Shown here: positions 1-64,000 of the stretch, in pieces
Layout: each line of letters starts with the position of its first letter
How positions within the stretch are numbered: position 1 is the stretch's first letter
Origin: Candidatus Thorarchaeota archaeon
Lineage (GTDB): Archaea > Asgardarchaeota > Thorarchaeia > Thorarchaeales > Thorarchaeaceae
DNA length: 64,000 nt
Assembly: GCA_029855935.1 (NCBI GenBank)
Contig: JAGSHN010000025.1
Coordinates: 96,001 to 160,000 of the forward strand
Direction of reading: 5' to 3'
The notes under the pieces: generated by a model
What the model saw: the letters and a program-made list of their open reading frames with translations, nothing else
The model's database searches: none
Told to the model about the DNA's origin: nothing
Made by a program: the position numbers and the translations under genes

Positions 1-345
1 TCTGCTATCTTCACCATCGACACGCCCAAGGAGGCGAGACGAAAGGTGATGAATGCCTTTACTGGAGGGCGCACATCTGCGAGAGAGCAGAGGGAACTCG
101 GGGGAAATCCGGATGTCTGTTCCGTGTTCCTCTACTACAAGTTCGTCTTCATGCCCGATGACAAGGATCTGGCCGACATCGAGCAGAAGTGCCGGGGCGG
201 TGAGATACTCTGCGGGGAGTGCAAGCAGATACTTGCGGGAATGGTGGAGGAGTTCCTAGAGCGACATCAGATGGCTCGCGAGGAGGTCAAGGACCGCGTG
301 GAGGAATTCTCTGCTGCACGGCTGAGAGAGGAGAAGAGGCGCTGA
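1..345 (+). CDS. trpS: Tryptophanyl-tRNA synthetase, C-terminal part (gene starts before the window)
   Basis: AFTGGRTSAREQRELGGNPDVC...CRGGEILCGECK is the archaeal/eukaryote-type TrpRS C-terminus; the frame is open from base 1. Confidence 0.93.
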   Translation, partial: SAIFTIDTPKEARRKVMNAFTGGRTSAREQRELGGNPDVCSVFLYYKFVFMPDDKDLADIEQKCRGGEILCGECKQILAGMVEEFLERHQMAREEVKDRVEEFSAARLREEKRR

Positions 346-454
346 CACGGCAATGGCGCCAGAGGTTGCTCGCGGGACACACGGAACATCCTATGCGGCC
401 GGACAGGTCGTCAACCGAAGAAGTAAAGTCATCACGGGACTCGGGACTGCTGCG

Positions 455-515
455 TGTGCTGACAATCGGAATCGGTCAGACCAACTCCGTCATTGGTCAT
501 ATTGATGCCAATCCG
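455..515 (+). pseudogene. Remnant of a nitrilase-family gene 5' end
   Basis: VLTIGIGQTNSVIGHIDAN aligns with VRIGIGQMSPVIGDTRSN at 3017 (aatcggaatcggtcag vs aatcggaatcggccag) and lies at about the same distance after the trpS stop. Confidence 0.65.
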
Positions 516-647
516 ATCTCGCTCAACTTCGTCGGGTCGCCCCGGGTCATTTTGTCCACCATCATCGTGGTGATACCGCTGGACACGACCCATCTAGTCT
601 TGCAGAGCGGGCAGGGGTATCTTGGAGAAAAAATCAGAATTGACCAA

Positions 648-1607
648 CTACATTCGCACTCCATAGACACAACGTTCGTTCTTGCTGTTTGCTAGAAGCC
701 ATTTCACGCCCACAATCTGATAGGCATCCTTGAGGATCTCGATGGTTCTGCTGACAAGAGCCTTCTTACCTGTCTCTGACTTGTAGATCAGTTTTGACGT
801 CATCAGCAAATGTCCGTTCTCCCTCAGCAGGTCACTAGCACGAACCATTGTCTCTGCGCTCTCTCTTGGATCCCGATTCATGTCACACACTATCATATCA
901 AATGGTGCATATCGCCCCAGTTCATCAATGACGCTCTCAAATTTGGCGCGGATATGAACGATGTTTGGTGCCTCAATCTGGAGATTTGCAGGATCAACTG
1001 CAATGACTTTGGCAGTACGACCGCAGAGATATTGTGACCAACCTCCGGGTGCAGCTCCAATATCCAGTACATTCCAAGTCTTCGACACTGGAATGTTGAA
1101 TCTCTGAATTGCCTCCTCAATCTTGTAATATGCTCCACATACAGGCTCGAACGTCTTCGCTTTTTTTCTGAAAAAGAATTCGCGGGGAAAAATGCCATAG
1201 TAATAGACATCTTGAATCTGCAATACATACAGCACTGTAGTAAAATGAGTTGGGGAGAGTTCAACGTGTTCTTCCAGCATTGCCAACAGCTGGTCTTGTA
1301 GAGCCCTTGGATGACCTTGGACCCTCAACACCATGGTCTCGTCCTTATCAATGAAGCCATCTTGAGCGACACTGGAGAAAAAGGATGGAAGTTCAGTTGA
1401 TGTAGCATTGGCAAGGAATACCCTGTTAACATAGCGCGATGGATATGTGTTTTCAATAGCCTTCAGGAATTCGATGCCCTCTTCCTGAGAAATGGAAGTT
1501 CTCACAAACCGTTCCATATGTTCAAATTGGTAGGGATAGATTTCACACAAATAGGTCGAGAGCCTTCTCGATACATCGGACTCTATGAAGACATCAATAG
1601 TGCCCAT
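648..1607 (-). CDS. FtsJ/RlmM-like SAM-dependent RNA 2'-O-methyltransferase
   Basis: VLDIGAAPGGWS motif I, VIAVDPA, DMIVCDMN, upstream YKIEEA and C-terminal K...ER, fitting the K-D-K-E tetrad; visibly AT-richer than the flanks. Confidence 0.85.
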   Translation of the reverse strand: MGTIDVFIESDVSRRLSTYLCEIYPYQFEHMERFVRTSISQEEGIEFLKAIENTYPSRYVNRVFLANATSTELPSFFSSVAQDGFIDKDETMVLRVQGHPRALQDQLLAMLEEHVELSPTHFTTVLYVLQIQDVYYYGIFPREFFFRKKAKTFEPVCGAYYKIEEAIQRFNIPVSKTWNVLDIGAAPGGWSQYLCGRTAKVIAVDPANLQIEAPNIVHIRAKFESVIDELGRYAPFDMIVCDMNRDPRESAETMVRASDLLRENGHLLMTSKLIYKSETGKKALVSRTIEILKDAYQIVGVKWLLANSKNERCVYGVRM

Positions 1608-1876
1608 AACGGAGGCAACCGCCTAACTTGTTTAAAAGTCGTTTTAGATATGGGAGTCGTGAGCGGGCCACGAACAGCAAACTTGTCTGCCAATACAAGT
1701 GGGGAGGCCAAGACTATTGATGGCGACATAGAAGTTACTGAATTACCGGAAAAAACTGCGGAGGCTCGAGATACTCCCACGTGACCAAAGCGATTACTGA
1801 TTGATTCACTGTGTGCCACGCGGACGGGGGTATTCTGGGCCCTACTATCTCTAACAGATTGGGTCAGGTATGTGAT

Positions 1877-2120
1877 CTACGGGGTCTCGCGCGGCCGCGA
1901 CCATGAGAGGTCTATTCGCAGACGAGTGAACTGTCTTCTGGGGCTGACCTCGATGCCCTCAACGGGCTCTTCTGGGGGGAGCACGATATTGCCCTCCTTC
2001 TTACTCGGCATCGGCAGTTCGGGCCAATTGCCCTGACGAAGGTGTTCTGCGGTTGCCGCGAGGAGTTCACTGACTGAGGAGAGTCTTTTCCTCTTCAAAC
2101 TCATAGTCGCCTATTCGCAT
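1877..2120 (-). pseudogene. amphi-Trp domain protein, probably frameshifted
   Basis: SELLAATAEHLRQG...VLPPEEPVEGIEV...RLRIDLSW resembles amphi-Trp; a plausible N-terminus (MRIGDYEFEEEKTL, ATG at 2120) is in another frame. Confidence 0.5.
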
Positions 2121-2282
2121 CCGCTGCACCTCTGGGAGATATGACTTCAACATAGCACTCCGTGGCCCCTTCTATGCGTGACTGCGGCGCAGACCGACGT
2201 ATCTCACGATATTGTTCAGTCTGGTAGCGAGCAGGAGAGATGATGCCTCTGGTAGAGTTGCAGCCGACGTGTCGCGAAAAAG

Positions 2283-2906
2283 GTGACACTCTCCACTGCG
2301 CGTGCCGTGTACGGTTTTGACAATAGTATGAACATCGGCGCCATCTGGTACACCGCCCTTCAGACGCTCCCGGCGTTCCTCCATTCCGAGAACTACGGGG
2401 TCAAGACCCCGTGCCTGATTCCGTGCGCCATCGACCAAGACCCCCATTGGCGAGTCGCGAAAGACGTGGCGGAGAAGCTAGGCTACTATGGGCCCGGATC
2501 GATTCAGAACAAGTTCGTCCCCCGTCTTGCAGAGGGCGGAAAGATGGCGGCGTCTGACCCGATGTTGGCTATCTTCACTGTGGACTCCCCAAAGATGGCC
2601 AAAAACGAAGTGATGAACGCCTTCAGGGGTGGCCGTACGTCGGCAAAGGAGCAGCGGGAGCTTGGTGGCAGTCCGGACATCGCTTCGGTGTTCATGTACT
2701 ACAAGTTCGTCTCTATGCCCGACGACAGGGACCTTCAGCACATAGAACAGAAATACCGCGGCGGAGAGATACTCTGCGGCGAGTGCAAGCAGATACTCGT
2801 TCTATGGTGGCCAATCTTCTCGAGAGAAATCAGGCTGCCAGAGAGGAGGCAAAGGAGAGTCGACGAGTTCTCCGCCTCACATCTGAGAGATGAGATCAGA
2901 CGATAG
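2283..2906 (+). pseudogene. trpS: Truncated second trpS copy (C-terminal half)
   Basis: CLIPCAIDQDPHWR, KMAAS (KMSxS degenerate) and GEILCGECK are present; it lacks the HIGH-containing N-half and loses similarity (frameshift) after CKQIL. Confidence 0.88.
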
Positions 2907-3016
2907 TGGATACTCCCGCCCGGTGCCTAGACGCTGAGCGATGAGCGTCATTCTGCTTGCCCCCGACCAACAAAGGTATAGGGCCGTGTTTGCGCACCAC
3001 GGCAGGGAGATGAGAC

Positions 3017-3811
3017 TTGGTACGAATCGGAATCGGCCAGATGTCTCCAGTCATTGGCGACACGAGGTCGAATCTCAAGATACTTGATCGGTTGCTCTAT
3101 GAGGCTGAGAGGGCCGAGGTGAACGTCCTAGTCCTACCAGAGCTCGCCAACTCGGGATACGCATTCGAGACTGGCGAGGAGGCTGCAGCAAGTGCCGAGG
3201 TCATACCAGAGGGGCCGTTCTCCAGTAGGCTTGCTGACTGGTCCAGCCGCGGGCTTGTGATCTCCGGGATCTGCGAGACCGATGGGGATGATCTGTACAA
3301 CTCCGCTGCTGTGTTCGCAGATGGTGACTACATTGTGACGTATAGGAAGGTCCATCTCTTCAACAGGGAGAAGCTGTTCTTCAAGCCAGGAGACAAGGAA
3401 CCACCTGTCATCGAATACGGAGGACACAGGTACGGCCTGATGATATGCTGGGACTGGGTGTTCCCAGAGATGGCGAGAATACTGGCATTGAAGGGCGCGC
3501 AGGTGATTCTTCATCCTGCCAATCTCGTTCTACCGTACTGCCACAGGGCGATGGTCACAAGGTCCATTGAGAACGGAGTCTTCACGGTCACCGCAAACCG
3601 AACGGGAACGGAGAGAGGCCTCAAGTTCTACGGGGAGTCGCAGGTCGTCTCACCGCGTGGTGAGGTCTTGCTCAAGATGAGCGGTGATGAAACAGCTGTC
3701 AGATGGGTCGATGTCAATCCGGCAGACGCAGACGACAAGATGCTGACTGAGAGGAATCATCTGCTCAGAGACCGCAGGCCCGCGATATACAGACGTCTTG
3801 TAGAAGAGTGA
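3017..3811 (+). CDS. Nitrilase-superfamily carbon-nitrogen hydrolase
   Basis: LVLPEL, YRKVHLF and ICWD give the E-K-C triad. Confidence 0.93.
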   Translation: MVRIGIGQMSPVIGDTRSNLKILDRLLYEAERAEVNVLVLPELANSGYAFETGEEAAASAEVIPEGPFSSRLADWSSRGLVISGICETDGDDLYNSAAVFADGDYIVTYRKVHLFNREKLFFKPGDKEPPVIEYGGHRYGLMICWDWVFPEMARILALKGAQVILHPANLVLPYCHRAMVTRSIENGVFTVTANRTGTERGLKFYGESQVVSPRGEVLLKMSGDETAVRWVDVNPADADDKMLTERNHLLRDRRPAIYRRLVEE

Positions 3812-4171
3812 CTAGAACCTGAGCGGCGCGCGCCCTCTCCACTTGTCGGCGGGATACTTGATGGCGTTCCGCTCCATCTTCGACACTATCGCGTCGGAGA
3901 GGTCAATGTCAAGAGCATCCGCGAGACGCACAAGATAGATGATCACGTCTGCCATCTCGTCAGCCACTGCACCTCTGAACTCCTCTGAGTCAGACAGGCG
4001 AGCGACATCATCGTCGGTGAGCCACTGGAAATTCGCCAGTAGCTCGCCCATCTCGATGGCCGCAGACATCGCCAGTGCTGAGGGCCGATGAAATCTCTCC
4101 CAGTCGCGTTCCCTAACGAATCTCCGCACTATCTCGGTGATGCGCCCCAGTGTGAGGTCGCCATCGGACAA
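3812..4171 (-). CDS. MazG-like nucleotide pyrophosphohydrolase (DCTPP1-like)
   Basis: FVRERDWERFH, EMGEL..FQW, DEMADV, NAIKYP. Confidence 0.9.
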   Translation of the reverse strand: MSDGDLTLGRITEIVRRFVRERDWERFHRPSALAMSAAIEMGELLANFQWLTDDDVARLSDSEEFRGAVADEMADVIIYLVRLADALDIDLSDAIVSKMERNAIKYPADKWRGRAPLRF

Positions 4172-4186
4172 GACTGCACTCTCCGA

Positions 4187-4678
4187 CTACTCTGGCGGGT
4201 TGGTCATCGTCCTCTGGATCAGCCACAGTGTATAGAGTGCGAAGAACACTATCATAGCGGTACCGTAAAGGAGAGAGGTCTCAATGCCAGGAAAGAGATG
4301 ACCCCCCATTATTGTCACAATTGTGTCGGCGGTACCGAGAACACCACAGACAAGGGCGATGAGAATGTTCGTGAGCCCGCCGTACTTCATCCGGGACTCT
4401 GTTGGCGTGTACCAGACATTGATGCCCATCACAATGGCCACTCCGACGAGTATCCATAGGAGGTACATCCCTACGAAGAGCCAGTTGTACACGCGCCACA
4501 CAGAGTATGGCGTGAGGAGTACTATCCCGAATCCAAGGAGCATCAGGACAAAGACCGTCGGCGGCCACGGATCCTCTGCGAACTTCTTGAGTCGGCTGGG
4601 CTCAAACTCGACACCGAGTTCTTCCACGAGATCGGCATCACGTTGCTCATCTTGCGGGTCGGCCTCATCGTGGGTCAT
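4187..4678 (-). CDS. Hypothetical membrane protein (~4 TM)
   Basis: Acidic N-terminus followed by four hydrophobic segments; ATG at 4678 is preferred to the longer ORF that overlaps the TPR gene. Confidence 0.75.
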   Translation of the reverse strand: MTHDEADPQDEQRDADLVEELGVEFEPSRLKKFAEDPWPPTVFVLMLLGFGIVLLTPYSVWRVYNWLFVGMYLLWILVGVAIVMGINVWYTPTESRMKYGGLTNILIALVCGVLGTADTIVTIMGGHLFPGIETSLLYGTAMIVFFALYTLWLIQRTMTNPPE

Positions 4679-4795
4679 TGTCCATCCAGACAGCCGAGGA
4701 AAGACCCCGTTAAAACCCTTGTCGTCAGCACCGGGACCCAGCTCGGACGGTCTACCCACACAACGGTTAAGTTTACCGAGGCTGTAACCTCCCCT

Positions 4796-5389
4796 ATGTC
4801 TGACGACATCTCTGACGCCAAGGTGCTGCTGCAACAGGCGAGAGTCCTGAGACAGCAGGGGGAGAACAAGAAGGCCATCAAGGCCTACAGGGACGTTCTT
4901 GACTTGGACCCCGACTGCATTGATGCTCTCAACGAGATGGGAGAGGTCCTCATCAAGATTGGCGAGCAGTCAGAGGCGATAAGGGCCTTTGACACAGCGA
5001 TATCCAAGAGACCCAAGGACTACAGGGCCCACTCGAACAAGGCCGAGGCCTACCTGACAATCGGAGACTTCGACAGTGCGCTGATGGCGGCTGAGGAGGG
5101 CCTGCGCCACTGCCCCGACTCAGAGGAGTTGTGGGTCAAGAAGGCAAGGGCGCTTGAGAGCGTGTTCAAAATCGAGGAGGCGGCCGAGGCCTACCGCCAA
5201 GCGCTGAAGATCAACTCTACCGACCCCGAGATCTGGAAGGCACTGGCACTGACACTCGACGCACTGCAGAAATGGGAAGAGGTCGCCAGAGCGTATACGA
5301 TAGCCGCGGACCTACACAAGAGGCGTGGTGAGATGCAGGACTATGAGAGCTGCCTCAGATTCGCCAAGATGGCGAAGGAGTCCTCGTAG
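4796..5389 (+). CDS. TPR-repeat protein
   Basis: Repeated A...Y..AL..DP/NS helical pattern, about 5 TPRs. Confidence 0.88.
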   Translation: MSDDISDAKVLLQQARVLRQQGENKKAIKAYRDVLDLDPDCIDALNEMGEVLIKIGEQSEAIRAFDTAISKRPKDYRAHSNKAEAYLTIGDFDSALMAAEEGLRHCPDSEELWVKKARALESVFKIEEAAEAYRQALKINSTDPEIWKALALTLDALQKWEEVARAYTIAADLHKRRGEMQDYESCLRFAKMAKESS

Positions 5390-5435
5390 GCACTGAGCCA
5401 GAAGATTGGCAGTGCAGGAATCGTGGGCCTCATAG

Positions 5436-5486
5436 AAAAAAAAGGAGAGGAGAGACGGTCCGTGAGGATCACCGCTACCGTCTCTC
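5436..5486 (-). terminator. Hairpin plus U-tract after the PLD gene
   Basis: Perfect 10-bp stem gagagacggt(5450-5459)/accgtctctc(5477-5486), then A8 (5436-5443), which reads U8 on the minus strand. Confidence 0.65.
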
Positions 5487-5498
5487 GCGTTCAACCTC

Positions 5499-7199
5499 TC
5501 ACCTACGCCGGCGAGACCTGCGTCGGCGCGACTTCTTCAACCAGCCCATCTTGTAGGCAAGAGCCAATACGAGAGACACGACAATTGCTGCAATGATTGG
5601 ACCGTACTGTACCAAGAACTGTTGCAGCGGGCTCAGCGTAGTGGTTGTTGTGGTCGTCGTGGTCGTTGTGGTCGTCGTGGTCACAACAGAGCCGAGTCTA
5701 TCACGAACGTGAATCACCATCGGGACCCCGGTGTGCCACGTGGAGCCTACAAGTATCCGAGCGACCACTGTGATGTTTGTCCCGTCGGGCTGTGGATCAA
5801 TGAGATAGTAGTATGTCTCGTAGTCGCCCTCCTCGGACTTGGTGATGTTGTTGATTATTGAAACGTTCGTCCAGTCGCCGGACCCTATCTTGATGTCCAG
5901 CTCAACATCATCAACGGGGCTGGAGTTCAAAGCATGAGCGAACACCGTCACGTTGATCGGAGATGTGCTCTTCGGGATGTTCGGCTCCCAATAGAGGTTC
6001 ACATCATCCTGGACGTCCGTGTCCGCAATGCTCCAGTCAAAGTCGTAGATCTGCTGATACCACTGGGCCACATCTTGATTCTCGACTATCACACCAGCCT
6101 CGCGGTTCTCCGTGATGCTGCCGTCACTGAAGTTGATACTACAGATGAGGACAATACGCCCATCAGCGATGACTGCCTTGTTGTGGTTCGCTGTGAACCA
6201 GCGGGTGTCCTGCCACACAATCGGGATGCCATTGCTGTGGAGGATGTCTGCAATCTCAAGATAGTCCTTCTCCTCCTCAGTTATGACGCGGACAGTGACA
6301 CCACGTCGCTTGGCGGCAAGTATTGCATCGACTATCTGGTCAACAGCACCACCATCGCCCACGTTTGTGAAGTACGGTATCTGGATGTCAAGGGTCACCT
6401 GAGCGCTGTTTATCACATACAGGTAGGCCTGCAGGCTCGTGTCAGGACTGAAGACGGGTGTCACATTCATTTGCCCGCTGAAATGACCCGGTTCGGCAAA
6501 CGGACGCGGATATGTGCTGCTCGACTCGGTGTATGATAGTGGTGCCCCTGTTCCGTCCGTGACGGGATCATAGTCTCTCCCACGGCTCCAGTCGTAGTCG
6601 AAGACATTCCTGTAGTATGCCGTGACATCGATGTCGGTCATCGCAATGCTCCACTCGCGGTTGGCCTTCTTGCCTGCCTCGGGGAAGGAGGTCTTGGCCC
6701 AGTTTCCGGCATGGATCACGGTCGTCTTGTTGTCAATTATCACGAACTTCTGATGCGCATACGTGAAGTCAGAGCTGTTAGTCCATCTCACCTCGAACCC
6801 AAGCTGAGTAAGGTTGTTGGCCACGTACTTGTTCGGCTCAGGATAGCCAAGGCTGTTCCAGCCGATTAGAAACTTCATGTCAAGACTGGGTCGCTCGGCG
6901 TGAATCTCGTGGATGAGGTCCAAGATGTACGGATTGTTGATGCCGTAGATCTCCACATAGATGCTCTGACGCGCACTGCGCAGAATCTGCCACAGCGCAT
7001 CGCGACTGCCATCCGGGCTCGCGAATGTTGTCACATTCATGTTCTTGTGAAAGGTCTGCCACTCGAATGCGAGTGGTACTGTACTCTCGGTAGGTAGTGT
7101 AGTTGTAGCCCGTGCGGGCGTCGGGGACAGCATGATGATAGCTGGAGAGATCATAAGGAGGATTGCAAAGAGAACAGATATTCGAGTATGAAACTTCAC
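5499..7199 (-). CDS. Exported, C-terminally anchored phospholipase D-superfamily protein
   Basis: Signal peptide; two HxKxxxxD motifs (HQKFVIID, HNKAVIAD); poly-Thr linker, TM helix and Arg-rich tail. Confidence 0.88.
   Translation of the reverse strand: MKFHTRISVLFAILLMISPAIIMLSPTPARATTTLPTESTVPLAFEWQTFHKNMNVTTFASPDGSRDALWQILRSARQSIYVEIYGINNPYILDLIHEIHAERPSLDMKFLIGWNSLGYPEPNKYVANNLTQLGFEVRWTNSSDFTYAHQKFVIIDNKTTVIHAGNWAKTSFPEAGKKANREWSIAMTDIDVTAYYRNVFDYDWSRGRDYDPVTDGTGAPLSYTESSSTYPRPFAEPGHFSGQMNVTPVFSPDTSLQAYLYVINSAQVTLDIQIPYFTNVGDGGAVDQIVDAILAAKRRGVTVRVITEEEKDYLEIADILHSNGIPIVWQDTRWFTANHNKAVIADGRIVLICSINFSDGSITENREAGVIVENQDVAQWYQQIYDFDWSIADTDVQDDVNLYWEPNIPKSTSPINVTVFAHALNSSPVDDVELDIKIGSGDWTNVSIINNITKSEEGDYETYYYLIDPQPDGTNITVVARILVGSTWHTGVPMVIHVRDRLGSVVTTTTTTTTTTTTTTTLSPLQQFLVQYGPIIAAIVVSLVLALAYKMGWLKKSRRRRSRRRR
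5638..5682. repeat. Degenerate 9-nt tandem repeat encoding the poly-Thr linker
   Basis: gtggttgtt-gtggtcgtc-gtggtcgtt-gtggtcgtc-gtggt. Confidence 0.8.
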
Positions 7200-7291
7200 G
7201 GTTGTTGCCCCATTGTTTGAAACTGTTCAACTTGTCTTGATACAGCACTTATAACTTGTCTTCGGGTACATCCAAGTGAGAGTGATATGCT

Positions 7292-7549
7292 GTGCGACTC
7301 TATTACCGAGTGAGCCCGAGTGAATACCGCGAGATGCTGGACAAGGTGAAGGAAAGGTTTGGCATGCACGAAGAGATCGATGAGGACAAGACAATGCTGA
7401 TGCTTGATGATACGTCAAGAATCGAACTCGTGAGTGCGAGCTACGACCCCACTACCGATGAGGACGTTCACATTCGAGTTGTGATCAACGATGAGTCACT
7501 GAGAGAGGTCTTCGATGGTGTGTTCGGCCCACCGTATCGTGTGAAATAG
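7292..7549 (+). CDS. Small hypothetical protein
   Basis: 85-aa ORF with protein-like composition; TATA-like cttataa at ~7248 upstream. Confidence 0.75.
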   Translation: MRLYYRVSPSEYREMLDKVKERFGMHEEIDEDKTMLMLDDTSRIELVSASYDPTTDEDVHIRVVINDESLREVFDGVFGPPYRVK

Positions 7550-7557
7550 ACAATTCG

Positions 7558-7619
7558 AAAAAAAGCGGAGATACCCGCAGACAGGGACACTGCCTCACAC
7601 TCGAAGCAGAATCCCTGTC
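7558..7619 (-). terminator. Hairpin plus U-tract after the ferredoxin gene
   Basis: gacaggga(7580-7587)/tccctgtc(7612-7619) with an inner 7-bp stem; A7 at 7558-7564. Confidence 0.6.
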
Positions 7620-7657
7620 GTGCGCCCCTACTGTCTTGCTGACCAGTGTAGGACCAA

Positions 7658-7843
7658 CTAGCCCTCTGAGATTGCGCCCTCGGGACAGCTGTCCACACAG
7701 GCATAGCATTCGGTGCACTCGTCTGCCCGATCGACCAGGTACTTTGCCTTGTCATTGATCTCGTACAGCGGAGGTTCTATGGGACAGGCTTCCGCACAGG
7801 TGCCACATCCAGTGCACAGATTCTCGTCTACCTTCCAGATCAT
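7658..7843 (-). CDS. 2[4Fe-4S] ferredoxin
   Basis: CTGCGTCAEACP and CTECYACVDSCP; ATG at 7843 after aggtga. Confidence 0.93.
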   Translation of the reverse strand: MIWKVDENLCTGCGTCAEACPIEPPLYEINDKAKYLVDRADECTECYACVDSCPEGAISEG

Positions 7844-8080
7844 ATCTGTCACCTTCCGAACCGCTCGTTCGGCGACGGTGGGGCGACCGTATTGGCTTTT
7901 AAATTTCGGGGTATCACCGCGAACGGAACATACAGCAGATGGCCACGTGGCCGAGAGAGAGGCTCTACGAGGCCATTTCAAGCACATCAAAAATTTGAAA
8001 AGAACCCACTTGCGCCCTACGAGTTCAACGACTCTCACAAGAGACTCCTGCCGGGGAGGACGTACAGGGAAGGAAAGGCC

Positions 8081-9418
8081 TTGACCGAGACATTTGGCGA
8101 CAAGGAGAGAAGCAGCAAGTTCGCCCGGCGACTCGGCCTGATTGGTGCAACAAACATCGGCCTAGGGGCGATGCTGGGAGGCGGCATCTATGTCATCTCG
8201 GGGGTGGCCGCGGGTATGGTCGGGCCTGCAATCATCGTGGCATACCTCCTGACTGGATTCCTGACCGTCTTCACAGCAATCAACTATGCAGAGCTTGCCT
8301 GTTCAATCCCGAAGCAGGGCGGAGGCTACACCTTCGCTCACGACACGTTCGGTGGCTTTCCTGCATTTCTGACAGGCTGGTTCTTGCTCATCGGGAATCT
8401 TGTGGCATGCGGGTTGTACGCTCTTGCAGTGGCACACACACTTGCGGTATTCATCCCAGGGGCCACTCAGGCGACAGTCGGACAGGTCGCGGTCGTGATA
8501 GTATTCGTCACATTCGTCATCAACATCATCAGTATTCGGGGAGTCAGTGGTGTCCTAGGACTGCTCAATGTGTTTCAGTCTCTGGTCCTGTTCTCATTCA
8601 TCTTTATTGGCCTGTTCTTTGTCCAGCCCACCAATCTCGACCCGTTCGTCAAGCCGGGCATTGGTCCGGTGGAGTTCATGGGCGCCGTGTCATTCATCTA
8701 CATATCCTTTGTCGGATTTGAGCTCATCACCACGGCCAGTGAGGAGATCAAGGAGCCTGCGAAGAACATACCCCGGGCCATCATGCTCACTCTACTCATC
8801 GCAACTGCTGTGTATATGGCCGCTGCACTTGTCATTGTCGGAGTCGTTCACTACAGTCACGTCGCAAACTCATACACGCCCATCGCAGACGTCTACGGCG
8901 TGATGTTTGGGCCAGCCGGCTACTACTTCGCTCTCGCTGGAATGGCAGCCTCGAACTATGCTGCCCTCAGTGCCACATTCCTCGCGACCGCACGAGTCGC
9001 CTATTCAATGGGGCGTGACAGATACTTGCCCACCTTTCTGGAGAGCGTCAGCCCGCGCTTCAAGACCCCGATTCCCGCACTCATTGTGACGTTCATCATA
9101 ATCAGCACATTCGCCATCACGGGCAATGTCAATATGGTCGCCTCATTGTCCGACTTTGGGTACCTCATCGGACTGTCAATAGTGAACGCATCCGTCATCG
9201 TTCTCAGGGAGAAGGGGCTCAGTGTACCAGGCACATTCAAGTCGCGATTCTACCCGGCCATGCCTGTTCTTGGCGTGATCACCTGTCTTTTGCTCGTCCC
9301 CACATTGCACCAGAGTACGCTCGTCCTCGGCGGAATAATGACCGTGGTCGGCCTGTTCATCTACGCGGTCTACTCACGGAGAAGAACAAGACTCAGGCTG
9401 GTGAACCGATGGGACTAG
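8081..9418 (+). CDS. APC-family amino acid permease
   Basis: GAMLGGGIY, YAELAC..P..GG.Y, FVGFE...SEEIKEP; ~12 TM; TTG start at 8081. Confidence 0.93.
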   Translation: MTETFGDKERSSKFARRLGLIGATNIGLGAMLGGGIYVISGVAAGMVGPAIIVAYLLTGFLTVFTAINYAELACSIPKQGGGYTFAHDTFGGFPAFLTGWFLLIGNLVACGLYALAVAHTLAVFIPGATQATVGQVAVVIVFVTFVINIISIRGVSGVLGLLNVFQSLVLFSFIFIGLFFVQPTNLDPFVKPGIGPVEFMGAVSFIYISFVGFELITTASEEIKEPAKNIPRAIMLTLLIATAVYMAAALVIVGVVHYSHVANSYTPIADVYGVMFGPAGYYFALAGMAASNYAALSATFLATARVAYSMGRDRYLPTFLESVSPRFKTPIPALIVTFIIISTFAITGNVNMVASLSDFGYLIGLSIVNASVIVLREKGLSVPGTFKSRFYPAMPVLGVITCLLLVPTLHQSTLVLGGIMTVVGLFIYAVYSRRRTRLRLVNRWD

Positions 9419-9433
9419 ATCCTCGCAACCACG

Positions 9434-9664
9434 CTACACCGCAATGAACGACTCGAAATCTGCAATGCCGGGATGCTTGGCGAGGACATACTGTACGAAG
9501 TCGTGATAGGCCTCGAGGGTAGGCACCTCCACCATCAGTACAACGTCATACTGGCCAGCATAGACCACGTGAACGAACTGTACGCCCTCTACGTCTCTCA
9601 ACGTGTCACACACATTGCCGGCCTGTCCGGCCGCAGTCTTGACGCCGACAAAGACAAGGGGCAC
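9434..9664 (-). CDS. Lrp/AsnC ligand-binding (RAM) domain protein without HTH
   Basis: 76 aa; VEGVQFVHVVYAGQYDVVLMVE pattern. Confidence 0.8.
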   Translation of the reverse strand: MPLVFVGVKTAAGQAGNVCDTLRDVEGVQFVHVVYAGQYDVVLMVEVPTLEAYHDFVQYVLAKHPGIADFESFIAV

Positions 9665-9703
9665 TGCTCAACTACCTCACATGGGAGGCATGTCTTCCCC
9701 CTC

Positions 9704-11554
9704 TTAAGTCTGAGTGCCACAGGCGTCCTCCTTGGGCACCAGTCCCTCTTGGATAAGCCACTCCCGCAGGGCACGCGCGGCCGCGGGTGTCATACCAGGC
9801 GTGTCGGCAAGGTCCTCGACAGAGGCCGTGCAGACAGCGTCCAAGCTGCCGAACTTGCGAAGAAGAGCAGCGCGTCGTTTCGGACCTATACCGGGAGCGT
9901 CCTCCAGAATCGAGCCTGTGAGGACTCGCTGACGGAGAGTGTGATAGTAGCGCTGAGCGAATCGGTGTGCCTCATCACGGACCCTCTGAATCAGTCTCAG
10001 GGCGGGTGATTCTGCCGGGAGGACTATCCCACCAGGCTGGTCCCGCGTGAACAGAATCTCCTCTCTCTTGGCAATGGACACGACAGGAAGGTAGTCTAGT
10101 CCTACGGAGGTAAGTGCCGAGAGAGCAGAGGAGAGCTGACCCTTGCCGCCATCAATCACAATGAGGTCTGGTAACGCCTCTCCAGCCTCAAGTACACTGC
10201 GATATCGTCTCCTGACGACCTCCCTCATCATCGCATAGTCGTCGGGTGTTTCCTTGGACCGAATCCTGAACATCCTGTATGACGTCTTGTCTGGAGCACC
10301 GTTGCGGAATACGACACACGAGCCAGCGGGAGTCGTCCCCTGAATGTTTGCTATGTCAAAGCCCTCTATGTGAAGTGGCGCCCTGTTCAGGCCCAGAACC
10401 TCGCGCAACTGCTTGACCCCCTCGTCCACGACCGGAGCCTTGCTGTCACCGAGAATGAGGATCTTATGAAGAGCCTGTACAGCGTTTGTGTTCGCCATCT
10501 CAATCAGGTCGAGGTCAGGACCAGTGTCAGGAGTCAGAAGGCGCATCCCGTGTGAACGTCCGTCTGAGAAGAGGTTCTCTAGCAGCTCGCGCTCCTCAAT
10601 GTCGATTGGGAGTAGTACCTCCTCAGGAAGCCGTGGTAGAGAGGAATAGTACTGTTTCACGAACGTTGTCAACAGCTCAGAATCGGTCACATCAAGGCCG
10701 ACATCGAACAGAAAGCTGTCCGTGCCTATCAAGCGGCCTCCACGGATAGTGAGGAGCTCTATCAGTGCCGCCTCCTCGGTGCGGGCAATGCCCACAATGT
10801 CCCGGTCGCGTCCCTCGATGTCGAAGACGCGTTGATGCCTAAGCAGTCGGACAATGTCGTCGATCCTGTCACGGAGCACTGCAGCCCTCTCGAACTCCAG
10901 ACGCGATGCAGCCTCCTCCATCTCTCCACGCAGTATCGAGAGAAGCTGTTCCTCTCGCCCCTCCAGAAAGAGAATCATCTCGTCGACCAGCCGGCGGTAC
11001 TCGTCCACACTAATGTGGCCGCGGCAGGGTCCGGCGCAGCGGCCGATGTGGAAGTCGATACACTCCCGTTGCTGAGAGGCCGGGTCACGACACATTGCAA
11101 CAGGGATGTAGCGGCGGAGGGTGTCGAGTGTCTTCTCCAATCGACGAATCGAGCCATATGGACCAAAGAACAGAGCGCCATCCGCGCCCTCAGTCTCGCG
11201 GGTAGCCACAAACGACGGTATGGGCGCCTTCGTGTCCACGCGGACCCAGACGTGACGCCTGTCGTCCTTCAGGGCGATGTTGTACTTGGGCTGATGCCTC
11301 TTGATGAGCGTGGCCTCCAGAATTAGCGCCTCTCGCTCGGTCGACGTGACTATCGTCTCCAGATCACGTGCCTCTGCCATCAGCTCCTGCATCCTTGCGT
11401 CCAGCCCGCGAGTCCGGAGGTACGAGGACACCCTCTTGCGCAGTGACTTGGCCTTCCCGACGTAGAGGACCTTGCCAGTTTCGCTCTTCCAGAGGTAGAC
11501 ACCAGGACGATCAGGAAGGTCCCTTACAAGGCGAGTGATGTCAGAGCCTGTCAC
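9704..11554 (-). CDS. uvrC: Excinuclease ABC subunit C
   Basis: GIY-YIG domain (PGVYL..LYVGKAKSLRKRV), Cys cluster, UVR domain, IEGFDI/DDYAMM/IDGGKGQ, HhH GIGPKRR. Confidence 0.97.
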   Translation of the reverse strand: MTGSDITRLVRDLPDRPGVYLWKSETGKVLYVGKAKSLRKRVSSYLRTRGLDARMQELMAEARDLETIVTSTEREALILEATLIKRHQPKYNIALKDDRRHVWVRVDTKAPIPSFVATRETEGADGALFFGPYGSIRRLEKTLDTLRRYIPVAMCRDPASQQRECIDFHIGRCAGPCRGHISVDEYRRLVDEMILFLEGREEQLLSILRGEMEEAASRLEFERAAVLRDRIDDIVRLLRHQRVFDIEGRDRDIVGIARTEEAALIELLTIRGGRLIGTDSFLFDVGLDVTDSELLTTFVKQYYSSLPRLPEEVLLPIDIEERELLENLFSDGRSHGMRLLTPDTGPDLDLIEMANTNAVQALHKILILGDSKAPVVDEGVKQLREVLGLNRAPLHIEGFDIANIQGTTPAGSCVVFRNGAPDKTSYRMFRIRSKETPDDYAMMREVVRRRYRSVLEAGEALPDLIVIDGGKGQLSSALSALTSVGLDYLPVVSIAKREEILFTRDQPGGIVLPAESPALRLIQRVRDEAHRFAQRYYHTLRQRVLTGSILEDAPGIGPKRRAALLRKFGSLDAVCTASVEDLADTPGMTPAAARALREWLIQEGLVPKEDACGTQT

Positions 11555-14421
11555 GTTGAGATCACCTCCCCCTCTGACCGAGCCCGAGGACTGTTCTCAA
11601 GTGCCTCTCGGAGAAAACGGCCAGTATGTGATCGACTCATTCGGGCAATGTCCTCGGGGGTGCCAATCGCCACGACCTCACCGCCCTCCTCGCCGCCCTC
11701 GGGGCCAAGGTCGATCACCCAGTCAGCAGTCTTGATGACCTCGATGTTGTGCTCGATGACGACCACGGTGTTGCCCCTTTCCACAAGGCGATTCAGGACC
11801 TTGAGCAGGACGTGAACATCCGAGGCCGACAGGCCCGTGGTCGGCTCGTCGAGGATGTAGAGCGTACGACCTTGCCCTCCGCGAGAGAGCTCGGCGGCGA
11901 GCTTCACGCGTTGAGCCTCACCTCCGGAGAGCGTTGTTGCAGGCTGGCCAAGCGTCAGATATCCAAGGCCCACATCAACGAGGGTTTGGAGCCTCCGTGC
12001 CACAGATGGTATGTCGCGGAAGAAGGCCAGTGCCTCGTCGATTGTCATGTCGAGGACCTCGGTGATGTTCTTGCCCTTGTAGGTCACCTCAAGGGTCTCC
12101 CTGTCGAACCGGCGGCCCTTGCACACGTCACAGGTGATGTGAACATCACTCATGAAGTGCATCTCGATGGTGAGAACACCACTGCCCTTGCACTTCTCGC
12201 ATCTCCCCTCACGGGTATTGAAACTGAACCGACCAGGGCCGAAGCCACGGACGCGGGCCTCTGGCGTCGCTGCAAAGAGCCTACGAATGTCATCGAAGAC
12301 CTTAGTATACGTGGCAGGATTCGACCGTGGAGTTCTACCTATGGGCGACTGATCCACCATCACAACGCGGTCTATGCGCTCCCAGCCTTCAATCGAGTCG
12401 TGGGCGCCCGGAATCACCGCCGCACGGTTGACAAGGCGCGCGAGAGCCTTGTAGAGAGTCTCATAGACAAGGGTGCTCTTTCCGCTGCCTGAAACACCCG
12501 TCACACATACAAGGAGACCGATCGGTATCTCCACAGTGATGTTCTTGAGATTGAACTGTCTTGCACCGCGCAGGACTATCTTCTCGCCATTGCCGCTCCT
12601 GCGCACGGTGGGAATGGGGATTCGACGCTCCCCTGCCAGATACTGGGCAGTGAGCGAACGTGGATGGGAGAGCACCTCCGATGGCGGCCCCTGAGCCACA
12701 ATCTCGCCACCGTGGATCCCCGCGCCAGGCCCGAGGTCGATGATATGGTCGGCCGCCATCACGGTGTCCCTGTCATGCTCTATGACAATCACCGTGTTGC
12801 CCAGCTCACGTAGTCGATAGAATGTTTCAATGAGGCGCCGGATGTCACGCGGATGAAGACCGACAGAGGGCTCATCGAGGCAATACAGGACCCCGGTCAG
12901 TGCAGAGCCAATCTGCGTGGCCAGACGTATTCTCTGGCTCTCGCCACCTGAGAGTGTCATCGACCTCCTGTCGAGAGTCAGATATCCGAGGCCAACGGAC
13001 TCGATGAATCTCAGTCGAGCGAGTATCTCCTTCAGAACGAGATGCGCTATCTTTCTCTCCCGGTCAGTGAGCTTGAGGCTCTCGAAGTGACGGAGCGCCT
13101 CTCGGATGGTCATCGAGGAGACCTCATCAATCGACTTGCCGCCCACGGTCACAGCCAGGCTCTCAAGACGAAGCTTTCGGCCACCGCAGGTGGGGCACGT
13201 CGTCGCGCTGGCGAACTTGCTCACTATCTTCTCGCGGTACCATTCAGCACTCGTGTCGCGCATATGACGACGGAGCCTTGGGACCATCCCCTCCCAAGTC
13301 CGCGTAACACGAACGGTCTCCCTACCACCTCTTCGTCCCACTGACTCGTACTCGAAGCTCACAGTGTAGCGGGGTCGGCCCCAGAGAATGACGTCCTTCG
13401 CCCTCTGAGGTAGGTCACGCCACGGCACATCCAGCGAGAAGCCAGCCTCTCTGCTCAGCGCCTCAAGGAAGCGCATAGGCCACGACTTGGGATTGCTGCT
13501 CCACGGTCGGAGAGCCCCCTCCCGGAGCGTCAGCGACTCGTCGGGAACTATCAGACGCGGGTCAATGTCGAACCTGACGCCCAAGCCATTGCAGTCCGGA
13601 CACGCGCCCTGTGGAGTGTTGTATGAGAACGCCTTGGGACCAAGATGTTCGTACTGAGCCCCACATCTAGGACAGATCATCTCCTCGCCGAAGACGAGGT
13701 CATCGTGTCCAGGCCGCACGACTATCGCGCGTCCGTTACCAGTCTCGAGCGCAGTCTCAAGAGATGATATGAGCCGCTCCCAGTTCCTCTCGCTGATCTC
13801 CAGACGGTCGACGACCACATCGATGTCATGGCGTCGCCGACCATCAAGTCGGATGCTCTCGATTGGAGTGACCTCTCCATCGACCCTGACACGGACGAAA
13901 CCATTCTCCAGCAGCCCCTGCAGCACCTCCGAGTGCGTACCCCTCTCGCCCCTGACAACGGGCGCAAGGACAAGGGCCCTCTCGCCGCCATTCTCCTTGA
14001 TCAGGAGCCGTGCTGCCGACTCAGGAGTGAGCTGCTGCATCTCCGTCCCGCACTTGACACAGTGAGGGATACCTATCGTGGCATAGAGGAGGCGAAGATA
14101 GTCGTGAATCTCAGTGCTGGTGGCGACTGTACTTCGAGGATTCTTGCTCCGTCCCTTCTGCTCGATGGATATCGCCGGTGGTATGCCCGTTATCTTCTCG
14201 ACACGAGGACGCTCCAGTCGGCCGAGAAAACGTCGGGCGTATGATGAGAGCGACTCGACGTACCTCCGTTGTCCCTCCGCGAAGATCGTGTCAAAGACAA
14301 GGGTGGACTTGCCCGAGCCAGAGGGACCCGTCACAACAACGAGTCTGTTGCGTGGAATGTCAAGCGTAACGGACTTGAGGTTGTGTTCTGATGCTCCCTC
14401 AATATGAATGACTCCGGTCAC
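11551..14421 (-). CDS. uvrA: Excinuclease ABC subunit A (downstream paralog)
   Basis: Two ABC modules ([16 protein letters not shown]; [16 protein letters not shown]), Zn fingers, [15 protein letters not shown]. Confidence 0.96.
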
Positions 14422-17390
14422 TCCTCCATCCCCCCTCTCTGACCGTCAATCTCCAAGACTCGCCTGAGAAACTGCCCCGTGTATGAGGCCGGGTTGTTCG
14501 CCACCTCCTCGGGAGTCCCCTCTGTAACGAGATACCCGCCCTCGTCACCGCCCTCTGGGCCCAGGTCGATTATCCAGTCGGCTGTCTTGATGACATCGAG
14601 ATTGTGCTCGATGACAAGGACCGTGTTTCCAAGGTCGACCAGACGATGGAGGACCTCGAGCAGTTTCTTCACGTCGGCGAAGTGAAGACCCGTTGTGGGC
14701 TCGTCGAGCAGAATTAGAGTCTGACCAGTGACAGGACGTGACAGGAATTTGCTGAGCTTGATTCTCTGTGCCTCGCCGCCGGACAGTGTCGTTGCCGGCT
14801 GGCCGAGCTTGACATAGCCCATTCCGACATCGACAAGTGTCTGAAGCCGCCGTCGAATTGGAGGGATGTCCTTGAAGAACTCGAGGGCCTCATCAATGCG
14901 CATCTCAAGGACGTCGGCGATGTTCTTTCCCTTATACCGCACTTGGAGCGTCTCACGATTATACCTCCGTCCCTTGCACTCCCCACAGGTCACCTGTACG
15001 GGTGGGAGAAACTGCATCTCTACAATCTCGACACCAGCACCCCGGCACTTCTCGCAGCGCCCGCCGCGCACATTGAAGCTGAATCGTCCCGGCTTGTAGC
15101 CTCTGATCTGCGCCTCCGGAAGGCTGGCGAAGAGCTGTCGGAGGGGTGTCCACAGGCCCACGTAGGTGGCTGGATTGGAACGAGGGGTGCGGCCGATGGG
15201 ACTCTGATCGATGACGATCACCTTGTCAAGCTGTTCCACGCCTATGATCTCATCGTGATCTCCTGGCGGGGACTCCGCACCGTGAAACCGCCTCGCCAGG
15301 GCCCTCTGCAGCGTCTCCACTATCAGACTGGACTTTCCGCTCCCTGAGACACCAGTGACACAGACGAAGAGGCCGAGTGGGATACGCACGTCGATGTTCT
15401 TGAGATTGTGATGTCGCGCACCTCGAATCTCTATGAAACGACCGTTCGGCTGCCGTCGTCTTCGTGGCACAGGAATCCGTTCCTCGCCCCGCAGGTAGCG
15501 GGCGGTGATGGAGTCGGGGCACTTCAGCACCTCGTCCAAGGTACCGGCAACCACCACCTTACCACCTTCTGCTCCCGCACCCGGCCCGAGGTCGACGACA
15601 TAGTCCGCTGAGCGGATTGTCGCCTCGTCGTGTTCCACGACAATGACTGTGTTGCCCAGATCGCGAAGACGCTTGAGAGCATTCAGCAGTCGCTGGTTAT
15701 CTCTTGCGTGCAGTCCAATGGAGGGCTCATCGCAGACATAGGTCACACCGACAAGGTTCGAGCCAATCTGGCTCGCCAGCCTGATCCTCTGAGCCTCACC
15801 CCCTGCGAGTGTGGGGGCAGACCTGTCCAAGGTGAGATAGTCGAGACCGACTGCACGGAGGAATTCGATGCGTCCCATTATCTCCCGAAGAATTGGCTCG
15901 GCCACTGGCTCCAGCCCGGCAGGTATCGTCGCAGAGCTGAGAAACTCATGGAGCTCGCGGACTGACATCCGGTTCAGCTCCACTATGGACTTGCCATTGA
16001 ACAGTACGGCCCGGGACTCTGGTCGAAGACGCGTACCGCCACACTCCGGACACGGATGCATCACCATGAAGCGCTCCAGCTTCCGCTTGACATACTCGGA
16101 GTCCGTCCGACGATAGTTGCGTCGCATCTTCGGGATGACGCCCTCCCATCGTCGTCGGGTGGTGCCCTCGACCACCATTGTGGCGGCACTGTTTCCCCAC
16201 CTCCAGTCAAGCTCGAACTCGTCGTCCGAACCGTACAGTACCACGCGCCGCTGTTCCTCTGTCAGATCACGCCAAGGTGTATGAAGAGAGAAACCGTGTC
16301 TCTCAGCCACCTTTCTGAGCAGAGGACTCCGACGGAGCCACCTGTACACCCCTATGGCGCCCTCGGAGATTGAGAGATTCGGGTTCACTACCACAAGCTC
16401 CGGATCAAAGTCAGGAATCGTCCCCAGTCCCGTGCATGTAGGGCAGGCACCGTGAGGTGTGTTCCACGAGAACAGCCTTGGCTCCAACTCTGGAAGACTG
16501 ATTCCACAGGTCGCACAGGCAAACTTCTCCGACAGTATCTGTTCTCCTCGCTCTGAGATTATCACGACAACACCGTCAGCCATCTTGAGGCTGGTCTCCA
16601 CAGCCTCGGACAGACGAGAACGATTGTTGGATGAGACACGGACCCTATCAACGACGACCTCAATTGTGTGCTCGTAGTATCGGTCGAGTGACATCCCCGG
16701 CTCAATCTCTCTCATCTCACCGTCGACGCGGACCCGGCTGAACCCCTTCCTCAGCAGCTCCTCGAACTCCCGTCGATACTCACCCTTCCTCCCGCGGACA
16801 ATCGGAGCAAGTATGCTAATGCGCTGACCATCCAGCGTCCTCAGAATGTGATCCACAATCTGCTGAGCAGTCTGGGGATGTATCTCCCTCCCGCACTTGG
16901 GGCAGTGAGGTGTTCCCACACGAGCATAGAGCAGCCTCAGAAAGTCGTAGATCTCGGTGATAGTGCCTACAGTACTGCGAGGATTGCGCCCTGCGCTCTT
17001 CTGGTCAATTGATATCGAGGGCGACAGGCCTGATATGTATTCGACTCGTGGCTTCTCCAACATACCCAAGAACTGTCTGGCATACGCTGAGAGCGACTCG
17101 AGGAACCTTCGCTGTCCCTCTGCATAGATTGTGTCGAAGACGAGGCTCGACTTGCCCGATCCTGACACCCCAGTCACGACGGTGAGCTTGTTGCGAGGTA
17201 TATCGATATCTATCTGTTTCAGCTTGTGTTCGTAGGCGCCAACCACCGAGATGACGCGTGGGCCTTCCTCGGTCTTGTCGCGGCCCGGCTCTGTCACAAT
17301 GTCCGAAACAGGCTCCGTCAAATCAGTACTTCCTCGAGTTTCGCCCATCAACCTCACCGGGAGTGTCCTGTTGCCTCTGGTCGAGCCCAT
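14418..17390 (-). CDS. uvrA: Excinuclease ABC subunit A (upstream paralog; the true start may be TTG 17321 or GTG 17297)
   Basis: GVSGSGKSS twice, LAGGE/LSGGE, DTIYAEGQRR, Zn fingers, DEPTTGLHF. Confidence 0.96.
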   Translation of the reverse strand: MGSTRGNRTLPVRLMGETRGSTDLTEPVSDIVTEPGRDKTEEGPRVISVVGAYEHKLKQIDIDIPRNKLTVVTGVSGSGKSSLVFDTIYAEGQRRFLESLSAYARQFLGMLEKPRVEYISGLSPSISIDQKSAGRNPRSTVGTITEIYDFLRLLYARVGTPHCPKCGREIHPQTAQQIVDHILRTLDGQRISILAPIVRGRKGEYRREFEELLRKGFSRVRVDGEMREIEPGMSLDRYYEHTIEVVVDRVRVSSNNRSRLSEAVETSLKMADGVVVIISERGEQILSEKFACATCGISLPELEPRLFSWNTPHGACPTCTGLGTIPDFDPELVVVNPNLSISEGAIGVYRWLRRSPLLRKVAERHGFSLHTPWRDLTEEQRRVVLYGSDDEFELDWRWGNSAATMVVEGTTRRRWEGVIPKMRRNYRRTDSEYVKRKLERFMVMHPCPECGGTRLRPESRAVLFNGKSIVELNRMSVRELHEFLSSATIPAGLEPVAEPILREIMGRIEFLRAVGLDYLTLDRSAPTLAGGEAQRIRLASQIGSNLVGVTYVCDEPSIGLHARDNQRLLNALKRLRDLGNTVIVVEHDEATIRSADYVVDLGPGAGAEGGKVVVAGTLDEVLKCPDSITARYLRGEERIPVPRRRRQPNGRFIEIRGARHHNLKNIDVRIPLGLFVCVTGVSGSGKSSLIVETLQRALARRFHGAESPPGDHDEIIGVEQLDKVIVIDQSPIGRTPRSNPATYVGLWTPLRQLFASLPEAQIRGYKPGRFSFNVRGGRCEKCRGAGVEIVEMQFLPPVQVTCGECKGRRYNRETLQVRYKGKNIADVLEMRIDEALEFFKDIPPIRRRLQTLVDVGMGYVKLGQPATTLSGGEAQRIKLSKFLSRPVTGQTLILLDEPTTGLHFADVKKLLEVLHRLVDLGNTVLVIEHNLDVIKTADWIIDLGPEGGDEGGYLVTEGTPEEVANNPASYTGQFLRRVLEIDGQRGGMEE

Positions 17391-17523
17391 CCCGGTGAAT
17401 CTTGTCTGACTCCTTCGGTGCAGAACGGAGCTGCCTCCATCAGGTTATGAAGTCTTCGCAATGAGCAGACGGAACCACCTGAGATTCTACGGAGATAGTT
17501 CACCGAAACGTGCAGAATGACTC

Positions 17524-19506
17524 TCAGGAGGGCTGTGGCATTCTCTTGCGGAGCTCTGCTATCCGGTCCCTGAGTTCTGCAGCACGCTCGAACTCTAGGC
17601 GCTGAGCCGCCTCCTTCATCTCTGCCTCAAGGTCGACAATCAGTCCCTCAAGGTCGGCAAGCTCATCAAGGTCTGCAGCCTCGGTACGGGTCCCCTTCTT
17701 ACCGCGGCGTGCAATCCCCTGAGCAATGTCTCGAATAGACTTCGAGATGGACTGTGGTGTTATCCCGTGGCGCTTGTTGAACTCAATCTGGTACTTGCGT
17801 CGCCGGTTCACCTCGTCAATGGCGGATCTCATCGCCTCAGAGATGTGGTCAGCGTACAATATCACGCGACCGTTGACGTTGCGCGCCGCGCGGCCCATCG
17901 TCTGAATCAGTGCCCAGTCTGTCCTCAGAAAGCCCTCCTTGTCAGCATCAAGGATTGCCACAAGGCCAACCTCGGGGATGTCAAGACCCTCTCGGAGGAG
18001 ATTGATCCCCACAAGGACATCGAACTTGCCCTGGCGGAGCTCTCTCACAATCTCGATGCGCTCCACAGTGCCGATGTCCGAGTGGAGGTATCTCGCAAGG
18101 ACACCGTTCTCAAGCAGATAGTCTGCGAGCATCTCGGCCGATTTCTTGGTGAGCGTTGTGACAAGCACCCGGTCGCCGCGCTCCTTCGCCCGCCGTATCT
18201 CACCGAGAAGATGGTCGATCTGTCCCTCGGTGGGATGAACAAACACCTCGGGGTCCACGATTCCAGTAGGACGGACGAGCTGCTCCACAGTCTGTGCGCT
18301 CACCCGCCGCTCGTACGGACCCGGTGTTGCACTTGTGAATATCACGTGACGCATATACTCCTCGAACTCGTCAAACGTGAGGGGCCGATTGTCAAATGCG
18401 GAGGGGAGCCTGAAACCAAAGTCGATCAGGTTCTGCTTTCGCGAACGGTCGCCGTGGTGCATACCGCGTATCTGGGGAATGGTCATATGACTCTCATCGA
18501 TTATCATCAGAAAGTCCTCGGGGAAGTAGTCAAGCAATGTGTATGGCCTCTCCCCGGGCCTTCTGCCATCAAAGTAGCGCGAATAGTTCTCAATGCCGGT
18601 GCAGTGGCCTGTCTCACGGAGCATCTCAAGATCGTAGAGCGTCCGTCTCCTGAGACGGTCGGCCTCCAAGAGCTTCCCCTGACTCCGAAACCACTCGACG
18701 CGCTCCTCCATCTCCTGACGAATCTCGTCAAGGACGCCTAGAACCCTCTCGTGACGCGTCACGTGGTGCTTTGCCGGATGGATGACCACCCAGCTGTCGT
18801 CGCGAATCCGATGTGACGCAACGGCATCAATGAGAGAGATGCGGTCGACCCTGTCCTCATCAAGCTCTATTCTGACCTTGTTGCGCGAATACGCAGGATG
18901 AACCTCTATCACATCACCACGAACGCGGAATAGCCCAGGGCCTACCTCTATGTCATTTCGCTCGTACTGCATCGCAACAAGTCGTTCCAGAATCTCACGC
19001 CGCCGTATGGTCTGGCCGACCTCAAGATAGAGGGACATCTCCTCGTAGTCCGCGGGATTGCCGACACTGTATATGCACGAGACCGAGGCCACCACAATGA
19101 CATCGTCACGTGTGCGTAACGAACGCGTAGTGGAGTGGCGAAGACGCTCAATCTCCGTGTTGATGTCAGTCTCCTTCTCTATGTACATGTCCTTGGAGGG
19201 GACATACGCCTCCGGCTGATAGTAGTCATAGTAGGACACATAGTACTCAACGGCGTTCTCCGGAAAGAACTGACGATACTCTGAGGCAAGCTGGGCTGCG
19301 AGAGTCTTGTTGTGAGAGATCACCAGTGTGGGTCGACCGTAGTGGGCTATCACATTGGCCATTGTGAAGGTCTTCCCAGAACCAGTCACGCCGAGCAATG
19401 TCTGAAACCTGAGTCCTGAGTCTAGTCCCTCACACAGCTGGGCTATGGCCTGCGGTTGATCGCCTGTCGGTTCAAATGGTGCCTCAAGTCGGAACTGTGC
19501 CAACAC
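17524..19506 (-). CDS. uvrB: Excinuclease ABC subunit B
   Basis: PTGDQP, GVTGSGKT, YYDYYQPEAY, DESH, C-terminal UVR domain. Confidence 0.98.
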   Translation of the reverse strand: MLAQFRLEAPFEPTGDQPQAIAQLCEGLDSGLRFQTLLGVTGSGKTFTMANVIAHYGRPTLVISHNKTLAAQLASEYRQFFPENAVEYYVSYYDYYQPEAYVPSKDMYIEKETDINTEIERLRHSTTRSLRTRDDVIVVASVSCIYSVGNPADYEEMSLYLEVGQTIRRREILERLVAMQYERNDIEVGPGLFRVRGDVIEVHPAYSRNKVRIELDEDRVDRISLIDAVASHRIRDDSWVVIHPAKHHVTRHERVLGVLDEIRQEMEERVEWFRSQGKLLEADRLRRRTLYDLEMLRETGHCTGIENYSRYFDGRRPGERPYTLLDYFPEDFLMIIDESHMTIPQIRGMHHGDRSRKQNLIDFGFRLPSAFDNRPLTFDEFEEYMRHVIFTSATPGPYERRVSAQTVEQLVRPTGIVDPEVFVHPTEGQIDHLLGEIRRAKERGDRVLVTTLTKKSAEMLADYLLENGVLARYLHSDIGTVERIEIVRELRQGKFDVLVGINLLREGLDIPEVGLVAILDADKEGFLRTDWALIQTMGRAARNVNGRVILYADHISEAMRSAIDEVNRRRKYQIEFNKRHGITPQSISKSIRDIAQGIARRGKKGTRTEAADLDELADLEGLIVDLEAEMKEAAQRLEFERAAELRDRIAELRKRMPQPS

Positions 19507-19757
19507 TACGAGCCTCTGGCACAGGTCTTGTTGGGAGAGCTCCTAACCTTTTCGATGGCCGCATAGACAGCGGCACACAGAGAGATTTCCTCCATTGGAA
19601 GATACCAATCGACGGGCACGGCAGATATGCCTGATCGACGAAACTCACACTGAGAAGACCATAGTGACTCGAACGATTTTCGGAGATTATGGCTCGCCGA
19701 TTTTTATCTTGCCGAGAGAACAACAGCATCATCCTGTCTAACAGGAGAGGTGTCGTG

Positions 19758-20963
19758 ATGCGTAGAAGGAGAGTTATGGTCACACTGTTTGTTCTCGCGA
19801 CAATGCTGGCGCTGACCGTGTTCGTCCCGTCACCAGCGACCGCAACATCATCTGGCTCGGGTGGGACAAACAGCGTCAGTCACGTGGGACTCCTACCGGG
19901 AGACATCATCCTCGGAGAGAACCCGGGGACCAAAAGCAGCAAGCTCGTCCCTGGCAAATACAGCCACGCAATGATGTACTGCGGTGTAGTCCGATCAGGG
20001 GAGAAATACTGGGATCGGACAAATGGTCGCTGGCTGGCGGTGGGTGAGCCGTACATCATCCATTCGACTCCTGATGATGACGATTCGAAAGACGGCCTTG
20101 GATACGACTCGTGGTACACACGCGTTAACGGAGGATATGAGAACCTGCTCGTACTCCGAGTAATGAAGAGCGGCGGAGTACCACTGACAGACAGCGAGAG
20201 ATCTCAAGTTGTCAACTTTCTCCGCAGCAAGCTAAGTGGTGGCAAGGATGGCTACCCCGTCGGGCCCAAGTACGACTACAACTGGCTCAGGAAGGGCGTT
20301 AATCCGCCCTACTACTGCTCGGAGGCAGTCTGGGCGGCCTACAAGTCAGTTCTGGGTATCGACCTTGACGCCGATACATCACCATTCAATATCGGTGTGT
20401 CCCCTGATGACCTGTGGCACTCCCAATACACTTCAGTCATCGCCGGAGAAGACGGGTCATCTCGTTGGAGTGCCAGATATGGCGTCTGTAAGGTGTCAGT
20501 CTACGTGTACAAGATCCACTACAAGGAAGACAAGGATCCGTGGCTAAAGGGCGCAGGCGAAATGTACCTGAAGAGTTTCACGGGCGACAGCCAGTATCCC
20601 ACAGAGGAAGGGTATCCGGGGTGTGGCAAGATTGGCCGGACACCGGATGGCACATGGCCGAGGAATGGAGCTGGCGATCTCTACTGGAGAAAAGACTTCT
20701 ATTCATTCGTCAACTATTACAGATACCTGAAGATTCGCATTGAGGCGTGGGAAGACGACAGCACGGACGGTGATGACCAATTCGACCCCTACCAGATAGT
20801 CTGGTCACCAACCACGTGGCACTCAAAGATTGGTGCTGGCTATCAGTACTATCCAGCCTCAAAGAGCGATTGCATCTACTACATCTACATACGAATTACT
20901 TGGGCCTATGATCCAGTAGGTGGAGGAGGGGGCGGCGGAGGAGGCACGCCGGTCGTAAGATAG
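19758..20963 (+). CDS. Secreted permuted papain-like NlpC/P60 (YiiX/YebB-like) protein with C2-like C-terminal domain
   Basis: Signal peptide; PGDIIL, YSHA (His) precedes YYCSEAVWAAY (Cys), VSPDDL; C-terminal DKD...EAWEDDSTDGDD; Gly9 tail. Confidence 0.78.
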   Translation: MRRRRVMVTLFVLATMLALTVFVPSPATATSSGSGGTNSVSHVGLLPGDIILGENPGTKSSKLVPGKYSHAMMYCGVVRSGEKYWDRTNGRWLAVGEPYIIHSTPDDDDSKDGLGYDSWYTRVNGGYENLLVLRVMKSGGVPLTDSERSQVVNFLRSKLSGGKDGYPVGPKYDYNWLRKGVNPPYYCSEAVWAAYKSVLGIDLDADTSPFNIGVSPDDLWHSQYTSVIAGEDGSSRWSARYGVCKVSVYVYKIHYKEDKDPWLKGAGEMYLKSFTGDSQYPTEEGYPGCGKIGRTPDGTWPRNGAGDLYWRKDFYSFVNYYRYLKIRIEAWEDDSTDGDDQFDPYQIVWSPTTWHSKIGAGYQYYPASKSDCIYYIYIRITWAYDPVGGGGGGGGGTPVVR

Positions 20964-20984
20964 ATTCTACAAAATGGCACATAC

Positions 20985-21030
20985 GGGGCGAGCCCGCTAA
21001 TTCGGCGTGGTCCGCCCGCCCATTCTTTTC
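20985..21030 (+). terminator. GC hairpin followed by a pyrimidine tract
   Basis: gggcgagcccgc...gcgtggtccgccc then cattcttttc. Confidence 0.5.
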
Positions 21031-21167
21031 TGTGAGATTCTCGTTCTGTTGGCTTGGCCATATTGTGAGAGCTATATTGAAGAACCGATGATCTTCTCGT
21101 GGGCGGCCAGTAGGGTTCTTATCATCACTGCAAATACGTCTTTGAGAGGACCCCGCATTCCAAGAAG

Positions 21168-23084
21168 GTGGCCAAGATCAGAATCGCATACGTCGAGACC
21201 CTCGGAAGGTCAAGACACTACGAAGTCCCGGACAATGCCGCCGTAGTCAGTCTGGCTGAGCGGCACATAGAGCAGGTCAACCTCACGCCACTGAGCAGTC
21301 TCACCAGTCTACGGAGCCTCAGTCTGTATAGGAACAGGATAGTTGCTCTGAACCTTGAGCCACTGGCCTCCTGCAAGAAACTTGTCCGACTAGATCTTGC
21401 CCAGAACCGCCTCAAGGCGCTCGACCTCTCACCCGTTGCTTCACTCCACAACCTACGGGAACTACGCATCGAGAGCAACCTCCTTGAGAGGATAGATCTG
21501 TCGCCTCTCGGCTCCTGTCAGAGATTGACAGTTCTCGACATCAGCACCAACAGACTGAGAGAGATTGATCTCTCTCCTCTGGCCAGGTGCACCAGCCTCC
21601 GGGAGATTCGTCTTGCGGGCAACAAGATCCAGCGCATTGACCTCTCACCTCTTGCGCGACTGGCTAATCTCAGAGTGATCGACCTCTCCGGGAACGAACT
21701 ACAACTCATCGAGCTGTCTCCACTCAGCGATTGCAGAGGACTACTCGAACTCGGTCTGTCAAAGAACAGGCTGCGCATGCTGGATCTCAGCCCTCTTGAC
21801 TTCCACGACAGAATCAGAGAGCTGGATGTGTCGGGCAACAGGCTGACTCGTCTGATCCTACCGTGCTCAAGCGGGCTCCGCATCCTCGTCGCAAGTGACT
21901 GTGGTCTGACGCGTATCGACCTCACTCCGCTGGGAGTCGGAAGAGGCCTTGAGACTCTCGACCTGAGCAAGAATCGTCTGTCGGAGATTGACTTGAGACC
22001 ACTGTCGAACTGTCCGAACTTCAGGTCATTGGTACTCTCCTCCAACATCCTGACCGAGGTGGACCTTAGACCCTTGAGCGACTGCCCGCAGACGAGCCTG
22101 GTGTCCCTCGACGGCAACTCGATTGAGAGGCTTGACCTCTCCCCATTGAGTGGACTCAAGAGGCTCAGGACACTCTCTCTTGATGGCAATGACCTGCCCG
22201 ACATAGATCTCAGCCCCCTTGCCAGTTGCACGGGTCTTCGTGTTCTGACTCTAGACAAGGTGGGTGCAAGGCAGCTGGATGTCCTGCCGTTGTTCTGCTG
22301 CAGAGACTTGGAAGACCTTGTTGTGGCGAGGAGAAGCAGGCTGAAGACTATATACACGCCTGTGTTCGTGGACTGGCCCGTAGGTCTGGCGCAGAAGAGG
22401 AAACGAATCGAGGTAGTAGAGAAACTGAGACTCAGGACGGGCGAGTGGTCCCGACTGGCCAGGCACGCCATCGCCTTCTGCAGGAACATCGGGGATGACG
22501 CTGAACGTCTCTCATTTCAGGCGACGCTTCTTCGGCTAACTGGCAATGGCGATCTCGTGGCGCTCGACATCAATCTCGTGCCTATCCTCTTGACGACGGA
22601 GGGGCTCAACTCGATGCAGGAGATCACGAACGCACTGCGCGAACATCTCTTGGTGGCTCTTCACGAGCAGGTCGAGAGGGGAGGACCTACCCACTTTGTG
22701 GCTGTGGAACGTCTTGAGGAGAGCCCCACAACAAGATCACTGGCTGAGAGCGTGAAACGCGCACGAGGGGAGGAGATGGAAACCGCCTACGTGTTGGCAA
22801 GGGATGATACTGTTGACTTGAGACCCCTGTGGCTCACCTACATCGGTTTCAGGAGGCTAAGAACTATGAATGTCGGTCTAGAGGTCGAAAAGGGTAGTCT
22901 CGGACCGATAGTCGAGGCCTTCCGCAAGATGGGCTATGACCTCAGAGTGCTTGACCGACCTGACCCGCAGGCCCTGCCAAGGATGTCTGCCGGAATGAGA
23001 CGATTCCTGATATGGGCTGTTGAACGTCAGACCGCTGATGAGGACGCAAACGGGCGCCCTACGAGGGATGAGGACACCCGCTGA
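21168..23084 (+). CDS. Leucine-rich repeat protein
   Basis: About 16 copies of the 22-aa unit LxxLxLxxNxLxxIDLSPLxxC, plus a helical C-terminal region. Confidence 0.92.
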   Translation: MAKIRIAYVETLGRSRHYEVPDNAAVVSLAERHIEQVNLTPLSSLTSLRSLSLYRNRIVALNLEPLASCKKLVRLDLAQNRLKALDLSPVASLHNLRELRIESNLLERIDLSPLGSCQRLTVLDISTNRLREIDLSPLARCTSLREIRLAGNKIQRIDLSPLARLANLRVIDLSGNELQLIELSPLSDCRGLLELGLSKNRLRMLDLSPLDFHDRIRELDVSGNRLTRLILPCSSGLRILVASDCGLTRIDLTPLGVGRGLETLDLSKNRLSEIDLRPLSNCPNFRSLVLSSNILTEVDLRPLSDCPQTSLVSLDGNSIERLDLSPLSGLKRLRTLSLDGNDLPDIDLSPLASCTGLRVLTLDKVGARQLDVLPLFCCRDLEDLVVARRSRLKTIYTPVFVDWPVGLAQKRKRIEVVEKLRLRTGEWSRLARHAIAFCRNIGDDAERLSFQATLLRLTGNGDLVALDINLVPILLTTEGLNSMQEITNALREHLLVALHEQVERGGPTHFVAVERLEESPTTRSLAESVKRARGEEMETAYVLARDDTVDLRPLWLTYIGFRRLRTMNVGLEVEKGSLGPIVEAFRKMGYDLRVLDRPDPQALPRMSAGMRRFLIWAVERQTADEDANGRPTRDEDTR

Positions 23085-25157
23085 CTATGCGACCTTGCTG
23101 CCCGGAGGAACGCTCTCCACCGTGAGGGGTTTCCACTTCCCAGGCTGGTCTGCATATTCTATCGCAAGAATCATTCCCTGCGACTCAATGCCGGCCAACT
23201 TCTTCGGCTCGAGATTGACGAGAAACAGTGCTGTCAGACCCTCGAGTTCCTCAGGAGCATACTGGTCCGCCAGTCCTGTCACGATCGTCCGTTCCTCGTC
23301 CCCAATGTCAACTCTCATCTTGAGGAGCTTCTTCGTCTTCGGGACCCTCTCGCACTCAAGAATCTTGCCTGCACGAATGTCCATCCGCTTGAACTCGTCA
23401 AATGTCACGGTCTCCATCTGTGACTCACCACCTTCCTCTGTTGTGCCCTCCCCGCGCTCAGCCCGTCTGATACGGGTTTCGATTGTAGACTTGAGTTCGG
23501 CGAGTAGCCTGTCGTCTATCTTGGCTATGACAGGTACTGGGCGCCCCATCCTGTGTCCGATGGGCAGAGGCACGAGAGCCTCCTCAAGTAGAATGGAGTG
23601 TATCTCAGATGACTCGAATCCCAGCTGCTCCCAGATCTTTTCAGCCACGCCCGGCATCATGGGCTCAATGAGGATTGCCAAAGCCTTGACGATTGCAAGT
23701 GCGTCATACAGCACACGTCCGCACGCCGCCTTGTCCTCCTTCACCAGTACCCACGGTGTGTTGGACTGGAAGTACTCGTTGCCGAAGGAGGCCAGCTGCA
23801 TAATATCGTCGGCCACCTTCTTCAACTCGTACTCGTTCACCGCAGCCACGATGCTGTCTATTGTACTCCTGATCCTATCTAACACCTCTTCTGAGATCTC
23901 GCCCTCGGGAACGGCACCAAAGTGCTTGTGAGTGAAGTGAAGTGCCCGGTAGACAAAGTTGCCGAACACTCCCACAAGCTCAGTGTTGACCTTGTCGTGA
24001 AACGTGTCCCACGAGAAGTCGAGGTCACGCGTCTGACCTGTCGTCGCCACCATATAGTACCGGAGATAGTCAGGGTCAAGACCTTTTGACAGGTAGTCAT
24101 CATCTATCCAGACAACGTATCCTCGGCTGCGGCTGAAGTTGTGACCCTCAATCTTGACCATCCCGGATGCTACAATGGCATATGGAAGATTGTATCCACT
24201 ACCCTTCAGCATACTGGGCCAGAAGATGCAGTGATGATACACTATGTCCTGACCAATGTAATGCACGATCTTCCCATCGCCCGGGCGCCAGAACTTCTCC
24301 CACGCATCGGGTTGCTCGGTCTTCTTGGCCCACTCCTCGGTACTGGAGATGTAGTGAATTGGCGCGTCGACCCAGACATACAGCGTCAGACTCTCATCAC
24401 CAGGGAACTTGACCCCCCACTCCAGGTCACGCGTTATGCACCAGTCCTTCAGGCCATCGCGAATCCAACCCAGAGCATAGTTCTTCGCATTCTTTGTGCC
24501 ATCCACACTCTCAAGGTACTCCTTGAGAAAGTCCTCGAACGCGGTCAGCTTGAAGTAGTAGTGACGCCTCCTCACTGGTCGAGTTGGAGAACCGCAGATG
24601 GCACAGCGCGGATTCAGTATCTCGCCCGGTTCGAGGTATCTTCCGCATCCCTGGTCACACTCGTCTCCGCGGGCGTCCGCATGACAGTAGGGACATTCAC
24701 CTCGCACAAACCTGTCAGGGAGGGAACGTCCACAGTTGTCACAGTACGGCGTCTCAAGCTCCTTGGAATAGATGTAGCCGTTCTCCTGCAGAGCACGCAC
24801 TATCTCGTGCGTCCGATGATGGTTCTCGGGATCATCTGTGGTGCCATAGTTGTCGAAGATGATATTCAGTCTCGGAAAGATCTCGACATAGTGTTGATGG
24901 TAGCGTCTGAATAACTCCTCCGGTGTGACACCCTCGCGCTCGGCCGCCGTGACGATCGGGGTCCCGTGGGTGTCAGAACCACAGACGAAGACCACCTCCG
25001 TCTGCATCTTCCTGAGGAGCCTGACGAAGACATCGGCCGGGACATAGGTCCGGAGGTGGCCTATATGCATCGGCCCGCTGGCGTACGGTAGTCCGCAGGT
25101 CACGAGCACGGGTGATTTGGTTGGGTATGTCTTGCGTACATCGTTCACGTTCGTCAC
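23085..25157 (-). CDS. metG: Methionyl-tRNA synthetase with C-terminal tRNA-binding OB domain
   Basis: LPYASGPMHIGH, Zn knuckles, YVWVDAP, FSRSRG, C-terminal Trbp-like domain; GTG at 25157 after gaggag. Confidence 0.97.
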   Translation of the reverse strand: MTNVNDVRKTYPTKSPVLVTCGLPYASGPMHIGHLRTYVPADVFVRLLRKMQTEVVFVCGSDTHGTPIVTAAEREGVTPEELFRRYHQHYVEIFPRLNIIFDNYGTTDDPENHHRTHEIVRALQENGYIYSKELETPYCDNCGRSLPDRFVRGECPYCHADARGDECDQGCGRYLEPGEILNPRCAICGSPTRPVRRRHYYFKLTAFEDFLKEYLESVDGTKNAKNYALGWIRDGLKDWCITRDLEWGVKFPGDESLTLYVWVDAPIHYISSTEEWAKKTEQPDAWEKFWRPGDGKIVHYIGQDIVYHHCIFWPSMLKGSGYNLPYAIVASGMVKIEGHNFSRSRGYVVWIDDDYLSKGLDPDYLRYYMVATTGQTRDLDFSWDTFHDKVNTELVGVFGNFVYRALHFTHKHFGAVPEGEISEEVLDRIRSTIDSIVAAVNEYELKKVADDIMQLASFGNEYFQSNTPWVLVKEDKAACGRVLYDALAIVKALAILIEPMMPGVAEKIWEQLGFESSEIHSILLEEALVPLPIGHRMGRPVPVIAKIDDRLLAELKSTIETRIRRAERGEGTTEEGGESQMETVTFDEFKRMDIRAGKILECERVPKTKKLLKMRVDIGDEERTIVTGLADQYAPEELEGLTALFLVNLEPKKLAGIESQGMILAIEYADQPGKWKPLTVESVPPGSKVA

Positions 25158-25177
25158 ACTCCTCTGTCTGTGATGTT

Positions 25178-25392
25178 GGCGGAAGATGCTCTGTCTGAAC
25201 AATGAGACCCGGAGGCTGATTCGTCGAGACCGAGAAGAGTCAGTTCGACCGTCCGCAACAGGCCGGGCAGGACATCAAGAACGAATATGGTTCGGACTGG
25301 ATGGGCCAGGTCCGGAACCAACCTCAGATCCTGCTCGTCATACTCGGTCTCTCTTCTTCTCGGGTTGTCTTCTGTGAGCGCTTCTTCCCACC
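25178..25392 (-). ncRNA. Candidate structured RNA (metG leader or stand-alone) with box C/D-type kink-turn motifs
   Basis: Five nested helices including a perfect 9-bp gagaccgag/ctcggtctc; AUGACGA...CUGA and CUGA...UUGAUGU face each other; TATA-like TTATAT at ~25433 (minus strand). Confidence 0.55.
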
Positions 25393-25565
25393 TTAGAATC
25401 GACGAAGCTGAGTGCGATGCGACCGGATATAACTGTAACGATGGACTGGCGTTGTTTCAGGCTTGCCGCCACTGGGAGAGAACGTGGCATAGAATGGACC
25501 ATCCAACGCTGAAGTCTTGATGCCACAGATGAGGCTCGCTAGGAGAGCACAGAACCCACATACGC

Positions 25566-26003
25566 TCACACAGGTGGAAACATCAGGACGAGGAACATGG
25601 CAAGTATCCCAAGACCAAGGAACACGCTTGCCGCACGACTCGCCCAATATCTGCGTGCCACAATCTTTGCGTAGAAGTTCGATATGTCAGCCGGGACCTC
25701 AAGCGAACAGACAACAAGCATAGGCTGCAGTATCAGCAGACCAAAGCACAGACTGATCAGTAGAAGGATAGGGGGGACCAGAAAGACGGGCAACCAATAC
25801 CCGACCAGAGTATCAGCAACAGTATGTTTCAGCAACGCAACATAGATTGTGACCAGTCCAGCATCTGTCGGCACAATCACCCTAGAGAAGTCGGTAGCCC
25901 CCCTCAGACCAGACAGGATGAGGTCCGACCTTATCGACAGGAAGAACTCGTCCGTCTTCGACAGCTTCTCGCCAATCAGGGGTTCACGCTCTGCGGATGA
26001 CAT
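25566..26003 (-). CDS. Small 3-TM membrane protein (Pycsar/SLATT effector-like layout)
   Basis: Three hydrophobic segments with S..F.LL.LQP and FY..I..RRY pattern; ATG at 26003. Confidence 0.65.
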   Translation of the reverse strand: MSSAEREPLIGEKLSKTDEFFLSIRSDLILSGLRGATDFSRVIVPTDAGLVTIYVALLKHTVADTLVGYWLPVFLVPPILLLISLCFGLLILQPMLVVCSLEVPADISNFYAKIVARRYWASRAASVFLGLGILAMFLVLMFPPV

Positions 26004-26008
26004 ATTGT

Positions 26009-26275
26009 CTATCCCTCTTCGCAATCGATAAACTCAAGTCTTGCCTCTCTAGGATGTGTTGTGGAAAAACGTACGTACACTGTGAATTCTTTCCCGCAGT
26101 GGCAACATTCTGCAACTGCCTGTCGTTTCACCACCCTCTCCCGAGGACTACCTAATATCCGAACCGTCACGAAGCCCAATACATCTGTTCCCCTTATGTT
26201 CCATCTGCACCGGCAGGTTTCGTGGCAGTAGGGGCATATAACATCCCTTTCAACGTAGTCGGACAACCCGCTCAC
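26009..26275 (-). CDS. Small Zn-finger protein
   Basis: CPYC...CCHC in 88 aa, just upstream of the TM gene. Confidence 0.65.
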   Translation of the reverse strand: MSGLSDYVERDVICPYCHETCRCRWNIRGTDVLGFVTVRILGSPRERVVKRQAVAECCHCGKEFTVYVRFSTTHPREARLEFIDCEEG

Positions 26276-26420
26276 ATCGCTGTTTCGTTGTTGCTGTTGT
26301 GTCCTGAGTCAGAATCATCCGGGTCCTATTTATGTACTGTGAGTGTACAGGCCCTATTCGCTCCCTCTGGTTCGGATTGGCTCTGTGGATGCTGGTCTGC
26401 AATATTGCGGACAGCCACAC

Positions 26421-27197
26421 TCAGAATTCGTCAAGCCGACCCATTACAATCCTCTTTGCCACATCACTCCGCCCACGCGCCCGCAGTATCATCAATACGG
26501 CACGGATGTCCTCGTATCTGATCTTGATGTTGTCACTCTGCTCTACGAGGGTGAGAGCATCACGGGCCAGCGTTCGCGACCTTATCTTGTCCTGAAAGAT
26601 GTCAGCGGCACGCATGAGGGCAGATATCTTCTGTCGGACGAACAGCACAGCTGCATCATTGTCGTCAACGGTGATTGCCTCCCGAAGGAACTTGTCAAGG
26701 GACCTGTGCGCACTACGATCCACATCGCCACGCACTCTGATGAAGTACTTGCAGTTGACGACATAGGCGTCCGCTGGAGCCTCGTGACACCCTCCAACGA
26801 TTAGGACATCCACTCCAAGTCTGACAGGTTCCACAAAGAGACGGCTCAGAGTGTTGTAGAGCGTGATGCTGACATCGATATCGTCACAGAGGACCAGTGT
26901 CCTGTGCTGAAGAACGCAGGCCAGCATATCAGTGAACAGGCCGCCGAAGACCTTCACGACACCACGGAGACTCATCCCCCGAGGCTCAGGTGTCCCAGTC
27001 AATCCGGCCTGATCGATATTCTGGACCCTGCGGACACTAAGGTCTGGCTCCACGAACACCAGGAGGGTGTGGGGACAGTCAGACCCGGGTCCTACAACCA
27101 CCTTTGTGAGTCCACGACTGTATTGGACATCAGAGACCTTGACCCTTCGTCTTTTCCTGCAGACAGGACACACAACGTCGACAGTAGTCGTAGCCAA
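26421..27197 (-). CDS. Hypothetical protein with N-terminal Zn ribbon (Asgard-type)
   Basis: CPVC...CPH.LLVFVE.DL.VRRVQ.ID, followed by an alpha/beta region and a helical region. Confidence 0.8.
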   Translation of the reverse strand: MATTTVDVVCPVCRKRRRVKVSDVQYSRGLTKVVVGPGSDCPHTLLVFVEPDLSVRRVQNIDQAGLTGTPEPRGMSLRGVVKVFGGLFTDMLACVLQHRTLVLCDDIDVSITLYNTLSRLFVEPVRLGVDVLIVGGCHEAPADAYVVNCKYFIRVRGDVDRSAHRSLDKFLREAITVDDNDAAVLFVRQKISALMRAADIFQDKIRSRTLARDALTLVEQSDNIKIRYEDIRAVLMILRARGRSDVAKRIVMGRLDEF

Positions 27198-27211
27198 CCG
27201 TACCCCCTCAC

Positions 27212-27880
27212 TTACTCTCTTGCCAAGATGACCCCACCGATGCAGAGAAGCATAACCGATATCGTCCGCAGAGAATAGAACAGCGGCTTGAGCTCGACCA
27301 CTGGCCAGATGAACAGGATCGCCGAGTAAAGGACAAAACTTGCTCCTATCAGCAGAGCCCAGTCGACCCCCGTCACCCAGAAGTGACGGAGGAAGATCAG
27401 ACCGATGAATAGGACAAAGGGGACAAGATCAACCACCACCCACCAGCTCATGTTGTGGACTGGCAGATGGGTCTCGGGATTGAAGAATGCCCAAGGCGTA
27501 TCACCAGGCAGGAAGAAGGCGAACAAGGTGGTCCCCGCCGCATAGGGAACGACATAGAGGGCTGTGACCAGTTCTCGGGCAAAACGACGCGATGTGACGA
27601 ACGGAACAGTGGCATAGAGCAGGAGGCCGACTGTACCCGTTCCTCCGAGATTGACGTACACCCACATCGCAGTCGTCCCGAGAGGAGACGTGATGTCAAT
27701 CTCGTTGAACACCAGCCACGAGTTGATCACGTGGCCCATAGCATAGAGAATGAAGGCAAGACCCCACATAAGGCGCCGTGGTCGTTCCCCGCGATAGTAT
27801 GCCACAAAGAATGTCAATCCGGCAATCACGGCAACGCTCGCTGACACGACAGATGTAGCAAAATGAATCCAGTCGACCAC
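27212..27880 (-). CDS. 7-TM membrane protein
   Basis: Seven hydrophobic helices; gaggtg SD before GTG. Confidence 0.82.
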   Translation of the reverse strand: MVDWIHFATSVVSASVAVIAGLTFFVAYYRGERPRRLMWGLAFILYAMGHVINSWLVFNEIDITSPLGTTAMWVYVNLGGTGTVGLLLYATVPFVTSRRFARELVTALYVVPYAAGTTLFAFFLPGDTPWAFFNPETHLPVHNMSWWVVVDLVPFVLFIGLIFLRHFWVTGVDWALLIGASFVLYSAILFIWPVVELKPLFYSLRTISVMLLCIGGVILARE

Positions 27881-28077
27881 GACACCTCACCAGCGAAACG
27901 ATGGGAAAACTGTCCTTTAACAATTTCCACGTCCTCAGGCCGCCAATCCCCGTCATCTCCTCTGGTGTGGGGGCCAGCCATGACGGACAGCCCCCACTGT
28001 GTCTCGCTTGCCGGGAGGTGCACGTGAGACAGCGAATGAGACCTCATTTCAAGGAATGAGGAGCGTAGGGTCATTCT

Positions 28078-28230
28078 CTACGAGCCCGAATAGAGGTAAC
28101 GCAGCGTTTCGGCGTCAGCATCCGTTGGGTCACGATCACTGTCGAGCAGTCCGTACAGAACGTGAAGCACCTGTGCGTTTCTCTGGAGCGTGGAACTGGG
28201 CAGCCGGGACTTGTTCGTCTTCTCGGTCAT
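28078..28230 (-). CDS. Candidate 50-aa small protein (not in the ORF track)
   Basis: MTEKTNKSRLPSSTLQRNAQVLHVLYGLLDSDRDPTDADAETLRYLYSGS; TATA-like cagTTATAc about 30 nt upstream of the ATG. Confidence 0.55.
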   Translation of the reverse strand: MTEKTNKSRLPSSTLQRNAQVLHVLYGLLDSDRDPTDADAETLRYLYSGS

Positions 28231-28597
28231 CACTCGCTTCTCCGTGTTCGCTTTCTGTGGTATAACTGACCTCCATTTCCGGTGGACAGGCTAATAAGGA
28301 TTGGTGCAACCCAGATATGCTCACCGTAGTCCCTGCATGTAACAAGGAGCCCCCGCGAGATTCCTCTCGTGATTACCATAGCGCCCGATCTAGCGATAGA
28401 CCAAGAGCGGCCAGTCTACACAGTTTCACTCAAGAGGTGAGAAGATGGAGGACAGACCACGAGACTCGAACGCAGGAGCAGACGCCTGGGCGGCAGGACC
28501 GATGCGACTCCCCTTCTGGCCGGCTTAGTCACAGTTAGAGTATTGTCGGGAGGAGATTCAATAGTCCTTTGATCAGATGAGGGCAATGTGACGGGCA

Positions 28598-29390
28598 TTG
28601 GGGCCTCGGGAAAGGTTCCACACAGCGGTCGAGCGTGAGGAGCCCGACAGAGTGCCACTGGATGTCTGGATAACTCCTGCAGCCTATGAACGCGTCCGCT
28701 ATCATCCTGGAATCAATGCGTCGGAGAGACTTGAGTGGGGAATAATGGCGCCGCTCAAGGTGTCAAAGGAGTTTCTGCACAGGCTTCACATAGACTACAG
28801 AAGTGTATACATGAATCCCTCCTCCAAGTTCAAGCCAAGACGTACCTGGATGGGAGTACGGACACGGAGTTCGGCCTCAGGGGCAAGTGGTATGGCCCCC
28901 ACTGGGAGATCGTGTATCACCCGTGGGCGGACTTCACGGAGATTAAGGAGGTGGAGGCCTACGAGTGGCCTGACCCAGAAGACCCCTCTCGTATGAAGGG
29001 CGTTGCCGATTGGGCGAGATACCAGCATGAGAAAACAGACTACGCGGTTGTAGGTATGGTAGGCGGACCTTGGGGCGCATTTGAGATCTGTGCTCACTAT
29101 ATGCGGGGATTCGGGAAGTTCCTGTTGACATGGTGGAGAATCCGAGATTCGCAGAGGCGATGATGGACAAATCCAAGCGGCTCGCCATTGAGATGAATCG
29201 TGTGTTTCTAGATGAGGTCGGGGAGTACCTTGATCTCGTATTTGTGGGGGATGACCTCGGACATCAGCACGGTCTGATAGTGAGCCCGAAGATGTTCCGC
29301 TCGATGGTGAAGCCACGAGTCAAGAGAATCTATCAGGACATCAGGCGCAGATCACCTCACGTGAAGATCCTCTATCACAGCTGTGGCGCA
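28598..29390 (+). pseudogene. UroD/MtaA-family (methylcobamide methyltransferase-like) gene, frameshifted and 3'-truncated
   Basis: EEPDRVP, YEWPDP, GDDLGHQHGLIVSPKMFR and LYHSCG are spread over three frames; similarity ends after HSCG. Confidence 0.85.
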
Positions 29391-30132
29391 CATCTCGCTG
29401 ACTATTCTGTTGGTCACCCCGCAGATGTAGACGGTCACGCGAGCGCCCTGCTGATGTGTATACTCAACCATCTCACTGAGGAATGGCTGCGAGAAGGAGC
29501 CGAAGTGCCGAGAAGAGATTATGCTGTTACTCGCCGATGGTTCTAATATGACAATGTTGTGCGCCCCGTTTACGATGAGATTCTCGACATAGGGTCGCAC
29601 CAGTTCCCCAGAGCGAGCTACTACATAGATAGCGGTGTCAAGATCCTCAATCCTCATCTCAAGAACAGGGGGCGGTCCCAAGAGATATCCAGCAAGAGTC
29701 AGAGGCCCGATGACATAGCTGCTGACAAGATGCGTTGACCCCACAGTTTGGGAGAGTATCTTGGTCGTCTCCACAAAGATGCGCAGGCGTGTCTTGTGAG
29801 TGGATGGGGGTTCGAAAGATCCAATCTCGGTAGGGTCGGCGATGGGGTGTCCTGCAACGTACGGTAACTCTCCGCTGGGGAAAACGGCCTCGGCACCGAG
29901 GCCTCCGCCTGAGCTGTCAGGTCCATCACATTGAACACGCCGTTGTAGCCTAATCTCTGTAGCGTACGCAGGAGAGCGTCTACCTGAGTCTGGGCGTCAG
30001 TCAGTATCTCCTCTGTCGAAATACCCGTCACAGAGCAAGAGAACAGTCCAAAGAAAGGCAAGACAGGGGGCGTTCAGGCTCTGAGTAAGCCAGTGCCTGC
30101 TGAATCAGCCTCAAGGGTTTCAGTTCTGACAC
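29385..30132 (-). pseudogene. MtaA/CmuA-family methyltransferase gene, frameshifted and 3'-truncated
   Basis: EPERP-VLP, MDLTAQAEA, GPLTLA, LEPSAS..IIS and YICG (expected HICG), in different frames. Confidence 0.8.
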
Positions 30133-30235
30133 TCTAGCAATCACCCGCAGTTCTTTGAGTAGACACGGTTGTTTGATAAACTGCGTCTAGGAAATTATGC
30201 CATAATTGACAGCCCATCTGGAGGCGAGACTCACA

Positions 30236-30782
30236 ATGTCCAGCGAGATTCTGGCGGAGATTCGAAGAGCGGTAGTCGACGTAAACAGAGGGCTGGCTGC
30301 GGATGGTGAGAAAAAGGAAACTGGAGGCCGAAATAGATACACTGACCATTGTCATCGAGGCCGTCATGGAAACAGTGGGCCATCAGCTGAAGAGTGGGGA
30401 GGAGGTGAAGAGAGGGACCGGGGTCATCGGGACCTGTCACGGCGACATTCACTCTCTGGGCAAGAACCTTGTCGCCTCTATGCTTGAGGCCTCTGGATTT
30501 GAGGTGGTCAACCTTGGAGAGGACGTCCCGACAGAAAAGTTCGCGACAGCGGCGACCGAGCATAGGGCGGACATCGTGGCAATCTTAGCACTGATGACGA
30601 CATCTCTGGCCGCGATGCGAGAGGTCGTTGACACAATCAGAAAACGGAGACTTCTTGTCAAGACAATGGTCGGGGGAGGACCTGCGACACCAGACTATGC
30701 TCACGCAATTGGTGCCGATGGCTATGGCCAGGATTCTGTGGAGGCTGTTCACGTGGCGAGGTAACTGCTCGGCAAGAAGTAG
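30236..30782 (+). pseudogene. Corrinoid (B12-binding) protein, degraded
   Basis: GDIHSLGKNLV (DxHxxG), LGEDVP, ALMTT, VGGG, IGADGY; frameshift near 30300, shortened cap domain, TAA at 30762 ahead of a likely true stop at 30782. Confidence 0.82.
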
Positions 30783-30852
30783 CACAGCCCGCGTAGCCCG
30801 ACCTCCCTCAGGGCCTGACACTGTGGAATGTTGCGAAGTACAGAATGCGCAA

Positions 30853-30914
30853 GAGGAGAAAGAAAAAGGGGATATCACCGCGGCCGCGAACGTGTTGACA
30901 TTCGAGCCACGGTG
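30853..30914 (-). terminator. Hairpin plus pyrimidine tract after the surface-protein gene
   Basis: caccgcggc(30876-30884)/gccacggtg(30906-30914) and an inner stem, both completed by G.U only on the minus strand; then ctttttctttctcctc. Confidence 0.62.
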
Positions 30915-30941
30915 TACCTTCATATTATGTGTGTCAGACCA

Positions 30942-33479
30942 TCACGAACGCCGTTTCGTGATGATCACGATGACGATCAGCAGCACTAGGGCACCTATGA
31001 TGATGTAGAGCAAGTAGGAGGACACTATTGCTCCCACACCGCCAGGTGCCGTAGTGGTGCCCGTGGTCGTCGCTCCACTGCTGACAGTGACTGTGACCTC
31101 GTCAGAAACAGCATAGCCAGCTGAATCAGTGACCGTGAGTCTGAATACGTAGGTCCCTGCAGACAGACCATCGACTGATATCGTGATTGGAGAGCCATCC
31201 CACTGACCACCAGCTACTACTGCTCCGTCACGAGTGACCTCAAAGGAGTCGGGATGGAGGCTGTGTGCGTCCCACGTGATCTCGTTCCCTGTCTCGCCCT
31301 CCACATAGGAGATATCGGCGGGACTGTTGACAGAGGGTGCCGTCAGAAACGCAATCTCATTGACCCACAGCTCGTACGCGTCTTCGTATCCGGAAACGTC
31401 CGAATCACTACTGAGGGCGTCTATCAAGAATGTGTTGAGGATGGTCATATTGTCGTTTCGCAGCACTACGAGAGACATATTGTCCTGAGGTGTGCTGAAG
31501 TTGCCCGCAATGGCGGTCGCATTCGGCAACACCGTCATCAGATCACCGTCATCAAGCCAATAGAGCACACTGGGGTTGAATGTTGTGGTGCCAAAGTCAA
31601 ACGGGAATGAGAATACTGGATGGCCGGCATCCCACACTTTGACCTGTACGTCATTCGACAGCGAGACACCTGTGGGCGTAGCGCCAAGCAGAGGCCAGAT
31701 CCTGTGGTCGAGATTCGACTCGACATCAAAGGTCGATAGAATCAGTCTACCACCGTTCTCAACGTGTCTTGCTAGTGGGTCGAAAAAGTTCACGCCACCA
31801 TAGTTGGGGGCATCTGCAACAACAACCGATGGCGACCACGTGTTGATTGACACGTTCAGCCTAGAACGCGTGAAGACGAGATAGAACGGCAACCGGAGAG
31901 CATTCAGCGCACGGGCAGACGGACTCACGTAGGGGTTCGGCGGAAAAGGATTGTCGGTGTAGAGAACTATGTCAGAACCGTAGGATACCAGCCAGTTCAT
32001 CACGTTGAGAGCAAACTGACCGTTCGTGCCATTACTCAGATGACTGTTGTCCATCCAATTCATATCCGCTGAGACCACAATCCGGCCGGAGCCAGCGAAT
32101 GCTGCAGCGACCGGATAGCCGCCCGAGGTATTCCACACTGGGAAGGCACTGGGACTGATCATATCCACATAGCCGTAGAAGTTACCGATTGACAGCTGTG
32201 GTGTAGTCCAGGCCTCGGTGAGAAGAGAATCAAGTGGCTCTGCCGTGTCGTAGGTATGGGCTGCAAGGGTCATGTTGACCTCTACCCCGAGTGTGGTGAT
32301 GATCCGATTGATCTGGTCAGCCTGAACAGCGAATACAGGCGAAACTCCTGATTCGGTAAGTGCGAACAGTGTGCCACCATCAGCAACCCAGTTCTGAACA
32401 GCAGTCACCTCAGCCGCCGTATAGTTGAAGTCAGGACTGACAAGAACCAATACGTCGTAGGGGGCAAGCCGCTCAGCCGTGAGATTGGCGGACGAAGTGG
32501 GGTAGAGCTTGTCAAAGGTGTGGTCTGCCGCGACCCATTTGTCACGAACATTGCTATAATAGTCGGGATAGCTTGAGAGGTTGTCCCAAGCATCGACTCC
32601 AAGGCGCGGAGAATGACTAAGGTCAAACACAATTCTGCCCTTCGGCATTGGCGCGAGCCACTCCACTGAGTCAACGACCAGGTTTCTCAGATCCACCTCG
32701 GGGGTGGTCACGTTGAGAGGAAGCTGGATGACTTTTCCGCCCCTCTCTGAGGGGTCATAGGCAACAGCTGCAGTATCAAAATCGGTGGTTGTGCTCCGGT
32801 TCAGTAGTGGAATCATTCGATTGTGATCCGCTGACTCCTTCAGCGCACTCCAGTTGAAGAGTGCATAGTCGAACCCGCCTGGCTTGATGGAAAGGCTCTG
32901 TCCAAGGACGTAGTGACGTGTCGGTGGAGCTATTGTCTTGACAGTGTAGTTGTACTGCCAGGCATAGCGCCAGGTACTCAGGTAGCCCTCGGAGCCCTCG
33001 GACTCCTGCGGCAGAATGCCGGCATAAGTGATGTAGCTGATTGCACTGTCAATACTCAGGATGCCTCCTCCTCCGAGCCAGAACTCCTTGATATATGACA
33101 CAATACTCTCTCGCGGAAGGACATCGGGGATAATCAGGACATCATAGTTGCTTGTGAGCAGCTGGTGATCCACAATATCCTCAAGTGTGATGTTGGTCAA
33201 CAGATAGCCATTGGCCTCCAACAGGTCCCACAGACCTGTGAAGTCCGGAGTGGTCAGACCAGACGTGACATAGTCAGGCCTTGTCAAGTTCGGTTCGAAG
33301 TACACTGCAACCCTCACCGTCCTTGGTGGTAGGTCCGCAGGGACTTCCTGTGTGCCTCCGTCAGGCGCGGGGCCTGCTACGATGCCGTCACTACTGTTAA
33401 ACGGCGTGACCCCGACTGGAGCCAACACAAGCGAGACTAGAAACAGAGCGCCGAGTAGCAATGGCGCTGTCTTCTTCAT
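30942..33479 (-). CDS. Large exported, TM-anchored protein with repeated GATase-like/DUF4350-like domains and an Ig/PKD-like stalk
   Basis: Signal peptide; three YDVL...W..GG.L-type units; GTYVFRLTVTD; TTTGTTT linker, TM helix, KRRS tail. Confidence 0.82.
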   Translation of the reverse strand: MKKTAPLLLGALFLVSLVLAPVGVTPFNSSDGIVAGPAPDGGTQEVPADLPPRTVRVAVYFEPNLTRPDYVTSGLTTPDFTGLWDLLEANGYLLTNITLEDIVDHQLLTSNYDVLIIPDVLPRESIVSYIKEFWLGGGGILSIDSAISYITYAGILPQESEGSEGYLSTWRYAWQYNYTVKTIAPPTRHYVLGQSLSIKPGGFDYALFNWSALKESADHNRMIPLLNRSTTTDFDTAAVAYDPSERGGKVIQLPLNVTTPEVDLRNLVVDSVEWLAPMPKGRIVFDLSHSPRLGVDAWDNLSSYPDYYSNVRDKWVAADHTFDKLYPTSSANLTAERLAPYDVLVLVSPDFNYTAAEVTAVQNWVADGGTLFALTESGVSPVFAVQADQINRIITTLGVEVNMTLAAHTYDTAEPLDSLLTEAWTTPQLSIGNFYGYVDMISPSAFPVWNTSGGYPVAAAFAGSGRIVVSADMNWMDNSHLSNGTNGQFALNVMNWLVSYGSDIVLYTDNPFPPNPYVSPSARALNALRLPFYLVFTRSRLNVSINTWSPSVVVADAPNYGGVNFFDPLARHVENGGRLILSTFDVESNLDHRIWPLLGATPTGVSLSNDVQVKVWDAGHPVFSFPFDFGTTTFNPSVLYWLDDGDLMTVLPNATAIAGNFSTPQDNMSLVVLRNDNMTILNTFLIDALSSDSDVSGYEDAYELWVNEIAFLTAPSVNSPADISYVEGETGNEITWDAHSLHPDSFEVTRDGAVVAGGQWDGSPITISVDGLSAGTYVFRLTVTDSAGYAVSDEVTVTVSSGATTTGTTTAPGGVGAIVSSYLLYIIIGALVLLIVIVIITKRRS

Positions 33480-33612
33480 ACTCAATGTTACAAACTCCAA
33501 CAATGCGCGGGTGTGGCGCTCGGAACGCTCCGTCTGAACGCTAATTAACTTGCCGATGGAGTGACTGTTCCAACAGGACGAGTGAATTCAGCCTCCTGGG
33601 GTTTCTCCAGTG

Positions 33613-34449
33613 TCACTCGGTCCCCATCTCAAGGTCCTGTGAACCGTTCGTTGTGGCATATCCCTGCGCAATGACATCGTGCTTGTGGATGCTCTCCAAC
33701 GATGTCGCCTCTGCGAACATCTCAAGCTCGCGGTCAGCGTAACGTTCCCTCGCAATCTGCAGGATGTTGCGACAGACATCCTCAACGAACTGGGGGTTCT
33801 CATGCATTGCCTTTGTGACGAACTTCTCATCTTCGAGCTTGAGGAGCGAGTACGTCCTCCCCGAGAACGACTCTTCCACTATCTCAATCATCGACCCGTA
33901 TGTCGGAATCTGGTCGATGGTACCTGTCACCCTGAGCGTTCCAATCGCCCGTTGCATATGCGTGAGCCCATCGTTGTTGGCCATACAGTGTGGACAGACC
34001 GTGTTGCCCACCACCCTGACCTCCGCACTATGGATGACGGGACAACCCTCCTCAACCACAGTGACGGCCGTGACGTCACAGACCTCCCAAGTCCGTTTCT
34101 TGGACACAGGCGTCCTGCTGGCGTACCCGAACTCGAACTCGAACTTGACCTCGCCCCTCTTGAACGGGTGCTTCTGACGCAGTGCCTCAAGAATGCGCAC
34201 CTGCAGCTGCTCGACCGACGGGTACACACTAAACTCGTCGCTGATGACTTCGGTCATCGACTCAACGAGTCTAGACATATGAACCCCTTTGAGGTCGGCA
34301 GGAAGGTCAATCACAATCTCAACCCGCGGAATCAGATGCTGTCTCAGTCCGCTGCGCTCAATTATGACGAACGTCTTCAGATTGCGCACGCCGACACGGC
34401 TGAGCCGGATCTTGTGCCTCGGCTCCTCGTTCTGTGTGTCGAAGATCAA
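33613..34449 (-). CDS. folE2: GTP cyclohydrolase, FolE2/MptA family
   Basis: RVGV, KGVHMSRL, TVCPHC, THMQR, ENPQFVED, ESIHKHD. Confidence 0.92.
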   Translation of the reverse strand: MIFDTQNEEPRHKIRLSRVGVRNLKTFVIIERSGLRQHLIPRVEIVIDLPADLKGVHMSRLVESMTEVISDEFSVYPSVEQLQVRILEALRQKHPFKRGEVKFEFEFGYASRTPVSKKRTWEVCDVTAVTVVEEGCPVIHSAEVRVVGNTVCPHCMANNDGLTHMQRAIGTLRVTGTIDQIPTYGSMIEIVEESFSGRTYSLLKLEDEKFVTKAMHENPQFVEDVCRNILQIARERYADRELEMFAEATSLESIHKHDVIAQGYATTNGSQDLEMGTE

Positions 34450-34616
34450 GTCCTTCGCCTCAAGAGGGTGATTGGTGCTCCGTTGGGGGCACGCCTCTGG
34501 GGCTGGCGCGTCGGTCTGTGCTTTTAGGTTTGCGCCATATGGAGATTCCTGTTGCCAAGCAGTGAACTGTTGCCCTCAGACCACGCGTTGGGTCGCTGAA
34601 CTCAGAAACGAACCAT

Positions 34617-35072
34617 CTAGCCAGGTGAGGCATAGCAGGCAGTAGAGCCGGGGCTCTCGCTGACGCAGACGGTCATCCTCAGGCCGGGGGCGAGTTCTAT
34701 TCGAGAGTAGATATACTCCGCCAGTAGCTCTGCGGTCGTCGCGCCAATGGGGAGAATCACACAGTCGTCAGCTGGAAAGACGTACCGCCGTCCTTGAGAT
34801 CTGACCGTCACCTCGGTCCCTTGGCTCCTGACTTCGATGACGTGGGAGTCCGCGGGGAGCAGGACTCGATGATCGAGCTCCTCACAGATAGATATGACCT
34901 GTCGCCTCAGCTCACGAAAGTCAATCACCATACCGTGCCCGTCAAGAGGACCCTCCACCTCTACAGTCACGCTGTAGTTGTGGCCGTGGAGTTTCTCCAC
35001 ACCTCTCTCGTCAGCCACAAAGTGCGCTGAGCTGAAGGACATCCTCTCATCAGTCACGACAACGGAGTGCAT
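34617..35072 (-). CDS. 6-pyruvoyl-tetrahydropterin synthase/QueD-family protein
   Basis: FSSAHF, LHGHNY, GMVIDF, LDHRVL, TTAELLA. Confidence 0.9.
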   Translation of the reverse strand: MHSVVVTDERMSFSSAHFVADERGVEKLHGHNYSVTVEVEGPLDGHGMVIDFRELRRQVISICEELDHRVLLPADSHVIEVRSQGTEVTVRSQGRRYVFPADDCVILPIGATTAELLAEYIYSRIELAPGLRMTVCVSESPGSTACYASPG

Positions 35073-35078
35073 CCTAGG

Positions 35079-36833
35079 TCACCTCAGTCCCCGCTGCATC
35101 TCGAAGAGATCAATGAGGTCCGCGACAGTCGTGGCCTGCGTCGGATTCTTGTCATCGCGAAATCGTCCGGTGAACCGGGGGAAGCGGATTGCAAGGCCCC
35201 CTGTCCCAATCTTCTCACGACCCGCAGGATGAGTCGGGCTGATTGTGACTTCATCACCTACGACCTCTACCACCAGACGTGGCTCGAACCAGACGTCCGC
35301 CTCAAGGTCAGAAACAACCCTTGGATCACGAGCGTCGAGAACATAGTCAGCAAGCCGTCGCTTGAATTCCTCAAGCATCTCATCGGTGAAGCCGGTGCCA
35401 ATCTTACACACGGTGGGAAAGGTATCCGTGTCCTCATCATACACAGCAGCAAGGATTGCGCCATACACGCCAGTCCGTTTGCCGCGACCGTGAAACGCGC
35501 CCACGACGACGAGGTCGAGGGTGTCCATCATCCCCTCCGAATAAGATGCCTTGAGCTTTATCCAGAGCCAGCTACGGGAGCCCGCCTGGTATCTTGAGCC
35601 CTCATGGACCGCCTTTGCCATTATCCCCTCGTGGCCGGTGTCGAGAGCCGTCATAAAGATCTCCCGCAGCCGTTCGGCACTGTCCGTCACCTCACCAACT
35701 GTGAGCCCTATGTCTTCGCATTTGTCGACAATCTTCTCAAGAACGGACCGCCGATCGAGCATTGGGCGGACACTGATGTCCTCGCCATCAGCATAGAGGA
35801 CATCGAAGAGGAAGACCCGAACGGGCACCTCCTTTGTCATCTCCTCGATGTCGAACTTGCGCCGACGCCGCATCAGTTCCTGGAACGGACGCGTCTCGCC
35901 TGTCCCCGGGTCGTATGCTACAACTTCTCCCTCGATGATACAGGAGCCCGTTCGCACATGGTCGCGGACATATTCCACAACGTCAGGATATTGATCGGTT
36001 ATGCGCTCCTGTCGGCGTGAGAAGAGAACAATCTCATCACCCTTCTTGTGCGCTTGGATTCTCTCTCCATCGTACTTGTACTCTACAAGTGCCCTTCCGC
36101 CGACCTTCTCCATTATCTCCTCGGGACTCGAGAGTTTCTTGGCGGCCATCATCCGTATTGGCCGACCGACCTCGATTGACACGCTACGCACAGCCTCTAT
36201 CCCCTCCTCTGCGAGGAGTCTGGCCACATATCCGAGGTCACTGCAGAGGTTGAACGCGTGCTCAATGTCAGACCTGTTGTCGCGGCTGCCGGTGAAGGCG
36301 AGCGCAAGCGAGTCTACAATCATCATATGCCCCAGACCAAGTCGGAGGCTCCCTGTGACCGTCCGCATAATGTAGCGCGCCTCCAGAGGTTGGGCCTCGG
36401 TCAGGAGACCGACAAGGAGTGACGTCTTCATCTTACTACTCCCCGAGCCCGACGCACGTGCGACAGAGTAGAGTGTGTCAAAGACCCTACTGACCGTCAG
36501 CTCCTCACTCAGGAGGGTCATCTGAACGCTGGACTTGAGGAGTTCCTCGGCGGCTGCGCCAATGTCACCCAGCCGTTTCACTACTTTCTTGACCTCGTCA
36601 TCAGGCACTGATGCGGCCTGCGCTACGACCTGTACGGCCATCTTCTCAGCAATTCCAATCTCGGGCTCGCCCTTCCAGTCCGGGAAGAGCTTTCCCAGTG
36701 TCAGAGCAATGACCTTCTCGATCTCAGAGGCCTCGGCCTCGCGCAGTAGCTCGGCAAGGATTGCAATCTTGTCGAGAGAACCGGATGTGTTCTCAATCTT
36801 CTCGTACGCCTCAGCAAGACGCTGATAGAGCAT
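35079..36833 (-). CDS. lig: ATP-dependent DNA ligase
   Basis: EYKYDGERIQ, IIEGE, FDVLY, EGIMAK, WIKLK, RFPRF..R.DK. Confidence 0.97.
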   Translation of the reverse strand: MLYQRLAEAYEKIENTSGSLDKIAILAELLREAEASEIEKVIALTLGKLFPDWKGEPEIGIAEKMAVQVVAQAASVPDDEVKKVVKRLGDIGAAAEELLKSSVQMTLLSEELTVSRVFDTLYSVARASGSGSSKMKTSLLVGLLTEAQPLEARYIMRTVTGSLRLGLGHMMIVDSLALAFTGSRDNRSDIEHAFNLCSDLGYVARLLAEEGIEAVRSVSIEVGRPIRMMAAKKLSSPEEIMEKVGGRALVEYKYDGERIQAHKKGDEIVLFSRRQERITDQYPDVVEYVRDHVRTGSCIIEGEVVAYDPGTGETRPFQELMRRRRKFDIEEMTKEVPVRVFLFDVLYADGEDISVRPMLDRRSVLEKIVDKCEDIGLTVGEVTDSAERLREIFMTALDTGHEGIMAKAVHEGSRYQAGSRSWLWIKLKASYSEGMMDTLDLVVVGAFHGRGKRTGVYGAILAAVYDEDTDTFPTVCKIGTGFTDEMLEEFKRRLADYVLDARDPRVVSDLEADVWFEPRLVVEVVGDEVTISPTHPAGREKIGTGGLAIRFPRFTGRFRDDKNPTQATTVADLIDLFEMQRGLR

Positions 36834-36870
36834 TGGTCACACTCCCAACACCTAGTTGGCGCACCACATT

Positions 36871-36880
36871 GTTTATAAAC
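36871..36880. promoter_or_regulatory. Palindromic TATA box probably serving the divergent lig and rps17e genes
   Basis: gtttataaac is a perfect palindrome about 40 nt from both starts. Confidence 0.6.
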
Positions 36881-36920
36881 GCAGCCTAGGGCGATGCTCA
36901 CTCAGTCAGCCTGAGAAACG

Positions 36921-37184
36921 GTGAAGAACTTGGGATGTATCAGACCTCGCTACATCAAGAATGCGGCCCGTGAACTGTTGATGCACTACCCAGACGAGTT
37001 TACGACCGACTTTGAAACGAACAAGCGCCTCGTCGAACAGTACACGGACGTTGACAGCAAGAAAGTGAGGAACCGTATCGCGGGCTACCTCGTCCGTCTG
37101 GTCAAGAACCGAATGCGGATAGAGGCCCAGATGGCGACCGATGAGGAGGAGATCGACACCGGCACTGATTTTGCAGCAGAGTAG
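36921..37184 (+). CDS. rps17e: 30S ribosomal protein S17e (start possibly TTG 36930)
   Basis: IRPRYIK...FTTDFETNK...SKKVRNRIAGY. Confidence 0.96.
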   Translation: MKNLGCIRPRYIKNAARELLMHYPDEFTTDFETNKRLVEQYTDVDSKKVRNRIAGYLVRLVKNRMRIEAQMATDEEEIDTGTDFAAE

Positions 37185-37350
37185 TGAGGCGTTCGTCCTC
37201 CTGCCAGCTTACAGCCGGTCCCACGTAGGGCTGCAACATCTTGTATTTGCTCACTACCCATATGGTCGCAAGATAGCATACCGTTTGCCTGCCCTGCCCA
37301 ACTCTTGCCGCTGGAGCCACATCCTGCGATGGCTACAGGCGGGAGAGAGA

Positions 37351-40062
37351 TCATATCACGAGCTTCTTCTTCTCTCTAGTCAACTCCTCTGCCTCTCTCA
37401 TCGCCTCGTCATAGATGTCGATTGGAAATCTATTGTGCAGCGGTGAGATTCTCGCTCCGAGTGCCACAGCCCCGTAGAACCTGCGCGAGAGCCATCCGAT
37501 GCCGCGCATCCTCACCATCTCCGAGGCGCGCTTGAACTCCGCCATTGTCCTGTCGTCCCAAGTGCCCGAGAGGCCGCTCACAAAGGAGTACACATACAGA
37601 GAGGGCAACGTGCCAAGGAAGAACAGCACGGCAGAGGAGAGGATGTCCCCAACGCCGCCCCAGATCACGCGCGCGACCATCTCAAGACATACGTAGTTCG
37701 CCACCGCTGCAATTGAGGGCCCGATATAGCTCTGCCAGACATAGAACTTCGGCGCCGAGATCGTACGCCGAATCAACACCCAGGCCACAATGTCCTTCAC
37801 AAACAGACCTATGCAGTATCCCACGATGATTCCAGGCATCCCTCCGAGATAGATGCCGAAGACTACCGGCTCCGTGACGACAAACCACGTCATTGCAACA
37901 GCACGAATCGACTGCTCAAGAATCCAAACTGCCGCAGCCAAGCCAGTCCGCTCAGCACCAGCGAACATCCAGTCTCCTAGCCAACTCCAGAATCCCAAGA
38001 CCTGAAACACAAGGAAGAACTGCAGCAGGACGGCGGCGTAGGCCCATTCAGGACCAGCCGCACCGAGTATCGCTCGAGCGCCAATTGCTGCGAGCATGGA
38101 GACCAGCCAGAAGACGAAGAAGGCGCCGTACTTGAGGCCCTGCGCCGTATAGAGCTCGGTGAGGCGCTTCTTGCCGTGTGAATAGGCCTCAGAGATGCCT
38201 CCGAGCATTCCCTCCATGAACAGACCCACAACACTGACCATGATGGCGAGATCCCACGCCAGTTGATACTGACCCTGCAGTGCAGACCAGTTGAGAAGAT
38301 GCGTGCTGATCAGGAGCATCTGGTAGAACCAGACCAGCGGAACGGCAGCGGCGCCGACCGTCCACTTAGCACCGAACTTCAGCGCCTTGGCGACCTGTTC
38401 GCGACCATAGTCTATTCGAAACAGGGTCGTCAGCTTGAGGCCGAGACGCCGGAAGAGAACGACAGAGACCCCGAACACCATCCACTCGGAGAGGTACGAC
38501 CCGATGGCCTGACCAATGGCTGCACCAAGAGCCTCTCCGAAGATGGGATTCTGGGCGCCCCACCAGCGAAAGATCATTATGAGCGAGTAAGGGCCGATGG
38601 TGTCAAAGACGATGTACTTGGCCACTGTGAGTATCTGTTGGTAGTCTATACGGTTCATCCCGCGAAAGACGTGAATGAGGAGTAGGGTGAAGCCCGGAAA
38701 CTGGAACAGCGAATGTGCGATAAAGACGTATGATAGATGTGCGAGATACGTGTGAGGAAAGACTATCGAGCCGATGAACGCAACAAGGGTGATCTGGACC
38801 ACGCCGGTGATGCACTGGAACCATATGAAAATCTGAGCGTACTTCACGGCCTCCTCGGGATGTTCGACTCTATACTCCGCGAAGTACTTGGCTAGTGCAA
38901 CACTGGTGCCCAAGTCGAACACGGTCCACAGACCAAGGAAGAGATTCACACTGAAGGAATACCAGCCAGCAGCCTGTGGGAAAGGCATCACATAGCGGGG
39001 GTAGATCATAATGGCCATCACGACTCGGGGGATGACTAGCAACAGCGTCACAAAGAGCTGTATCAGAAAACCACCCAGCTGGCGGTGCATACCCACTTCC
39101 TCCCACTCGTCAATCTCCTCCGAAACCTCGACGAGCAGCTCGGCCCGTTCCATCTCATCAAGTATCTCCCTGTGCCGTGCAGAGTAGCGCTTCATAGAGC
39201 GATACGAAACGGCAGTCAGGACGGCGATGGCGAACACGATGATACCGATGACCATCTGCTGCTCCGTGTGAGGGACGGGCGAGTATGCCCACTCGGCGTA
39301 GGTGAGCGGACTCCCGCCAGCCAGATAGACAGCAGACGAGTAGAGGAAGTAGTTGTAGTAGGGCCAGAGTGTGAGCTCCAGATTCGTCTGTGTCTCCTCG
39401 GCAGAGGCATTGACAGTCAGCCACGGAGTGAAGACCAAGACCTCACCAGAACCGACCCGGGATGACACGAGCAGGGGGACACCATAAGTCCCGAACCCTG
39501 TGTCGTTCGCGAGGAGAATCTCTGCGCCCGGCGCGACATTGGGAAGGACTGTGATCCTGTCAGTGGGCGGTGCAGAGGACCAGTCAAAGCTCATCACGGG
39601 ATGCTCCGTATTGACCATTCTCGTGACGATGGCAGCTCGCGGCCGACTCGCGGTCAGGTCGTTCGAGACAGTGACGCCCAGCTCAGACATTCCCGTGCCA
39701 TTGACCGTCATCTCGGGGCCCAGCAAGACCAACGCGCCGTGCCCGGATCCCAAGAAGGCCTGAAGCGAAGACACATCAGATGTGGAGAGAGGAGTATCCA
39801 CAATGACAAGAGCGTCAATATCACTGTCCCCCAGTGCCTCTTCGACTGTCGCGTGGCGGGCAAGTGAGATTGAGTTGTGGTCCAGCTCGAGGGCTGTGAC
39901 TACAGATGGTGCACGCTCGTAGCCGACAATTCCAACAGTCACGGGCGATGTGTCCTGAAGTGGCATTGTTGGTTGTGCGAGGACACTGGCCATGACGACA
40001 CCTGGCAGAGCCATCACGAAAAGAAAGAGTATCAGGGGTAGATAGGCAGACCGCGCGTGCAC
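37351..40062 (-). CDS. MOP/flippase-like multi-TM transporter fused to an N-terminal exported domain
   Basis: Signal peptide, ~240-aa soluble domain, then >12 TM with DLGTS.AL.KY.AEY and ISEAYS patterns. Confidence 0.78.
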   Translation of the reverse strand: MHARSAYLPLILFLFVMALPGVVMASVLAQPTMPLQDTSPVTVGIVGYERAPSVVTALELDHNSISLARHATVEEALGDSDIDALVIVDTPLSTSDVSSLQAFLGSGHGALVLLGPEMTVNGTGMSELGVTVSNDLTASRPRAAIVTRMVNTEHPVMSFDWSSAPPTDRITVLPNVAPGAEILLANDTGFGTYGVPLLVSSRVGSGEVLVFTPWLTVNASAEETQTNLELTLWPYYNYFLYSSAVYLAGGSPLTYAEWAYSPVPHTEQQMVIGIIVFAIAVLTAVSYRSMKRYSARHREILDEMERAELLVEVSEEIDEWEEVGMHRQLGGFLIQLFVTLLLVIPRVVMAIMIYPRYVMPFPQAAGWYSFSVNLFLGLWTVFDLGTSVALAKYFAEYRVEHPEEAVKYAQIFIWFQCITGVVQITLVAFIGSIVFPHTYLAHLSYVFIAHSLFQFPGFTLLLIHVFRGMNRIDYQQILTVAKYIVFDTIGPYSLIMIFRWWGAQNPIFGEALGAAIGQAIGSYLSEWMVFGVSVVLFRRLGLKLTTLFRIDYGREQVAKALKFGAKWTVGAAAVPLVWFYQMLLISTHLLNWSALQGQYQLAWDLAIMVSVVGLFMEGMLGGISEAYSHGKKRLTELYTAQGLKYGAFFVFWLVSMLAAIGARAILGAAGPEWAYAAVLLQFFLVFQVLGFWSWLGDWMFAGAERTGLAAAVWILEQSIRAVAMTWFVVTEPVVFGIYLGGMPGIIVGYCIGLFVKDIVAWVLIRRTISAPKFYVWQSYIGPSIAAVANYVCLEMVARVIWGGVGDILSSAVLFFLGTLPSLYVYSFVSGLSGTWDDRTMAEFKRASEMVRMRGIGWLSRRFYGAVALGARISPLHNRFPIDIYDEAMREAEELTREKKKLVI

Positions 40063-40230
40063 CTGCTCGCCTCCGGGTTGAAGGACCTCTGGCGCGGTGG
40101 CTAATATTCGTTCCTAGCGTAGGAGCACCAGTGTTCTGACTTCTCGCACCACTGGCAGAGCATACTTATGTACGGCGTTTTCATACGGAGACCGACAATG
40201 AACAATTCTAACAATGTGTGGTGACTGACC

Positions 40231-40842
40231 TTGATGGACAGGGGGTCGGCTCACGGCAAGTACCTGATATGCCTGGGAGTCCTCTGGTTGACGTTCCTCG
40301 TTGTGACAGCGCACATCATCACTCGACCCCCGACGACAGATTCGCCTGAATACCTGGCCATCTTCTCCGCTCGTCTAGTTCTCAACCTTGTTGTTGTAGC
40401 CGTTGGGTTGCTCTATGCGTGGATAGGCCGTCGCCTGTCGTCGCTCCCCATCGTAGTGGCGGGCATCGCAGTTGCCATAGTCCCACTGGCATTTGGAGGC
40501 AACACTACAGTCACCATCATCGTGGGCGTCCTGTTTATGCTGCTCATAATGGGAGCCAGAATCCCGTCGAACGAGTTGAACGTCCTAGAGACTACCCATA
40601 TGGGCAGGGTGATCTCCTACCTGCTAGTCATTGGTCCTACGGGATTCATCACTACTGCTATAGTATCAGTCGTCATCATGGCCCCTCTGGAAACTCTGGG
40701 TCTGCTCTTCATATACATCATAGTACTCGGATTGTTCTCAGTGCCTGTCGCCTACGTAGAGCGGGGCATCCAGTTCGTATCTGGCGACGACGACATCGGA
40801 TCGTATCCTGCAGACCATTCCACACACACGCTCAGCCTCTAG
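40231..40842 (+). CDS. Hypothetical membrane protein (~6 TM)
   Basis: Hydrophobic 203-aa ORF. Confidence 0.72.
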   Translation: MMDRGSAHGKYLICLGVLWLTFLVVTAHIITRPPTTDSPEYLAIFSARLVLNLVVVAVGLLYAWIGRRLSSLPIVVAGIAVAIVPLAFGGNTTVTIIVGVLFMLLIMGARIPSNELNVLETTHMGRVISYLLVIGPTGFITTAIVSVVIMAPLETLGLLFIYIIVLGLFSVPVAYVERGIQFVSGDDDIGSYPADHSTHTLSL

Positions 40843-40967
40843 GTCCACGCGTCTCCGCTCGCAGGCATCGTAGCCACATTGCCAAGATTGCAAGTGACGC
40901 GGCAACGTAGGGAACAGCTGCACGGTGAAACGCACCATACTTAAGAGGGCTGTCAGAAAAGAGTAGT

Positions 40968-42041
40968 ATGGGCCAGTGGGTGAATAGACTCTTCCACGGA
41001 GACAGCCTTGAAGTGATTAGTCAGTTGATGGAAGAGCTGAGAGGGAGGGTCAGGCTCATCTACATAGACCCGCCATTCTACACGGGGACGGACTACTCAA
41101 TCAGGAGAAAGAAGGGGGGTAGTGCCGCCGCTGCACCAGCAGTCGCGGAAACAGCGACATTCAGTGACCGATGGGACGGCGGCCTCGGGGAGTACATCTC
41201 GTTTCTCCGAGAGAGGCTTGAACCAATCCGGGAGATTCTCTCGGAGACAGGAAGCCTCTGGCTACATCTGGACTGGCACGTCAGCCACTATGCCAAAGTG
41301 ATGGCTGACGAGATCTTCGGACGGAGGAACTTTGTCAACGAGATCATCTGGAGAAGGACCAACAGTCCGAAGGCTCAGAGTGTTGGACTTGGTAGCCAGC
41401 ACGACACGATCCTCCTGTACGCGAGGGACAGAGCGAAGTTCAGACTCAAGCCCATATACAGAGAACACGATGCTCACTCGCTGAGGCCCTACAGATACAG
41501 GGATGAGAGAGGCAGATTCAGACTGATAGAGATCGAGGCTCACGGTATCCAGAGAAGCGCCTCAAGAAGACAGTTTGAGTGGCGCGGGAGGACCGCTCCC
41601 TATCTCTACAAGAGAGAGACCTTGGAGAAGTGGTGGAGGGAGGGATTGATCTACAGAAGCAGGAACGGCAGGTACTCAAAGAAGCAGTACCTCGATGAGA
41701 CGAGGGGTGTTCCGGTTTCAGACTTGTGGCTTGACATACCTCCGCTACAGGGGGCATCTGCGGAGTACACGGGCTTTCTCACTCAGAAGCCTGCTGCATT
41801 GCTGCGAAGGATCATAGAGTGCGCCAGCGACCCAGGGGACATAGTGGCCGACTTCTTTGTAGGCTCCGGCACCACTGCTGTCGTGGCTCAGGAGTTAGGC
41901 AGGCCGTGGGTCGCCTGCGACATCTCAGAGGCAGCCCTGGTAACCACGCAGGAGAGGCTCCTCAGCGTCTCAGACTCCACGCAATTCACCGTGATTGACC
42001 TGATGGCAAGGGACGAAGAGGAATCTTCAATTGTGTGTTGA
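40968..42041 (+). CDS. Beta-class N6-A/N4-C DNA methyltransferase (Mod-like), orphan
   Basis: LIYIDPPF (motif IV) precedes TQKP..LL.RII and DFFVGSGTT (motif I). Confidence 0.92.
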   Translation: MGQWVNRLFHGDSLEVISQLMEELRGRVRLIYIDPPFYTGTDYSIRRKKGGSAAAAPAVAETATFSDRWDGGLGEYISFLRERLEPIREILSETGSLWLHLDWHVSHYAKVMADEIFGRRNFVNEIIWRRTNSPKAQSVGLGSQHDTILLYARDRAKFRLKPIYREHDAHSLRPYRYRDERGRFRLIEIEAHGIQRSASRRQFEWRGRTAPYLYKRETLEKWWREGLIYRSRNGRYSKKQYLDETRGVPVSDLWLDIPPLQGASAEYTGFLTQKPAALLRRIIECASDPGDIVADFFVGSGTTAVVAQELGRPWVACDISEAALVTTQERLLSVSDSTQFTVIDLMARDEEESSIVC

Positions 42042-42062
42042 GTCTCGGGTGGGGGTCGGACA

Positions 42063-43352
42063 ATGATGGCTGAGAGTACGGAAGTGGCCACGAGGTTTGA
42101 GAGAGGAACGCTCGTTGCGAAGCTGTCCACAGCAGCAATGGTCTTCCTGACGGTCATCAAGGGGTATGTGGGCCTAGTGTATGGAAGTGTCGCACTTGTG
42201 GCCGATGCACTCAACTCCCTCTCAGATATTCTTGCCTCGGCGCTGATATGGTCCGGGCTTGTGATGGTGAGCAGACCTCCCAACGAGAGGTTTCCGTATG
42301 GATACTACCGCGTGGAGTCGATAGCCACGCTCCTCGTTTCCCTGATGATTGCCGCCTCCGGTGTTGAGATAGTGATTCAGGCGGTTCATAGGCTGCTCAA
42401 TCCCCAGCCGCTAGTGGATGCCGGAGTACCGCTTGTGGCTGCAGCGATATCTATGTTCACCTACTACATTCTCTCGGTCTACAAGAAGCGTGTGGGAAGG
42501 GACATAGGGAGTTCCAGCCTGGTTGCAGACAGTACTCACTCGATGGTGGACGTGTACGCCGGACTACTGGTGTTTGTGGGAATAGTCTTCTCATCGATGA
42601 AGATGTCGATAGTTGAGATTCTTGTGGCATTCGGACTTGGAGTCTACGTCATCCTGCAGGGTGCTGATTTCGCCAAGGGTGCTGTCCTTGCCCTGATGGA
42701 CGCCGGAGTGCGACCCGAGGTGGTCGACGAGGTCAAGAGAATAGCCGGACAGATAGACGGTGTGGTAGACGTCCACGATGTCAGGGTGAGATACGCCGGA
42801 CCCGTGTGCTTCGCTGAGATGCACCTCACGGTGACGCGCGACCTGACGATTGACGAGGCACACGAGATTGCCGACATTGTGGAGGAGAGGCTCCGTGAGA
42901 GAATTCCTGAGATGGAGACCGTGACGATACACACGGAGCCAGACGGGAGGGTCAGAAAGCGGCTTGGCGTCCCTGTGGACGGGGGCGAAGACCTCAACGC
43001 TACGGTGAGTCATCACTTCTCCAAAGCCCCCCGGTTTGTGATAGTTGAGGTGGGACCTGAGGGCGTCAGGAGTACACAGCCCATCGACAATCCGGCCGTC
43101 ACGATGGAGAAGAGAAGAGGGGTCACCACTGCTAACGTGCTGACACAGAAACACGTCACCGCAATCGTCGTGGACAGAATAGGGGAGGGACCATTCGACA
43201 TCCTTCAGGGGAGGCACATCGTGATATACGCACTCCCAGAGGGCGCCACGACAGTGGGGCAAGTGGTGGAGGCCTATCTTGAGGGACGCCTGAAACGACT
43301 GAGGTCCCCAACGCAGACCCACGACCAGCAAGTGCCGCACGAGGGTGAGTAG
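42063..43352 (+). CDS. Cation diffusion facilitator with C-terminal NifB/NifX-like domain
   Basis: ALVADALNSLSD, FPYGYYRVE, EAHEIAD, IHTEP, then VSHHFSKAPRF...IGEGP. Confidence 0.9.
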   Translation: MMAESTEVATRFERGTLVAKLSTAAMVFLTVIKGYVGLVYGSVALVADALNSLSDILASALIWSGLVMVSRPPNERFPYGYYRVESIATLLVSLMIAASGVEIVIQAVHRLLNPQPLVDAGVPLVAAAISMFTYYILSVYKKRVGRDIGSSSLVADSTHSMVDVYAGLLVFVGIVFSSMKMSIVEILVAFGLGVYVILQGADFAKGAVLALMDAGVRPEVVDEVKRIAGQIDGVVDVHDVRVRYAGPVCFAEMHLTVTRDLTIDEAHEIADIVEERLRERIPEMETVTIHTEPDGRVRKRLGVPVDGGEDLNATVSHHFSKAPRFVIVEVGPEGVRSTQPIDNPAVTMEKRRGVTTANVLTQKHVTAIVVDRIGEGPFDILQGRHIVIYALPEGATTVGQVVEAYLEGRLKRLRSPTQTHDQQVPHEGE

Positions 43353-43423
43353 AACACTCTCGAGACCAATGCCCAAAAGAACGGCATAGAGCCAGTGAAA
43401 CAGACGATGCCGCGACTGTCTCG

Positions 43424-44158
43424 TCACATCAGATCCTTGATCTTGCGGATGGCTCCGCCTGGAGCAACGCCCTTGGGGCAGACCCGTACGCAGTTCATGA
43501 CAAGGTCACATAGTGGTGCCCCATTCGGTGCCTTTGCCGCTTCAAGATAACGTTCCGGCTCGGCGACCCTAGTGTCATTGTAGAACCGCCACGCCTTGGC
43601 CAGTGCGGCAGGACCGACATACTCCGGATGCTCCGCATTGACGGGACACGAGCCGTAGCACAACGCACATAGAATGCAGTTGACGTACCGGCTGATGCGC
43701 TGCCGGTCCTCTGGACTCTGACTGCGAGGGCTATCACCCTCTTCGGGCTCGACCCATAGACGCATCTTGCGGAGAGCCTTGAAGAATGGCTCCATGTCCA
43801 CGACGAGGTCCTTCAGGAGGGGCAGGTTCGGCAGCGGCTCCACCAACACCTCGTTCTTCGGGTCCCATCCGGAGGGGATATTCTCAAGAGCAGAAAAGGG
43901 ACGCAGTCTGACTGACAGATCTGGGAGTTCCAGTATCTGGGTTCTACAGGCCAGCATTGGGACCTTGTTGATCAGCATCGCACAGCTGCCGCAGACAGCG
44001 CCCCTGCACGAGTATCTGAATGCCAGTGACGGGTCCATCAGGTCCTGAATCTGAAACAAGGCGTCAAGGACCGTCATACCCTTCTCAGCACTGACCTTGT
44101 AGAGGTCATAGTGGGTCACCTGGCCACCCTTGCGACTTCTGGCAACACGGAACATCAT
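43424..44158 (-). CDS. sdhB: Succinate dehydrogenase/fumarate reductase Fe-S subunit
   Basis: SCRGAVCGSC, CILCALCYGSCP, CDLVMNCVRVCP. Confidence 0.94.
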   Translation of the reverse strand: MMFRVARSRKGGQVTHYDLYKVSAEKGMTVLDALFQIQDLMDPSLAFRYSCRGAVCGSCAMLINKVPMLACRTQILELPDLSVRLRPFSALENIPSGWDPKNEVLVEPLPNLPLLKDLVVDMEPFFKALRKMRLWVEPEEGDSPRSQSPEDRQRISRYVNCILCALCYGSCPVNAEHPEYVGPAALAKAWRFYNDTRVAEPERYLEAAKAPNGAPLCDLVMNCVRVCPKGVAPGGAIRKIKDLM

Positions 44159-45838
44159 CTAGTACGTCCTCTCCTTTACCTCGAATCTTCCCAGTGTCAC
44201 ATCCTTGTATGTGACTTTCAGTCCCTCAGCGGTCTTTGTTATTAGCGTGTGCTTGAGGAACCTCTTGTCATCGCGTGCAGGAAAGTCGGTTCTCCAGTGT
44301 GCTCCCCGGCTCTCCTCGCGCTTCAGTGCCCCCAGTACTATCGTTTCGGCAAGGTCCAGCATATTGCCAAGCTCAAGAGTTCGAATGAGGGCGTAGTTGA
44401 ACCGCTCATCACTATCACCGAGTGCCACCTTCTGGTAGCGCTCTCTCAATCGACCGATCTCTCTGAAGGCGTGGGTCAGCCCCTCAGCGTCTCTGAAGAC
44501 ACCAGCATACTCATCCATAGCCCTGTGCATTGCCTTCCGAATGGTGGCCGGACTCTCACCTCGTTCCCGCATCAGGATACGCTGTAGCCGTTGACGCTCT
44601 GAGAAAACCTGTTCGTCCACTGCTGCGGAGTCGGGAGAAGACGCAGACTTGAGATATTCGCCAACAGCCTGACCGACGACGCGCCCGAAGACAAGGGTCT
44701 CCAGCAGAGAGTTGCCGCCAAGACGATTGGCACCGTGGACACTCATACACGCCGTCTCACCGACTGCATAAAGCCCGGACAGGACGGTCTCCCCGCGCAC
44801 ATTGCAATCAATGCCACCCATCGAGTAGTGCTGACCCGGTACAACAGGGATAGGCTCGTCAATCGGATCGATGCCCGCAAAGTGAATGCATATCTCACGG
44901 ATGCCGGGCAGACGCTCCTTTATCCTGTCAGCACCGAGATGACGGAGATCGAGATGTACATAGCCATCCTCGAATCCACGACCCTCGATTATCTCAGTTC
45001 TGATGGCCCTGGCAACTATGTCTCTGGGTGCGAGCTCCATCTTCTCGGGGGCGTACCGTTGCATAAACCGCTCTCCATCTGCATTCAGCAGATGACCACC
45101 CTCACCGCGCGCGCCCTCAGTGATGAGAATGTTCGAGCCATACAGTGTAGTGGGATGGAACTGGACAAACTCCATGTCCTTCAGCGGAACGCCCGTACGC
45201 AGACAGACGGCCGCACCGTCGCCCGTGTTGATCAGTGCATTGGTCGAGTTGCCGTAGATTCTCCCGAATCCGCCCGTCGCTATGACAACCGCACGGGCGC
45301 CTATACCATGTACCTGACCCGTAGGTATCTTGAGGGCCGTGACACCGCACACACGATCGCCACACCTCACCAGTGAGGTGACGAACCACTCCTCGTAGAA
45401 GTGTACTCCTCTACGAAGCGCCTGCTCATATGTGGTGTGAAGCAGATTGTGGCCAGTCCTGTCAGCAGCGTAGCAGGTCCTTGGAAATCCGGCGCCACCA
45501 AAGGGGCGCTGCGCAATCCTGCCATCCGGTGTCCGTGAGAAGGCTGTGCCCCATCTCTCGTTCTCAATCACAGCAAGGGGAGCATTCCTCGCAAGCACCT
45601 CGACTACGTCCTGGTCGGCGAGATAGTCTGATCCCTTGACAGTGTCGAACGCGTGGCTCTCCCACGAGTCGTCGGGACGGAGAGCAGCATTGATTCCGCC
45701 CTGAGCAGCAACCGAGTGTGACCTGAGTGGATGCACCTTTGTCAGAACAACAACGTCGAAGCTGTCTGCCAGCTCTATCGCCACGCGCAGACCGGACAGG
45801 CCAGCACCGACCACCACTACGTCATGAAGATAGTCCAT
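44159..45838 (-). CDS. sdhA: Succinate dehydrogenase/fumarate reductase flavoprotein
   Basis: GAGLSG, RSHSVAAQGGI, QFHPT, EGARGEGG, HGANRLGGNSL. Confidence 0.95.
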   Translation of the reverse strand: MDYLHDVVVVGAGLSGLRVAIELADSFDVVVLTKVHPLRSHSVAAQGGINAALRPDDSWESHAFDTVKGSDYLADQDVVEVLARNAPLAVIENERWGTAFSRTPDGRIAQRPFGGAGFPRTCYAADRTGHNLLHTTYEQALRRGVHFYEEWFVTSLVRCGDRVCGVTALKIPTGQVHGIGARAVVIATGGFGRIYGNSTNALINTGDGAAVCLRTGVPLKDMEFVQFHPTTLYGSNILITEGARGEGGHLLNADGERFMQRYAPEKMELAPRDIVARAIRTEIIEGRGFEDGYVHLDLRHLGADRIKERLPGIREICIHFAGIDPIDEPIPVVPGQHYSMGGIDCNVRGETVLSGLYAVGETACMSVHGANRLGGNSLLETLVFGRVVGQAVGEYLKSASSPDSAAVDEQVFSERQRLQRILMRERGESPATIRKAMHRAMDEYAGVFRDAEGLTHAFREIGRLRERYQKVALGDSDERFNYALIRTLELGNMLDLAETIVLGALKREESRGAHWRTDFPARDDKRFLKHTLITKTAEGLKVTYKDVTLGRFEVKERTY

Positions 45839-45901
45839 CGTATCGACCTCGACCGAGATGAGAAGTCTATGCAAATGGCCTATTAGGCGTTTCCGGAGGG
45901 C

Positions 45902-47287
45902 TCACACCATCTTGCGGGGGTCGAGCAGCTCGTCCAGACCCTCCACCTCAAGGCCCATTTCTTCTACGACCTTGCGTACGCTGTGGCCCGACCTCAGAGC
46001 CTCCTGTGCGATCTCCGCCGCCTTGTCGTATCCGATGACCGGTGCAAGACGGGTCACAATCATCAAGTCTTGATCGAGCGTCTGCTCGATTCGTTCGGTG
46101 TTTGGCTTAAGGCCATTGAGGCACCTCTCAGCAAAGGACACCATGGCATTGCTCAGGATGTGAAGGGACTCGATGATCGCAGTGATGATGAGGGGCTTGG
46201 CCACGTTGAGATCGAGATTACTGAGGACGCCCTCACCAAGGGAGATACAGAGGTCGTTCGCCATCACCCTCAGACACACCTGCGCCAACATCTCGGCCTG
46301 AGTTGGGTTGACCTTTCCAGGCATGATTGACGAGCCGGGCTCATTCTCTGGCAGAACCAGCTCCGCCAGACCAGCTCGTGGCCCCGAGGCCATCAACCGG
46401 ATGTCATTGGCCATCTTCAGCAGGGCAAGGGCGAGTGACCGCAGAGCGCCGCCCAGCCGGGCAAAGACGTTATGCGAGGCGATGGCCTCGGCCCTCAGGC
46501 CAGACGCGCGAAGAGGCAGTCCGGTCTCCTTCTCAAGATGACGCACGACAGTCTCGCCGAAGTCCTCTGGCGCATTCAATCCCGTGCCAAGGGCGGTCCC
46601 GCCAATCGGTAGAACAGACAGGTCGTCCCGCACGTGCTGAATGCCTGCTAGAGCGGAGAGCACATGATGGTGGTACACTCTGAACTCCATAGCCAGTGGT
46701 ATCGGCACGGCGTCCTGAAGATGGGTACGCCCCACCTTCACGATCCCCTGGAACTCCTCAATTTTCTTCTCAAGCACATGTATGAGATGTTCAGCCCCCG
46801 GGATGAGGTCGTCCGACAACATCTCAAGAGCACAGAGATGCATGGCAGTCGGTATCACATCATTCGACGACTGGCTCATATTCACGTGATCATTGGGGTG
46901 GACTGGCGACTTGGTTCCAAGAGGCTGCCCAAGTATCTCGTTTGCCCGGTTTGCCACGACCTCATTCATATTCATGTTTGTCTGAGTCCCAGAGCCGCTC
47001 TGATAGATGTCCACCGGGAACTGACTGAGGAGTTTCCTCTCCTCGATTATCTCGTCCAGTGCCTCAAGAATCGCCTGACCGAGCTCAGGATCCAATCTAC
47101 CCAGCTCCATATTGGCCAGCGCGCACGCCCTCTTGACGCGGGCGAGGGCAATGATGAATCTCTCAGGCAGCCCCTTGCCGCTTATGTCAAAGTTCTGCCG
47201 CGCACGCTCCGTGACAGCCCCCCAGTATGCGTGAGCGGGGACCCTCACCGGTCCAAGAGAGTCCCTCTCCTCGCGTTCCCGTCTCAT
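45902..47287 (-). CDS. fumC: Class II fumarate hydratase
   Basis: GSGTQTNMN, HPNDHVN, GRTHLQDA, GSSIMPGKVNP. Confidence 0.94.
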   Translation of the reverse strand: MRREREERDSLGPVRVPAHAYWGAVTERARQNFDISGKGLPERFIIALARVKRACALANMELGRLDPELGQAILEALDEIIEERKLLSQFPVDIYQSGSGTQTNMNMNEVVANRANEILGQPLGTKSPVHPNDHVNMSQSSNDVIPTAMHLCALEMLSDDLIPGAEHLIHVLEKKIEEFQGIVKVGRTHLQDAVPIPLAMEFRVYHHHVLSALAGIQHVRDDLSVLPIGGTALGTGLNAPEDFGETVVRHLEKETGLPLRASGLRAEAIASHNVFARLGGALRSLALALLKMANDIRLMASGPRAGLAELVLPENEPGSSIMPGKVNPTQAEMLAQVCLRVMANDLCISLGEGVLSNLDLNVAKPLIITAIIESLHILSNAMVSFAERCLNGLKPNTERIEQTLDQDLMIVTRLAPVIGYDKAAEIAQEALRSGHSVRKVVEEMGLEVEGLDELLDPRKMV

Positions 47288-47312
47288 TGTGAGTCCCCCG
47301 GTCAGCTGACCA

Positions 47313-48179
47313 TCACACTCGCAGACGGTCGATGATCTCCTCCAGCAATTTCAGGTCGGTCGCGTGGTCGCGAAGGCGCCCCTCGGGGACGGAGAGCCCC
47401 TCGATGAGCAGTGGCCCCTCTCCACGGTAGAAGACCCCCACTGGAATACGTTCGCTGCTATCCATTGCACGCTGTAGCGCAGCAATGCGGTCGCTGGGAT
47501 CATGACCATCCTCTTCTAGCCGATAGATGCGTTCGTTGTAGTAGCGCCACGTGAGCTTTCGGTTCCACGTGACGCACGGCTGGATGATGTCCAGCACGGC
47601 AAAGCCGCGATGCGTGATGGCCTCCTTCATCAGCCCGACCAGTGACTTCTGATCTCCGGCGTAGCCTCGCGCAACAAAGGTGGCACCTGCAACTATCGCG
47701 TGAGCGACACCGTTCACCGGGTCCATAGGCGCGCCCGGTGGCGGCGGCGAGGTCTTTGAGACGTATCCGCGCGGCGATGAGGGCGAGTACTGGCCCTTTG
47801 TCAGAGCGTTGACGCCGTTGTTGTGAACGAACACCGCAATATCGACATTCCTCCGGGCTGCGTGAATGAAATGGCCCAGACCCTCGGCGTAGCAGTCGCC
47901 GTCACCAGTATGTACTATGATACGCAGGTCCCGGTTGGCCATCCGCAGACCAGTCGCTACCGGGATTGGCCGACCGTGAAGAGTGTGGAAGGAGTTCAGG
48001 TTGATGTAGTGCGGGGTCTTGCCTGAACATCCGATGCCCGAAACGAGGACGTAGTCATGACGCGGGATGTCCAGCTCCATCACAGCCTTCTTCAGTGCTG
48101 CGAGTATGCCGAAGTTTCCGCACCCTGTACACCACGTGATCTTCTGCGGCGGTGCGAGCTCTTCTGCTGTGATTGTCAC
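47313..48179 (-). CDS. 2-oxoacid:ferredoxin oxidoreductase beta subunit
   Basis: WCTGCGNF, SGIGCS, HGRP, GDGD...NN TPP motif, QPCVT. Confidence 0.94.
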   Translation of the reverse strand: MTITAEELAPPQKITWCTGCGNFGILAALKKAVMELDIPRHDYVLVSGIGCSGKTPHYINLNSFHTLHGRPIPVATGLRMANRDLRIIVHTGDGDCYAEGLGHFIHAARRNVDIAVFVHNNGVNALTKGQYSPSSPRGYVSKTSPPPPGAPMDPVNGVAHAIVAGATFVARGYAGDQKSLVGLMKEAITHRGFAVLDIIQPCVTWNRKLTWRYYNERIYRLEEDGHDPSDRIAALQRAMDSSERIPVGVFYRGEGPLLIEGLSVPEGRLRDHATDLKLLEEIIDRLRV

Positions 48180-49891
48180 GCGATCACCTCCCTGACCCGG
48201 TCCATCACCCATCGAGGCGTCATGGGTCGCCCATCGAACTTGTTGATGTGGCCGTCAAAAGTATGACCTGTCTCCATCGTGACGAGATGGGCGAACTGAG
48301 ATGTTGCGTTCTGTTCGACCGAGACGACACGCTCGGACGACGCAAACATCTCTTCAAGACGACCCGTCCGCAATGGGTAGATGTCCGTGAAGTGAAGATG
48401 GGCGATGGTACGGTCCTCCTTCTCATTGAGTATGGTGACCGCCTCCCGGATGGCGCCCCAGGTCGTGCCCCAAGATACTATCGTCAGCTCAGGATTGTCC
48501 GGTCCGTAGAGGTCAGGCTCGCGAAGCGACTCCCGGATGGCAGGTATCTTCTTTATGAACTTCTCGACCATTGCATCTCTAAGGCTGGGGTCCTCCGTTA
48601 TGTGACCGTTCTCGAGATGTGCATTGCCTGAGGAGACTACCACCACTCCCGGGTCACCCGGGAAGGCACGTGGAGAGATGCCGTCCTCAGTCAGCAGGTA
48701 CCTCTGGTACTGGTCTTGAGAGCCATCATAGAGCTTCCCCCGGTCGATCGTGACGCCTGGGACATCGAGCCCCTCGATGTTCATAGCCGAGTCGGCCAAG
48801 TACTGATCGCCCAGCACAATGGCGGGGACCTGAAACCGGTCAGCCAGATTGAAGGCCCTCACTACCGCCTCGAAGGCGTCCACAGGATCCCTCGGTGCAA
48901 ATACCACTCTCGGAAACTCTCCCTGACTGGCAAACAGAGTGAACAGAAGATCAGACTGCTCGGTGCGTGTGGGCAGCCCCGTACTGGGGCCGGGTCTCTG
49001 AGCATTGTAGATCACCACAGGCGTCTCGGTCATACCTGCTAGGCCGAGAGCCTCGACCATGAGCGAGAACCCCCCGCCCGATGTTGAGACAAAGGAGCGT
49101 ACGCCGCCGTACGATGCGCCAATTGCCATAGCCAGCGCAGCTATCTCATCCTCCGTCTGCAGTACGCCAATGCCGAGTTCGCGCGCGTGACTCACTATCT
49201 CCACAAAGGCACCAGTCGAGGGGCTCATGGGATAGGCGGCCACCCACTTGGCATTCGCAGCCATCGCACCGAAGGCCACAGCCTGATTTCCAGTGACGAC
49301 TAGGCGTGCGGTGGCCTTCCCGGGCCTCAGGTCACGGAGGAGAGTTCGACAGCTCCCCGTAAATCGTTCTGCCGTGAAGTCGTAGAGAGCCTGCGCCACC
49401 CGGATGTTTCTCTCGACGACATCCGAGCCCTTCGCACTGAAGATGTCACTCAGGACCTCCTTCGCAAGATCAAAGGGAAAGCCGACAACTGACAGCAGAG
49501 CGCCAAGGGCCGCTGCATTTGTCATCCGTGTCGAACCGCCCACAGACTTTGCAGTCTTGGACAGAGGAGCTGGAAAGTGACACTGCTCTGAGGGCTCGAA
49601 GTCGAGCCGATCGTCGTAGATGATCACCCCGTCTGCGACAAGCTGGTCCCTCTTTCCGGTTATGGCATCCTTCGAGAGCGCAACGATGACGTGAATATCA
49701 TCCACCGGGCAGTGAACAGGCCTGTCAGAGACCCGTATCTGGGTGAAGTTATAGCCGCCACGTATCCGTGACTCGAAGTCCTTCACCGTGAAGGTGTACA
49801 GCCCATTCCGGACGAACACCTTGGTGAGAAGATCGCCGATGGTGTCAATGCCCTGTCCGGCCATGCCACCAATGTTGAACGTGATATCCAT
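48176..49891 (-). CDS. 2-oxoacid:ferredoxin oxidoreductase alpha subunit (gamma-alpha fusion)
   Basis: GGMAGQG, SRIRGG, YPMSPS, EDEIAA, TSGGGFSLM, QRPGPSTGLPT. Confidence 0.94.
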   Translation of the reverse strand: MDITFNIGGMAGQGIDTIGDLLTKVFVRNGLYTFTVKDFESRIRGGYNFTQIRVSDRPVHCPVDDIHVIVALSKDAITGKRDQLVADGVIIYDDRLDFEPSEQCHFPAPLSKTAKSVGGSTRMTNAAALGALLSVVGFPFDLAKEVLSDIFSAKGSDVVERNIRVAQALYDFTAERFTGSCRTLLRDLRPGKATARLVVTGNQAVAFGAMAANAKWVAAYPMSPSTGAFVEIVSHARELGIGVLQTEDEIAALAMAIGASYGGVRSFVSTSGGGFSLMVEALGLAGMTETPVVIYNAQRPGPSTGLPTRTEQSDLLFTLFASQGEFPRVVFAPRDPVDAFEAVVRAFNLADRFQVPAIVLGDQYLADSAMNIEGLDVPGVTIDRGKLYDGSQDQYQRYLLTEDGISPRAFPGDPGVVVVSSGNAHLENGHITEDPSLRDAMVEKFIKKIPAIRESLREPDLYGPDNPELTIVSWGTTWGAIREAVTILNEKEDRTIAHLHFTDIYPLRTGRLEEMFASSERVVSVEQNATSQFAHLVTMETGHTFDGHINKFDGRPMTPRWVMDRVREVIA

Positions 49892-50128
49892 TCATCCTCA
49901 CCAGTCCATCTCAGATGAGGGTCACATAGGGGGCGTTGGTTATTGCCCTTTTGGTAGCGACCAATTGCGAAGGCCAACACTGAGAGGAACACATGGATAT
50001 GGGGGCAGCGAGTCCTGGTCTGTCCGAACAAGTTTCGGTTCTGCGACGGCCGTCATCCTATGACTCGAAAGGTCTGCCGAGCCCCGCAACCAAAAGGTAA
50101 TATCGTTCAGACACACCCATCATCTGGA

Positions 50129-52474
50129 ATGACCGAGCGCACGGAACGTCTCAAGAGGCATGTCTTGGACGCACAACCGACAATATCTGCGGAGCGGGCG
50201 AGGCTCTTCACAGAATATCTGAGAGAACATGAGGACCAGCCCACTGTCCTCCGACTTGCCGGAGCCTTTGCCCACGTACTTCGAAACATGACGGTCCGGA
50301 TTGAGCCGGGCGAGATCATAGTGGGCAATATGGGCCCAACTCCTCGTTCCTGCTAGGTCTTCCCAGAATACAGCTGGACGTGGATTGAGAGCGAGCTGGA
50401 CCGCTTTGAGAAACGTCGTACCGAGAGGTTCGCAATATCGGAGGAGGACAAAGAAGCTCTGAGAGAGATGTTCCGGTACTGGAGAGGCAGGAGCATCGCA
50501 GAGATCGCGCAAGAGAAGATGCCTCCCGAGTCGATAGCTGCGTCAAAGACGGGTCTGTTCACCATCGGTGCGCCTGGGACAGGAATAGGTCACGTAATCG
50601 TGAACTACAAACGAGTCCTCCAGAGAGGTCTTGAGGCGATCATAGAAGACATCAGAGCCATCAAGGAGTCGGCGGTGGACGACCACAAGAGGATGGTCTA
50701 CGAGGCGATGGAGATAGAGCTCCGCGCCGCAATTGAGTACGCTGAGAGATTCGCCGACCTCGCTGAGCGAATGACTGGTGGGGAAGAAGGCGCACAGAGA
50801 AGAGAGGAACTCCTCTAGATAGCACGCGTATGCAGACACGTCCCAAGACGTCCTGCACGAACCTTCCACGAGGCTTTGCAGTCATTCTGGTTCATTCACT
50901 TGCTCGTGCAGACAGAGTCGAATGGCCACTCCATCTCCACGGGCCGATTCGACCAATACATGTACCCGTTCTTTCAAGAGGATGTGAACAGTGAGATGCT
51001 CACTAGGGAGGAGGCCATCGAGCTCCTTGAGTGCCTGTGGATAAAGTTCACCTCTCTGATCAAGCTCCGTGACGAGTACTACAGCACAGCCTTTGCTGGC
51101 CATCCGATGTTTCAGAACTTGACAATTGGCGGGGTCGACGCTGACGGAAATGACGCCTGCAACGAACTCACGGAACTCATTCTGGTAGCCACTGGGAATA
51201 TCAAGGTCACCCAACCCACTGTGTCATTCAGATGGCATAGAGGCACCCCTGAGAAGATGAAGCGACTTGTGGTCGATGTCATCTCAAAGGGCCTTGGCAT
51301 GCCCGGCCTCTTCAACGATGAGGTCATAATCCCGATGATGCTGAGGAAGGGGACCGACCCCGAAGAGGCCTGGAACTATGCGATACTGGGTTGCGTGGAG
51401 CCGATCATTGCTGGCAAGACCGATGCGCGCCCGGACATCGGCTACATCAACATCCCCAAGATCCTTGAGATCACACTGAACAATGGTCACGACCCAAAGA
51501 CAGGCAGGCTGGTCGGTGTCGAGACAGGTGACCCGAGAGAGTGGACCTCGTTCGAACAGCTATGGGACGCCTTCGTCCGGCAGATGGACCACGCTGTCGA
51601 GCTCCTGACACGCGCTGACAGAGTCGCCGCAGGACTTCACGCGGAGCTGAAGCCGACACCCTTCAGCTCAGCACTGATTGATGGATGCATTGAGTCAGGT
51701 AAGACGATGCAGGAGGGTGGTGCAGTCTACAACTCAGGAGGAATAATGGGCGTCGGAATCGGCATCGCAACAGACTCACTCGAGATGGTCAGGAAGCATG
51801 TCTTTGAGAACCGTGATGTGAGTATGGACACGCTTCTTGATGCACTGTCAAAGGACTACGAGGGTTATGAAGAACTGCAGGCGAGACTCCAGTCGGATCC
51901 CTCCAAATACGGCAATGACATAGAGCGGGTTGATTTCCTCGCTTGAGATGTGGGCAGGGCATTCTGTGAGGCTGTCCAGAGCCGGGAGACTACGCGCGGC
52001 GGACCGTATCACGGTGCGCTATTCTCAGTGTCCACGTACATCCCGCAGGGAGAGGTGGTCGGTGCGACGCCTGATGGACGACTCACCGGCTATATGCTGT
52101 CAGACGGTGTGTCGCCAACACAGAATCGCGACACTCACGGCCCGACAGCCGCTACGAGATCAGTGGCACGTCTTGACCACGGACTGTACTTCGATGGCAC
52201 ACTGTACAACATGAAATTCACACCTGATATGTTCTCGACTCCAGCCAAGAGAGAGAAGTTCATCGGCCTGATAGATGGCTACTTCAGACTCGGTGGGCTA
52301 CACGTCCAGTTCAACGTGGTCTCAAGAGAGGTACTTGAGGATGCGAAGGTACATCCGGAGAGCCACCGTGATCTCATAGTCCGTGTTGCTGGCTACAGTG
52401 CATACTTCATCGAACTCGACCCGTTCGTACAGGACAGGATCATCGCCCGGACGGAGTTCTCCTCCGCTAGATGA
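50129..52474 (+). pseudogene. Glycyl-radical enzyme (diol/glycerol dehydratase-like, PFL2 group) with three in-frame stops
   Basis: Four listed ORFs share one frame; GIGH, ESNGHSIS.GRFDQY, GCVEP and RVAGYSAYF are intact; stops are TAG 50354, TAG 50816 and TGA 51944. Confidence 0.88.
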
Positions 52475-52662
52475 GAGAGACCAGCTCGACCTCTCCGTCC
52501 CGGGAGCGGACGCGCTACCCTATGCGAACTGCGTTACCTCTGCCCCAATGTTTTTAAGCACTTCAGAGGCGAGAAGTGCATGTACAGTTTTGTTGTAGAC
52601 GACTGGAACTATGCCAATGTGAGAAGGCAGGTTCCAGAACAAGACTCAGATGGTGATAGAAA

Positions 52663-54321
<1,659 letters not shown>

Positions 54322-54361
54322 TAGGCCTAGTGCCCGAAACGCACAGTCGCACAGAATAGAG

Positions 54362-54395
54362 GGAGCCAATCGGCTCCTCCTAGTTCCTTTTTTCC
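54362..54395 (+). terminator. Hairpin plus U-tract after the thermosome gene
   Basis: ggagcc-aatc-ggctcc then ttccttttttcc. Confidence 0.6.
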
Positions 54396-54410
54396 ACGAG
54401 GCTGAGTACG

Positions 54411-55328
54411 TTGAGTCACAGAGTCCTAGTCTTAGGGATGAGCCCGTTCGACTCAGGCAAGACGGAGATGTCAATCCGCCTGGCCAAGTTCCTTCAACAG
54501 GAGGGCCATACGGTAGAGTATTTCAAGCCGGCCAGCGGTAGCAATTACTGGTACAAGTACGACCACATCAGGCACTGTGTCCGAACGGGTCACCTGATCT
54601 CCGTCGACGCCACACGTGCACGGAAGCAGCTGGGTTCGCATGTCTCACCGCTGATGACGAATCCTGTGCACTCGCTCTTTGTGCCGAGCAGACTGACGAG
54701 ACCGATAAGACCATATCCCAATACCTTGGGACTTGCTGGTTGGGACTCGTTCCTCGTGCTTCAGCGGTTCAGCAGACCCGCGGGAGGCGTCGTCCAGTCT
54801 ACAATGCTGGTCGCCGACGCGCTGATTGACAACTCGACTGTAATCATCCCCAGAGAAGAAGTGGATGCTCTTACGCAGTTTGCGAGAACGATATCCGTCA
54901 ACTCTCTGGAGGAGGCGCAGGCGTACGAGAGAGACCTCTACGAAGACTCTGTCACCGCATCGTTTGCAGTCGTTGAGAAACACGCCGACGTGGTCGTGAT
55001 CGAGTCGTTCAACAACTCGGCCTGGCCGTGGGACGGTCTTGATCAGGTGGATGTCGTGCTTGTCGTTGGACCGGGACAGGCCTTCACCTACGACCCGTGG
55101 AAGTTCCGGCGTGCTGTCGAGTTCACCAGACGTGGAAAGGAACCTATAGGGCAGGTCACCGTAGGTCGGGTTGTCGACCTTGTGAGTCCGCTGAGGAGGC
55201 TTGAGCTGAGGCCCGGCATCGGCCTTGGGGAGGAGGAGATTGGCATCCTAGTAGAGTGCATTGAGGAAAGAGTGATTAGCAAGAAATACGCAGAAATTGA
55301 GAGCAAGGCAGGGAGGATGACAACTTGA
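54411..55328 (+). CDS. Predicted archaeal P-loop ATPase/GTPase
   Basis: LGMSPFDSGKT, FKPASG.N.WY, NPVH.LF.P, VVIESFN. Confidence 0.8.
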   Translation: MSHRVLVLGMSPFDSGKTEMSIRLAKFLQQEGHTVEYFKPASGSNYWYKYDHIRHCVRTGHLISVDATRARKQLGSHVSPLMTNPVHSLFVPSRLTRPIRPYPNTLGLAGWDSFLVLQRFSRPAGGVVQSTMLVADALIDNSTVIIPREEVDALTQFARTISVNSLEEAQAYERDLYEDSVTASFAVVEKHADVVVIESFNNSAWPWDGLDQVDVVLVVGPGQAFTYDPWKFRRAVEFTRRGKEPIGQVTVGRVVDLVSPLRRLELRPGIGLGEEEIGILVECIEERVISKKYAEIESKAGRMTT

Positions 55329-56260
55329 GCAACGACGAAGAATGGGACCTGATTATCATCGGTGGCGGGCCCGGAGGAATGACAGCCGCAATCTACGGCG
55401 CGAGATACGGACTCAGGACACTGCTCCTGGAGGGAGGAGTCCTCGGAGGAGCACAGGCAACAAGTCCGGCAATTGAGAACTATCCGGGCTTTGTGTTCAT
55501 CACGGGAATGGAACTCGCTGAGAAGATGAAGCAACACGTCAAGAAGGCGGGAGCCACTATCAAGGAGATCACAGAGGTCAGCAGTGTCGAGAGAGACGAC
55601 AATACGGGTAAGTTCATTGTGACCACGAGGCGTGGTGACTACGTGGCAAGAACCATCGTGTTCGCCACAGGCGGTGGTCACCGGAAGCTGGGTGTCCCTG
55701 GAGAGGAAGAGTTCACAGGCAGAGGCGTATCATACTGCGCCACCTGCGACGGGCCGCTGTTCAGAGGAAAGACCGTCGCCATTGTGGGCGGCGGTAACAG
55801 CGCCGTGACAGAGGCGCTATACCTGGCAGAGGTCACAGGCAAGACATATCTCATTCACCGCAGGGACGAGCTGCGTGCCGAGAAAGCACTGCAGAATCAG
55901 ATTCTCAACAGCAGTGTGGAGATACTCTGGAGCACAATCCTCAAGGAGATACGTGGCGACCAGCTTGTCACAGAACTCGTTCTCGAGAATGTGAAGACTG
56001 GCGAGCAGATGACTCTGAAGGTGGACGCCGTGTTCATCTCCATAGGCGTCGAGCCCAAGAGTGAGCTGGCAAAGGAGCTCGGTGTGGAGACAAACGAATA
56101 CGGAGAGATACTCGTCGACAAGCAGCAGAGGACCAACATCCCAGGCGTCTTTGCAGCCGGAGACGTGACAGACGCTATGAAGCAGATTGTTGTCGCGGCT
56201 GCGGGCGGAGCGGTGGCAGCGGATTCCGCACACAAGTACATCATGCAGATGGAATCATAG
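55325..56260 (+). CDS. trxB: Thioredoxin reductase
   Basis: GGGPGG, IENYPG, GVSYCATCDG, GGGNSA, HRR, AAGD. Confidence 0.95.
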   Translation: MSNDEEWDLIIIGGGPGGMTAAIYGARYGLRTLLLEGGVLGGAQATSPAIENYPGFVFITGMELAEKMKQHVKKAGATIKEITEVSSVERDDNTGKFIVTTRRGDYVARTIVFATGGGHRKLGVPGEEEFTGRGVSYCATCDGPLFRGKTVAIVGGGNSAVTEALYLAEVTGKTYLIHRRDELRAEKALQNQILNSSVEILWSTILKEIRGDQLVTELVLENVKTGEQMTLKVDAVFISIGVEPKSELAKELGVETNEYGEILVDKQQRTNIPGVFAAGDVTDAMKQIVVAAAGGAVAADSAHKYIMQMES

Positions 56261-56425
56261 GCCTGACAATTGCAGGAGGGGGTGGAGCTGACCCTCATGC
56301 CCCCTCCCACCTGTTGTCTTGATGATGTTCGACACAGCACCCACGGTCTCTACTTCTTGGGAAACGTTAATAACTGCCCCATTGTCCGAGGCTGAATGCG
56401 CTGAGCATACTTCCTCAGCGACAGC

Positions 56426-57664
56426 TTGGATGAGATGTCCTCCATGACAAGAATGAAGGCTGCAGGACTACTACTTGCGATGATGTTCGTGTCCATGGCG
56501 CTTCTCACACCGCCTGTCTCAGCGAACCCCGCCACTCGGCTGGAGTCTGTACACTCGTACCTCAACGACCATTACGACACCACCGAGGGAGGATACTCGC
56601 TGAAGGCCGAGAAACTCTCCCGTGCAGAGCCGACGTTCTCAGCACTGTTTGCGCTCAACGAGTTCGGTGACATTGCGACGCGACCCCCATCGATCAACCT
56701 CACGAAGACAAAGGAGTTCATCAATCACCTGCAGTGGACGAGAATCAAGGAGAAGGAGGACAAGTACGGAGGGTTCTCAAGTGCAATCGCAGTCACGCCC
56801 TCTGTGATGTCAACATACTATGCTCTGAGGGCTTGGCAGATACTGAGCCTGCACAACGACTACATCGGAATGACAGAAGTCGAGATCAACGAGACAGCTG
56901 CGTTGGTCTACCTGAATCGCACCTTCACGGACGAGGGATCCTTTGCCTCGAACGTCGGCGAACAGGGCAGCCTCTTGACAACCTATATGGCAGTGTATTC
57001 TATTGACTACCTCGCCAGGCTGATTGAGGAGGAGGATGGCACTCCCTATCAGAAGACGATGGACAAGTGGCTCAACGAGTCCGCCGTTGTCGACTATGTC
57101 CTCAGTTGTCAGAGCGGGGACGCCTTCAAGCCGACGCCTGATGCAAGTGTCCCAGGGGTCACGCCCACTGCGGCCGCACTGCTGACTCTCGACATCCTCG
57201 ACAGACTGAATGCCGTAGGAGATCTCCAGGGCGTTCGTGACTGGCTGCTCGCACGACAGGTGGTCACCCCCACTGCAGGCGAGTACGTCGGCGGGTTCAC
57301 TGAGGGATATCTCACTAACGACACCAACCTGATGAGCACGTACTACGCACTCAAGGCACTTGATGTCCTGAATGCCATTACCAACTACGTGAACGTGAGC
57401 CTCGTCGAGGACTTCGTCATCAGTTGCCAGGCTGCAGACGGCGCGTGGGCACTGAGTCCAGACAGTCCCGAGGGCGAGACCACATACATCGGGATTGCAA
57501 TTGAGGCACTGACACTGCTTCCTGACGTCAACGTGGTGACAGCGCTGAGCGTGGAGGATCCGAATAACCGCTCGCCGCCAGCGATAGACTGGCGTTGGAT
57601 TGCTGTAGCGGTCCCGCTGGTGCTGGCACTCGTAGCCGGGCTTGTTGCCCTGAGGCTTGACTAG
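56426..57664 (+). CDS. Exported prenyltransferase/squalene-oxidase-repeat (alpha/alpha toroid) protein with C-terminal TM
   Basis: Signal peptide; recurring L..Q..GGF.....TY.A..AL repeats; terminal TM helix. Confidence 0.8.
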   Translation: MDEMSSMTRMKAAGLLLAMMFVSMALLTPPVSANPATRLESVHSYLNDHYDTTEGGYSLKAEKLSRAEPTFSALFALNEFGDIATRPPSINLTKTKEFINHLQWTRIKEKEDKYGGFSSAIAVTPSVMSTYYALRAWQILSLHNDYIGMTEVEINETAALVYLNRTFTDEGSFASNVGEQGSLLTTYMAVYSIDYLARLIEEEDGTPYQKTMDKWLNESAVVDYVLSCQSGDAFKPTPDASVPGVTPTAAALLTLDILDRLNAVGDLQGVRDWLLARQVVTPTAGEYVGGFTEGYLTNDTNLMSTYYALKALDVLNAITNYVNVSLVEDFVISCQAADGAWALSPDSPEGETTYIGIAIEALTLLPDVNVVTALSVEDPNNRSPPAIDWRWIAVAVPLVLALVAGLVALRLD

Positions 57665-57743
57665 CCAAGATTCTTAAGAATCCCTGCAGGGACGTACACA
57701 TGAGCGGCCCAGCCAGTGCAGTGAGAGGCGGCCGCTTCACGAG

Positions 57744-59234
57744 GTGCCTCCGCCAATGAGCAGGGTCGAGCTGAACGGGTCAAGATACGTCCGGGGGTTC
57801 GAGTGGTTCCTCCACCTAGCAGAACACCATCTGACAAGACGTAGATGGAGAAGGCTCGGATTCCTCTCGTTCTACGATGCGCCCTACATAGATAGCGATG
57901 CACTCTATCTTTCGCCGAAGCAGACAATGCTTGTGATGGCCAAGCTGGCCAAGAAAAGTGACAACGCCCTGATCATAGTGGCGGACGCACTTGAGAAGGG
58001 CGAGATGGGTCTGAGCAGCAGAGAGGGCTTCGACCAGTTTATGTCGATCTTTGACCGTGTCTTCCCGAATGCTGCAAAGTACTATTTCGGACCGAAGACA
58101 TCGGACCGCGCCTGGCTTCACGAGGCGCGACCATTGAAGATTCCGCTGAAATGGCTCGTGGAGCATCCGAACGTATTGGCTGAGGTCCTCTCTGACGCGT
58201 CACCCGTTGGTGAGATTATCGGACCGGGCGATGCTGCCTTCGAGGACCTGGAGGGGATGAGAGAGGTTCTCATCGAGAAGCTCGGACCGCCCTCGCTCAC
58301 AGAAGAGGTACTGGGCAAGATCAGAACCGCTGAGGCGAGCGAGTACGCGGGAGAGGCTGTGGGACTGATGACCGTATTCATCAGCCCCGCCACCGCTGTA
58401 TCCCGCGGGATGAAGTACCTCGGCAAGTTCGTCAGCATGGTCAAGGAGCGACGACGGCAAGAGGTCAGAGAGATCTACGAGGAGTGGCAGCAACGAGTCG
58501 AGAACGGATACTCTGTCGACAACCTCCGCAGATTCCTCGATGAGGACCCCAACGCGAGACTTGATGTCGTCGACCATGTCAAGAATCGCGGGACCGTGCT
58601 CATTATCACAGAGACTCGAGACACTCTCTACGACCTCTTCCTGCCGCTACTTCTGAGACGTCTTGTAGAGGAGATCGGCTATGTGCCTCCGCACCTGCGA
58701 CCAAGACGCGAACCGTCATCAGAGGGGGCAGGGGATAGCGAGAGCGGAGCGACTGGCCAGACCTCAGAGGACGATGGCGGGGGTATGCAGAAGGAACCGT
58801 TTGAGGGAAAGCCCGAAACTGTGCTCTTCCTCGATGCGGCGACTCATCTCTCCAAGTTCACGAGGTCGTTCGAGTTCGCCGTCGGAATCCCCGACAGAAT
58901 GCCCAATGTGTCCGTTGCAGCATCGTTCTTCACAAATCAGCAGCAGGTGACGGAGTCACTAGAGAAAGGAGTCATCGAGTATATGAGAAACTGGGCATTC
59001 GTGTTCGACCTACATCCCCAACTCTTTGACATAGTCACGAGCAATCTGCCAATCTCGAAGAAGGCGTGGCTGATGCTGCAGCTTCAAGAGCTTGAGCGTG
59101 TCAGGTCGGAGGGCGGTGTCGGTTTCCTTGAGTACTACGCTGACTCAGAGATGCCGTGGCACCTGCACGTGGTGGAGAAGCCGGAGAAGGGCCTCCTTGG
59201 TGATGTCAGGGCATGGTTCCGCAAGATCCGCTGA
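57744..59234 (+). CDS. Hypothetical protein
   Basis: 496-aa ORF with normal codon usage; Walker-B-like VLFLDAA but no Walker A seen. Confidence 0.8.
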   Translation: MPPPMSRVELNGSRYVRGFEWFLHLAEHHLTRRRWRRLGFLSFYDAPYIDSDALYLSPKQTMLVMAKLAKKSDNALIIVADALEKGEMGLSSREGFDQFMSIFDRVFPNAAKYYFGPKTSDRAWLHEARPLKIPLKWLVEHPNVLAEVLSDASPVGEIIGPGDAAFEDLEGMREVLIEKLGPPSLTEEVLGKIRTAEASEYAGEAVGLMTVFISPATAVSRGMKYLGKFVSMVKERRRQEVREIYEEWQQRVENGYSVDNLRRFLDEDPNARLDVVDHVKNRGTVLIITETRDTLYDLFLPLLLRRLVEEIGYVPPHLRPRREPSSEGAGDSESGATGQTSEDDGGGMQKEPFEGKPETVLFLDAATHLSKFTRSFEFAVGIPDRMPNVSVAASFFTNQQQVTESLEKGVIEYMRNWAFVFDLHPQLFDIVTSNLPISKKAWLMLQLQELERVRSEGGVGFLEYYADSEMPWHLHVVEKPEKGLLGDVRAWFRKIR

Positions 59235-59426
59235 GGGCGCAACAAGACCACTTCCAGTCTGTCAGCGATTCGCCCTCTCTGCCACTCTGAGAACCGACAC
59301 TGGGGAGAACATAGGAGGCACCTGCAGGGGCAATCTTGCCTTGCGCGTGGGGAGTAGTAGTTTCTGGCAGAACTGGCGCTGCAGGCTCCATCCCACAAGA
59401 AATATAATCGGGGCCTGACAAAAAGC

Positions 59427-59870
59427 GTGATTGTCAATCTGGAGGCAAGAGAAGTGTCGAACACTGACCTGACACAGGCGCGCGTGATGAGAGTCGAGGC
59501 GGGGAATGTAGTAACGCTGCCGCCAGAGTTTGTGGAGGGTATAAAGAAGGAGTATAGTCTTGTCATCCTAGTGAAGAAGGACGGCAACGTCAAGATCTAC
59601 CCTGTCGAGGGGAAGGAGGTTCTCTATCTGAAGCTTGACATAGAAAAGCTCAGCAAGAGCTTTCTTGAAGAGCTGACAGGGGTGTTCGCCGACGCCGGCC
59701 TAGAGGACATACTCTTCACAAGCGGCATCTGTCAGACCAAGAGCCAGTGCTACTATGAGTGCTATTTCACGCCCCAGCAGCTCACAGTGGACAGGGAGAA
59801 CCTGAGGGACCAGCTGGAGAAGATATCAGGGGTACAGAAGGTCGTTCTGGAGCCGGTACCGACATCGTGA
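59427..59870 (+). CDS. Hypothetical protein (AbrB-like N-terminus, ACT-like C-terminus); start uncertain
   Basis: GNVVTLPPEF..GIK and C-terminal L.KISGVQKV; Cys cluster C....C..EC. Confidence 0.7.
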   Translation: MIVNLEAREVSNTDLTQARVMRVEAGNVVTLPPEFVEGIKKEYSLVILVKKDGNVKIYPVEGKEVLYLKLDIEKLSKSFLEELTGVFADAGLEDILFTSGICQTKSQCYYECYFTPQQLTVDRENLRDQLEKISGVQKVVLEPVPTS

Positions 59871-60057
59871 CACAACGGACGAGTGCGATCAGGCCTGTGA
59901 TAGCAGACAGGCTCTGTTGTCCAATCTTCTCCCTTGCATTCCTTGTGGAACCATCCGGAGGCCGAGGCCCCCGGCGTTGGCGCCGAGGGAACTGAGAGGA
60001 AAACATGACCGACAAGACCAAGAGGACCCTATCTTCACACATCACTTGTGAACCGTC

Positions 60058-61512
60058 GTGACAGGTATGAGCATCGTCGTTGGTCGCGGTGATGAGGCTG
60101 TCGTAGAGGATACTGCCAGATACGTGGCCCGGAGGCTCACCCGACGCGGCACACCAGAGATCTCGTTCTACACGAGGGAGGGGCTACAGGTGGCTGTCGT
60201 CATTCACCGACACGAACGCCGTGGCTATCTCTCGCCGCTACTCGGCCCATGGGTCTTCGACGACAGCGACGACCGCCTCTCGGTCACGATGCGCTGGCCT
60301 CTGCCTGATGAGGATGCAACAAGGACCAACCTGTGTCACCAGATTGAGAATGGTCGACTCACGAGCGCTCGTGGGAACCTGTTCATGTGGCGCGTCCACT
60401 ATGGTCTGACCAGTGACGTTGTCGTCGTGACCCACGACCCCTTTGCACTGGAGAACGTAACCGACGACGTGCACCGGCTTGAACCGGGGGAACGACTCGT
60501 ACTCGATGACGGAATAATCGGTGTACAGGAAGTACAGCCGCTCCAGAAACCAGCCCATCCGAGATTCGACTCCGAGCAGAATGCTGTGGCGCTCCTCGCC
60601 GCAGTGCTCCCGAGATGCCTCTCGCCGTTCTACGGAGTCGACGTGGGTGTCCTCTTCTCTGGCGGCGTTGACAGTAGCCTGATTGCACTGCTCCGTTCCC
60701 ACTCGAACGCCCGCACAATCCTCTTCGCTGTCATCGGTCCCGATTCGCGAGATGTGGATGCGTCGCAGCGCGCAGCTGAGAAACTCAATCTCAATCTTGT
60801 CACGGTCCCAATCGATCATCACATCGTCTGGGAGATGTTGCCGGAGCTGATCTACGCAACAGGCACCACCAGCCAGATGGACATCGCGATATCGATTCCA
60901 ATGTACGCAGCTGCAAGAGAGGCCGTGAAACGCGGATTTGTCACGCTGCTGTCAGGACAGGGGCCGGATGAGCTGTTTGGAGGCTATGCCCATCACGTCA
61001 AGATTCTCAGGGAGAGAGGGCCCGAGGCACTCGACGAGACGCTCTGGTCGCAGGTCTCCACGACCCACAGAAACAACCTTGAGAGAGACGAAGCTGTCGT
61101 CGCGTGGGCTGGGGGCGAGTTGTGGTTTCCCTACGTCGCCCCAGAAGTCGTCGACCTCGCACTCTCAATCCCACCCTTGTGGAAAGTGGACCCGGGCGGC
61201 AAGCCCGAGAGGAAGGTCATCTTCCGCAGAGCGGCTGTGGCACTAGGCCTAGATAGAGAGATTGCAGAGGCGCCCAAGAGTGCCGCACAGTTCAGCTCGG
61301 GATCGGACAGGCTGCTCATTGAGGCCGTACGGCATCACTGCAGGAGTGGAGAGAATCTTAGTCTACGCCGGGCCCGAAGACATGTACAGGACGTGCTCGA
61401 CGACATAGCCAGATACTTGCACAGCGGTGGCGTGGAGGGCGGGGAACCGGGGTTTGATACATCTGCCGCCGACAGACTACTTGCAGAACTGGACAGAATG
61501 CGCGGAGCGTAG
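60058..61512 (+). CDS. Asparagine synthetase-like PP-loop ATPase
   Basis: LFSGGVDSSL, LSGQGPDELFGGY, NLERD, P...AQFSSG; N-terminal Cys absent. Confidence 0.85.
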   Translation: MTGMSIVVGRGDEAVVEDTARYVARRLTRRGTPEISFYTREGLQVAVVIHRHERRGYLSPLLGPWVFDDSDDRLSVTMRWPLPDEDATRTNLCHQIENGRLTSARGNLFMWRVHYGLTSDVVVVTHDPFALENVTDDVHRLEPGERLVLDDGIIGVQEVQPLQKPAHPRFDSEQNAVALLAAVLPRCLSPFYGVDVGVLFSGGVDSSLIALLRSHSNARTILFAVIGPDSRDVDASQRAAEKLNLNLVTVPIDHHIVWEMLPELIYATGTTSQMDIAISIPMYAAAREAVKRGFVTLLSGQGPDELFGGYAHHVKILRERGPEALDETLWSQVSTTHRNNLERDEAVVAWAGGELWFPYVAPEVVDLALSIPPLWKVDPGGKPERKVIFRRAAVALGLDREIAEAPKSAAQFSSGSDRLLIEAVRHHCRSGENLSLRRARRHVQDVLDDIARYLHSGGVEGGEPGFDTSAADRLLAELDRMRGA

Positions 61513-61751
61513 ACTTGCTAGACAGTTGCCGAATTGCGCTTCAACTCTACGCGGTGGACATGTAGCTAGAGATAAGTAGGATGGTAGTGCCTTGGAACTC
61601 GTCATTGAACGATGTTGGCCCACCCCTTTCGGTGAGAGCCGTTTGGGCCCCAGAGTCGGACGAAAACCTTTATGAACGCCTCCGGGGCCACAGGTGAGCC
61701 AAATGTCGTAAGACAGTTCGGCGTTTAACGAACACAAGGGGTTGAAATCTG

Positions 61752-62795
61752 ATGGTTGGAATCATCGGCTACGGAGTGTACATACCAAGATACCGCATCA
61801 AGACCGAGGACATCGCAGCGGTCTGGGGCGAGGATGGTCCAAAACTCGCCAAGGGTCTTGGTGTGTATGAGAAGTCAGTGCCGGGTCCCGATGAGGACGT
61901 CGCCACAATTGCGACCGAGGCGGCACGAAACGCTGTGAAATACGCACGGATCGACCCAAAGGACATCGGCGCGATATATGTCGGTTCCGAGTCCCATCCA
62001 TACGCCGTGAAGCCCACAGGAACGATAGTCCTTGAGGCTATCGATGGGAGCCACGAGAGCACATGTGCGGACTACGAGTTCGCCTGCAAGGCAGGCACGG
62101 CCGCGATACAGACGTGTATGGGCCTTGTCCAGTCCAAGATGATAAAGTATGGACTGGCAATTGGCGCTGACACCGCGCAGGGCAGACCTGGTGATGCACT
62201 GGAGTACTCGGCTGCAGCCGGAGGGGCGGCCTACATCATTGGAGAGGACAACCCCGTCGCAACCATTGAGACCACCGTGTCCTTTACCACGGACACGCCC
62301 GACTTCTGGCGCAGGGAGGGAGAGGACTTCCCATCGCACGGTGCACGCTTCACTGGAGAACCAGCCTACTTTAGGCACATCGGCTCTGCAGCACGACTGC
62401 TGCTGGAGAAGACGAACACGACCATTGAGGACTACGACTATTTTGTCTTTCACATGCCAAACGGCAAGTTCCCGGTCAATATGGGACGGCAGCTCGGCGT
62501 ACCGAAGGAGAAGTTGCAGGAAAGTCTTGTTGTGAGAAAGATTGGAAATACCTACTCCGGGTCGGCAATGATTGGGCTGGCCCGAATCCTTGACATCGCG
62601 GAGCCCGGCTCCAAGATATTCGCGGTGTCGTACGGCTCGGGCGCTGGTAGCGATGCCTTTGTGATTCGTGTTGAGAAGGAGATAGAGAAACACCGCGGAG
62701 AGGTGCCGACAGTGGACGACTACATCGAGAGGAAAAAGTACGTCGACTACGCCACCTACGCCAAGTACAGGCGTAAGATCAAGGCGCTTGCTTAG
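61752..62795 (+). CDS. mvaS: Archaeal hydroxymethylglutaryl-CoA synthase
   Basis: [47 protein letters not shown]. Confidence 0.95.
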
Positions 62796-62810
62796 GGAGG
62801 GAAGAGACGA

Positions 62811-63971
62811 ATGGAGAGAGATGTTGCAATCATTGGCGTTGGAATGAGCAAGTTCGGAGAGCTCTGGGAGAAGAGCCTGAGAGACATCACACTCGAGGCA
62901 GGGATGTACGCCATATTCGACTCTGGCGTCAGCGGCAAGGACATAGATGGTATAGTGATTGGAAACATGAGCGCTGGCAGATTCACCGGACAGGAGCATC
63001 TCGGTGCAATGGCCGCGGATATGGGCGGTCTTGCTGGAGTACCTGCGTACAGCGTTGAGGCGGCCTGTGCCAGTGGCGGTGCTGCAGTGAGACAAGCGTA
63101 TATGGCAATCAAGTCTGGCGAACACGACCTGATGCTCGTTCTGGGCTGCGAGAAGATGAGTGATGTGACTCAGGGCGAGGCCATAAACACGGTATCTGTG
63201 GCCACGGACTGGGAGTGGGAGGGCATGTTCGGTGCGACGTTCCCCGCACTCTATGCATTTATGGCCCGCAGACACATGCACCAGTACGGCACAACAGAGG
63301 AGCAGATGAGCTTGGTGACAGTGAAGAATCACAAGAATGCCCAGTGGAACCCGTGGGCACAGTTTCAGAGGCCTGTACCACTGGAGATTGTGATGAAGTC
63401 GGGTCTCATAGCCGACCCCATAAGAGTACTCCACTCCTCTCCGGTGACGGACGGCGCCGCTGGACTTGTGATGTGCTCAGCAGACCTTGCCAAGAAGTTC
63501 ACGGACACGCCCATCTACATTCTGTCATCCGAGCAGGCGAGTGACACGCTCTCCCTCCACGACAGGAGGGATATAACGACGATGGACGCCGTAGTCAGGT
63601 CGACCAAGTCGGCCCTGAAGGAGTCCGGCCTTGAGATAAAGGACATCGATGTGTTCGAGCTTCACGACAGCTTCACGATTGGTGAGATCATCCTCACGGA
63701 GGACATCGGCCTCACCGAGAAGGGCAAGGGTGGGAAGCTCGTCGAAGAGGGTGTCACTGAGATAGACGGGAAGTATCCTGTCAACCCGTCCGGAGGGCTG
63801 AAGGCCAGAGGCCATCCCATTGGCGCCACGGGAGTGGCACAGATAGTGGAACTTGCCCTGCAGCTGCGGGGCGATGCTGAGAAGCGACAGGTGGATGGTG
63901 CGGAGAAGGGCCTCGCCGTGAACATCGGGGGCACTGGCGGGACCTCGATTGTCCACATTCTAGGGAGGTGA
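62811..63971 (+). CDS. Archaeal acetoacetyl-CoA thiolase
   Basis: EAACASGG, KNH.NA, DGAA, ELHD.F, NPSGGLKARGHPIGATG. Confidence 0.95.
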   Translation: MERDVAIIGVGMSKFGELWEKSLRDITLEAGMYAIFDSGVSGKDIDGIVIGNMSAGRFTGQEHLGAMAADMGGLAGVPAYSVEAACASGGAAVRQAYMAIKSGEHDLMLVLGCEKMSDVTQGEAINTVSVATDWEWEGMFGATFPALYAFMARRHMHQYGTTEEQMSLVTVKNHKNAQWNPWAQFQRPVPLEIVMKSGLIADPIRVLHSSPVTDGAAGLVMCSADLAKKFTDTPIYILSSEQASDTLSLHDRRDITTMDAVVRSTKSALKESGLEIKDIDVFELHDSFTIGEIILTEDIGLTEKGKGGKLVEEGVTEIDGKYPVNPSGGLKARGHPIGATGVAQIVELALQLRGDAEKRQVDGAEKGLAVNIGGTGGTSIVHILGR

Positions 63972-63972
63972 C

Positions 63973-64000
63973 ATGAGTGGCAGAGAAGCCAGTAGCACAG
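63973..64000 (+). CDS. Start of the next gene, by synteny probably the DUF35 scaffold of the thiolase/HMGCS complex
   Basis: ATG 1 nt after the thiolase stop with ggaggtga SD; identity inferred from gene order only. Confidence 0.5.

Follow-up and report, generated by a model that had tools for sequence, protein, structure and literature searches.

Introduction

Canonical class I UvrA is known as a homodimer from structures of the G. stearothermophilus (2r6f/3uwx), T. maritima (3pih) and M. tuberculosis (3zqj and the 9gxk series) proteins. Class II UvrA is exemplified by D. radiodurans UvrA2 (2vf7), DrrC and Ecm16. Among ABC proteins at large, heterodimers such as certain exporters carry one degenerate ATP site. 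Class II UvrA proteins lack the UvrB-binding domain and the first zinc module, are usually unlinked to uvrB and uvrC, and act outside nucleotide excision repair (PMC9328131). A further arrangement is found in Planctomycetes, where two uvrA genes are fused and the fused protein has been shown to be made in a planctomycete (PMC8567305).

When M. tuberculosis UvrA is bound to a lesion, its two protomers are distinguished as "recognition" and "support" protomers (PMC11985968). It is an open question how the symmetric UvrA2B2 complex gives way to a pre-incision complex that is asymmetric, with a single UvrB on the damaged strand (PMC11985968). The protomers of a homodimer cannot be mutated separately, but this would be possible with two complete UvrA partners that occur naturally and have a gene each; one ATPase site, UvrB-binding domain, wedge or hairpin could then be inactivated in a single protomer.

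Here we describe a candidate for such a pair, encoded in a 64,000-nucleotide stretch of DNA (the window) from Thorarchaeota, an Asgard lineage. An earlier note on this DNA had held that a heterodimer of the two would be an undescribed complex in archaea. Among the papers searched, none was found on a UvrA heterodimer or on a tandem unfused class I UvrA pair, and PMC6300522 gave nothing on UvrA classes beyond Deinococcus UvrA2. Double UvrA in general is not undescribed, as the fused form is already annotated (NCBIfam PRK00635) and is the form reported in Planctomycetes.

Results

Organization of the operon

Four nucleotide-excision-repair genes lie on the minus strand of the window in the order uvrB, uvrA-up, uvrA-dn, uvrC. 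Their features, in the direction of transcription, are as follows.

17524..19506, minus strand: uvrB, 660 aa, first gene of the operon; NF003673 (UvrB equivalog) 1014 bits, cut-off 743
17391..17523, minus strand: 133-nt spacer separating uvrB from the longest ORF of uvrA-up
14418..17390, minus strand: uvrA-up, 990 aa, complete class I UvrA of the "N-half type" clade; NF001503 1417 bits
14418..14421, minus strand: 4-nt GTGA overlap of the uvrA-up stop and the uvrA-dn GTG start, junction sequence GGAGGAGTGACC
11551..14421, minus strand: uvrA-dn, 956 aa, complete class I UvrA, the more derived partner; NF001503 1369 bits
11551..11554, minus strand: 4-nt GTGA overlap of the uvrA-dn stop and the uvrC GTG start, junction sequence GGAGGTGATCTCAACGTGACA
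9704..11554, minus strand: uvrC, 616 aa, last gene of the operon; TIGR00194 526 bits, cut-off 285

The gene set read from the sequence in the earlier note, uvrB-uvrA-uvrA-uvrC, thus corresponds to four ORFs at exactly these coordinates, with names now supplied by NCBIfam equivalog models; its two 4-nt overlaps both read GTGA, and the archaeal setting that it had assumed is that of the host. In addition, the uvrB product matched Pfam UvrB_inter, Helicase_C, UvrB and UVR, and the uvrC product matched GIY-YIG, UVR, UvrC_RNaseH, UvrC_RNaseH_dom and HHH. A GGAGG-like motif is present directly 5′ of both overlaps. The two uvrA genes are the only UvrA genes of this genome, and their products (hereafter up and dn) are 54% identical over 947 residues. 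In the uvrA-up ORF, approximately 45 residues precede the region of UvrA homology, which starts at codon 46. The internal ATG at 17348 has GGTGAGG 4 nt upstream and the ATG at 17390 has no Shine-Dalgarno-like motif; on these sequence features, the internal codon is a plausible alternative start.

Both UvrA copies retain class I features

As had been noted, the two UvrA proteins are complete and diverged. Both exceed the cut-offs of the class I models NF001503 (1147 bits) and TIGR00630 (730 bits; up 1361, dn 1305) with all domains present. The UvrB-binding domain (Pfam UvrA_inter) scored 124 bits in up and 97 bits in dn, and the insertion domain (UvrA_DNA-bind) was matched over its full length at 88.5 and 103.8 bits, respectively. 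The dn protein aligns with the 2r6f chain from end to end. All 12 cysteines of the three zinc modules are invariant in 23/23 up and 23/23 dn sequences. Two residues that contact UvrB, R216 and E222 in E. coli numbering (PMC3025350), were mapped through the 2r6f alignment; R216 is found in 24/24 up and 23/23 dn sequences, and E222 in 23/24 and 22/23. Retention of the UvrB-binding domain and of every zinc cysteine rules out a class II identity for either copy.

The earlier note had proposed that the ATPase sites are specialised, pointing to LAGGE and VCDEPS in up and to GPSGSGKST and a change of GLH in dn. These letters are present in this genome (the last as GLSASD), but the reading fails: no motif is disrupted, and the substitutions cited are either variable or shared with single-copy UvrA. 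In the 24 up and 23 dn sequences compared, both ABC modules keep their Walker A Lys, Walker B Asp-Glu, LSGGE signature and H-loop His; the sole deviations are S/A in the first signature of up and, in dn, a Pro that precedes SGSGKS. LAGGE is not constant among the up sequences, and the change from GLH to GLS/A also occurs in single-copy Asgard UvrA. A degenerate ATPase site in one copy is likewise ruled out. The residues of the dimer interface are almost unchanged and nearly identical in up and dn, so nothing that we see would prevent up/up or dn/dn homodimers. Judged by its sequence, each copy has all that a self-sufficient UvrA needs.

The tandem is conserved across Thorarchaeota

Thorarchaeota loci were fetched from 16 genera of one family, and a single further locus came from another family of the same order. 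The up-dn tandem was present with the same gene order in 23/23. The up/dn junction is an ATGA/GTGA overlap in 18/23 loci and TAATG in 3 more, giving a 4-nt or 1-nt overlap in 21/23; an overlapping junction with a GGAGG-like motif was likewise kept in 21/23. Loss of either copy alone was not seen among the fetched loci and re-checked genomes. Five genomes suspected of carrying a single copy were searched again and proved to have contig-end truncations or no operon at all.

The copies form two old orthologous clades, as had been anticipated: up and dn are each monophyletic (support 99–100), and their internal trees are largely congruent. Estimates of dN/dS were 0.02–0.05 for up and 0.03–0.07 for dn, indicating strong purifying selection on both. 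A tandem restricted to particular strains is ruled out by its occurrence in all of these loci across genera, and relaxed selection on one copy by the dN/dS range of 0.02–0.07; neither of these outcomes, which the earlier note had held would count against its proposal, was found. By its distribution, the tandem is ancient. Its conserved gene coupling is a sign of co-expression, not of assembly.

These results bear on whether one copy could be a duplicate in decay or one with a regulatory role only, such as an ATPase-dead or dominant-negative partner. The dn protein is the more derived of the two, with 13 fixed changes to 4 in up and with UvrB-binding and insertion domains that are less canonical. 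On the other hand, its dN/dS is low, it scores above the UvrA equivalog cut-off, and its ATPase-motif residues, zinc cysteines and R216/E222 are kept in 22–23 of 23 genomes. This explanation is close to refuted, and we regard it as extremely improbable.

Fixed differences between up and dn

Where up and dn differ was examined at 329 columns that are conserved among canonical UvrA proteins. Fixed changes were found at 4 of these in up and at 13 in dn, and the UvrB-binding and insertion domains of dn are further from canonical than those of up. The dn changes include Q64R in the central, DNA-inserting wedge, S81P in the contact loop of the dimer interface and L757M/P758S at a hairpin tip. The resulting Met-Ser, which is Leu-Pro elsewhere, adjoins the stacking Phe at the tip of the C-terminal zinc hairpin. 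Among the changed elements are some that have been placed on the two-fold axis (PMC12796330), and two of the positions changed in dn, S81 and P758, are often altered in the C halves of fused double UvrA proteins as well. From the positions of these residues, the asymmetry between up and dn most likely resides at the meeting point of the protomers over the lesion rather than in the ATPase sites.

The wedge and hairpin-tip changes could also tune lesion specificity within a dn homodimer. In that case up2 and dn2 would be homodimeric sensors in their own right, both feeding the same UvrB and UvrC and differing in lesion range or DNA context, with the gene overlap serving only co-expression. Both copies keep every autonomous class I feature (motifs, zinc modules, UvrB-contact and interface residues), and extra unlinked UvrA copies are present in other Asgard genomes, indicating that paralogs with separate roles exist. 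Separate homodimers require neither adjacency nor overlap, yet both are kept across the family and at the one locus from the second family; neither copy was found to be lost alone among the loci and re-checked genomes, and the nearest relatives of up, described below, have a second UvrA covalently attached without exception. We consider two independent sensors unlikely.

Relationship to fused double UvrA

Four of five trees place up as the sister of the N-terminal halves of fused double UvrA proteins (support 99, 98, 98 and 94); in the fifth its sister is the Heimdallarchaeaceae N half only (support 96). The fusions whose N halves group with up come from other Asgard families, Chloroflexota and Planctomycetota. 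Wherever an up-type UvrA occurred in the sample examined, a second UvrA lay directly downstream, either fused or overlapping. Fused double UvrA is common: most of the best 150 representatives at 50% identity were double or multi-module UvrA proteins, in a search ranked by summed bits, which favours fusions over the nearest single-length relatives; canonical outgroups for the trees were drawn from a second search.

The placement of dn varies between trees with sampling, falling outside the canonical group in two and inside it in one. In an AU test, up and dn as a single Thorarchaeota clade was not rejected (p=0.18), which weakens the argument for a split fusion. A simple split fusion, with both halves orthologous to those of the fused protein, is supported for up only. 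Nor are up and dn a single polypeptide of the PRK00635 type, as they are two ORFs with a stop codon and GTGA overlap between them; against NF001885 they score only 731 and 723 bits (cut-off 3054).

The AU result would also accommodate a Thorarchaeota-specific duplication followed by mild divergence, in which every combination (up/up, up/dn, dn/dn) yields a working dimer, widening the substrate range with no obligate partner. The near-identity of the interface residues fits such free mixing, as does the small number of fixed changes, just 4 and 13 of 329. It leaves unexplained why no case of losing just one copy was found among the loci and genomes examined and why the up-type clade is found elsewhere only fused to a partner, and the equally strong constraint on both copies suggests that their roles are not redundant. 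We think it improbable that the subunits mix freely.

Discussion

Taken together, these observations moderately favour a heterodimer of up and dn, the two-gene counterpart of fused double UvrA, and we judge this reading somewhat better than evenly balanced. It fits because the coupling of the genes is conserved and because up is kin to the N halves of the fusions. The four genes would constitute one nucleotide-excision-repair operon whose damage sensor comes from two paralogous class I UvrA genes. As the start of uvrA-dn lies within the uvrA-up stop codon, both proteins are probably made together and, to judge from the overlap, in roughly equal amounts. Their main assembly would be an up/dn heterodimer, joined at the conserved interface of ATP-binding domain I; each protomer would bring two predicted ATPase sites and three zinc modules, along with its insertion and UvrB-binding domains. 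As every protomer keeps the full UvrA equipment, the complex would be expected from family knowledge to behave like canonical UvrA2B2, scanning DNA and loading UvrB before UvrC cuts. Built-in asymmetry would come from dn, in which Arg replaces Gln in the wedge, Pro replaces Ser in the contact loop, and the hairpin tip has Met-Ser where Leu-Pro is usual. The pair would thus represent the unfused form of a single-chain double UvrA.

A more specific and quite doubtful extension is that the heterodimer permanently fixes the division of labour between protomers that is transient in homodimeric UvrA, with dn, which has the Arg wedge and the altered hairpin tip, probing the distorted site in one geometry and biasing which UvrB loads first. 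If this were true, nature would have supplied an asymmetric sensor in which each protomer can be mutated on its own. More generally, double UvrA is more than a fusion curiosity: the state is widespread, and an entire Asgard lineage of order level retains it in a two-gene form.

Comparison with known systems

The canonical class I homodimer has the same domain plan as up and dn (two ABC modules, three zinc modules, UvrB-binding and insertion domains), and both retain the residues of its dimer interface and UvrB contacts. It is the product of one gene, whereas Thorarchaeota maintain a coupled pair of genes that have diverged to 54% identity, and dn differs by fixed substitutions in its wedge (Q to R), contact loop (S to P) and zinc-hairpin tip. 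Class II UvrA is likewise a second UvrA paralog in one genome; in contrast to it, both Thorarchaeota copies keep the UvrB-binding domain. Heterodimeric ABC proteins resemble up and dn as side-by-side paralog pairs derived from a homodimeric ABC ancestor, but all four ATP sites of the presumed up/dn dimer keep consensus catalytic residues.

In fused double UvrA of the PRK00635 type, two unlike UvrA units are likewise produced together and in a fixed order. Such fusions are one chain of about 1800–1950 aa, with 1917–1975 aa in Heimdallarchaeaceae and a second Asgard family, and clear orthology is not seen between dn and their C halves. Many fusions lack a domain in one half, whereas both Thorarchaeota units are complete and are encoded as separate polypeptides.

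A uvr operon with two UvrA genes

Four open reading frames, all on the minus strand and arranged head to tail, each scored above the cut-off of a curated NCBIfam equivalog model (UvrB, UvrA, UvrA and UvrC), in agreement with the uvrB-uvrA-uvrA-uvrC operon proposed in the earlier note. These and two upstream neighbors are as follows:

17524-19506, minus strand: uvrB
14418-17390, minus strand: uvrA-up ("up"), upstream UvrA copy, 990 aa
11551-14421, minus strand: uvrA-dn ("dn"), downstream UvrA copy, 956 aa
9704-11554, minus strand: uvrC
19689-20963, plus strand: 424-aa ORF with no Pfam match, upstream of uvrB
21168-23084, plus strand: 638-aa leucine-rich-repeat protein, upstream of uvrB

The 4-nt overlaps described previously were read as GTGA at both the up/dn and dn/uvrC junctions, with a GGAGG-like motif directly 5′ of each. 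Flanking genes (an amino-acid permease and the 424-aa ORF) lie on the opposite strand, and the four uvr genes therefore form a self-contained unit. Between uvrB and the longest up ORF lies a spacer of 133 nt; within this ORF, UvrA homology begins at codon 46. Its ATG at 17390 has no Shine-Dalgarno (SD)-like motif and an in-frame ATG at 17348 is preceded by GGTGAGG, making the annotated start uncertain by 14 codons; from these sequence features, 17348 is plausibly the true start. The two UvrA proteins are 54% identical across 947 residues, both contain UvrB-interaction and insertion (DNA-binding) domains (Pfam), and dn can be aligned over its entire length with the crystallised UvrA of G. stearothermophilus (2r6f). 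No UvrA beyond up and dn was found in the window's genome (2.97 Mb, 97% complete).

The tandem is widespread and old

The closest database proteins carry the name Candidatus Thorarchaeota. Among 60 relatives compared, nearly every same-family genome (16 genera) had two full-length UvrA matches side by side on the same strand, as did the single genome representing a second family in the order, showing that the arrangement is not strain-specific. In 23 two-UvrA loci fetched from relatives, the UvrA genes were in tandem in every case, with uvrC downstream and uvrB upstream wherever the fetched stretch extended that far, barring one locus in which no uvrB-sized ORF was seen upstream. At the up/dn junction, 18 of these loci have the overlap ATGA or GTGA and 3 more have TAATG, and the comparison revealed an SD-like GGAGG inside the 3′ end of up. 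A 400-genome phylum survey detected UvrA matches in 69 of the family's 85 genomes, nearly all with two. Five suspicious genomes were re-examined: in three a gene was cut at a contig end, one had a full up with dn cut at a contig end, and one had no match. Consequently, loss of one copy with retention of the other was not seen in any surveyed or re-examined genome.

No UvrA match was obtained for several Thorarchaeota genomes of the same family that are 90-93% complete (G364, G369, G371 and G031), and in some lineages the operon as a whole may be dispensable or may have escaped binning. In one further Thorarchaeota genome, the upstream UvrA has an in-frame TGA (G035:C4:346681-349437) and the downstream copy matches model positions 2-806 only, which could be sequencing error, pseudogene formation or recoding.

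Five trees were built (FastTree with and without canonical outgroups; IQ-TREE LG+C20 with three samplings). The up and dn copies were each monophyletic (support 98-100), the two orthologous clades that the earlier note had asked about, and their internal branching was largely congruent. In four of five trees up grouped with the N-terminal units of fused double-length UvrA (support 99, 98, 98 and 94); in the fifth it joined the Heimdallarchaeaceae N half only (support 96). Placement of dn was unstable: outside the canonical group beside other long-branched partner copies in two trees, and inside it, adjoining the single UvrA of another Asgard family, in another. A single up+dn clade was not rejected by the AU test (delta lnL 12.2, p=0.18). 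It can safely be stated that the pair is older than Thorarchaeota diversification and that, within the sample examined, an up-type UvrA is in every case directly followed by a second UvrA.

Both copies are complete and constrained

Between closely related genomes, dN/dS was 0.046, 0.050 and 0.021 for up and 0.033 and 0.067 for dn, with no sign of relaxed selection on one copy. Domain-by-domain conservation was similar within the two clades, and all 12 zinc-binding cysteines were invariant in both. In E. coli UvrA, the surface that interacts with UvrB is disrupted by mutations of R216 and E222 (PMC3025350). Here R216 was present in 24/24 up and 23/23 dn sequences, and E222 in 23/24 up and 22/23 dn sequences. 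Walker A, Walker B, signature motif and H-loop are intact in both ATPase modules of each copy. The earlier description of both copies as complete is borne out: by every available sequence test they appear to be working genes and, by every testable criterion, class I UvrA rather than class II (lacking the UvrB-binding domain) or a fusion. Decay or ATPase inactivity of one copy is effectively excluded by the intact motifs, low dN/dS and invariant cysteines.

The proposal of specialised ATPase sites fared less well. LAGGE in the first signature, taken as a trait of the upstream copy, varies between A and S across the up clade. VCDEPS (Cys for Leu) in up and GPSGSGKS in dn are indeed fixed, but leave catalytic residues untouched. 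Also fixed in dn is GL(S/A)ASD where GLH is normally conserved, but the His is replaced by S or A in some Asgard single-copy UvrA and in fusion N halves as well, so the change does not mark a specialised site. With one motif variable, two non-catalytic and one shared, the proposal is unsupported.

Several fixed dn differences lie where protomers meet

Conservation of 90% or more across 27 canonical single-copy UvrA (Asgard, Firmicutes, Nitrososphaerales) defined 329 alignment columns for comparison; at these, 4 changes were fixed in up, 13 in dn and 1 in both. Those in dn include Q64R, S81P, L757M and P758S, the first two read through the equivalent residues Q65 and S82 of a UvrA cryo-EM study (PMC12796330). 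There, Q65 inserts with Y62 and F66 into the duplex centre, S82 belongs to a dimer-interface contact loop, and F755 at the zinc-finger hairpin tip stacks on its twin from the other protomer; the 757/758 changes adjoin this Phe. Several fixed dn changes are therefore located where the protomers meet over the lesion. S81 and P758 are also often replaced in C-terminal halves of fused UvrA, an observation that would agree with a common "partner" role and equally with convergence.

The remaining dimer-interface residues are unchanged in both up and dn, and their comparison revealed no sequence feature forbidding homodimers in either. Given this conserved interface, it is possible that up and dn form two homodimers differing in lesion range, or that homo- and heterodimers mix freely. 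From the gene content, coupling, conservation, constraint and location of the differences observed here, we infer, as the best-supported reading, that up and dn are co-translated and assemble as a stoichiometric heterodimeric class I sensor. This sensor would bind two UvrB and pass lesions to UvrB and UvrC in the canonical pathway, its asymmetry being genetically fixed at the DNA-inserting wedge and the hairpin tip.

Comparison with other UvrA forms

A third, unlinked full-length UvrA (about 950-980 aa, ~1070-1115 bits; loci L058 at G008:C5:70500-76200, L059, L060, L061 and L079) occurs in some genera of Thorarchaeota and in another family of Asgard archaea. It forms its own clade, has lost the wedge residues (Y62/Q65/F66 to T/T/M) and carries Gln at the UvrB-contact Arg216; its role as a sensor is probably a different one. 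Open frames of ~1620-1650 aa in several Thorarchaeota and other Asgard genomes encode two UvrA-like units, both without the UvrB-binding domain (G008:C5:58985-63019, G013:C17, G018:C21, G026:C121, G028:C1:2686489-2690523 and G120:C1:3574257-3578453). No such double class II-like fusion occurs in the window's own genome.

Our literature search yielded no paper describing either a UvrA heterodimer or a class I UvrA pair encoded by two genes. Protomer asymmetry in UvrA has been named as an unresolved question (PMC11985968), and the up/dn pair offers a natural handle on it.

Double or multi-module UvrA of about 1600-1960 aa made up most of the best 150 matches in a 50%-identity representative library, with examples from Heimdallarchaeaceae, Chloroflexota and Planctomycetota. 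These proteins differ in architecture (full+full; a full unit with a half that has no insertion domain; double without UvrB-binding domain). Fused double UvrA (1972-1975 aa; L076, G138:C52; L077, G135:C39) is also encoded by a second Asgard family, and its C half is far less diverged there than in Heimdallarchaeaceae. Fused double UvrA is a known type that, to our knowledge, is biochemically unstudied. The up/dn arrangement would work like such a fusion, yet it is encoded by two genes and not as one polypeptide.

Follow-up and report, generated by a model that had tools for sequence, protein, structure and literature searches.

Structured leaders that act on aminoacyl-tRNA synthetase genes are best introduced by two described systems. 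The operator of Escherichia coli thrS, through which ThrRS regulates its own gene, lies directly 5′ of the Shine-Dalgarno sequence (SD); it mimics the anticodon arm of tRNA-Thr, and the protein bound to it competes with the 30S subunit. T-box leaders (RF00230) act in cis on synthetase genes, metG in Firmicutes included. For archaea, we know of very few cis-regulatory mRNA structures. One archaeal 5′-UTR element is a kink-turn (K-turn) through which L7Ae is reported to control its own mRNA in other archaea (PMC5539422, PMC6298567). Our literature search found no cis-regulatory mRNA structure described for Asgard archaea or for any archaeal synthetase gene, and no description of a metG leader of Thorarchaeota.

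How does the region upstream of a Thorarchaeota metG compare with these systems? We analyzed a 64,000-nt stretch of DNA from a Candidatus Thorarchaeota archaeon, referred to as the window, whose metG upstream region on the minus strand is called the window leader. The window's DNA is present in a hydrothermal-vent metagenome. The window leader resembles the thrS operator as a structured synthetase-mRNA leader directly 5′ of the SD, but differs from it in having no conserved anticodon-like (CAU) loop or acceptor mimic. Its conserved part is instead a helix, P1, which closes the leader by joining its 5′ and 3′ ends, together with a bulge rich in A; in addition, the host is an archaeon and the binder is putative. 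With T-box leaders it shares its place before a synthetase gene and, presumably, an action in cis, whereas the covariance model for RF00230 finds no match, a Stem I specifier, a T-box sequence and a terminator or sequestrator switch are missing, and the interior is not conserved, so that a T-box was rejected.

The reading that we favor is that the region forms a ~245-nt 5′ untranslated leader of metG, that related structured leaders make up a family found throughout Thorarchaeota, and that P1 would serve as a protein-bound translational operator. We put its probability at roughly one in two.

The metG locus, its promoter and its relatives

In the window, metG (23085–25157, minus strand) encodes a class I methionyl-tRNA synthetase (MetRS) that has an anticodon-binding domain and, at its C terminus, a tRNA_bind domain (Pfam PF09334, 9.8e-150; Anticodon_3; tRNA_bind). 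About 400 nt of non-coding DNA lie 5′ of it, up to the neighboring same-strand gene, whose end is at 25566. A 152-aa ORF upstream of metG (25566–26024, minus strand) resembles a small membrane protein and matches no Pfam family; the genes in this position vary from genus to genus.

The sequence-only reading of this DNA, made before the present analysis, had placed a TTATAT box at about 25433 and a transcription start near 25405. The box is found at 25432–25427, within a BRE/TATA promoter (CGTTACAGTTATAT, 25427–25440, minus strand) that is conserved in 62 of 62 metG upstream regions, sampled from 62 genomes that cover all 16 genera of the Thorarchaeota family. Its family consensus, CGTTAsAGTTATAT, is almost invariant, and TTATAT or a variant of it by one or two bases (TTAAAT, TTAAAA) stands between the same flanks in every one of these regions. 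Archaeal TATA boxes are located about 26–27 nt upstream of the transcription start, and it is about 27 nt past the start of the TATA that conservation between genera and the outermost pairs of P1 begin. Judged from this spacing and from the onset of conservation, metG transcription would start about 27 nt after the BRE/TATA, at 25402–25408 (minus strand), which agrees with the earlier estimate, and the predicted transcript would run across the leader.

Besides the promoter, two further elements are common to all 62 upstream regions, a motif at the predicted 5′ end of the RNA and a motif at the SD and start codon. The distance from the TATA to the 5′-end motif is 37–42 nt in all 62 leaders, and that from the TATA to the SD is 176–194 nt in 15 genera versus 237–270 nt in the genus of the window. 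In a BLASTN search of 40 relatives with the leader only the coding part aligns; the conservation was found by motif anchoring, after six-frame translations of the upstream regions had exposed recurring nucleotide motifs.

A covariance model (R1), for which leaders of nine genera were used, yields one strong match per Thorarchaeota genome, always adjoining metG; g16 and the greater part of g1 are missed. Its match in the window is a partial one at 25151–25188 (E=0.07), and the copy is not recovered at full length. Two weak second matches were recorded (E 1e-4 to 6e-3). In 26 other Asgard families, represented by 125 genomes, no convincing match to R1 was obtained; weak partial ones in non-Thorarchaeota Asgard genomes (G114:C58:15541-15666, G157:C165:5143-5240 and G176:C42:25730-25843, E 1e-4 to 6e-3) are probably noise. 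In the sister family, the only sampled genome has a short version of the leader, in which CAUUCUGAGGUGGAAGAAAACUC is followed after ~40 nt by GAGUCUUCCAUG and then GGAGAGUGAU, and in which the 5′ motif is degenerate.

No such leader precedes metG in Methanosarcina, Methanoregulaceae and Methanocella, which have the closest MetRS outside Thorarchaeota, or in four other Asgard families. The Thorarchaeota MetRS is 57–62% identical to the enzymes of these three methanogen groups and ~40–49% identical to those of other Asgard families, an identity pattern that suggests a transfer between phyla. The leader goes with the Thorarchaeota copy of MetRS only.

The presence of many dispersed copies, as in a MITE, had been named by the sequence-only reading as one way in which the element could turn out to be something else. 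The window leader is single-copy in the 2.97-Mb assembly, with no further copies beyond the one at metG, and the combination of TATA and 5′ motif likewise occurs once in this genome. With one genomic copy here and one strong copy per relative, a MITE or other dispersed repeat was rejected, as was a regulon.

Helix P1 and its pairing

The conserved 5′-end motif of the window (UUCUAAGGUGGGAAGAAGCGCUCACAG, 25372–25398, minus strand) follows a family consensus of UCUAAGGCGGGAA, an A-rich stretch and GCUyCA, and all 62 leaders have the motif. The motif AAGGCGGGAA, which reads AAGGUGGGAA in the window, keeps its place behind the TATA throughout, and AGGCGG is invariant in an alignment of 27 sequences (A2). 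The 5′ strand of P1 in the window (GGUGG-G-AAGA ... GCUC; GGUGGGAAGAAGCGCUC, 25392–25376, minus strand) pairs with the 3′ strand GAGCAUCUUCCGCC (25191–25178) in both the MFE and the centroid folds. This is the outermost helix of the sequence-only reading (25178–25191/25376–25392), which corresponds to the core and inner segment of P1 and is conserved in relatives.

Across the family, P1 is a multi-part, irregular closing helix of 10–30 bp that spans 130–220 nt. Its outermost segment is genus-specific in sequence yet complementary in each case: ACAUUCU/AGAAUGU, UAUCAUU/AAUGAUA, ACAUCUCU/AGAGAUGU, ACAUUCCA/UGGAAUGU, GUUUACAG/CUGUGGAC, UAACCUAC/GUAGGUUA and AAUCCACC/GGUGGAUU. The core consists of a near-invariant GGCGGGA and UCCCGCC-like partners, the equivalents of the 3′ strand in relatives being CUUCCGCC, UCCCGCC or CUGCCUG at 6–43 nt before the SD. 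A bulge of 4–6 A-rich nucleotides follows on the 5′ strand only, and the inner segment covaries again (CUUCA/UGAAG, AACUC/GAGUU, AACUCAC/GUGAGUU, GCUC/GAGC). The helix stops 0–3 nt short of the SD in nine genera and 9–27 nt short of it in the others.

Several measures of pairing bear on P1. Single-sequence partition functions put the pairing of the core GGCGGG with the 70 nt that precede the SD at P>0.5 for 57 of 62 leaders (mean 0.80), and at least ten long-range P1 pairs occur in the MFE folds of 61 of 63 leaders, with a median of 25. When the interior is shuffled as a control, P1 pairing falls from 0.76 in the native leaders to 0.27, a drop seen in 15 of 16 genera (p=5e-5). Motif flanks from which the invariant core was left out find a better partner in their own 3′ region than in the 3′ regions of other genera; this holds for 12 of 16 genera (Wilcoxon p=0.0017). 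In an alignment based on the covariance model, double changes occur at each of the six outer-helix pairs, and the covariation score of the whole structure is 0.151 versus a shuffled mean of 0.110 (0 of 500 shuffles reach 0.151) and at most 0.064 for slid controls. G·U pairs are frequent, with 22 GC and 16 GU in hairpin H1, and U·G to C-G changes are seen within g4; both speak for pairing at the level of RNA rather than for DNA symmetry.

Other tests mark the bounds of this signal. The invariant core of P1 varies on one side of its pairs only and so cannot display covariation. Overall only 54–55% of cells pair in the sequence-based and model-based alignments, and the inner helices of the model are poorly supported; as the model-based alignment is itself fitted to the model, the claim rests on P1, H1 and H3 and not on the inner helices. 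A whole-family MAFFT alignment gave no consensus structure with RNAalifold, because helix registers differ between genera, and pair counts from the plain alignment lend modest support. Leaders of other genera fold more stably than their shuffles (z -4.1 and -4.7). The window leader's own fold, taken alone, is not significant: the comparison with shuffles that the sequence-only reading had proposed finds it no better than shuffled sequence, with z +0.41 for 25160–25440 (123 of 200 shuffles fold as well) and z -1.20 for 25176–25402 (24 of 200). The metG upstream regions of relatives, to which the same reading had pointed for a test of covariation, gave a clearer answer, in that promoter, 5′ motif and P1 are conserved and the outer part of P1 covaries between genera. 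We consider the conserved leader structure very probably real.

What, then, keeps the 5′ strand so constant? It is conserved beyond the needs of pairing, which suggests that its sequence is read by something. The far greater conservation of this strand than of its RNA partner could equally reflect a DNA operator, namely a transcription factor site at +8 to +25 for which RNA pairing would be secondary. Archaeal repressor sites typically lie just downstream of the TATA box, and the motif sits in just such a position. It is, however, not palindromic, and its partners follow even its rare variants, GGCAGG being matched by UGCCU in one leader (L021) and CAGGCGG by CUGCCUG in g4; together with the prediction of P1 for 57 of 62 leaders, compared with 0.27 for the controls, this makes a DNA operator quite improbable.

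A lineage-specific interior

P1 encloses a domain that is wholly replaced between genera. In the window it forms a rod of nested helices with a CCCAU apical loop (25192–25375, minus strand). Here ACCCGAG (25365–25359) pairs with CUCCGGGU (25214–25207), GAGACCGAG (25351–25343) with CUCGGUCUC (25234–25226) in a perfect 9-bp helix, and GAGCAGGA (25336–25329) with UCCUGCCC (25272–25265) at seven of eight positions, and the apical hairpin UGGUUCCGGACCUGG/CCAGUCCGAACCA carries the CCCAU loop. Thus all five nested helices that had been described from the sequence, P1 included, are present on the minus strand, and MFE folds give the nested rod. The window interior, with its inner helices and C/D-like words, could not be aligned with four congeners or with other genera. 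Other genera have a branched interior with three hairpins (GAACACGUGUUC, CCGCC and GGG...CCC), and in the sister family, which retains P1, its bulge and the bulged SD, the interior is down to ~40 nt. The hairpin GAACACGUGUUC in leaders of g3, g4, g7 and g10 (e.g. L037:570-590) includes CACGTG, and the 5′ motif includes GCGGGAAA; we take these to resemble the E-box and E2F DNA sites of eukaryotes. The resemblance is probably coincidental, and the G·U pairs favor a role as RNA.

The sequence-only reading had seen two C/D-type kink-turn pairs in this rod and considered an L7Ae-responsive element or a C/D-like non-coding RNA. The words themselves are where it had put them, AUGACGA, UUGAUGU and two CUGA words standing opposed in the rod, and the reported control of the L7Ae mRNA by a 5′-UTR K-turn in other archaea offers a precedent. 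The leader resembles that element and the box C/D sRNAs as an archaeal 5′-UTR element with C/D-like words, but its conserved region has no K-turn, and the words are confined to the lineage-specific interior of the window. Neither AUGACGA nor UUGAUGU agrees with RUGAUGA; between the D-like CUGA and the stem lie five unpaired bases (CUCUU), a spacing at odds with K-turn geometry; the words are conserved neither in four congeners nor elsewhere, and Rfam holds no C/D family that matches the leader. A box C/D sRNA was rejected on these grounds. A K-turn in P1 was rejected as well: the bulged strand reads GGCGGG-AAA-GA-AGC, and the opposite strand (UGAAG-UCCCGC, GAGUU-UCCGC and others) is continuous and lacks the GA, so that tandem G·A pairs are missing and the conserved bulge is not a K-turn. 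We regard an L7Ae-bound RNA of the C/D-like or kink-turn type as extremely unlikely.

A second idea of the sequence-only reading was a leader that senses methionine, SAM or tRNA-Met, that is, a riboswitch-like functional analogue of the T-box. The gene is indeed that of an aminoacyl-tRNA synthetase, in nine genera a CAU in the outer helix is paired to an AUG immediately 5′ of the SD, and in several genera GGCGG has an alternative partner in an internal CCGCC. A scan with Infernal, which had also been suggested, returned no Rfam match in the whole window at gathering score and nothing relevant for 24900–25900 at E≤10 (cmscan), be it T-box, SAM or any other known family. SAM, methionine and other known riboswitches were rejected for want of an aptamer match and of a junction core conserved between genera; neither junction nor loop is conserved, the interior being genus-specific. 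The CAU/AUG pairing is missing from g4, g5 and g11, and no conserved UGGN-type bulge was seen. Neither was a terminator-like site found when the leader was scanned for intrinsic terminators and attenuators, the U-rich tracts in relatives being short and belonging to the 3′ strand of a purine-rich helix. In the predicted folds the SD is mostly unpaired when P1 forms, and no helix sequesters it. Turnover of the interior and its shrinkage in the sister family make a small-molecule aptamer unlikely and place the function in P1, the bulge and the adjacent SD and start. Nothing speaks for a T-box or a SAM aptamer, and a sensor of any of these ligands appears rather improbable.

Mimicry of tRNA-Met was considered separately, and none is conserved in the 16-genus family. 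CAU occurs in hairpin loops of 6 of 16 genera, where it ranks 14 of 59 trinucleotides and is not enriched; mimicry of the anticodon by the CCCAU loop was rejected, as the loop is not conserved across the family. Acceptor-stem mimicry was rejected too, since the elongator acceptor GCCGCAG differs from P1. The probable initiator tRNA shares with P1 only a 5-bp GCGGG/CCCGC identity, which is within chance.

The same turnover is what one would expect of a constitutive structural leader, in which P1 would mask the mRNA's 5′ terminus and keep the SD open, setting stability and basal translation with no sensing at all. P1 starts a few nucleotides from the predicted 5′ end, it ends beside a single-stranded SD, and the interior is freely replaceable. 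Such a leader leaves unexplained why AGGCGG is invariant and the A-rich bulge conserved while the partner strand drifts, and why the structure is restricted to metG; we hold it to be unlikely.

The initiation site and the proposed role of P1

The SD/start motif of the window, GGAGUGUGA (25154–25162, minus strand), contains a GUG at 25157–25155, and a second GUG follows at 25148–25146; both are in frame with MetRS. Across the family, 57 of 62 leaders carry it as GGAGyGUGA; the remaining five, all from g5 genomes, have GGAGUUGAU or GGAGUGUGG instead. It pairs with the 3′ end of 16S rRNA over 8 bp only if one base is bulged, and its form is nevertheless almost invariant. A different anti-SD was ruled out as the cause, the 16S 3′ end in the window's genome being the standard AUCACCUCCU. 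That rRNA end (L115:1240-1305, same genome, contig C23) has a ~29-nt insertion, AGCCCACAAGGGCACCUUGCGGGCCAUCA, between GGAUGGA and the anti-SD.

Where does translation begin? Of 59 scored genomes, 45 have the GUG inside the SD motif (UUG in one g5 subgroup) in frame with MetRS, and in g9 it is the sole candidate start. In genomes where the frame does not fit, an AUG, UUG or GUG follows nine to eleven bases later, a position that reads CUG in most other genera. The start codon of metG is ambiguous between the GUG embedded in the SD and an NUG nine bases later, and this holds at the same site from L010 to L072.

The frames around this site also raise the question of whether the leader is itself coding, either through a 55-codon ORF at 25154–25321 or through a four-codon mini-ORF, AUG-NNN-GGA-GUG-UGA. 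In several genomes stop-to-stop frames end at the UGA within GGAGUGUGA, and in about nine genera the mini-ORF lies in the 3′ strand of P1, with its UGA overlapping the in-frame embedded GUG as GUGA. All that the translations have in common, however, is a final GV*, which the motif forces; indels are not multiples of three, there is no run of Met codons, and the mini-ORF is missing from g1, g4, g5 and g10 and hence cannot be a general mechanism. A protein-coding leader is very improbable.

We return to P1 as a translational operator. As we picture it, metG transcription would begin ~27 nt past the BRE/TATA, and the 5′ end of the RNA, with UCUAAGGCGGGAA, the A-rich bulge and GCUyCA, would pair with the segment just 5′ of the ribosome-binding site to form P1, from which the variable, lineage-specific domain would hang. 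A sequence-specific binder, most economically MetRS or else another protein, would occupy P1 beside GGAGyGUGA and, much as at thrS, may compete with the 30S subunit or position it, tuning access to the start site. When the 5′ strand is blocked in silico, the predicted accessibility of the SD drops in 15 of 16 genera, which counts weakly for this role because the effect is generic. An action of the leader in cis on metG expression is likely. The identity of the binder is far more tentative, and MetRS is possible at well below even odds. More speculative still is the view that the leader is the first feedback riboregulator of an aminoacyl-tRNA synthetase in archaea, and in the Asgard lineage, in which a P1 that is bound by MetRS or senses tRNA-Met would gate an unusual start at the bulged-SD GUG or at the CUG nine bases later.

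Of the earlier proposals for this region, that of an undescribed leader cotranscribed with metG from the TTATAT box has held up: it matches no Rfam family, it has no dispersed copies, and it shows conservation and covariation, with the transcript itself predicted from the promoter. The alternative of an L7Ae-responsive or C/D-like RNA was not borne out. The metG leader of Thorarchaeota is a new RNA family of a general type, the cis-regulatory leader of a synthetase gene, that is already known and of which none had been described in this lineage.

Its interest lies in its conservation across a whole family of 16 genera, with clear covariation, on a gene essential for translation, and in a group, the Asgard archaea, that comprises the closest prokaryotic relatives of eukaryotes. 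In most genera the leader is ~160 nt long, small enough for probing and binding experiments in vitro although the organisms are uncultured. For Thorarchaeota it adds a new RNA family to genome annotation and offers a handle on how translation starts at a non-standard site.
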